From positions 1 through 30,077 of IMG/VR virus record IMGVR_UViG_3300010346_002929: a stretch of 30,077 nucleotides of DNA; one strand, given 5' to 3'. This stretch comes from a virus. Below the pieces are notes generated by a model. It was not told the DNA's origin. It saw nothing but the letters and a program-made list of their open reading frames with translations, and did no database searches. Shown here one piece after another: positions 1-30,077 of this stretch; the stretch's first letter is position 1, and each line of letters starts with the position of its first letter. Position numbers and translations under genes: made by a program.

Positions 1-236
1 CTCCCTCCAGATCAGTCTCCGGGATCTGCCCGCCCTTCTTCTCGGCCCCGCTCCCGGAGTGCTTCAAGCCTCTTTTTGAGGCCCGCGGGCATCTTGAATT
101 CCCGGTCGTAGCGACATCACGTCTTCCTCAGGCATTTCCCTCCATGAGTCTCCGTTGCTTAACTCATTGTCCACGCGGGGAGGGGCACTCCAACTCATGC
201 CTATCCCGCTAAGCATATACGTGCAACCAAATGGTG

Positions 237-1643
237 TCATGGGCTTTTCGCAGCTAATGGATTTGTGGACCCACTTACCGGAACTTCTTGTGCTCTGGTG
301 AGTCTATCGTTGTAATGCCCGTTATATCCAATGAGGAATAAAAGGGACATCTCAACACACCAAAGTCCGAAGTTCTGCGCGTCTCTCATGAGATTGAATG
401 GTACGATTGGATTGCTCGAATCAGGGTCTTCGTCCAAGTTTGGCCGGTTCCGTTTATCACCTGCGACAATAGGTCGATTGCCATGCACCACGCCATGACG
501 AAAATCAGTAAGTATATTAGGTCCATCTGCTATTTTTCCGGGGCAATTAATCCTATAGAAATCCCCATAAAATCTGCATAGATCGCTACTTGGAAGTCGT
601 GTCGCTAGTCTAGCTTTACCTAAAGCTTGGCGTATTCTTTCGGATGCAGGATTCACATTTTCCAAGCAATATCCTGATGCGAGGCGATCCAATGCCATAA
701 ATGAGTCAAGCACTGATAAGTTTACCACATGATATATATTGGCTCTGACATAGAATTCTATGATAAGTGCAATCGTTTCTCTCCATTTTGGGTCGTTCCA
801 TTTAGGCACGAAGCCTTTGTAGGCTAAATCAAGATCGTAAGCTTCTGAGGGACTCCATCTCCAAATTTCATCCCATTGGCTAATTCTGCCAGTTGCGCAA
901 AGATCTCTGAAGACAATTTTTCCATTCAGCAAGCCGATCATAAATCGCGGGAAACACCATCTTCCTTCTACAAACGATAGGAAGAATCCGAGCAACTTCA
1001 GCTGTTCTAATGCCTCCTTGACTTTAAAGGTGCTATTATCCCTCTTCCTCAGCAGACCTACATGAGTAATCGCAAATCCGCCATCTTGTTCTAATTCATC
1101 TAGCAACTCCTTTAGATTTTCAACCGCGTCAATGGTAATCTCCCACTTATCGTTGCTCAAGACAATTCGCCTGTTTGATGATCGGCCAGAAGGATACTTG
1201 ATCCTGGCTCCATAGTAGTCATGCAGATTTACGAGATGAAACTTTAATTCATCACAAAGAAGCTCTTCATCTAACCGTGTTCTAAATGCCAAACCTCCTA
1301 TATTAACCGTAGGCATCTCTCCACTATGCATACTAAAATGATGCTTCTTTACCCGTACTTCCAAATTAATAGGCGGATTCAGAGGGACATTAAGTATAGC
1401 AGATTGGCCGAGTATAGCAGATTGGTCGAAGAAAGCTGCAAGCTGGGACGGAGGTGTTCCTGCAATATGGCTTAGATCAAACCGAATAGACTCGATTGGC
1501 GCCCATCGATATACGATGTTGCCCTTTCCAAAAATAAGCCCCACTGACGAAGTTCTCAGTTCCACATCACATTCATCAACCAATGGAACCGGATCATTAG
1601 GGTGCTCAGTAAAATATAGCGGTTTAATTGCACTTTCTACCAT
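237..1643 (-). CDS. ApeA/YopA-like HEPN-domain protein (putative anti-viral RNase)
   Basis: 468-aa ORF. The C-terminal LTDFRHGVVHG fits the HEPN Rx4H motif, preceded by the helix DSFMALDRLA. The central GGFAITHVG...LGFFLSFVEGRW resembles YopA/ApeA-type proteins as I recall them. Visibly AT-richer than the virion genes. Confidence 0.65.
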   Translation of the reverse strand: MVESAIKPLYFTEHPNDPVPLVDECDVELRTSSVGLIFGKGNIVYRWAPIESIRFDLSHIAGTPPSQLAAFFDQSAILGQSAILNVPLNPPINLEVRVKKHHFSMHSGEMPTVNIGGLAFRTRLDEELLCDELKFHLVNLHDYYGARIKYPSGRSSNRRIVLSNDKWEITIDAVENLKELLDELEQDGGFAITHVGLLRKRDNSTFKVKEALEQLKLLGFFLSFVEGRWCFPRFMIGLLNGKIVFRDLCATGRISQWDEIWRWSPSEAYDLDLAYKGFVPKWNDPKWRETIALIIEFYVRANIYHVVNLSVLDSFMALDRLASGYCLENVNPASERIRQALGKARLATRLPSSDLCRFYGDFYRINCPGKIADGPNILTDFRHGVVHGNRPIVAGDKRNRPNLDEDPDSSNPIVPFNLMRDAQNFGLWCVEMSLLFLIGYNGHYNDRLTRAQEVPVSGSTNPLAAKSP

Positions 1644-1669
1644 ATAATCATGCTATAGGTGCTAACTAC

Positions 1670-1680
1670 TATATATTAAA
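1670..1680 (-). promoter_or_regulatory. Archaeal TATA box for the HEPN gene
   Basis: TTTAATATATA on the minus strand ends 27 nt upstream of the ATG at 1643. No SD motif, consistent with a leaderless transcript. Confidence 0.5.
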
Positions 1681-1694
1681 GGATTTCGAAAGAA

Positions 1695-1830
1695 GTGCTA
1701 TGTTGACCAATGCTTAAATATATGACCACTGAATTAATATATTAAATACAAGATGGTCGATGACTAGAAGCGAATATGAAGATAAGCGAGATTGGTCCGA
1801 ATACAATGAAAAGCTCGTGCACCATAACAC
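1695..1830 (+). mobile_element. Internally deleted IS5-family (IS903-group-like) remnant / MITE, 136 bp
   Basis: Imperfect terminal inverted repeats GTGCTATGTTGAC (1695-1707) and GTGCACCATAACAC (1817-1830). The ATG at 1760 reads MTRSEYEDKRDWSEYNEKLV, like the N-terminus of archaeal IS5 transposases, then runs straight into the right end. No clean target-site duplication. Confidence 0.55.
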
Positions 1831-1938
1831 AAGTTTCGAATATCACGGTTGGACAAGCGATGCAGTTCTTCTAAGACATCTCTCTTGAAAGTGAGGGGGT
1901 CTTTTGCCTGCTTTCCTATAAGGACATTTAAGTCTCCT

Positions 1939-3225
1939 TCAGAGGTAAGAGCAAACTGCCTTTATTATCGTCGGAGCGGATTCACCGTTTACATAAAGGT
2001 GGGTCGCCCCTGCCGCCGCCCAATACATTAAATTAAGATAATAAACCGTTTTTGCGGCAAGATTTAGAACCTTTTCTTTAGTATGCGGTGCTACGTAGGC
2101 TTCCATCGAAGTCATATATGACATAATCTTAAAATCGATATCAGAGCACCCGTTGTTAGTCGTTGATAACGTAGTTGAAAGTGTAAACTCCTGTGCGCTA
2201 CTAAACGATAACTGAGTATCAGAGAAGAAGTAAACCCTCCATATCCCTATCGGTATTGTCAAGGATAAGCTGCCCACGTTATACCATGCCTGAACAGTCG
2301 GATTCTGTTGATCTTTCAAAGTTGCATCTACCAGTTGCACCGTCCACTTATTGGGGTCTAGCGGGAAGCCGGCCGGGGCCTTCATCATGCTGTAATAGGG
2401 GTTAGATATGGTGCCGCTAGATAGCGTATAATCCGTCCCGCCGTAAACAGTTATGGTGGTATTTGGATTGAAATATGAAACGGCAGTAATGATAAAATAC
2501 TTTGTGGTCGATGAATGCGTTAGCTTTAAGCGCATGCCAGGGTAATATTTCGTTCTTTTGTCACCTGCAATGGTGAACGTGAATGTCGGAGCATCGGCCG
2601 AGAGATAAGTCCAAGTCTCCCCAGCCGGTATCCATCCGTCTGGCAAAGGATAACCCCATGATCCATCTCCGAGAAGAGCCTTAACGGCATCATTAGGGGC
2701 CTTCGGGCAGAGACCATGTGCCGACGTGTTCACATTGAGGTTAGTATTATCAGTCGGTGCAGCTAACTCGTCCAGTCTTGTATATACTCCACCGGACCAC
2801 GCAAAACACGACCAATACTCATCATCGCTGCCATCTCTTGGTGGCGTATGACCTATGTTATCGTCCTGGAGTGAATAGTAACCATATCCTTCAGCAGACC
2901 GCACGCCATCGTTCAGGGCATATACTGTGGATTCACTATACAGCCCGCGCCAGTTCATCACCCCACCGGGGATACCCTGCGGACCTTGCTCCCCCTGGAT
3001 ACCCTGCGGGCCTGGGCTGCCTTGACAAAATAATGACCAATAAGATGCCCATAATCCACCAACCCCCGGTTCTGTATCACTACTCGATACATGCGGAGCG
3101 GTGCATATATAAGAAATGCCTCCCTGGTTGATGGTATCTCCAATAGCATAATCCACTCCAGTAGCCCAGTTCCCTCTCCAATTGATTATCGTGCCTTCAT
3201 TTCGCAGAATATATTTACTCCTCAT
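1939..3225 (-). CDS. Tail fibre / receptor-binding protein with collagen-like linker
   Basis: 428 aa. Two WRG-x-W/Y...Y-A-x-x-D aromatic modules flank GSPGPQGIQGEQGPQGIPG. Fibre-type HGLCPK...LLGDGSW motif and beta-rich C-terminal domains. Last gene of the tail operon, with GAGGT upstream of the ATG. Confidence 0.8.
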   Translation of the reverse strand: MRSKYILRNEGTIINWRGNWATGVDYAIGDTINQGGISYICTAPHVSSSDTEPGVGGLWASYWSLFCQGSPGPQGIQGEQGPQGIPGGVMNWRGLYSESTVYALNDGVRSAEGYGYYSLQDDNIGHTPPRDGSDDEYWSCFAWSGGVYTRLDELAAPTDNTNLNVNTSAHGLCPKAPNDAVKALLGDGSWGYPLPDGWIPAGETWTYLSADAPTFTFTIAGDKRTKYYPGMRLKLTHSSTTKYFIITAVSYFNPNTTITVYGGTDYTLSSGTISNPYYSMMKAPAGFPLDPNKWTVQLVDATLKDQQNPTVQAWYNVGSLSLTIPIGIWRVYFFSDTQLSFSSAQEFTLSTTLSTTNNGCSDIDFKIMSYMTSMEAYVAPHTKEKVLNLAAKTVYYLNLMYWAAAGATHLYVNGESAPTIIKAVCSYL

Positions 3226-3236
3226 CGAAATCTACC

Positions 3237-3512
3237 TCACAGATATGCGCAAACTGCTCTGATTACTGTTGGAGTCCCTGGCGGCCCACTCTACCCTGTG
3301 GCAAAAGGAATGAATACGTCTCCCCAGTCTGCACCTACACCAGGTTCATAGTTGGCTGCCGCAGTATGCACCTTCCAGGAGTAGTACGCATCTCCACCAT
3401 GTCGGATGATCTCTCCGATAGCAAAATCCCGTCCTAATGCCCAGTCAAACGGATCATGGAGCTGGATCAGTACGCCCTCAATCCGCCGATAGTATTTTTC
3501 AAGAATCTGCAT
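3237..3512 (-). pseudogene. Collapsed tail-fibre paralog with in-frame TAG at 3291-3293
   Basis: The 73-aa ORF aligns with the N-terminus of the 428-aa fibre (KY..R.EG..I, W..G.D.AIG..I..GG, EPGVG..W). After the TAG the frame continues SGPPGTPTVIRAVCAYL-TGA, matching the fibre C-terminus APTIIKAVCSYL-TGA. Confidence 0.75.
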
Positions 3513-3515
3513 GAT

Positions 3516-4685
3516 TCATACCCAGAATAGATCGCGATATGAGGCGAGGATCGATCTCGCCGTTCCGGTGCCTTCCAGCCTGGCCACAAAGCTATCTCCT
3601 GGGTCTTCTTTCGGAACCTGTGACTCAGCCAGATACCGATATGCCTCAGCATATATCGATGATAGCGTGATGCTATCGGATGATCCGCAGACTATGCCAA
3701 AATAGATATCAGTCAGTCCCCGACAGTCGGGCAGATGGATGATGTTCCGGCCAACTTTCAGGCTGCTTGTAACTGTCGCTAGATCAGATAGATTCGATAG
3801 CTGCCCCCATTTTATGGCTGGCGATCCTGTTATGGCCGTCACATATGGCTCGATCACAGGATTCCCACGGAGCGGAAGAGGCCCCATCATCGGAAATATT
3901 AGCTTTCCTGAGTTGCCGATGGTGAGTAGATTGGAATTGATCGATCCCCCAGAGCAGTATGTGCTCCCCCAGACATCTCCCTGCAGTCTGGCATAGGTGC
4001 ATCCAAACGTATTCCCATATATATGCCGGACGTTGCCCCAGCCGTCCACCTCTAGCAGATCATTTCTCATCATTTTGCTGCATATCGATATTTGCTTATC
4101 GGTCTCCACTGACGATCCTGGCGGCGTCAGCCTGAACTTGAGGTTCTGGATGTAATCAGAGTATCCTCCGCCCATGACTCCGAGGTAGTCCAGTCCTGAT
4201 GCACGGTGGCCGTTATTGGTAAATGTCGTGGAGATTCGCGGAAGGCTCACGTTCTGCTGATATGGAAATAGCCATTGATCGGGGCCATATACCCATGCCT
4301 CGCGGGCCTTGATTGTGGCTCTGGCCTTGTAGAACGTCGTCCAGACTCCATTGATCCATGCCTCTTCCGGTTTTAGGACCTCGGCGTGTGCAAACTTTAG
4401 ATAGACGCATCGATCTGCCCTCCGTGGGTAGAACTCGGCGTCTTCAGGAGCATTGTTCACCAGGTCCATGAAGGTATCCAGGTCTTCCTCGGAGAGAAAC
4501 CTGAAATCCACGGTCCAAGTTCTCGGATTCCGGCCACCATGATAGACATCGCCGTAATCGTACATCGGCCTGGCTATCTCCTCTACCTTGAGGTCACCGC
4601 CTTTGGGTTCATTCATGCCCGATGCCTGGACTACATCAGTACAGATCAGGCCGAATATCTCCGTGTAGATCTCCGAGTTTGTCAT
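3516..4685 (-). CDS. Tail-tip protein, possibly Dit-like with inserted beta domain
   Basis: 389 aa in the tail operon with an ATGA overlap. The N-terminal GGRNPRTWTVDFRF resembles distal-tail-protein N-termini. Confidence 0.55.
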   Translation of the reverse strand: MTNSEIYTEIFGLICTDVVQASGMNEPKGGDLKVEEIARPMYDYGDVYHGGRNPRTWTVDFRFLSEEDLDTFMDLVNNAPEDAEFYPRRADRCVYLKFAHAEVLKPEEAWINGVWTTFYKARATIKAREAWVYGPDQWLFPYQQNVSLPRISTTFTNNGHRASGLDYLGVMGGGYSDYIQNLKFRLTPPGSSVETDKQISICSKMMRNDLLEVDGWGNVRHIYGNTFGCTYARLQGDVWGSTYCSGGSINSNLLTIGNSGKLIFPMMGPLPLRGNPVIEPYVTAITGSPAIKWGQLSNLSDLATVTSSLKVGRNIIHLPDCRGLTDIYFGIVCGSSDSITLSSIYAEAYRYLAESQVPKEDPGDSFVARLEGTGTARSILASYRDLFWV

Positions 4686-5041
4686 CTCTTCAGCCGCTCC
4701 TCGACGTTTTCCACAATCTTCTGCATATCCGCAGCCAAAGCGGCAAGAGCTTCAGCTCTGGCCTTTTGGTTGGCCTCTTTCTCAGCCTCCCACATTTCCA
4801 GGTCGTCCGTCATATCGAATACCTGATCTATGCGGAGCATTTCCTGGCCGGAGGCGATCACCTGCATGATCTCATCCACAGATCTAAGCTTCGGGGCCGG
4901 AGATACAAGAATGATGTCAGCCAGGCTTTTTTCCGTAGGATAGGTGGCGAGTATCCTGGCGTGGGCCTTCAGGAGAGGCGCTGCAGGCTCATCTGGTAAG
5001 ATCGGCAGGACTCCGTCGGGCATTTTCACTCGTAAACTCAT
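4682..5041 (-). CDS. Hypothetical tail-region protein with C-terminal coiled coil (119 aa)
   Basis: Start moved to ATG 5041 (MSLRVKMP), which overlaps the upstream TGA as ATGA. Helical E/K/A-rich C-terminus. Confidence 0.6.
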   Translation of the reverse strand: MSLRVKMPDGVLPILPDEPAAPLLKAHARILATYPTEKSLADIILVSPAPKLRSVDEIMQVIASGQEMLRIDQVFDMTDDLEMWEAEKEANQKARAEALAALAADMQKIVENVEERLKR

Positions 5042-5940
5042 GCAAACACCACCCTCCTCCATGCATGAAGCGTGACTGTGATATCCTGGGCACCTGGATT
5101 TGAACTCCAGTTTCTCCTTACTTTACAATAAATTTTTAAATTTGTTTGGGCATGCCCAAAATCAATATACGGAGTCATATCGATACCTGAAACAGTATCC
5201 CCTAGGACATAGTGGTTGAAGTACCCATTTTGGAGCGTACCACCCAGATCTACCAAGAGTACCGCCTCTTCCTGCCAGATGCCCGTCGCCAGGCGGATTG
5301 ATATGTCCATTGTCACTCGGCAATTGTTGTCTGGATTATTCACCTTTGATGGAATCGTGAAGCTTCCCGCAGAGAACGGAGTACCCCACCCGGACGTAGG
5401 ATCACCTATGGTGATCTTACCGCTGCTTGAAATCGAATTGCCGCATTCAGTAAAATACTGATCAAGCAGTACGTTCTCAAGATCCTTTTTGGCGTTGAAA
5501 GCATCGATCTCGTCCTGCACTCTCCGGCCCAGCTCCAGTCCGACCTTCCCGGATGGATAGAGCTGGACACTCTGGACCTGCAGGACCCTGGCAACGCTCT
5601 CATCTGCCAGCCAGAGACGGGCATAGTCGCCGGGCCGCGGCCTGGGCCAGATTCTTCCCACAACCTGATATCTGGTATCTGCCTGCCTGTCAGCATATTG
5701 AGAGGCTACCATCTTCTTTAGAATACCGCCATTATCCATGAATCCATTCTCTACGTTCAGGGTTTCCTCGAACCAGGGGCCTTTCCAGCTCAGATCCATG
5801 ACGGAATACTTCTGCTGGCAGTCCCTCGATCCGTATCCCTGGCCGATGATGCAATGCGGGTGTGGGACACCTGCAGTCTCTATGATCAGGCTATTCAGAT
5901 CTGGCTCGTACAGATCAACAATAGGATTGGGCTGTGTCAT
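5038..5940 (-). CDS. Minor tail protein (hub/Tal C-terminal-half-like plus beta domain)
   Basis: 300 aa with ATGA overlaps at both ends. RPGDYARL...VQSVQLYPSGKVGLELG followed by a short coiled coil resembles the end of tail hub proteins. Confidence 0.55.
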   Translation of the reverse strand: MTQPNPIVDLYEPDLNSLIIETAGVPHPHCIIGQGYGSRDCQQKYSVMDLSWKGPWFEETLNVENGFMDNGGILKKMVASQYADRQADTRYQVVGRIWPRPRPGDYARLWLADESVARVLQVQSVQLYPSGKVGLELGRRVQDEIDAFNAKKDLENVLLDQYFTECGNSISSSGKITIGDPTSGWGTPFSAGSFTIPSKVNNPDNNCRVTMDISIRLATGIWQEEAVLLVDLGGTLQNGYFNHYVLGDTVSGIDMTPYIDFGHAQTNLKIYCKVRRNWSSNPGAQDITVTLHAWRRVVFA

Positions 5941-6815
5941 GGTGCCTCATTGATTGCATCGAAATAGGTATGGTCAGCCTCATACCGCCAGTGTGGGGTC
6001 AAGCCCAGCGTCTCTGCTAAATTCACGAGAAAATCTCCCCAGCAGTTCACGTTCATCTGAATATTCCCGTCTATTGGTATGCTGGCCGCATCATGATCTA
6101 TGTTTCCTCTTCGGATGCCTGTATCAAAGGCATTCAGGGCCGAGATATGCAGAAAATATGATGCCATATAGGTAGTCCAATCAAACTGAATATACAGGTC
6201 CAAGGCATCCGCATAGGCTGAGTTTAGGTTGGCCAGACACTCAGAGATCGAGCCTTTACGTGGAAAATAGAGGCCTTCAACATAGATAGGTGCCGTCCCC
6301 AGGCGGCTATTCGTCCCGCCTCCTACCAGTTTAAAACACCAGTTTGGATATGTGACATTGTAAACAGGCCAGATGGTCTGCGGTATGGCGGAATTCATCA
6401 GAAATATAGCTCCAGAGTTGTGGACTACGCTCCAATAATCCGGTGTCTGCGACGGAGCTCCATCCTCGAAGATATGTGTTATCCGAATTTCAGAGGCCCC
6501 CAGCGTTTGGCTTCCCGATCCAGTCCAGCCATGCCTGGGGCTGTACCTGTGCCAGGCCAGCTCCTCCTCGCCCCGGCACTGGATTGTGATCTTCTCGCCC
6601 TGGCGCTTCATGTAGTAGACATAGCCACGGAAGTAATACTGGCCATCCTCCGAGAGGAATATGCGGGCGTACGGCCGGACGGGAACCTCTATGCGGCCTG
6701 TGAAGTTGAACGTAGAATAGCGATGGGCGTCCACGGGTCGATTGGGAGCCTCGGCGTTTACATCAACGATCACCGGAGCGCTCTGCCCTGGATTGAGGAC
6801 TTCCATCTGCATCAT
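5937..6815 (-). CDS. Minor tail protein (hub/Tal N-terminal-half-like)
   Basis: 292 aa directly after the tape measure. YFRGYV...ITIQCRG...L..R resembles hub/Tal N-termini. Confidence 0.55.
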   Translation of the reverse strand: MMQMEVLNPGQSAPVIVDVNAEAPNRPVDAHRYSTFNFTGRIEVPVRPYARIFLSEDGQYYFRGYVYYMKRQGEKITIQCRGEEELAWHRYSPRHGWTGSGSQTLGASEIRITHIFEDGAPSQTPDYWSVVHNSGAIFLMNSAIPQTIWPVYNVTYPNWCFKLVGGGTNSRLGTAPIYVEGLYFPRKGSISECLANLNSAYADALDLYIQFDWTTYMASYFLHISALNAFDTGIRRGNIDHDAASIPIDGNIQMNVNCWGDFLVNLAETLGLTPHWRYEADHTYFDAINEAP

Positions 6816-6818
6816 AGC

Positions 6819-9800
6819 TCATAGCCCCTGTACGGCATTGTAGATCGCCCTCATTATGCCCTCTTTGTGCGCCTCAAGCACTGCTTCCAGATCATCCACA
6901 CCGTAGACCGGGGCATTGATATTCAGAGGTGCATCAATCTTGATCTGCGGCTGAGATGTAGTAATGCTCCCAAACCTGGCTATGGCCTGATCAATGCCAC
7001 CTATCCACTCCCCACCAGGCCGATCTCCCACAACCGCCAACGTGGGCCTCGGCACATACACGTCACCCGAGGCGAATGTTGGCAGCCAGTATATACCGCC
7101 CGACATGCCGCCGGTCTCCGGCGTGAAGCTGCCTGTATATCCAGAGTACGCCCCCGAGTACGGATTATAGCCGCCACCGTAACCGCCTCCGCCCCCTACT
7201 TCCTGGACATAGACCAGCTTCGTCACAGGCCGGCTGGCTGCGGCATCGATAGCGGCGATGGCCGACATGGCCGTGCTGTCATCTACCTGAATCGGTATCT
7301 TCTGCTCTTCTGTCGCCTTGTCCTTGAACTCGTCTAGCTGTGAATCGGCCTGAGAAGTATCCAGAACAGCAGGGAATGTAATTGTCTCCTCGGATTTCCC
7401 CAGGTACTCCTCCATCTCTGCCTTCCATTTCGACATCGAACCAAGCTCGACAGGCGCGGGATGATAGGCCCCCCGCTCGTATTCGGTTTCAAGGAAGGCC
7501 TTGTAATCCGCGGTGTTTCCTATGAAACTGGTGAGGCCCAGCCCCATCTCACCCCATCCCTTCTCTTGGGCGATCCCGAATTCACTCATGGCCTCGCACA
7601 TGTCAGAGGTATTCTCGGCGGTCTTGCTGAGAAGGTTATTGCTTTGGTCTATGCTATTCTTAATCCCATCAGTATTACCTACCAGCTTGTTTATTTCACC
7701 GAAAGCATCTACCTGGCCAGTTAAAAATCGGCTGAGTTGCCATGTTAACTCTTTATTGTTGGCATCGAGAGTATCATACTGCCCCAATAAAAACGTGTAC
7801 CAACTATATAATGTCTGATAATCTTCTGTGCCCCATGCCGGCGCCATACCCTTTTCTGCATAGCTTCCAATCCATGAAGCGAATTCGGATTGAGCATATT
7901 TGGTATATTTCTCTGGATCGTAGATACCCAGCTCACTAAGCTTAATTTTTAATTCCGTCCCGGATAAATCTCGCACAGCCGCCAGCACCTGCTGATAAAG
8001 GGGCTGAGTGTCGGCCTCGATCTTGACGGTTAGTGGATTCTCCGCCAGGTAGGTATCTAGTCTTGATACAGATCTTTCAAGCTCTGCCCTGGCATTCTCA
8101 TCATCGGGATCAAGCAGCACTTTGGCCTTGGCAGCCTCAACGGACTCTATGGTGTCCTTCAGAGCCTCCAAGTAGGCTATAGCATTGTCTGCTCCTTGTT
8201 TCTTAGCTTCGGCAGGATCATAGAGTTTGAGCTGCCGGATGGCTGACAGCCTAGAATCTATTGTAGCGGTATCTGGGACAATCCCTTCGGCGAATGCAGT
8301 ACCTACATCTTCGCCGGCGCCTTCCATCTCAGTCCTGAGGTTCTTCGCAAAATCGAGATACACATCAGTTGTTACTGTAGTTTCTTGACTGAGCCTCCAC
8401 TGAGCCGCCTGAAGTGGCTTGTTAGCCAGATCCAGTGCAGTCCCCCTGTCGGCGCTTAGTCCGGCTTCATTGAGCATCGAGAGAACGATATCTGCTCGCG
8501 GGGTGGTGTCGAAGTTATCCACCGATCTCTTGATGCCGGTATCTTTGCCATTGACGCGTAGTGTATATGTGCTGCCCTGCGCGGCCACATCGTGGCGGAT
8601 ACCGACTTCTATACCCGCTATAGTAGCAGTTGTCGACCACCCGCCGCTCTTCCAAGACTCTCTACCCGTGCCAGTGATGAGCGGCGTGGTCCTTCCAGCC
8701 ATTGCCTCGCCCAAGGCGGTTGCCGTCCCTGTCTGTATTCCCTGGCTCTGGAGCTGCTCTACCCAGGACCAATATGCAGTATCCAGGCCACTCTCTGCCC
8801 CAGCACTCACGGCGGATGCGGTGGCTTTCTCTAATCCATCCTTTGCCTTCTCAGCACCTTTCTCCATTCCTTTCTCGGTGCCGTCGGCGGTTGCTTCTTC
8901 GGTCTTCCAACCCAGCTCTTTGGCTGCCCGATCATAGACGTTGCTGAAGAATCCGGTGACACCCGACACAGCACCACCCACAGACTCGGCCGCCCCGCCC
9001 AGGCCCAGGGATTCGGTCACTCCTGAGAACATCGATCCTAGTTTCTCGGTGACGCCAGATATGGCCGACGGAATAGCACCAGAGAGCCACGAGGCGATGC
9101 CGCTGAGTGTATCGGATGCCTTGTCTTTTAGAGAGTCGAAAGCGTCTCCGACCTTCTCCACGTATCCAGACAGTGTCTGGATTGTGGACGAGCTGGTGGT
9201 TACATTGGTCAGCTCGTCCTTGAATGCGGTTACGAAGGCCTTTCCTGTCTGGAATGCGGTATTAACTGCGGAGGTGGAACTCACCAGGCCGGATAATGTC
9301 ATGCCGCCCAGCGTACTGACGCCGGAGGCGAGCATGGAGACTGCTTCGGTAGCTGGGCTGATTGCTGTAGTGAACGGCTCCCATAAGTTCTCGCCTATGG
9401 CACGGATGCCATTGAACGTGCCCGTCAGAGACGTCAACACTGGTGTCAGCGTTGAATTGATCGGTCCACCTATGTCGCTCAGGATCGCAGAAATGGAGTT
9501 CTTCAGCACCTGGAATGAGGCCTGCGCTGTGTTTGCCCCGGCAGCGAACGACTGACCTATGGATGTGCCCTGCTCTCCAGCGGCCACGGTATCCTCGATG
9601 GCCTGCCGCCATTCCTCTGTGTGGCCGACCATCTTGACAAGGGTATCCATGCCATAGGACCCGCCAAGAGCCTTGGCCGTCTCCTGGACTTTATCCGCTG
9701 GCAAAGCTTCCATAGCAGATCCGATTCGGAGGAGTGTATCGGATGGATCGGTGCTCATCGCCCGCATAAACTCTTCTGTGGATATGCCGAGGAGCTCAGA

Positions 9801-10691
9801 GGCGGCAGCCTGGCTGTCGGTATTCGTGGTGAGCTGCGTTAACAGGCTATCAAAGCTACCTGCTGCCCTCTCGGCACTCGGAAACACCGACGAGAGCATC
9901 CCGCCCCAACCGGCAACTTCGTAGGCGCTGCCCCCTAACGTGGACATCGAGCCAGCCACGCGCGTCGAGAAGTCCAAGACGTCCTTCTCTGTGGCATTGA
10001 AGTTGTTGCCCACATAGTCAACTGCCGATCCCATCTTTCGGGCAAACTCGGCGGAATCGGTAGCACCTTCTGGGAGGCTCTTGAGCTGGCCTTTGATCTT
10101 GCCCATCGCCGTGGCAGCTTCTTCAGCAGGAATCTCAAAGGCGGACCCCATCTCGATGGCGACCTCTGTGAATCCTGCGATGCTGCTCCGTTCGATTCCC
10201 AGAGATCCTGCAGCCGCGGCAACAGACTGCAATGATTCGGCGGTTGTCGGCAGAGTCGTATAGAGATTCTTCAGTCCAGAATCCAGCTCGGCATATGCCA
10301 CAGTGCCTTTCTCGATGCCGGTGGTCTTGCTAATCCGGCTCAGTCCAGCCTCCCACTCCATCGCAGATCGAGATGCAGCGGAGCCAATCATGGCCGCACC
10401 GGCGACCGCTGCCGTGGCCGCTATGCCAGTCGGACCGAGAGCAGTAGCTATAGTTGATGCAGCACCTCCCAGGCTGCCCAGTGGTGCGGTGATGCCGGAG
10501 ACAAGATCAGATCCTACCGTTCGGCCTACGTCCTTCCAGTTGCCTGTTGTGGCTTTGGTCAGGCCGGACTTGAACTGCCCCTCGATGCCGGAGACCGCTG
10601 TGGTCGCCTGGCTCCGAGCCTGGTTCAGAGCAGATGTGAGGCCAGATATGTCGCCATCTATTACCGCTGTGACTCTGCCGACTTCAGTCAT
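6819..10691 (-). CDS. Tail tape measure protein
   Basis: 1290 aa, A/G/S/T-rich and helical. N-terminal VGRVTAVIDGDISGL, TP901-type core (WEAGLSRISKTTG...AAAAGSLGI...FTEVAIEMG), C-terminal FASG.V....TLAVVGD...GE motif. Follows the chaperone genes. Confidence 0.92.
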   Translation of the reverse strand: MTEVGRVTAVIDGDISGLTSALNQARSQATTAVSGIEGQFKSGLTKATTGNWKDVGRTVGSDLVSGITAPLGSLGGAASTIATALGPTGIAATAAVAGAAMIGSAASRSAMEWEAGLSRISKTTGIEKGTVAYAELDSGLKNLYTTLPTTAESLQSVAAAAGSLGIERSSIAGFTEVAIEMGSAFEIPAEEAATAMGKIKGQLKSLPEGATDSAEFARKMGSAVDYVGNNFNATEKDVLDFSTRVAGSMSTLGGSAYEVAGWGGMLSSVFPSAERAAGSFDSLLTQLTTNTDSQAAASELLGISTEEFMRAMSTDPSDTLLRIGSAMEALPADKVQETAKALGGSYGMDTLVKMVGHTEEWRQAIEDTVAAGEQGTSIGQSFAAGANTAQASFQVLKNSISAILSDIGGPINSTLTPVLTSLTGTFNGIRAIGENLWEPFTTAISPATEAVSMLASGVSTLGGMTLSGLVSSTSAVNTAFQTGKAFVTAFKDELTNVTTSSSTIQTLSGYVEKVGDAFDSLKDKASDTLSGIASWLSGAIPSAISGVTEKLGSMFSGVTESLGLGGAAESVGGAVSGVTGFFSNVYDRAAKELGWKTEEATADGTEKGMEKGAEKAKDGLEKATASAVSAGAESGLDTAYWSWVEQLQSQGIQTGTATALGEAMAGRTTPLITGTGRESWKSGGWSTTATIAGIEVGIRHDVAAQGSTYTLRVNGKDTGIKRSVDNFDTTPRADIVLSMLNEAGLSADRGTALDLANKPLQAAQWRLSQETTVTTDVYLDFAKNLRTEMEGAGEDVGTAFAEGIVPDTATIDSRLSAIRQLKLYDPAEAKKQGADNAIAYLEALKDTIESVEAAKAKVLLDPDDENARAELERSVSRLDTYLAENPLTVKIEADTQPLYQQVLAAVRDLSGTELKIKLSELGIYDPEKYTKYAQSEFASWIGSYAEKGMAPAWGTEDYQTLYSWYTFLLGQYDTLDANNKELTWQLSRFLTGQVDAFGEINKLVGNTDGIKNSIDQSNNLLSKTAENTSDMCEAMSEFGIAQEKGWGEMGLGLTSFIGNTADYKAFLETEYERGAYHPAPVELGSMSKWKAEMEEYLGKSEETITFPAVLDTSQADSQLDEFKDKATEEQKIPIQVDDSTAMSAIAAIDAAASRPVTKLVYVQEVGGGGGYGGGYNPYSGAYSGYTGSFTPETGGMSGGIYWLPTFASGDVYVPRPTLAVVGDRPGGEWIGGIDQAIARFGSITTSQPQIKIDAPLNINAPVYGVDDLEAVLEAHKEGIMRAIYNAVQGL

Positions 10692-10695
10692 AGTT

Positions 10696-10992
10696 TCATG
10701 TCCAGGAATTGTATCTTTCTATGTATTCTTCCGATGTGGTCTCTTGCGACTGCTCTTCTGGCTTCCGATAGAACTCCTCCCACATTGGCAGTCCTTCAGT
10801 GTACCATGTTGCCACAGCCACCGCAGCCACATAGCCGGAATAGGCAGCCATCTCTCTGTCCCATGCCTGCTGCTTCAAGTGATGGGCATAGAGGGCGTTC
10901 AGCTCGTTGACTGTGAGCGAAAAAAAGACTTGAGGGAGCAGACCTAGCTCGACGTAGGCGATCTTGTAGGCTGACTGCCAGAAGGCGTCTTC
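10696..10992 (-). CDS. Tail assembly chaperone 'T'-type segment (probable -1 frameshift extension)
   Basis: EDAFWQSAYKIAYVELGLLPQVFFSLTVNELNAL resembles the LGL.P..F..LT..EL motif of gpT-type segments. It lies in the -1 frame of the upstream chaperone, overlaps its 3' end, and lacks a convincing start of its own. Confidence 0.65.
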   Translation of the reverse strand, partial: EDAFWQSAYKIAYVELGLLPQVFFSLTVNELNALYAHHLKQQAWDREMAAYSGYVAAVAVATWYTEGLPMWEEFYRKPEEQSQETTSEEYIERYNSWT

Positions 10993-11486
10993 AGGCTGGC
11001 TATCTTCTTCTGGTCCTCCGCCAGCTCGATCCTGGCTATCTCTACCTTCGCCTCCTGCTTCTCCCTGTTGATCCTCCTGATCTCCTCCTCCCTGGCTAGG
11101 TTCTCCTCCCAATCCGAGAGAGAAGAAGGGTCGCTTGCGACGAGATAGGCTCTGTATATCTGCCTCTGGAGCTCCTCCAGAGAGCCACCTCTCTCAAGGT
11201 AGGCATCTATGGCATGGGCAGCCTCAGATGGCGTATCCTTGCCATCCAGAGCAGATAATCCTGTGGACGCGCCGATGGCCGCCTCCATGATGTCTGAGAT
11301 TCGAAGGAAGTTGGCAAGCACAAATCCGGCATGCATCGGGATGTTTGCCACGGCCCGGCCCTTCTCATCCCGCACATCCAGGCGCTTCAGGATCTCCCTG
11401 GCTCGCTTCTCAAAGGTCTTGATAGCTCCGAATGTCCATTTGAGTTCTCGTGTCTCATCCATGTCCAGTATTATTGCTTCTGTCAT
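10944..11486 (-). CDS. Tail assembly chaperone (gpG-like)
   Basis: 180 aa between tail tube and tape measure. RELKWTFGAIKTFE resembles the r.l.f...a....e chaperone motif. S/T/P-rich terminal tail. Confidence 0.75.
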   Translation of the reverse strand: MTEAIILDMDETRELKWTFGAIKTFEKRAREILKRLDVRDEKGRAVANIPMHAGFVLANFLRISDIMEAAIGASTGLSALDGKDTPSEAAHAIDAYLERGGSLEELQRQIYRAYLVASDPSSLSDWEENLAREEEIRRINREKQEAKVEIARIELAEDQKKIASLKTPSGSQPTRSPTSS

Positions 11487-11532
11487 CGATTTTACACCTA
11501 TTATGAAAAATATAATTTGGAGCAGGCTGGGC

Positions 11533-12459
11533 CTACTCCAGGTAGATCTCGCCCTGGCCCTTCACGGTCAGGTTCTGTTTCTGGGCATCGTTCACGGCTG
11601 CCAGGATATTCTCGATGCTCTGTAGAACTCCCTTCCCGATAGCGAATGGAGTGGTGCATCCTACAGCGTAGAACTTCCACAGAGAAGGCTGCTTGAACTC
11701 GGTGAGAGGCACGTCGCCATTGTAGTAGTAGTGCGAGGCAGTCAGCTCCCAGGATGCATTGCCTATAATGGAGCTTGCCCATCCTGCGTCGTCGCAGCTT
11801 GTGGTGTCGATCTCCTTGCCGTCGATCTTGATCTTGCCATCGAACAGGCCCATGACCTTCTGCAAGGCATACTCTGACCGCCTGGTTCCAGTAGCGGTGA
11901 TCGTGTGTCCTGACATCGATGAGCTGAACGTCACCGAGCCATTCAAGTAGCTTACTGTGAAGCCGGAGGTCACTGGTGAGCCGTCACTGTAGATGGTAAG
12001 AGGTTTGGTTTCATCCCAGTAGCGGCTTCCTGCAGCTGCCTGATAGGTCAGATGATCGCCGGAGTCGACTAGCGTAATGCCTGTGAATGCCACACCATAT
12101 GCTGCAGTGGTTTGCGTGAAGGCTCCAGGCACGCCAGACCCATCCGACCCGGGAGACAGCCTGCCGAGGAACAGCAGTTTTGCGGATGCATCTGCATTTA
12201 CAGCATTTATGATTTGCAGGGTGGTGCTTGTGGCTATGCCACTCGCGTTTGTGGCGCTGTTGACCGTAACCACATTGCTCGCCACAGATACAGACAGTGG
12301 TGTGTTGTTCCCCGCGACCACTATCTTGATGGCTGGCATCGGGCTGGTCTGCAGGGCCACGAAACAGCAGCCTTTGTTTCCGGTCTGTTCGATCACGACA
12401 TAGGGCCTAGATTCATCCCGAAAAAGAGCGGCTGAGAGGCCGCTCACTGAAGATGTCAT
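11533..12459 (-). CDS. Second tail-tube paralog with large N-proximal insertion
   Basis: 308 aa. KIKIDGKEIDTTSCDDAGWASSIIGNASWE matches KIKIDGKEIDTSNVDDSGWGSSIMGAGSWE of the 141-aa tube protein. The N-termini also align (MTSSVSGLSAALF vs MTNANSGMSGSLW). Confidence 0.8.
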   Translation of the reverse strand: MTSSVSGLSAALFRDESRPYVVIEQTGNKGCCFVALQTSPMPAIKIVVAGNNTPLSVSVASNVVTVNSATNASGIATSTTLQIINAVNADASAKLLFLGRLSPGSDGSGVPGAFTQTTAAYGVAFTGITLVDSGDHLTYQAAAGSRYWDETKPLTIYSDGSPVTSGFTVSYLNGSVTFSSSMSGHTITATGTRRSEYALQKVMGLFDGKIKIDGKEIDTTSCDDAGWASSIIGNASWELTASHYYYNGDVPLTEFKQPSLWKFYAVGCTTPFAIGKGVLQSIENILAAVNDAQKQNLTVKGQGEIYLE

Positions 12460-12468
12460 GATCCGGCC

Positions 12469-12894
12469 TCAAGGCAGCTCAGAGAGAGCGCCGGAGCCCT
12501 TCAGGGTGAAGTCTACCTTCTGCTGGGTGTTTGTCCCCGCGAGCGTATAGCTGCCCGACATCACATAGCACGCACCAGAAAAGCCCTTTGGGCTGGAGAG
12601 TGGAGTGCCGCTCTGTAGGATCTTGACGTACATGACGCTTCTCCCCAGCAGTGCGGTCTTGATGATGCCATAGGCGGAGTCTGTCAGGATCAGGTTGTTT
12701 GTGACGGTAACCTCCCAACTGCCCGCTCCCATGATGGACGATCCCCAGCCGGAATCATCGACGTTGCTTGTGTCGATCTCCTTTCCATCGATCTTAATCT
12801 TTGCATCTGACACCTCTGCCAGCTTTACAAACGTGCCGTTGGACGTGGCACATACCCAGAGAGACCCGGACATTCCAGAATTTGCATTGGTCAT
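12469..12894 (-). CDS. Major tail tube protein
   Basis: 141 aa. IDTSNVDDSGW...G..SWEV and terminal FTLKGSGAL are typical of siphovirus tube proteins. Follows the tail terminator. Confidence 0.85.
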   Translation of the reverse strand: MTNANSGMSGSLWVCATSNGTFVKLAEVSDAKIKIDGKEIDTSNVDDSGWGSSIMGAGSWEVTVTNNLILTDSAYGIIKTALLGRSVMYVKILQSGTPLSSPKGFSGACYVMSGSYTLAGTNTQQKVDFTLKGSGALSELP

Positions 12895-13022
12895 TTCTTA
12901 CTCATCTCCTGCATGGGGGTTGCCCCAAACTGTTTTATGATAAAAATGTAAAACCATTATTTGAAAATATAATCTGATAAAATTTTATTCTTCGGTGATT
13001 GTTAGAGAGGTTATTGGTATCA
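12895..13022 (-). promoter_or_regulatory. AT-rich intergenic region, possible internal promoter for the tail operon
   Basis: 128-bp very AT-rich gap in an otherwise tightly packed GC-rich operon. Contains TTATATTT and TTTTAT tracts on the minus strand and GGAG upstream of the tube gene. Confidence 0.35.
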
Positions 13023-13394
13023 TTATCCGAACACCTTGAACTCAACTACAAACTTGTGCCGGCCGTCATCCAATTGACCGAGGTAGATAGGCGTCGACCT
13101 GGCAGCCCGGATTACCTGCCGGATTGTGCTTTTCTTCAGACTGAAATAGTTCCGGATAGACTCTGCCTTCGTCTCGGCTGCAGCAAGATTCCTGTCCACC
13201 AGGTAGACCTGTATGCCGGGTCGGGGTGTGGAGCTGTCCACCGACTCCAGGGGCGGCTCCCCGCCGGTGAGCATCACCATGATCTGGGCCGGAGGAGAAG
13301 GCCTGATCTGCCATGCGAATATGTCCGTCCCCAACGATGTCGCATATCCAGCCGCGATGATCGCTGAGATCATATCGGCTACGAGGGATGTCAT
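13023..13394 (-). CDS. Tail terminator / tail completion protein
   Basis: 123 aa, GTDIF...P...GG.PP...PGIQV.....A...AE.I pattern, located before the tail tube. Confidence 0.75.
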   Translation of the reverse strand: MTSLVADMISAIIAAGYATSLGTDIFAWQIRPSPPAQIMVMLTGGEPPLESVDSSTPRPGIQVYLVDRNLAAAETKAESIRNYFSLKKSTIRQVIRAARSTPIYLGQLDDGRHKFVVEFKVFG

Positions 13395-13744
13395 CTCAAT
13401 GCTCCGGCCACCTTCCGCTGCACCTTATCCTGGAGGGCTCCCTGCGCATCGTTAAATGCGTCCTCCAGCCATTTCGCCTTTCCTGATGGGTGGTTTAGGG
13501 TGAGGTCCTCATGCTGTCTGAGGGTGTAGGGAGCTGCTGCACCACCGTATCCGATCTCGACCTGATCATCTGCCCGCAGGACAGCGTGAGTCCCCTTCAT
13601 CGTTCCGGAGTCCGTGGGGCAGCTCTCATCTGCCGCCGGCAGCACGTCTACGCGCGCCCACTCCTCTGCGCCGTCCATGGCTGCTTTCTTGGCTGCGGCA
13701 ATGATCTGATCCTGATTCCACTGTACTCTTGGCATTCTATTCAT
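13391..13744 (-). CDS. HK97 gp10-like neck/tail-completion protein
   Basis: 117 aa with CPTDSGTMKGT, APY...QHE and GKAKWLE motifs. Confidence 0.8.
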   Translation of the reverse strand: MNRMPRVQWNQDQIIAAAKKAAMDGAEEWARVDVLPAADESCPTDSGTMKGTHAVLRADDQVEIGYGGAAAPYTLRQHEDLTLNHPSGKAKWLEDAFNDAQGALQDKVQRKVAGALR

Positions 13745-14505
13745 GCTCCGCGAATTGTTTTGTTTCCAAGATCGTAGTACGTGGTGTTATCACGCCACAA
13801 TGTACCATTTTCGTCAGGCATCCATCCGGGCGGGGCTATGTAGACCGCACCGGGTTCTCCGGACAGATGGACATCTCGATCCATGCTAGCGCAGAAGTAC
13901 AGCCAGTCCTCCGGCGTCTTGGGCGGTTCGGTGACGTTGTAGTGCCTCCAGACGGTGAGGTTACCAAACCCTCTTATGGATTCTTCAGTGGCCGGTTTAC
14001 CGTTACCATCCAAGGCATAGAAGTTCGCATGCCATACCTTATTCTGGCCCTCGATATTGAACGTCATATCAAAGCTCGTTGTGCCATCCTCGTCTGACAC
14101 CTTCCAGGTCTCAACGGCCCCAGCGAAAGCTCCTGATATCTGGTCTACAAAGACTCTCGATCCCGCGGTTTCGCCTTTGCCTGTAGCGACGAATTTGGTT
14201 TTTCGGCTGCCATCACCATTTTCAAGCTCCATCGATGCTGATAATTTTTCATTTTCGTCTGATGTGGTCTTGGTATAACGCAGGTCTACGCCTTCGCTGT
14301 TGTTAGCCATCATTCTAACAGCCTGGTTCTGACTGGTGACATCGACATCTATTGTCCCGCTACCTGTATCCCGGCCCTCCATCAGGATGCTTGCATCACC
14401 GGAGGTGGCAACCAAGTAAATCATTGCCACGAGACATATGAATGCCAAGATACAAGAAGCATAGAAATATTTTTTTATGTCATCAGGTGTAAAAAGATTT
14501 TCCAT
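13741..14505 (-). CDS. Membrane-anchored extracellular protein, probable glycoprotein
   Basis: 254 aa. N-terminal TM segment YFYASCILAFICLVAMIYLVAT, beta-rich ectodomain, six N-x-S/T sequons (NNS, NLT, NVT, NGT, NTT, NKT). Confidence 0.7.
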   Translation of the reverse strand: MENLFTPDDIKKYFYASCILAFICLVAMIYLVATSGDASILMEGRDTGSGTIDVDVTSQNQAVRMMANNSEGVDLRYTKTTSDENEKLSASMELENGDGSRKTKFVATGKGETAGSRVFVDQISGAFAGAVETWKVSDEDGTTSFDMTFNIEGQNKVWHANFYALDGNGKPATEESIRGFGNLTVWRHYNVTEPPKTPEDWLYFCASMDRDVHLSGEPGAVYIAPPGWMPDENGTLWRDNTTYYDLGNKTIRGA

Positions 14506-14523
14506 GTTGCCACCGCGATTAGT

Positions 14524-14793
14524 TTAGCGGTTCTCGATAGCCGATTTACAGGAATCGAGAGATTCTCTGGTCTTTCCAAGTTCAGACCTAGTTTTCTCAA
14601 GCTCCGACCTAGTTTTCTCAAGTTCTGATCGAGTTAGCTGCAATTCATTCTGTAGTCTGATATTTTCTTTTCGCGTTTTCTCAAGCTCGGTTTGAAGTGA
14701 TACCATCTGGGGCCGGACGTCTTTAAACTTCTTGGCCAGATATACGAACCCACAAAACATTAAGATGCAGAATGCATAGAATCCGACCATCAC
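14524..14793 (-). CDS. Single-TM coiled-coil protein
   Basis: 89 aa. N-terminal TM (VGFYAFCILMFCGFVYLA) followed by heptad repeats ELEKTRS. Confidence 0.7.
   Translation of the reverse strand: MMVGFYAFCILMFCGFVYLAKKFKDVRPQMVSLQTELEKTRKENIRLQNELQLTRSELEKTRSELEKTRSELGKTRESLDSCKSAIENR
14569..14631. repeat. Three tandem 21-bp repeats encoding the (T/S)RSELEK heptads
   Basis: ggtctttccaagttcagacct / agttttctcaagctccgacct / agttttctcaagttctgatcg. A partial copy lies near 14675-14688. Confidence 0.8.
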
Positions 14794-15083
14794 ACCACCG
14801 CCTTTGGAACTTTGGACAGGATATCTTGAAGAAATGGAGCCAGATCATTGATATCGGTCCAAGTCTCCTCAAGCATCTGTTTAGTTTCGGTGACCTTCGA
14901 CATCTCAATCTGCTTGCCGGCAGCCAACTCGACAAAAATCGCATAGACTAGACCCCAACAAGCCCCGAGATCCGTGAATATCTCGGTAACCTTCCTCTTG
15001 AGGTTGAAATAGCCATACGTGCCTGCTGCCGCGCAGATGATCACAATCAGATCAATCAGGATTTCAATGTTTAGTGCTATCAT
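14790..15083 (-). CDS. Small membrane protein (holin-like size and topology)
   Basis: 97 aa. TM segment IEILIDLIVIICAAAGTYGYF followed by KRK, and a second hydrophobic stretch LGACWGLVYAIFVELAA. Confidence 0.65.
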   Translation of the reverse strand: MIALNIEILIDLIVIICAAAGTYGYFNLKRKVTEIFTDLGACWGLVYAIFVELAAGKQIEMSKVTETKQMLEETWTDINDLAPFLQDILSKVPKAVV

Positions 15084-15096
15084 TTCGCAGTCCCCC

Positions 15097-15234
15097 CTAT
15101 TCTCTGATCAGAGCTCTCCTCGCAGTTCTTTCTGGATGCATAGAGGCTTTCCGGCGTCGAATTCGGATCTCGAGCCATTCCAGATCAGCATACTCAAGGC
15201 TCTGCAGTAGCTCATCCCAAAAGTTGACGTCCAT
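15097..15234 (-). CDS. Small hypothetical protein, 45 aa (not in the ORF track)
   Basis: MDVNFWDELLQSLEYADLEWLEIRIRRRKASMHPERTARRALIRE-TAG. GAGG lies upstream of the ATG and the ORF fills the gap between flanking genes. Confidence 0.55.
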   Translation of the reverse strand: MDVNFWDELLQSLEYADLEWLEIRIRRRKASMHPERTARRALIRE

Positions 15235-15241
15235 ATGAGCC

Positions 15242-15562
15242 TCACGAATAGATAACTTTAGAATACACTTCAGACGGCGACTCTATGTCGTAATCTATGC
15301 CCACCGCAAGCACCCGGATCGGCGTGCCATTATAGATGACATTGTCTCTGGCAGTGACAGCCACCGAACCGTCTAAATAGATCTGCATTGTGCTGACGGC
15401 AACAGTTCCATCGGCTGTAGTGATGTTCTTTACCTTATGCTGGACGGCGCAGGGGTATGAGACCGCTGTGCCGTATGTATCATCATACCCATCGTTCGAC
15501 TGAAAGGGAGCGATGGACACGGACTGGGCCATCTCATCGCCGAAGTCCTCAATCATCGTCAT
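15242..15562 (-). CDS. Head closure protein (SPP1 gp16-like)
   Basis: 106 aa. YGTAVSYPCAVQ...G.V.VST.QIYL and beta-barrel pattern. Follows the adaptor. Confidence 0.75.
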   Translation of the reverse strand: MTMIEDFGDEMAQSVSIAPFQSNDGYDDTYGTAVSYPCAVQHKVKNITTADGTVAVSTMQIYLDGSVAVTARDNVIYNGTPIRVLAVGIDYDIESPSEVYSKVIYS

Positions 15563-15941
15563 ATGGCCCAGCCAAGTCTGTGTGCTCTAGTGCTGTTGGA
15601 TATTCGCTGTCTGCTGTTTTCTCGCTTGCGTCCGGTGTTATGAATGCCATGTCAGCCATGCAAATCCTTTCTTCCAGGGCGGCTACCAGAGATTGATACT
15701 GGACGGTGAGGTTGCTGTAGTCGATCTGCCGGTCGCCGATCTTCTTTGTTACCTTGTGGCTGCCGCGGGCCACGAGGGTCCTGGCGCAGCCGAGAGCAGC
15801 GAGCAAGACATCGCCTCCGGCCTGAGCCAGCTCATATGCGATCTCTGCGTCCGTGAGCAATGGCCGGCCGCTGTCTGTGTCCTGAATATGGTAGCGGACC
15901 TTTTCCGCTGCGGTGTTCGGGCCGGTATAGGTGAACGCCAT
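15549..15941 (-). CDS. Head-tail adaptor (gp15/gp6-like)
   Basis: 130 aa. KVRYHIQDTD...LLTDAEI motif, then KKIGDRQIDY. Confidence 0.8.
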   Translation of the reverse strand: MAFTYTGPNTAAEKVRYHIQDTDSGRPLLTDAEIAYELAQAGGDVLLAALGCARTLVARGSHKVTKKIGDRQIDYSNLTVQYQSLVAALEERICMADMAFITPDASEKTADSEYPTALEHTDLAGPYDDD

Positions 15942-15962
15942 TCGACGGCCTCAAGTAAATCT

Positions 15963-16337
15963 CTATGTCCGGTCCCAGTACCAGATGTCAAGCTGGTTGC
16001 CGGTCTCGTTGGTCCCTGCCGCCTTGACGAGCTTTTCCGCACCCACCGTATACTCGCTGGTGCGGTCGGTGATGGTGGATATGGATGACTTTGTGGCCTG
16101 CGAGTGAACCGAGATCAGCTCATCTCCGACGGCCATGCCGGCGACAGTGACATCGGTTGCAGCAGCAGTGCCGTCGGCCAACACATGCTTCAGGGCAGCG
16201 GTCTTGATGGCCACCTTTCCGCTGGACGTACTGATGGTTTTCTCATCAGCGTCCACATCCAACGTCTGGCCCGGGCCGGACTTTAGTCCGAGCCCGGCGC
16301 TTCGGTTCAGGAGGCTTCTCGGCCTGTTTGTTGCCAT
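15963..16337 (-). CDS. Virion accessory/decoration protein (hypothetical)
   Basis: 124 aa, beta-rich, between the capsid and adaptor genes. Confidence 0.5.
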   Translation of the reverse strand: MATNRPRSLLNRSAGLGLKSGPGQTLDVDADEKTISTSSGKVAIKTAALKHVLADGTAAATDVTVAGMAVGDELISVHSQATKSSISTITDRTSEYTVGAEKLVKAAGTNETGNQLDIWYWDRT

Positions 16338-16346
16338 AGTCTAGCC

Positions 16347-17285
16347 TCAGGTAATCGCTATCGGCACGATGAAGTTGTTAGTATGGATCTCGATGCCGAT
16401 CCAGCCGCCGATCTCTGCGTACTGGTTCTGGCCGGGCTGCCTCGGATAGTTGGCATCCACGTTGTAGTCCTCCGGGATCACCAGCTCTGCAGCCTGCATG
16501 CTCTTCATCACCAGGTAGACATACCCTGCCGGGAAGTAGTCGCTCCTGATCATCCAGGACAGGTCCGTCGCCTGCTTCCCGAAGATCCTGGTGCCGATCT
16601 TGTCTGAATAGATCTTTCCCAGGTCGTCCTCCTGGAGCAGGTAGTTCATGTATGCCGGCCGGCCCGCCAGGAACAGCGTTCCAGTCAGCTCCGGATCGAT
16701 GAAGTTCAGGGCGGCCCGGATATCGTCGTAGGGGTCCATCGTCTTGCTTGTCTCGGAGCCGTCCCAGGCACCATTGTTGTTGATTGTGATGATGCCGTCC
16801 CCACCGGATGCTACGATGCTGCCAAGAGAGTTTGCGGTGGCAGCCCCTACCAGGCCGGTAAGGCCGAAGGTGGTGTTGCCATTGATGATGGTGTAGTTCT
16901 CGCGCCTCTGGCATTCCATCATGGCTATGCTGACGTTCCGATTCCAGGCGGTGGGGTCAAGCTGCAGCTCGGCCTCGTTCATCAGGATTGCGTTGTCGAT
17001 CCTGTAGATGGGGAAGAGCACGTCCTTGGCCTTGCTGCCCACCACATCAGGAGCGGTGCCGCCGAGGCTCAGCCGGGCGGTTGATATGCCATCCTGAGCT
17101 GCAGTCTTGTCGATTTTCCGCACAATGTCCTTTCGGACTGTTGCAGAGACCCCCGGCCTCTGTTCTACCAGGCTCCTGCCTATGTAGCCGTCCTTGAACC
17201 GCTGCTGGAAGACGAGGATGGTCTTCTGCATGTTGAGCAGGACTTCCTGGGGGATTGATGCCCCGTAATTGAGTTCACCTACCAT
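16347..17285 (-). CDS. Major capsid protein (HK97 fold)
   Basis: 312 aa in the canonical position. ENYTIINGNTTFGLTGL resembles the En..i.nG......GL motif of HK97/encapsulin-like capsids. Confidence 0.85.
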   Translation of the reverse strand: MVGELNYGASIPQEVLLNMQKTILVFQQRFKDGYIGRSLVEQRPGVSATVRKDIVRKIDKTAAQDGISTARLSLGGTAPDVVGSKAKDVLFPIYRIDNAILMNEAELQLDPTAWNRNVSIAMMECQRRENYTIINGNTTFGLTGLVGAATANSLGSIVASGGDGIITINNNGAWDGSETSKTMDPYDDIRAALNFIDPELTGTLFLAGRPAYMNYLLQEDDLGKIYSDKIGTRIFGKQATDLSWMIRSDYFPAGYVYLVMKSMQAAELVIPEDYNVDANYPRQPGQNQYAEIGGWIGIEIHTNNFIVPIAIT

Positions 17286-17296
17286 TGATAATCACC

Positions 17297-18007
17297 TCAA
17301 AGGACCCTGGCCTTCACCTGGAAGACCTTGTACACGAGATCGCTGTCAGATACTGTCAGAGCCACGGTCGAGGGCAGCTCCAGGGTTATGACTGTGGATG
17401 TCAGGCTCTTGACCCTGTTGAGCATGGCATTGCCGTTTACATCCTCGAGCACGATGTAGTCGCCCTCGGACAGGTTCAGAAGGGCCAGGTTCTGGGCAGT
17501 GAACGTGATTGCAGAGTCCCCAATGGCCACGTTACTGGCTGGCGTCTTGTAGCTGGAGCTGGTGATAGTGCACTCCTCCAGGGCCTGGGCAACGGCGGTG
17601 TTGACCCTCGTCTCGCCCGCATTGGAGCCTGCCTCGTTCAGGACGCCGATGTAGCTGGCGGCGTTCCCCAGGGGCGCGCACTCGAGGTAGTCTCCATCCT
17701 GGATCGATGTGTTGGCTTTGGCAATCACCAGGGCATTGATCTTGGCTCCGCCCCTGGCCACCCGGACCACGTCAGGCTTGCCAGATTTGTTGCTGGCCAC
17801 GTAGAAGCCGTCATAGTCCAGGACCACGTTGTTGGCCGGCTGGACTGAGAAGCCGATCACGCCGCCGGAATTGTCGTCCTTCGTTCCCTTCACAACACCG
17901 GCAGCGGACCTGATGAGAGCCACACCGAAGCCAATGTTTGCGCCTGCGACCATTGGATCTATGCCACACGGTCCGGCGTCTATCAGAGTATCTTTGAGCG
18001 CTGACAT
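17297..18007 (-). CDS. Head decoration/cement protein with inserted domain
   Basis: 236 aa immediately before the capsid gene. Gly-rich beta pattern (IGFGVAL, VIGFSV, GDYLE, VAQALE), with about 75 extra residues before the terminal QVKARVL. Confidence 0.6.
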   Translation of the reverse strand: MSALKDTLIDAGPCGIDPMVAGANIGFGVALIRSAAGVVKGTKDDNSGGVIGFSVQPANNVVLDYDGFYVASNKSGKPDVVRVARGGAKINALVIAKANTSIQDGDYLECAPLGNAASYIGVLNEAGSNAGETRVNTAVAQALEECTITSSSYKTPASNVAIGDSAITFTAQNLALLNLSEGDYIVLEDVNGNAMLNRVKSLTSTVITLELPSTVALTVSDSDLVYKVFQVKARVL

Positions 18008-18379
18008 TTAGATCGCCCTCCCCCAGAGCTTATCCTGTTCGGCCTGCAGATCGAATGCCTGGCCGCCTTCGGTACTGGATGACCCTTTGAGCCTCCTCTC
18101 CTGGCCAGGCTGGACGAACTTATCCGCGTTCTCGACTACCCAACCAGCCGGATCCTTCTGGTAGGCCTCGAACAGCTCTTTGGCCTTCTCAGTATATCCG
18201 GGCTTGAGCTTGGATGCAAACGATTCCAGGACTGCAGCATCCTGTGCCGCCTTCTGGGATTCTTTCAGAGCCTGTACCTCGCCCTCGAGAGCCGCGTTCT
18301 TCTGCTCCAGGGCAGCGTTCTGTTCCTTGAGAGGCCTGATAGCCTCTTCTATCATCTCTTTGATCAGATCTTCTTCCAT
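18008..18379 (-). CDS. Nested scaffolding protein (internal in-frame start, 123 aa)
   Basis: The in-frame ATG at 18379 (residue 580, MEEDLIKEMIEE) is preceded by CCAGGAGGAGCAACC. Product is an acidic coiled coil. Analogous to lambda C/Nu3. Confidence 0.6.
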   Translation of the reverse strand: MEEDLIKEMIEEAIRPLKEQNAALEQKNAALEGEVQALKESQKAAQDAAVLESFASKLKPGYTEKAKELFEAYQKDPAGWVVENADKFVQPGQERRLKGSSSTEGGQAFDLQAEQDKLWGRAI

Positions 18380-20116
18380 GGTTGCTCCTCCTGGAGCAGA
18401 TGATTGTGATTCGCCGATGCCGGCCTGCTTAGCGAGCGATGCCAGCTTTTTCTTGGCATCAGCCAGCTCCTTGGCAGGTACTCCTTTTAGCTGAGAAATC
18501 CGAGCCAGAGCATTGCGAATAGCGTTCTTATTGTAGGTCCCGTCAGGTTCTCTGACTGGGAGCTTACAGTTCGCCTGGATCTTGTCTTTTCCAGGCTCGT
18601 TCAAGTCGATCAGGCACGCAGCACAATATGCGTCGGTGTCTTTGTATCGAGAAGCCGATCCATCCCACGGCTTGTCGGTGAAATCGGCTTCAGACTGTGT
18701 TTTGCACGCTCCACATTCCATATTGAATCCCGCTCCGTCTTCTGGTGTAACAATGCCGCGTGGGACCATCGAATACTCATAAAACACATACGGCCCCCGC
18801 TCGATCGCCTCATAATGGATCGTCTCGCCGTTGCTGTTAACCCACTCCCCTGGCGTCATGTCCAGAGCGCACGCAAATCTCAACGATCCATGAATAGGCT
18901 TACGGGACATGATGGCCTCGACCTCCCGGGGGGTGAGGTCGGACTCAAAGAACTGAGTTACGGCGGTGACCTTCTTGCCTTCTGGCCGATTGGCGATATC
19001 TGTCAACTGTCCGACCCTCCTGGCGGCAGGCGTCAGATCTTCATGGTTCGTGAGGACTGTGAGACCGTTCAGCCACTTAGAGTCCCTTGAGAACTCCGAG
19101 TATTCTCGGAGGACTGGGAATCCCCTACCCGCAAAGACACCTTCGACCAACGGAACCGTCGGACAGAGTATCATTCCACCCTTTCGCTTGAGACCCCTGG
19201 ATTCAAAAATTACAGCGGCATATCCGATCTCAGATTCTTTCGTCTCCTTCTTTATCACCTTCTTTATCATCGTGATCTCCCTGACACCCTCGACGCATCG
19301 GCATAAGTTGTGAAGCTTCGGCGTAACGCTTCCAGAAGATTGATATGCACCATCAGGCAGCCTCCGGCCCTCACCTGCCAGGGCCGAGCACTGCGGGCAG
19401 AGTCGCTCGTCTCCGGTGACGATCCTGTAGCCCTCATAGACGTGCGGATCTAAGATGCCCCGCTTGCAGGCGTCTGCAGTCGTCTCATAGAATGCCCGTG
19501 CTCCGGCGGTGGTGGCCTCCTGGACTGCAATGTTCCGCGCCCGCTTGTTGAGCAGCTTCGCGGCGTACTTGGCAGCCCGGCGATCGATCTCATCATCTGA
19601 TATCAGGCCACGCCCCATGAGCCTGGACCGCATCTGTTGCACTGCCTCGGCCCACCGAGGGTCGAGGCCTATGAGCTGTCGGATCTCCCTGGCCTGCTGC
19701 TGGTAGGTGACGCCGTCTCTGTAGCCACTGGTGATGATCTCCTTGATTGCCTGGCGCTGGCTTTCGGAGATGTACTTGATCTCCTCGGCACCGTACTCTT
19801 TGAGCCACTTGAGGGCATTCGGATCTGTGAGCGTGAAGCTGAGGGAGCTGCCGGCCGCCACCACATCAGCGATATAGGCGGCTGAGATCTCTGAGGCAGC
19901 CGGGAAGATCTCCTCTTCCAGGTAGGCCCGGGGGTCGTAGCCCTGCCAGGCCACGGCGTCAGCCACGTCTCCCGGCTCCTGCATGGCAGCGAGACGCCGC
20001 TCGATATCCGACCAGTCGGTTTCCTCTATGGTCTTCCGGATGCTCGCCTTGAAGCGATCGTTCAGCTCATCGATCGCCTTGTTCTCGATCCTCTCCAGCT
20101 CCTCAGCGTGGCCCAT
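18008..20116 (-). CDS. Fused MuF (gpF/SPP1 gp7) minor head protein + DUF2213-like prohead protease + helical domain + scaffold
   Basis: 702 aa. MuF motifs RARNIAVQE, GDERLCPQC and PKLHNLCRC lie in residues 1-280. Protease-like LNGLTVLTNH...HGSLRF...PGEW...YEAIER follows. The C-terminus is a coiled coil. Confidence 0.8.
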   Translation of the reverse strand: MGHAEELERIENKAIDELNDRFKASIRKTIEETDWSDIERRLAAMQEPGDVADAVAWQGYDPRAYLEEEIFPAASEISAAYIADVVAAGSSLSFTLTDPNALKWLKEYGAEEIKYISESQRQAIKEIITSGYRDGVTYQQQAREIRQLIGLDPRWAEAVQQMRSRLMGRGLISDDEIDRRAAKYAAKLLNKRARNIAVQEATTAGARAFYETTADACKRGILDPHVYEGYRIVTGDERLCPQCSALAGEGRRLPDGAYQSSGSVTPKLHNLCRCVEGVREITMIKKVIKKETKESEIGYAAVIFESRGLKRKGGMILCPTVPLVEGVFAGRGFPVLREYSEFSRDSKWLNGLTVLTNHEDLTPAARRVGQLTDIANRPEGKKVTAVTQFFESDLTPREVEAIMSRKPIHGSLRFACALDMTPGEWVNSNGETIHYEAIERGPYVFYEYSMVPRGIVTPEDGAGFNMECGACKTQSEADFTDKPWDGSASRYKDTDAYCAACLIDLNEPGKDKIQANCKLPVREPDGTYNKNAIRNALARISQLKGVPAKELADAKKKLASLAKQAGIGESQSSAPGGATMEEDLIKEMIEEAIRPLKEQNAALEQKNAALEGEVQALKESQKAAQDAAVLESFASKLKPGYTEKAKELFEAYQKDPAGWVVENADKFVQPGQERRLKGSSSTEGGQAFDLQAEQDKLWGRAI

Positions 20117-20119
20117 GGT

Positions 20120-21475
20120 CTACACCGTAGTATTGGATGGGTTCATGACGTTGTTTTTGTTTCCGAAGATCAGGGCGTGCTCGGCTGCAAGAGCCGCTAT
20201 CTCCTCATCAGTCAGAGGATTTAACCCCTCCAACTGCCTAAACTCGTTGATTGTGATTGCATGAGATCGATAATTTTCCAGGTTCCTCTGGTGCTCTTTT
20301 TCCTTATCTGCGGGGCTCCAATCCCACCACGCGAACTCGTCCGCCAGCTCGAACCCATTCCACTCTAGCCACTGTGTCCACAGGTTCTCAAATGGTCGGC
20401 CCCACAGCTCTCTCTCCGAGGCGATATGCAGATCGAGCAGGGTCTTTGAGGGGGCAGTGGTAGCGCTGATGGCCTGGGCCGTTACCTCCAGCACATCACG
20501 TTTGAAGAAGAAGGCAATGATCTCTTCCCGGAGGTACTTGTCAGCCTCCCAGGGGTTGAGCGGCATAGAGATGGTCGGGTACTCGATCCTCGTTCCCGCA
20601 AGAGCCACCTTTCGGTTGACATATGACTGGTTTTCAGCCAGATCATCGCAGTGTTCTATGAGGTCCTGCATCTTGATGGGAATCTTAGCCTGGATCATGG
20701 ATACGACGTCCCTGGCGTCGATCCGTTCGGTCTCATTTGGGACTGCAACCCTTCGCTCGGCAGTCATGCCGTAGCGCCGCACTTCTTTCCAAGCCTCGAT
20801 GCTCGGCTGGAGCACCTTGAGGAAGCTGATATCGTCCGGTACGGTCACATCCTCGATGTAGAGGAGGTTGTCAGGGTCAAGCTCCTTGGCTTGGCCGCCC
20901 CAGCCCGCGCCGCTCTGGAAGAATCGTGTGGTATCCTGCTTGGCATCGTAGATGATACCCGGGAGGATCTTGTCAGAGAGGTAGTCCTCGCCCACGCCCG
21001 ATGCAGTGCTGAAGCTCTGAGCCGGTAGGTGCTGGATCTCTGCGAAGTTGAGCCAGTTGCCCTCCTGCATGGTGGCGTACTCTGATATGGCCTGGCGGAA
21101 TGACCAGCCATCCAGGGCTGCTGCCCGGACCAGACCCAGCGTACCGCACCGGCGGGCCTTTCCTATCCGGCCTATGCGCTTCTCCTGGTTGTGGATCTGG
21201 GCCAGGGCCTTCTCGATGGCCGGACCCTGTGTGTCGTCGGATGAATCGATGGGCTGCAGAACGTGATCGAATCCAGAGAAGCATAATCGAGAGAGCCCAG
21301 ACAGGGACTCCATGACGACGGGAACAGATCGGTTAGCTGCTATGCGCTCGGGGGTGATGGCCGAGCTGCGATCTATCCAGCCCAGAGGCTGACCGAACCG
21401 CACCACAGGTGAGCCGGACATGGCCGGAGAGGCAGCTTCCTTCTGCCTCCTAAAGAGTTGATCCAAGAATTTCAT
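20120..21475 (-). CDS. Portal protein
   Basis: 451 aa directly after terL, with C-terminal ITINEFRQLEGLNPL (T.NE.R...GL.P). Confidence 0.88.
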   Translation of the reverse strand: MKFLDQLFRRQKEAASPAMSGSPVVRFGQPLGWIDRSSAITPERIAANRSVPVVMESLSGLSRLCFSGFDHVLQPIDSSDDTQGPAIEKALAQIHNQEKRIGRIGKARRCGTLGLVRAAALDGWSFRQAISEYATMQEGNWLNFAEIQHLPAQSFSTASGVGEDYLSDKILPGIIYDAKQDTTRFFQSGAGWGGQAKELDPDNLLYIEDVTVPDDISFLKVLQPSIEAWKEVRRYGMTAERRVAVPNETERIDARDVVSMIQAKIPIKMQDLIEHCDDLAENQSYVNRKVALAGTRIEYPTISMPLNPWEADKYLREEIIAFFFKRDVLEVTAQAISATTAPSKTLLDLHIASERELWGRPFENLWTQWLEWNGFELADEFAWWDWSPADKEKEHQRNLENYRSHAITINEFRQLEGLNPLTDEEIAALAAEHALIFGNKNNVMNPSNTTV

Positions 21476-22917
21476 GCTCGTCTTCCTTTCAGCCTGGAGG
21501 TTCCCCAGCCCACCGGAGATACCGATTCCACAGCAGCGAACGCCAGCATGAGCGCGTCTGCCCGATCGGGGGAATGCAGCCCTCGCCGCTTCATCTCTTC
21601 TTTGCTCTCGATCTGGATCTGCCCGCGGCTTGTGAATTTGTATTTGATACTGGATAGCTGGGCAGCCAAGTCCTCATCACCATCTATGGCGATGTCGCCG
21701 ACCTCGAACCGCTCCCTGAGGCCCCAGAACCACTCGGCCCTGGCGTTCAGGAAGTGCTCAGGATCTGTGGCGGCGAAGCCCGACCTCATCTCGATAGCCG
21801 GCTTTCCCTGCTCGTTCAGCCGGTCGTAGACGCCAGCCCCCAGGCCGTCAGCATCTATCCGGGCCTCGGTGGCCTGCGTCTCTTCCAGGGCAGATATGAT
21901 CCGGCCAGTCGTCTGCATGGTGTCTTCTTGGCGAGTTGTCCTGTGAACCTTGGCTACTGGCCCACGCCGCAGCACAATTACGGTCTCGTCTGCCCCATGC
22001 CTTGCGATATCGCAACCCAGGACAACAGGCTCACCATCCGGGAGCTTGCGCATCTGTGCCGCTTCGATCCAAGATAGGGGGATGAGCGTATCGTTCGCCT
22101 TGGTGGGGAATTTTCCCAGGACACGAGAGACCCAGAGCGGATTATCTTCGCCTGCCTCAGACCCACCGCACCACTTCAGCCACTTGTCAGCTACCCATTC
22201 GGGGGTGATCAGATAGGGAGCAGGAAGATCGCCGGTGATCTTGGCCTTCCAGCTCCCCCTCCTGATGTCATCCAAGGTGATGCCGAAGGCCGTAAAGTTT
22301 GGAGTGTCAAAGGCCGAGATGTGGATCTTGACCACGCCGGGCCGCTTGAACATCTCAAAGAATTCGCCGCTACTCTCTGTGGGATTTCCGATGGCCAAAA
22401 GGTGAGCATCCTGCGACGTGAGAATGCCATCAATGCCTACCCAGATGTCAGGCTCGATACCAGCAGCCTCATCAGCCACAACGAATATAGCACCTCTGGA
22501 GCTGTGGGCCCCCTGGAATCGGTTGGCATCATTTGTGCTCCGGCCCGTCGCAAACCAGTTCGGGCCGAGGTCAAGCCGCGTCTCAAGCATCTTGCCGCCC
22601 AGCGGCAATCGGGCCGATCCATGGGCCTGCCGGATTTCCTGCCAGAGGATGTCTCGCACCTGGTCAAATGTGGGAGCCGTCGTGACGGCCCGCGATAATC
22701 GATGGCAGAAGACAAACCATAGCACGGCACGAGCTGAAATCCAGCTCTTTCCAGCTGCGTGACAGGATGCCACGGCAACGGATTTGTGGTCTCGGACAGC
22801 TCGGAGGATCTCTTTCTGCTTCTCCCAGGGAGCATTTCCGAGTATGTGCTCAACGAACCAAACAGGATCTTCCCGGCAGCGATCAATTATCTTTTCCACT
22901 TGCTCCTTTTTCAGCAA
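21472..22917 (-). CDS. terL: Terminase large subunit
   Basis: Walker A SCHAAGKSW, Walker B IFVVADEA, coupling motif AIGNPT, nuclease motifs LGCDIARHGADET and SPDRADA. TTG start. Confidence 0.95.
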   Translation of the reverse strand: MLKKEQVEKIIDRCREDPVWFVEHILGNAPWEKQKEILRAVRDHKSVAVASCHAAGKSWISARAVLWFVFCHRLSRAVTTAPTFDQVRDILWQEIRQAHGSARLPLGGKMLETRLDLGPNWFATGRSTNDANRFQGAHSSRGAIFVVADEAAGIEPDIWVGIDGILTSQDAHLLAIGNPTESSGEFFEMFKRPGVVKIHISAFDTPNFTAFGITLDDIRRGSWKAKITGDLPAPYLITPEWVADKWLKWCGGSEAGEDNPLWVSRVLGKFPTKANDTLIPLSWIEAAQMRKLPDGEPVVLGCDIARHGADETVIVLRRGPVAKVHRTTRQEDTMQTTGRIISALEETQATEARIDADGLGAGVYDRLNEQGKPAIEMRSGFAATDPEHFLNARAEWFWGLRERFEVGDIAIDGDEDLAAQLSSIKYKFTSRGQIQIESKEEMKRRGLHSPDRADALMLAFAAVESVSPVGWGTSRLKGRRA

Positions 22918-23380
22918 GCTCGATCAGCTCCAGAAAACTTTCTGCCAACTTGCTATCTGGATCGTCGCCTGATAGTTCCAGCTCTGCCTTGATGGCCTTT
23001 GCAGCCATCTCTGCCGCTTGACTGTGCCAGGCAATGACTTGGCCAGGCGTAGCTTTCCGCTTGCCCTCAGAGGTTTCATACTCATCTCCTGGCATCCAAT
23101 CCAAATGTTCGAATGCGCGGGCCTTGATCTTCTCGATGAGGTCCAGTGACTTGACGATCTCCACTTTGACCGCATTCCTGCGGGCCTCATGCTTCTGCGC
23201 TCGCTCCTCTTTGGACTCAGCTACTAGGTCTTTCAAGTCCCAGACAGCAGCTTTATACCTCCGGATGGTTTTGGCCTTGTCCGGAATACCCAGCCTCTTT
23301 GCTATATGTTCCGGACTTTCCTTCTTCTGAAAACCTTCTTCGATCTGGTCAATGTATGCTGCTATCGATTCAAACGCCAT
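22883..23380 (-). CDS. terS: Terminase small subunit
   Basis: 165 aa overlapping the terL start. N-terminal HTH (SPEHIAKRLG...TIRRY) and helical body. Confidence 0.7.
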   Translation of the reverse strand: MAFESIAAYIDQIEEGFQKKESPEHIAKRLGIPDKAKTIRRYKAAVWDLKDLVAESKEERAQKHEARRNAVKVEIVKSLDLIEKIKARAFEHLDWMPGDEYETSEGKRKATPGQVIAWHSQAAEMAAKAIKAELELSGDDPDSKLAESFLELIELAEKGASGKDN

Positions 23381-23415
23381 TGGACATCATCTGGACAAAT
23401 TGACAAAAATGGACA
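23381..23415. repeat. Four T(G/T)GACA direct repeats immediately upstream of terS
   Basis: TGGACA at 23381, 23392 and 23410, and TTGACA at 23400. Confidence 0.6.
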
Positions 23416-23457
23416 TTATGCAATTAGTACTCGGCTCTGGAGTCGCCGCCATTGCCG

Positions 23458-23922
23458 TTATTCATAGATCATGTTACATTTAACACAATATAGATATCCG
23501 TGATTGTCCATCTGCAGCTCGCCGCCGCACGGGCATGCATCGAGCCGTAGGACCTCACCACGCGCTGTCATAATTGATATTTCTGGCTTATTATTTATAG
23601 GATCGGACAATTCTCTGGCCGACCTTCCTTGCAATCTAATTATTTTTGGCGGCCTCCAGGACCACTGGGAGCGGTTAAATGGTCTGCCATTGTAGATCAA
23701 TCTGCCAGATTCTTCGGCCACTTGACAGCGAATTTTTAGATGACAGTGTAGAACTCCGCCGTTTAAAATTGGGCGGAATGCCTTATCCCTATGAAGCGAC
23801 TTTAATTCCGATTCTGTCAGGTCCTCAGAGTAATCCATCCTCCTCAATCTATATGTCTGTGGTCCGATAATATTATCAGAATTTAGACAGTCTATTTGCA
23901 CCTGCACCTCACCAAGACACAT
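23458..23922 (-). CDS. Hypothetical protein with C-terminal Zn ribbon (start uncertain)
   Basis: CPCGG...CVKC at the C-terminus. AT-richer than neighbours. The true start may be the ATG at MDYSED. Confidence 0.55.
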   Translation of the reverse strand: MCLGEVQVQIDCLNSDNIIGPQTYRLRRMDYSEDLTESELKSLHRDKAFRPILNGGVLHCHLKIRCQVAEESGRLIYNGRPFNRSQWSWRPPKIIRLQGRSARELSDPINNKPEISIMTARGEVLRLDACPCGGELQMDNHGYLYCVKCNMIYE

Positions 23923-24119
23923 GCGCGTCCCCCCTGCACGATAGATTCTGTCTCGACTTCGCCAGCGTTTTCAAGCCGCCTGACTGCCTGCTGGATCTTT
24001 CCAATGGTCCAAGGCCACCTACCCATTTGCTCCTTGGCCTTGCCGAGGAGTTGATAGAGATTTAATCCGGGATTTTCTCGGACCAGAGTCTTGACCTGGT
24101 AGTCTGTGAAATTCATCAC
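23892..24119 (-). CDS. Winged-helix DNA-binding protein
   Basis: 75 aa. VKTLVRENPGL...WTIGKIQQAVRRLENAGEV is a typical wHTH pattern. Confidence 0.7.
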   Translation of the reverse strand: MMNFTDYQVKTLVRENPGLNLYQLLGKAKEQMGRWPWTIGKIQQAVRRLENAGEVETESIVQGGRACVLVRCRCK

Positions 24120-24289
24120 TGCTTCACCAACTTCTCCAGCCGTCTAGTCCACGCCCGGACGCTGTTCTCTGCGATCTTTCGATCATCTTCCAGACGTTTG
24201 ATTGCTGTAGAGATGCTCAGCTCTTTTGCCTTCCAGTATTCCAGCTCGTTCTGGGCGAGCTGGATATCCGAGTCCTTCCTGGAGCTCAT
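24116..24289 (-). CDS. Small coiled-coil protein (57 aa)
   Basis: Start moved to ATG 24289 (MSSRKDSD), an ATGA overlap with the upstream stop. Confidence 0.6.
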   Translation of the reverse strand: MSSRKDSDIQLAQNELEYWKAKELSISTAIKRLEDDRKIAENSVRAWTRRLEKLVKQ

Positions 24290-25254
24290 AGATCGGCCCC
24301 CTGCGATCTGAGCCGCACACGCACGGACTGCTCGCCGTAGTAGTAGCCTTCCAGGTTCAGAGCCTCTGAGATCTGCTTCGGGTTCATTCCAGTCCGCCAC
24401 ATATCCCACATCTTCTGGTCCAGCTCGGCGCGGCTGATTGGTACAGGATCGGGCATCTCCTCGTTTGATGAGACTGCATCTGCGTCGGAGTTGATCTGAT
24501 CTTGGCGACCCATCTCTTTGGGCATCGGGGCATTGTGGGCCATCTCGTCATGGGATTCGGAGGAGCGCTTCTTTCGGATCTCCTGATGGCGTGCCATCAC
24601 ATCGCCTATGGTACAGTCGTGTCCTCTGCTCCGGAGAGCCTCGTGGATCTCTTTGAATTTCACACCCGCATCTCTTTGTGCATCGATGAAATCATCCTCG
24701 CTGTGTGGAATCCTCGGGGGTGCTCGGCGGGTGGTTTGCGCTTTCGTGGAGGTGCTTGTCTCGTTCTGAATTGTATCTTGCGTCTCCTTCACAGATTTTT
24801 CAACTATTCGGGAATCCCGAATAGTTGGACGCTCTTCAACCATCTGGGTATCCCGGATAGTTGGATCGGAGTGAGCAAGTTCTCCACTCAAAGCTGCATA
24901 TGCCTCCTTCCTCAGACCTTCGGCCTTTTGATCCTGTTTGTATTTCCAGTAGCGCATCCTCGCAGCCTTCGGAGTGATGTTACCTGCCTCGGCTGCGATA
25001 GCCGGCCAGGACCGGCGCTTCCTATCTGGCCCCAGCGACTCCCTGAGCTCCACAACCTTCTCGGTGATCCTCTGGCTCTCTTCAGGATCGTAATATCGAG
25101 CCGCCAGGCCTGTCCTCTGTGGGTGGAATCCCTGAGAGAGCTTGATTGCTACGTCGATGTGTCCTCGGATGAGGTTGATCTCGTTCAGCCGGTCGAGCGG
25201 AACTGCCCCCTCTGGGGGAAACAGGATTTTCAGAATCTCTGCCTCAGTGCTCAT
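24286..25254 (-). CDS. Multi-HTH DNA-binding protein (322 aa)
   Basis: Start moved to ATG 25254 (MSTEAEIL, ATGA overlap). Three HTH-like segments (RSWPAIAAEAG, GVKFKEIHEAL, GMNPKQISEAL) joined by low-complexity linkers. Confidence 0.65.
   Translation of the reverse strand: MSTEAEILKILFPPEGAVPLDRLNEINLIRGHIDVAIKLSQGFHPQRTGLAARYYDPEESQRITEKVVELRESLGPDRKRRSWPAIAAEAGNITPKAARMRYWKYKQDQKAEGLRKEAYAALSGELAHSDPTIRDTQMVEERPTIRDSRIVEKSVKETQDTIQNETSTSTKAQTTRRAPPRIPHSEDDFIDAQRDAGVKFKEIHEALRSRGHDCTIGDVMARHQEIRKKRSSESHDEMAHNAPMPKEMGRQDQINSDADAVSSNEEMPDPVPISRAELDQKMWDMWRTGMNPKQISEALNLEGYYYGEQSVRVRLRSQGADL
24801..24863. repeat. Two tandem 27-bp palindromes within the multi-HTH gene
   Basis: CAACTATTCGGGA-A-TCCCGAATAGTTG (24801-24827, perfect 13-bp arms) and CAACCATCTGGGT-A-TCCCGGATAGTTG (24837-24863, 10/13), 36 bp apart. 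Confidence 0.85.
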
Positions 25255-25604
25255 GCTTTGACTCCTTGAATCTGGATATTGACCTCTTCTCCAACATGCG
25301 ATCGATACCATTCCTCTTTTTGTGGAGGCCATGCTGGCCTAATTGTGGTCCAAAGATAGCCCCCCGTGAGGAGCAGCAGCACCAAGAACTCTTTTCCATG
25401 TGAAAGCTCAAAATTCCCAGGCTTCCATCGGAACTTAGTGTCCCACTCGATGAACTCCTTCGAGAGCTGGCTGCGATCTACCTTCAGAACGGCCAGCAGG
25501 GTGGTTGGCCTGTCTGGGTCCATCATATCCATTGCAGAGAACGGCATCTTGCAGTACTCGGCAGCGAATTTGATTGTAGCTAAGCCCACTTTCTTCATCT
25601 CCAA
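25251..25604 (-). CDS. Hypothetical protein, possibly ASCH/PUA-like
   Basis: 117 aa (or ATG start at 25598). IKF..EY.K and WTTIR...P.KEEWYRS..GE resemble a phage family I recall as ASCH/PUA-like. The fold call is tentative. Confidence 0.45.
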   Translation of the reverse strand: MEMKKVGLATIKFAAEYCKMPFSAMDMMDPDRPTTLLAVLKVDRSQLSKEFIEWDTKFRWKPGNFELSHGKEFLVLLLLTGGYLWTTIRPAWPPQKEEWYRSHVGEEVNIQIQGVKA

Positions 25605-25626
25605 TTTTTATATTTCAACCGTCTTG

Positions 25627-25820
25627 AGTCTCGGAGACTTGAGACTCCAAGTCTCTCTCTACCCTTCCAACGTTACTAGCTGTTTATATACTATCTTTCA
25701 AATCCTTCCCTTCCCTCAACTAATACATACTACTCTACGACATACTTTTACTAGACTTAGTATGTCGCAGTCTGGCTTTTTACCCCCTTCTCTCCATCCG
25801 AGTCTCAAGTCTCCGAGACT
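25627..25820. repeat. Perfect 21-bp inverted repeat flanking a 152-bp non-coding spacer (candidate origin)
   Basis: AGTCTCGGAGACTTGAGACTC (25627-25647) and its exact reverse complement (25800-25820). The spacer has a strong pyrimidine bias, a TATATAAA-like box and a 9-bp IR, CGACATACT (25738-25746) / AGTATGTCG (25759-25767). Confidence 0.88.
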
Positions 25821-25836
25821 TGAAATGGAGCTTAAC

Positions 25837-26646
25837 TCATCTGATTTTTTGGTTAAGTGTGATTACCCATCTCGCAGATGAATTCTCGGCCTTCATGACA
25901 CGAAAGCGATCATCCATCCTACATGCATCTCGCAGGCGAAAGGCTTGAGCTTTCGATATGCCTAGCCTTCCTCCTTTCTGTCCATGTGGTCCATGTAAGT
26001 TGCTGATGTACACTCCGCCGTTTGGGCTCTTCCTGAGTAGGCCGAAGAGTTCATCACGAAGCTTCTTCATGCCTTCAGAGTCTCGCCTGGACTCTTCCTT
26101 TTCGAGAAGCGGAGCCATCTTTTGGACCTTTTCTTCCAGGGCTTTGATGCGCCGAAGTGCTATCGCCAGGTCCTCAGCCATGCGATTTTGCCACTCTTCT
26201 TGAGTCTCAGAGACTTTGATACCAGTCTCAGAGACTTTGTGACCGTCTGCTGATGCTGTATTAGGATTATCACTATCAGCAGGAGCATCAACAGTACCAG
26301 AGACTTTGTTACCTTTCTCTGATATCGTTTTTGTATGAACGTTAGCAGTAGGCTTATCTTCGGTCTCAGAGACTTTGTTACCTCTCTCTGGTATCGTTTC
26401 TGCTGAACCATTATCCTGAGGTATCATCTCAGTCTCAGAGACTTTGATACCTGCGGCCAATAGCGATAATACTTGGCCGTCTGCCTGACGCGCCTGACCT
26501 GTCTCCGTGACCTTGGCCTTGCCTCTGGGCTTCGGCTTGCCTGCGTTCCTGGCCTTAATCTCTGCCCAGCAGGTTGAGCACATGCCGCGCCGCAAGTCCT
26601 TCAGGTCTACTTCTTTCTGGCAGCGCGGGCAGATGGCGAGGCTCAT
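25837..26646 (-). CDS. Candidate replication initiator: Zn finger + repeat linker + coiled coil + wHTH (269 aa)
   Basis: Start moved to ATG 26646 (MSLAICPRC, ATGA overlap). CPRC..CSTC, five KVSET/KVSGT repeats, a coiled coil, and a C-terminal wHTH-like domain (LRDELFGLLRK...RLGISKAQAFRL). The function is inferred from the repeats. Confidence 0.6.
   Translation of the reverse strand: MSLAICPRCQKEVDLKDLRRGMCSTCWAEIKARNAGKPKPRGKAKVTETGQARQADGQVLSLLAAGIKVSETEMIPQDNGSAETIPERGNKVSETEDKPTANVHTKTISEKGNKVSGTVDAPADSDNPNTASADGHKVSETGIKVSETQEEWQNRMAEDLAIALRRIKALEEKVQKMAPLLEKEESRRDSEGMKKLRDELFGLLRKSPNGGVYISNLHGPHGQKGGRLGISKAQAFRLRDACRMDDRFRVMKAENSSARWVITLNQKIR
26203..26520. repeat. Iteron-like 21-bp repeats at an exact 69-bp period
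   Basis: Consensus AGTCTCAGAGACTTTG(A/T)TACC at 26203, 26224, 26293, 26362 and 26431, with a degenerate copy at 26500. Copies from 26224 onward are each exactly 69 bp apart. Confidence 0.9.
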
Positions 26647-26870
26647 TCTCCCTCCAGCTTCTTCTTCCATAGCCAGTCTGGCACAATCACTCGGTCCTGA
26701 AGGACCCTGATCTGGGAGCGAGGCAGCCAGTATGTGCGGACCTTGCCGCGCTTCTCGATCCTCAGAAGGATTGCTTTCTCTGTCTTGGACTCTATGCTGA
26801 TGGACGCCTGGTAGGTGGACTCATCGAGCGTTCTGAACTCGCTTTCTCCGAGCTTGAAGACTTGGCTCAT
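26643..26870 (-). CDS. Small conserved phage protein
   Basis: 75 aa. SKTEKAILL...WLPRSQI...VPDWL matches a phage pattern I recognise (ETEKA...WLPKSQI...PEWL). Confidence 0.7.
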   Translation of the reverse strand: MSQVFKLGESEFRTLDESTYQASISIESKTEKAILLRIEKRGKVRTYWLPRSQIRVLQDRVIVPDWLWKKKLEGE

Positions 26871-27082
26871 GCCACCCTCTCTTGATAGTCTCGTATAGCG
26901 GCTCTGGAGAAGCTATCTGCCTCGCAGAGGTAAGAATATAGCCAGAAGGCAGCGTTCTTCCAGCCTTGGGCATCCTGCGCAGGACTAGAATCGAAGACTA
27001 TCCCTTTTCCTCGCAGATCCGCTAATGCAGCAGGCTGGAGAGCAGCTATACGCTCTAAGGTTTCCAAGAGACGTGCAGTCAC
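26867..27082 (-). CDS. Hypothetical protein
   Basis: 71 aa, coupled to both neighbours by GTGA/ATGA overlaps. Confidence 0.65.
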   Translation of the reverse strand: MTARLLETLERIAALQPAALADLRGKGIVFDSSPAQDAQGWKNAAFWLYSYLCEADSFSRAAIRDYQERVA

Positions 27083-27309
27083 TCTCGTGCCTCCACGCTC
27101 GCCCGGCCTACCATGACGCCCAGCGCCAGGGCCATCTTCTCAACATCAGAGAGTCCATCAAGCAGCGCCACAAGTAGCCTCTCCGGGTACTCCAGGCCAT
27201 CCCCACGGACTCCCCGGGATTCCATGGCCTTCTCTTGGGCCTCTTCATACCGGCGCTCGACCTGGTCCCACTGCTGCTCAGAGAGGCAGAAGGCATCTAC
27301 GACGGTCAA
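27079..27309 (-). CDS. Hypothetical protein (76 aa)
   Basis: Start moved to TTG 27309 (TTGA overlap with the upstream stop, GGAGGT upstream). Confidence 0.55.
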   Translation of the reverse strand: MTVVDAFCLSEQQWDQVERRYEEAQEKAMESRGVRGDGLEYPERLLVALLDGLSDVEKMALALGVMVGRASVEARE

Positions 27310-27587
27310 GGCAAGACCTCCAGCCGGAATAATCCCAGATCCGACTCCCCTGAGTCGCGCCAATATGGCTCGATCTGGGCCTTAAACTCAACATGCTGCC
27401 CTGGCTCTGCTGGTATAGGCCCGTGCCAGTGCCACGGCCTGATCCAGGCATGGTCCAGGTGGCCGCCAATCGGCGTCTCCACGTCAGAGAGCAGGATGAA
27501 CCCCTGCTTGCTCCGGCCTGCATAGCGAGCAGAGAAGCGAGCCCGCGTGATCCCGGCCCGCTGCAGGGCTGCAAGTTCGGGCCTCAT
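27306..27587 (-). CDS. Hypothetical OB-fold-like protein
   Basis: 93 aa with an ATGA overlap. DHAW...GQHVEFKAQIEPYWR beta pattern. Confidence 0.6.
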   Translation of the reverse strand: MRPELAALQRAGITRARFSARYAGRSKQGFILLSDVETPIGGHLDHAWIRPWHWHGPIPAEPGQHVEFKAQIEPYWRDSGESDLGLFRLEVLP

Positions 27588-27823
27588 GCGCTCGCCCCCG
27601 TCGCATTGATCAGCCAGATGCTGTTGTTTCCCTGCAGGATGCTCACGTTAATGGAGTCCCCAATGACGTGGAGCGTATGCAGGCCCGCGCCGGAGCTCTG
27701 GCCGGTGATCTGCAGGGTGACCGCCTGGCCGGTGACTGCGAATACCTCTAGGAGAGCAAACGTCAGGATGGCAACCCAGACGGCAATTGCGGCGATCCAA
27801 AAGATTGGGTTGTCGCGTATCAT
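27584..27823 (-). CDS. Small secreted or membrane-anchored protein, probable glycoprotein (79 aa)
   Basis: Start moved to ATG 27823 (MIRDNPIFW; GGAGGTG upstream, ATGA overlap). Long hydrophobic N-terminus. Sequons NVS, NNS and NAT. Confidence 0.65.
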   Translation of the reverse strand: MIRDNPIFWIAAIAVWVAILTFALLEVFAVTGQAVTLQITGQSSGAGLHTLHVIGDSINVSILQGNNSIWLINATGASA

Positions 27824-28059
27824 ACGCTGCACCTCCCGGCCCGGTCCCTGCCCATGATCACGACTCGCTGGCCTACCAGTGGCCTCAGATCTGCCACGAG
27901 GTCGGGCGAGATCTCGATCATCATGTTCTCGACCTGGGCTATGCCCTCGCCGAGTCCCCGGAGCACTCCGATGCATATGCCGTTGGCCGGCAGGGCGATA
28001 GGTTCAGAGGATTCACTGATGTCAGAAAACCTTATAGCCGCGCAGGCAGATGAACTCAT
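27820..28059 (-). CDS. Hypothetical protein
   Basis: 79 aa, coupled by ATGA overlaps on both sides. Confidence 0.6.
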   Translation of the reverse strand: MSSSACAAIRFSDISESSEPIALPANGICIGVLRGLGEGIAQVENMMIEISPDLVADLRPLVGQRVVIMGRDRAGRCSV

Positions 28060-28328
28060 GAGAATCTCGCCTCCGGAGCTGGGCAGGGATTCTCCCTTCC
28101 CATTATCGCGGCTTTTCCTTTCTCTGTTATAGTTGCTCGAGCAAGCCTCTTTTCTGATCTCCGGTCTACAGAAATGAGCTGCTGAGCCTCAAGATCAAGC
28201 AGGCGTTTATACAGAACGCGTTGGCTGCGTCTATCTAAGAGAGCCTCTGCCGCTCTGGCCAAAGGCTGGCCAGGTCTCTTATCAATCTCCTTCAGGAGCT
28301 TGATATCGATCTCATCTAGTTCGGACAT
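28056..28328 (-). CDS. Winged-helix (MarR-like) DNA-binding protein (90 aa)
   Basis: Start moved to ATG 28328 (TGATG overlap). LDEIDIKLL...LYKRLLDLEAQQLI...ITEKGK. Confidence 0.75.
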   Translation of the reverse strand: MSELDEIDIKLLKEIDKRPGQPLARAAEALLDRRSQRVLYKRLLDLEAQQLISVDRRSEKRLARATITEKGKAAIMGRENPCPAPEARFS

Positions 28329-28555
28329 CACGCCTTCCCGAGCCAGGGAAAGCGGACTGCATACCCAGCACAAACCTCACAAATAGCAAGGTTATTATCC
28401 TTGCAGCGCACGGTAGTATGCAGCCGGGGTTGGTCCTCACAGCCTGCGAAGTTGAGAGGGAACGGCCCTGGCTCTTGATTCTCGTAGCTTTGGCTATCTA
28501 AGTTTTCTTTGATTATATCTCTTTTGGTATTCCCAAGATATCGATTCTCGGACAT
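28328..28555 (-). CDS. Hypothetical protein with putative Zn-binding Cys/His motif
   Basis: 75 aa. C..Q..H....C......CEVC. Confidence 0.55.
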   Translation of the reverse strand: MSENRYLGNTKRDIIKENLDSQSYENQEPGPFPLNFAGCEDQPRLHTTVRCKDNNLAICEVCAGYAVRFPWLGKA

Positions 28556-28590
28556 AATATACCTCTACCTAGCGTGCGGGGCGAAAGTGA

Positions 28591-29274
28591 TCATGCTTTC
28601 ACCCTCGTGTCCTTTTTGCATTTCTGGCAGTGATAGACCTTAACTCTCTGCCCCTCAAATTCACTCACAGTGGAGTATTCAGCCATAGAGCTGCAGTGCT
28701 TGCATACGATTGGCTCCTCATCCACTATGCAGAAGCCCTCAGGATCGTCTCCGGTGCTGATGTTCAGCAGGAGCATTAGTGCATACTTTTTCGCTTGAGT
28801 TTGCGCTTTGGAGAATGCTTTGTCGGAGGAGTCATATCCCTGCCCGATACCTTCACTCTCGATCAGAGCTCCAGTTTCCGAGTCGATGACGGAGAGGGTG
28901 CACTTTGTCGTGACTAACTCCCATACACCTCCCGTCCGGGTAGTGCGCGGTTGGCGGTCCAGTACATCTAGCCGGCAAACTGTCGCGAGCTTTGCCTCGA
29001 CTAATGCCTGATTGACTTTCCCGATAATGGCATCCGAGGAGACATATTTGTAGCCCTGGTCTGCATTTGCCTTGTCTTTCGGCACCACAGCGCAGGTCTG
29101 CATGACTTGGCAGAGCTTCGCTGCCAGCTTCGCGAGGTCCGGGTTGGAATGGCTGCACTGACTGGGATGGCTGTCGCAGAATAGCGGCATGCCATCGAAA
29201 GGCGGGTGGTGAGGTATGAACTCCTGCGGTGCGGCCTCTTGCGGCTTCATGATAGTCTGCTGCTTGGCGGCCAT
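28591..29274 (-). CDS. erf: ERF-family single-strand annealing recombinase with C-terminal Zn ribbon (227 aa)
   Basis: VPKDKAN...GYKYVSSDAI and GQGYDSSDKAFSKAQTQAKKYAL...NISTGDDPE are ERF-superfamily motifs. CKHC...CQKC at the C-terminus. Start moved to ATG 29274 after GGAGGT. Confidence 0.85.
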   Translation of the reverse strand: MAAKQQTIMKPQEAAPQEFIPHHPPFDGMPLFCDSHPSQCSHSNPDLAKLAAKLCQVMQTCAVVPKDKANADQGYKYVSSDAIIGKVNQALVEAKLATVCRLDVLDRQPRTTRTGGVWELVTTKCTLSVIDSETGALIESEGIGQGYDSSDKAFSKAQTQAKKYALMLLLNISTGDDPEGFCIVDEEPIVCKHCSSMAEYSTVSEFEGQRVKVYHCQKCKKDTRVKA

Positions 29275-29276
29275 AG

Positions 29277-29423
29277 CTACACCTCCTTGCTGCCATTCAG
29301 CCATGCTACCCTCTTGGCAGCGTCTTCTCTCGAGTGGTGATCGCTTTCTGGGTGCCATTCCCCAGAAGGTGAGTAGAATCCCACCGTGAAAAGATGGGGT
29401 TCAGATCGGATATAGACGTACAT
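29277..29423 (-). CDS. Small conserved phage protein (48 aa)
   Basis: MYVYIRSEPHLFTVGFYSPSGEWHPESDH...AAKRVAWLNG, a pattern I recognise from phage early regions. ATG 29423 lies 1 nt after the upstream stop. Confidence 0.7.
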   Translation of the reverse strand: MYVYIRSEPHLFTVGFYSPSGEWHPESDHHSREDAAKRVAWLNGSKEV

Positions 29424-29424
29424 T

Positions 29425-29751
29425 TCAGGCCACCCTTGCAGCCCTGCGCACCGGCCTATGATGGATCTCCATCCACCGCCTGCTCTCGGCCTCGATCTCG
29501 GCGCGGCACTCTGCACTCGCTCCCTCCTCCTCGTAATGGCAGCAGTTCCCACATCTGCGCCAGCCATTTCTGAACTCCACCGGCATCCACTTCTCCCCAC
29601 AGACGGGGCATCTTTCGTACTCGTGGGATACCAGAAAGGGCTTCATGCTGCGGATGGCCGCGAGGACTGTCTCTGTGCGACGGTCCTCTGGGATCGATTC
29701 TATCTGGTCCTGCAGACGTTTCTCGACTGCGATTTTCTTGGATCTGGACAT
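29425..29751 (-). CDS. Zn-ribbon protein, first gene of the early operon
   Basis: 108 aa with CPVC...CGNC. GGTGA upstream of the ATG. Confidence 0.7.
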   Translation of the reverse strand: MSRSKKIAVEKRLQDQIESIPEDRRTETVLAAIRSMKPFLVSHEYERCPVCGEKWMPVEFRNGWRRCGNCCHYEEEGASAECRAEIEAESRRWMEIHHRPVRRAARVA

Positions 29752-29879
29752 CGACTTTCACCTGCCCTAATGGGCAATAACCTATTATTACCCAACTGTA
29801 TATAAGTATTTTCCTAATATTTGGAATAAAAAGGAAATAAAGGATAAGTATATATAGTTTAAACCCGTCATGAAGAACT
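29752..29879. promoter_or_regulatory. Divergent promoter / genetic-switch region
   Basis: Minus-strand TTATATAC (29798-29805) with a purine-rich BRE-like flank. Plus-strand TATATATA (29849-29856) lies 24 nt before ATG 29880. Palindromes TGCCC-TAAT-GGGCA (29763-29776) and TTCC-TAATATTT-GGAA (29811-29826). Confidence 0.7.
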
Positions 29880-30077
29880 ATGCGTGAATATACCACAATA
29901 ACGGAAATAGATGAGAGGGGTAGAATGTTGATGCCTCTCGCTGTCCGAAAAGCGCTTGGTATCGAGAATAAAAAAGCGCTGCTAGAAATCAGAGTATCAT
30001 TGGTCGATGCAAAGAAGGAAGAGAGCGAAAACCCTCTGAAGGCCCACGCTCCTGAATTCCTTCTCGCTTCAGCTTGA
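29880..30077 (+). CDS. AbrB/MazE/SpoVT-family transcription regulator
   Basis: 65 aa. TTITEIDERGRMLMPLAVRKALGI matches the idergRi.iP..vR..lgi swapped-hairpin motif. The only convincing plus-strand gene. Confidence 0.85.
   Translation: MREYTTITEIDERGRMLMPLAVRKALGIENKKALLEIRVSLVDAKKEESENPLKAHAPEFLLASA

What the first reader, a model, noticed from the sequence alone, without database searches (positions are those of the whole stretch)
26203..26520. Palindromic iterons at an exact 69-bp period inside their candidate initiator gene
Seen: 21-bp cores at 26224, 26293, 26362, 26431 and (degenerate) 26500, each exactly 69 bp apart, plus a tandem copy at 26203. The cores keep the same codons (AAA GTC TCT G) while the 48-bp spacers have largely diverged. 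The core palindrome AGTCTC-N-GAGACT also occurs in the non-coding IRs about 400-600 bp away, so selection appears to act on the DNA. 69 bp is about 6.5 helical turns, placing successive sites on alternating faces. Known: lambda ori iterons lie within gene O. Inference: a Zn-finger/coiled-coil/wHTH initiator with a bipartite origin (phased intragenic array plus downstream IR). I do not recognise this as a described archaeal-virus replicon, and it is the best candidate for a new system here.
Basis: partly seen in the sequence, partly recalled or inferred. Interest (0 to 1): 0.78.

Follow-up and report, generated by a model that had tools for sequence, protein, structure and literature searches.

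The report
Phased binding sites inside archaeal-virus gene
A gene of a methanogen-type tailed virus carries, in its own coding sequence, a regularly spaced row of the palindromic DNA sites that also flank a conserved non-coding element just downstream; across relatives the sites, the codons that spell them and one residue of the protein's DNA-reading helix change together, which fits a lambda-O-like origin-plus-initiator module of a new protein family.

Summary
The palindrome AGTCTC-N-GAGACT occurs six times (up to one mismatch), all within 25627-26443, against 0.12 expected. Four intragenic copies lie exactly 69 bp apart. Their 21-bp cores are 88% alike and the 48-bp spacers 39%.

In 11 metagenomic relatives, each gene is followed by inverted arms around a conserved ~150-nt core. 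The arms' variable dinucleotide (G-NN-ACT) takes five forms. The intragenic boxes follow their own genome's form: the synonymous third base of the Val codon fits in 37 of 39 informative boxes, against 10 expected. Residue 233, at the start of the predicted winged-helix recognition helix, changes in step (A, T, M, K, R).

The array lies in a predicted disordered linker. So selection acts on DNA, and the protein most likely binds its own sites.

Function is inferred, not shown. I put a lambda-O-like initiator plus origin at about 0.5 and a local transcription switch at about 0.3. The protein family is tiny (19 representatives in 1.84 billion proteins), has no Pfam match and has no hit in known phage genomes. 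I rate it a new variant of a known kind.

The parts
25837..26670 (-). Gene F0: 277-aa ORF, 269 aa from the Met at 26646. Zn ribbon, disordered linker, long helix, C-terminal winged helix.
   Evidence: ORF list. 18 homologs, 19 representatives in 1.84 billion proteins. No Pfam family above threshold. AF2 model.
26545..26646 (-). N-terminal CxxC...CxxC zinc ribbon (residues 1-34 of the 269-aa form), followed by a conserved basic ARNAGKPKP stretch.
   Evidence: AF2 pLDDT 81-87. Conserved Cys columns in alignment A1. Weak Zn_ribbon_6 hit.
26215..26526 (-). Predicted disordered linker (residues 41-144) that holds the array of binding-site boxes.
   Evidence: pLDDT 28-37 over residues 41-144. Length and copy number vary among homologs, 3 to 14 boxes.
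26431..26451 (-). Box 1: 21-bp unit GGT ATC AAA GTC TCT GAG ACT, with the perfect 13-mer palindrome at 26431-26443.
26362..26382 (-). Box 2, 69 bp from box 1. One mismatch in the 13-mer (ACC for Thr).
26293..26313 (-). Box 3, 69 bp on. One half changed (KVSGT; GGTAC half).
26224..26244 (-). Box 4, 69 bp on. Perfect palindrome.
26203..26223 (-). Box 5, a tandem copy 21 bp after box 4. Perfect palindrome.
26500..26520 (-). Degenerate box (KAKVTET), 69 bp upstream of box 1 in gene orientation.
26029..26214 (-). Single long helix (residues 145-206), a probable coiled-coil dimerisation element.
   Evidence: AF2 helix 145-206, pLDDT 73-90. 98-100% nucleotide identity to L008 here.
25840..26028 (-). 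C-terminal winged-helix domain (residues 207-269). The recognition helix is 232-243 (K-x-QAFRLRDACR).
   Evidence: AF2. Foldseek gives MarR/SarA-type winged helices, prob 0.96-0.98. VIA-align Z 7-8.6, rmsd 1.4-2.4 over 59-69 residues.
25948..25950 (-). Codon of residue 233 (Ala), the candidate specificity residue x. It is A, T, M, K or R in relatives, in step with the half-site.
   Evidence: Codon position read.
25800..25820 (.). Gene-proximal inverted-repeat arm, directly after the stop codon: three half-sites at 7-bp pitch (a palindrome plus one direct half-site).
25648..25799 (-). Conserved core between the arms. Mean column identity of alignment A2, which spans arms, core and flanks, is 67% across relatives whose proteins are 35-45% identical.
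   Evidence: alignment A2. No Rfam family.
25735..25770 (-). Inner hairpin: 9-12 bp stem, 12-nt loop. Two of its pairs show compensatory changes in the distant clade.
   Evidence: (I11)
25683..25692 (-). Invariant TATA-like box (AGTATATAAA in gene orientation), about 30 nt upstream of the gene-distal arm.
   Evidence: invariant columns in A2. Promoter function is inferred.
25627..25655 (.). Gene-distal inverted-repeat arm (25627-25647) plus an extra half-site at 25650-25655.
25604..25615 (-). Conserved A/T tract after the distal arm, followed by a Shine-Dalgarno-like GATGAAGRAAGTG that is kept although the downstream genes differ.

Best explanation
F0 is a dimeric DNA-binding protein made of a Zn ribbon, a disordered linker, a coiled coil and a C-terminal winged helix. 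Its winged helix reads 6-bp half-sites of the form G-N-N-A-C-T set at a 7-bp pitch. These sites occur in one place only in the virus. Two inverted arms of three or four half-sites bracket a conserved, relatively AT-rich 150-nt core directly downstream of the gene. A row of 3 to 14 further boxes is written into the gene's own disordered-linker codons, mostly at a 69-bp period. The variable dinucleotide of the half-site is set mainly by residue 233 at the start of the recognition helix. Protein, intragenic array and arms therefore form one specificity module, which has diversified into at least five types. The most likely use is a lambda-O-like replicon: F0 coats the array and the arms, organises or opens the core, and brings in the host replisome through its Zn-ribbon end, since the virus encodes no helicase, primase or polymerase. 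Shown here: the sites, their phasing, DNA-level selection and three-way co-variation. Inferred: binding by F0, and origin function.
For: 1. Clustering: 6 palindromes against 0.12 expected, found nowhere else in the 30 kb.
2. Cores are 88% identical against 39% for spacers.
3. All 11 relatives with DNA that reaches past the stop codon carry arms after the gene, and the 9 whose sequence spans the element have both arms around the conserved core. Invariant columns spell AGT..C.G..ACT.G..ACT, and only the dinucleotides vary.
4. Intragenic boxes follow their own genome's arm type. The diagonal of the match matrix is highest, reached by 1 of 120 permutations. The Val third base fits in 37 of 39 informative distinct boxes against 10.2 expected. 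This count is inflated by shared ancestry but holds in 4 of the 5 types; the K type (L011) has one informative box, which does not fit.
5. The peptide is not conserved. It reads VSET, VSGT, VPGT, VSDT, VTDT, VADT or VAAT, and what stays fixed are the bases GT..C.G..AC. In L016 the predicted V-A-A-T box matches the reverse complement of its own arm in 12 of 13 positions.
6. Residue x tracks the half-site: A with GAGACT, T with GG[AT]ACT, M with G[ATG]TACT, K with GACACT, R with GC[CT]ACT.
7. L010 and L016 differ in site type. Their downstream proteins F4 and F8 are 95% and 99% identical, and their winged helices differ at x and in few other places.
8. WIN and L008 are 92-100% identical in DNA except at the array, the winged helix and both arms.
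9. x is the second residue of the predicted recognition helix, in a winged-helix fold.
10. The array lies in a disordered linker, as lambda's origin lies in the middle of gene O (PMC7466680).
11. Context is the recombination module of an early operon: Erf upstream, and RecT or a UvsX/Sak4-like ATPase right after the element in relatives. No replication enzyme was seen in the early-region proteins that were scanned.
Against: No experiment, and no replication signal such as a coverage peak or strand switch, could be obtained. F0 has no ATPase, helicase or nuclease domain and no sequence or specific fold link to any known initiator. The core carries an invariant TATA-like box about 30 nt upstream of the distal arm, which is what a promoter with an operator looks like. 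No AT-rich unwinding tract adjoins the intragenic array itself, unlike lambda. Half-sites 7 bp apart are unusual for a winged-helix dimer. L008 has arms of the T type but mostly A-type left halves in its boxes, and L011's boxes match its arms in one half only. The window is 73% complete, so a replication gene could lie outside it.
Confidence: 0.5

Rival explanations
1. Local transcription switch. F0 is a repressor or timer of the promoter inside the core. The distal arm is an operator lying over the transcription start of the downstream operon. The proximal arm allows looping, and the intragenic boxes act as auxiliary operators or roadblocks that feed back on F0's own long early transcript. 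The site and protein types diversify as heteroimmunity groups do.
For: An invariant TATA-like box lies about 30 nt upstream of the distal arm, followed by an A/T tract and a Shine-Dalgarno-like element before the next gene. The nearest folds are MarR/SarA-type regulators. Palindromic sites and concerted protein/operator change are typical of phage repressor-operator pairs (textbook knowledge of lambda, 434 and P22). The element sits between the early genes and the genes that lead to the terminase.
Against: The sites occur nowhere else in the genome. Up to 14 phased sites inside the coding region is far more than autoregulation needs. The exact 69-bp period is kept across very divergent spacers. 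The core (hairpin, purine tract) is conserved well beyond a TATA box. The genes after the element differ between relatives (F7, RecT, F4), while the cassette stays attached to F0. The two readings do not exclude each other.
Confidence: 0.3
2. Segregation or packaging site. F0 is a centromere-binding protein (as TubR or omega bind arrays of short repeats) for an episomal prophage stage, or a pac-recognition factor, and the phased array is wrapped into a higher-order complex.
For: Arrays of short repeats at fixed pitch, bound by small dimeric DNA binders and diversifying into incompatibility types, are typical of plasmid centromeres. The 7-bp pitch recalls the omega heptads of pSM19035 (from memory, not tested). 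pac sites often lie inside the small-terminase gene (from memory).
Against: No ParA, TubZ or ParM-like partner lies next to F0. The nearby ATPase F8 is absent from the window's virus and looks like a UvsX/Sak4 recombinase. The relative G001 has an integrase and is classed as a provirus. A separate 165-aa ORF overlaps the start of the large terminase and is the positional small-terminase candidate, 3 kb from F0.
Confidence: 0.1
3. Peptide repeat with an incidental palindrome. G-x-K-V-S-E-T is a short linear motif selected at protein level, and because V-S-[ED]-T codons (GTN TCN GAN ACN) are four-fifths palindromic by themselves, the DNA symmetry is a by-product.
For: The codon pattern does make a near-palindrome automatically. 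The 23-residue period could be a protein feature.
Against: The same sites occur in non-coding arms. The free third base of Val follows the arm type. Residues change to chemically unlike ones (S to P or A, E to G or A) exactly as the arm dinucleotide requires. The region is predicted to be disordered.
Confidence: 0.04
4. Invertible promoter segment. The 21-bp inverted repeats are cross-over sites for a recombinase that flips the 152-bp TATA-bearing core.
For: The geometry (about 20-bp inverted repeats around a roughly 150-bp promoter-bearing segment) resembles bacterial invertons (from memory). A tyrosine recombinase is present in the relative's provirus.
Against: All 9 loci that span the element have the core in the same orientation relative to F0. 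The arms co-vary with a helix residue of F0 and with the intragenic boxes, which a recombinase site would not explain.
Confidence: 0.03

Closest known systems
Bacteriophage lambda O protein and ori-lambda (lambdoid phages, including Stx phages)
   Same: The initiator's binding sites with dyad symmetry lie in the middle of its own gene, so the protein carries a repeated peptide. Copy number varies between relatives: 4 against 6 iterons, adding 13 residues (PMC7466680). The sites fall between two protein domains. Protein and sites form an exchangeable specificity module.
   Different: No sequence relation: no PF04492 or other Pfam hit. The DNA-binding domain is C-terminal, not N-terminal. The period is 69 bp instead of about 20 bp. 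There is no AT-rich tract inside the gene; instead a second, non-coding part with inverted arms around a conserved core lies downstream. The host is archaeal. Origin activity is not shown here.
Iteron-plasmid Rep proteins (RepA, pi, TrfA, RepE) with winged-helix domains
   Same: Winged-helix recognition of repeated sites. Inverted copies near the rep gene are used for autoregulation beside direct iterons used for initiation. Types diversify as incompatibility groups (reviewed in PMC4980987, listed, not read here; otherwise textbook knowledge).
   Different: F0 has one winged helix after a long coiled coil plus a Zn ribbon, not the tandem WH1-WH2. There is no Rep_3 hit. Its sites are palindromic half-site triplets, and most of them are inside the coding sequence.
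MarR/SarA-type winged-helix regulators, and PyrSV gp04 of an archaeal virus
   Same: These are the nearest folds for residues 191-269 (Foldseek prob 0.96-0.98; VIA-align Z 7-8.6). They are dimers that bind palindromes.
   Different: No sequence-family membership. The dimerisation element is a single 60-residue helix. There is no ligand pocket. The match is to the generic winged-helix fold only.
Bacillus phage SPP1 G38P with oriL inside gene 38 and a second oriR elsewhere (recalled from memory, not checked here)
   Same: An origin-binding protein with one site cluster inside its own gene and a second cluster outside it.
   Different: A different protein family and host domain. The second cluster here is adjacent to the gene, not tens of kb away.

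Membership tests
Lambda O-type replication initiators (Pfam Phage_rep_O, PF04492) | Sequence match to the family profile | tested here: not met
   The Pfam scan of F0 at E up to 0.1 lists only Sigma70_ner and Zn_ribbon_6, both below threshold.
Lambda O-type replication initiators (Pfam Phage_rep_O, PF04492) | The protein's binding sites lie inside its own gene, between two protein domains | tested here: met
   Boxes at 26203-26520 fall in residues 41-144, the disordered linker between the Zn ribbon and the coiled coil. Binding itself is inferred from co-variation.
Lambda O-type replication initiators (Pfam Phage_rep_O, PF04492) | An AT-rich unwinding tract directly beside the intragenic iterons | tested here: not met
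   No such tract beside the array was seen when reading the sequence. The relatively AT-rich conserved core lies 400 bp away, outside the gene.
Lambda O-type replication initiators (Pfam Phage_rep_O, PF04492) | Supports initiation of replication at the site | not testable with these tools
   This needs a mini-replicon, 2D gels or marker-frequency data.
Iteron-plasmid Rep proteins (Rep_3 / RepA-pi type) | Tandem WH1-WH2 fold and a Rep_3 profile match | tested here: not met
   The model has a single winged helix and there is no Rep_3 hit. The fold searches listed no Rep chain, which by itself is inconclusive.
Archaeal Orc1/Cdc6 with ORB-type origins | An AAA+ ATPase domain plus a C-terminal winged helix in the initiator | tested here: not met
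   F0 has no P-loop or AAA+ hit. The model shows a Zn ribbon, a linker, a helix and a winged helix only.
MarR-family transcription regulators | Pfam MarR profile match and a helical dimerisation bundle around the winged helix | tested here: not met
   No MarR, MarR_2 or HTH_27 hit. Only the winged-helix core superposes, Z about 8.
Winged-helix DNA-binding fold (general) | A helix-turn-helix with a beta-hairpin wing and a recognition helix | tested here: met
   AF2 gives helix 232-243 and strands 248-252 and 260-264 at pLDDT 74-89. Rmsd is 1.4-2.4 A over 59-69 residues to many winged-helix domains.

The most novel reading that the evidence does not exclude
This is the first virus-encoded origin-binding initiator family of archaeal tailed viruses that rely on the host replisome. 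Its origin is bipartite: a 69-bp-phased array written into the initiator's own disordered linker, and inverted arms around a conserved core. Its DNA specificity is reset largely by one recognition-helix residue, giving a natural five-state protein-DNA recognition code and replicon incompatibility types in methanogen viruses.
Probability: 0.4. Interest if true: 0.78.

Novelty: new variant of a known kind. Interest (0 to 1): 0.62.

Why it matters
Very little is known about how tailed viruses of methanogens start replication or time their genes, and many of them carry no recognisable replication enzyme. This cassette is a concrete, compact candidate of about 1.1 kb, consisting of one protein and its sites, that could be tested directly. 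If it replicates, it could seed a vector for Methanosarcinales-type hosts. The virus is common: the exact DNA turns up in digester and wastewater samples from 15 studies. Whatever the function, the family offers a clean natural experiment in protein-DNA recognition, with five site types tied to one helix residue in otherwise near-identical backgrounds. It is also a clear case in which a repeated peptide is the shadow of DNA sites, which matters for anyone interpreting repeats in disordered protein regions.

Tried and rejected
Site types for x = S and x = V remain untested.
- Genome-contig scans with alignment A1 and with a core DNA pattern (checked by tblastn) gave no true relative, so no named host genome was found.
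- Viral contigs gave only one relative record. Scans with P0024 and P0027 found none.
- Two pattern calls failed on syntax, as did one paper look-up.
- Rfam found no family in 25000-27000.
- A protein search of known phage genomes with F0 gave no match.
- The ESM Atlas gave only low-score unnamed clusters.
- Foldseek and VIA-align gave only the generic winged-helix fold.
- The genome search could not reach the metagenome records.
- Read laying on four RNA-labelled runs gave a few short, low-depth contigs over parts of F0 and upstream genes and none over the core. This says nothing about transcription starts or a small RNA.
- Considered and rejected: an RNA-level role of the palindromes, because a 6-bp stem with a 1-nt loop cannot form.
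- Considered and rejected: upstream F10 as the specificity protein, because it is 89% identical between WIN and L008 although their site types differ.
- Considered and rejected: downstream F4 and F8 as the specificity protein, because they are 95-99% identical between L010 and L016 although their site types differ.

Full report
**What the window is.** The window is an IMG/VR provirus record of 30,077 bp, estimated 73% complete. All genes run on the minus strand. They include a tape-measure protein, a MuF/protease fusion, a large terminase, an Erf recombinase and the ORFs taken here, by position, as portal (20120-21475) and major capsid protein (16347-17285). The terminase and that portal ORF find their best or only relatives in a Methanosarcinales virus (BK063673). 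The capsid ORF's only hit is the ANME-1 virus ANMV-1. An archaeal, methanogen-type host is therefore likely but was not identified. Scans of species genomes found no copy. The exact DNA of 24800-27200 is present in digester, sludge and wastewater metagenomes from 15 studies.

**The observation.** The gene is the minus-strand ORF 25837-26670, 277 aa, or 269 aa from the Met at 26646.
- The palindrome AGTCTC-N-GAGACT, allowing one mismatch, occurs six times, all between 25627 and 26443. The expectation is 0.12.
- Tandem Repeats Finder reports a 69-bp period.
- Boxes start at 26224, 26293, 26362 and 26431, with a degenerate one at 26500, exactly 69 bp apart. A tandem copy lies at 26203.
- The 21-bp cores are 88% identical pairwise and the 48-bp spacers 39%.
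- Downstream of the stop codon, a perfect 21-nt inverted repeat (25800-25820 and 25627-25647) encloses 152 nt. Each arm holds the palindrome plus a further half-site at a 7-bp pitch.

**The protein.**
- AlphaFold2 on a 15-sequence alignment gives a confident Zn ribbon (residues 1-34).
- It gives a region with pLDDT about 30 over residues 41-144, which is exactly the repeat array.
- A single helix spans 145-206, and a compact C-terminal domain spans 207-269 with helix 232-243 and a beta hairpin.
- Foldseek and VIA-align match residues 191-269 to many winged-helix domains (MarR, SarA, Z-alpha, TFIIIC WH), at Z 7-8.6 and rmsd 1.4-2.4 A, and to nothing more specific.
- The family is tiny: 18 proteins in the 5.8-billion set and 19 representatives in the 1.84-billion set.

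**Relatives with DNA.** One scan of metagenome contigs gave 11 loci, with proteins 36-83% identical to F0. Every protein has the same layout, with 3 to 14 copies of a seven-residue unit that ends V-x-x-T. Most copies are 23 residues (69 bp) apart. The other spacings are 21, 24, 66, 78, 81 and 84 bp. Every locus whose sequence reaches past the stop codon carries arms, and the 9 that span the whole element have the same cassette: arm, conserved core, arm.

In the alignment, the invariant columns of the arms spell AGT..C.G..ACT.G..ACT, and only the dinucleotides vary. The core contains:
- a hairpin with two compensatory pair changes;
- a purine tract;
- an invariant TATA-like box about 30 nt before the distal arm;
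- after that arm, an A/T tract and a Shine-Dalgarno-like element, both kept although the next gene differs (F7 in the window, RecT in L009, F4 in L010, L011, L013 and L016).

**Co-variation of sites, codons and helix residue.** Written as G-NN-ACT, the arm half-sites and the matching intragenic codons are as follows.

| Locus | Arm half-site | Intragenic boxes |
|---|---|---|
| Window | GAGACT | GTC TCT GAG ACT (VSET) |
| L008, L009 | GGAACT or GGTACT | GTA CCT GGA ACT (VPGT) in L009 |
| L010, L012, L013, L014, L017 (L015: incomplete left arm only) | GATACT, GTTACT or GGTACT | GTA TCA GAT ACT (VSDT); GTA ACG GAT ACT (VTDT) in L017, equal to its arm in 12 of 13 positions |
| L011 | GACACT | (not detailed here) |
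| L016 | GCCACT or GCTACT | GTG GCG GAC ACT, and GTA GCA GCC ACC (VAAT), the reverse complement of its own arm in 12 of 13 positions |

- In a matrix of intragenic half-sites against arm half-site sets, the own-genome diagonal is the maximum. For five independent lineages, 1 of 120 permutations reaches it.
- The third base of the Val codon is free at protein level. It fits the genome's own arm in 37 of 39 informative distinct boxes, against 10.2 expected from Val codon usage (nominal P about 1e-20). This figure is inflated by shared descent of repeats and loci. Even so, the base used is C, T/A, A and G/A in four different types; the K type (L011) has a single informative box, which does not fit.
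- At protein level, what survives is not a peptide but the bases GT..C.G..AC. Position 2 is S, P, T or A (all NCN codons) and position 3 is E, D, G or A (all GNN codons).
- The seven-codon unit as a whole mirrors the three-half-site arm with one extra base that keeps the reading frame. This is clearest in L010, L011 and L016.

**Which protein reads the sites.**
- The residue after the invariant S-K at the start of helix 232-243 is A in the window, T in L008 and L009, M in the G[ATG]TACT group, K in L011 and R in L016.
- L010 and L016 have different site types, yet their downstream proteins F4 and F8 are 95% and 99% identical. Their winged helices differ at this residue and in very few other places.
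- The window and L008 are 92-100% identical in DNA through the upstream genes, the coiled coil and the core. Identity drops at the array, in the winged helix and at both arms.
- Upstream F10 is 89% identical between the window and L008.
- F0's own winged helix is therefore the best candidate reader. This is an inference from co-variation, not a binding result.

**Exceptions.** L008 has T-type arms while its boxes keep A-type left halves and have mixed right halves (GGAAC, GGTAC, GAAAC, GATAC). L007 has a hybrid distal arm. L011's boxes match its arms in one half, plus the upstream GGTGTC. These look like recombinants or intermediate stages of a type switch.

**What it does.** The sites occur only in this cassette, which argues against a global regulator.

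For an origin:
- it follows the lambda precedent of iterons in the middle of the initiator gene, with copy-number variation that lengthens the protein (PMC7466680);
- the array lies in a disordered linker;
- it sits in the recombination part of the early operon, with Erf upstream and RecT or a UvsX/Sak4-like ATPase just after the element in relatives;
- no helicase, primase or polymerase was seen in the early-region proteins that were scanned, from a divergent AbrB-like gene at the window's end to the terminase;
- the core is conserved far beyond a promoter.

For a promoter/operator switch:
- the TATA-like box is invariant and the distal arm lies where a transcript would start;
- the nearest folds are regulators;
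- F0 has no enzymatic domain.

The two readings are compatible, since transcription through or near origins is part of lambda initiation. I put origin plus initiator at about 0.5, a local transcription switch at about 0.3, and a centromere or pac site at about 0.1. An incidental peptide repeat and an invertible promoter each get a few percent. All 9 loci that span the element have the core in one orientation.

**Not explained.**
- Why the period is 69 bp and why it is so well kept.
- How a winged-helix dimer uses half-sites 7 bp apart.
- What the inner hairpin does.

**Novelty.** The principle of initiator sites inside the initiator gene, with protein and sites forming one specificity module, is known from lambdoid phages. 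New here are:
- the protein family;
- the probable archaeal host;
- the C-terminal reading domain;
- the long phasing;
- the second, non-coding half of the module;
- the apparent one-residue specificity switch.

Noticed in passing
window 24802-24862 (minus-strand 348-aa gene 24286-25332): A perfect 12-N-12 palindrome (AACTATTCGGGA, one base, then its reverse complement) and a degenerate third copy 36 bp away lie inside the linker of a multi-HTH protein. They give the peptide repeats PTIRDSRIV and PTIRDTQMV. The exact 12-mer occurs only here in the window. This is a second case in this virus of a DNA-binding protein gene that carries palindromes in its own coding linker.
   Followed up: partly
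L012 3238-4741 compared with L013 765-2406: Two otherwise near-identical relatives differ by two extra 69-bp units (494 against 540 aa). L011 has five identical 69-bp units. The array therefore expands and contracts recently, as tandem iterons do.
   Followed up: partly
L007 1080-1150 and L008 4733-4945: L007 has an A-type proximal arm but a hybrid distal arm (one GAGACT-type half and one GGAACT-type half), and it resembles L008 beyond that arm. This suggests a recombination junction inside the arm.
   Followed up: partly
window 25590-25615, and the same place in L008, L010, L011, L013 and L016: The A/T tract and GATGAAGRAAGTG, which resembles the complement of the 16S rRNA 3' end, are conserved after the distal arm. 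This holds although the downstream ORFs are unrelated (F7 against F4) and would read this stretch in different frames. It is a DNA or RNA signal that belongs to the cassette.
   Followed up: no
window 29880-30077 (+) and L006 544-1668 (-): A divergently oriented AbrB/SpoVT-like ORF at the window's right end faces the start of the long early operon. It is a likely lysogeny-switch region. The relative's provirus has its integrase at the far end (G001 313-843).
   Followed up: partly
window 24800-27200: The exact sequence is held by assemblies from 15 separate digester, sludge and wastewater studies (2016-2025), so this provirus or its host is widespread in anaerobic digesters. Two metatranscriptome libraries hold exact short contigs over 26082-26255 and 26803-26998. 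This is weak evidence and may reflect DNA carry-over.
   Followed up: partly
P0027 (271 aa) and P0031, P0033-P0035 (144-211 aa): One homolog carries an extra V-P-E-T box after the coiled coil. More distant, shorter homologs keep the coiled coil and the winged helix (ISK-T-x-A-x-RLK) but lack the Zn ribbon and the repeats.
   Followed up: no
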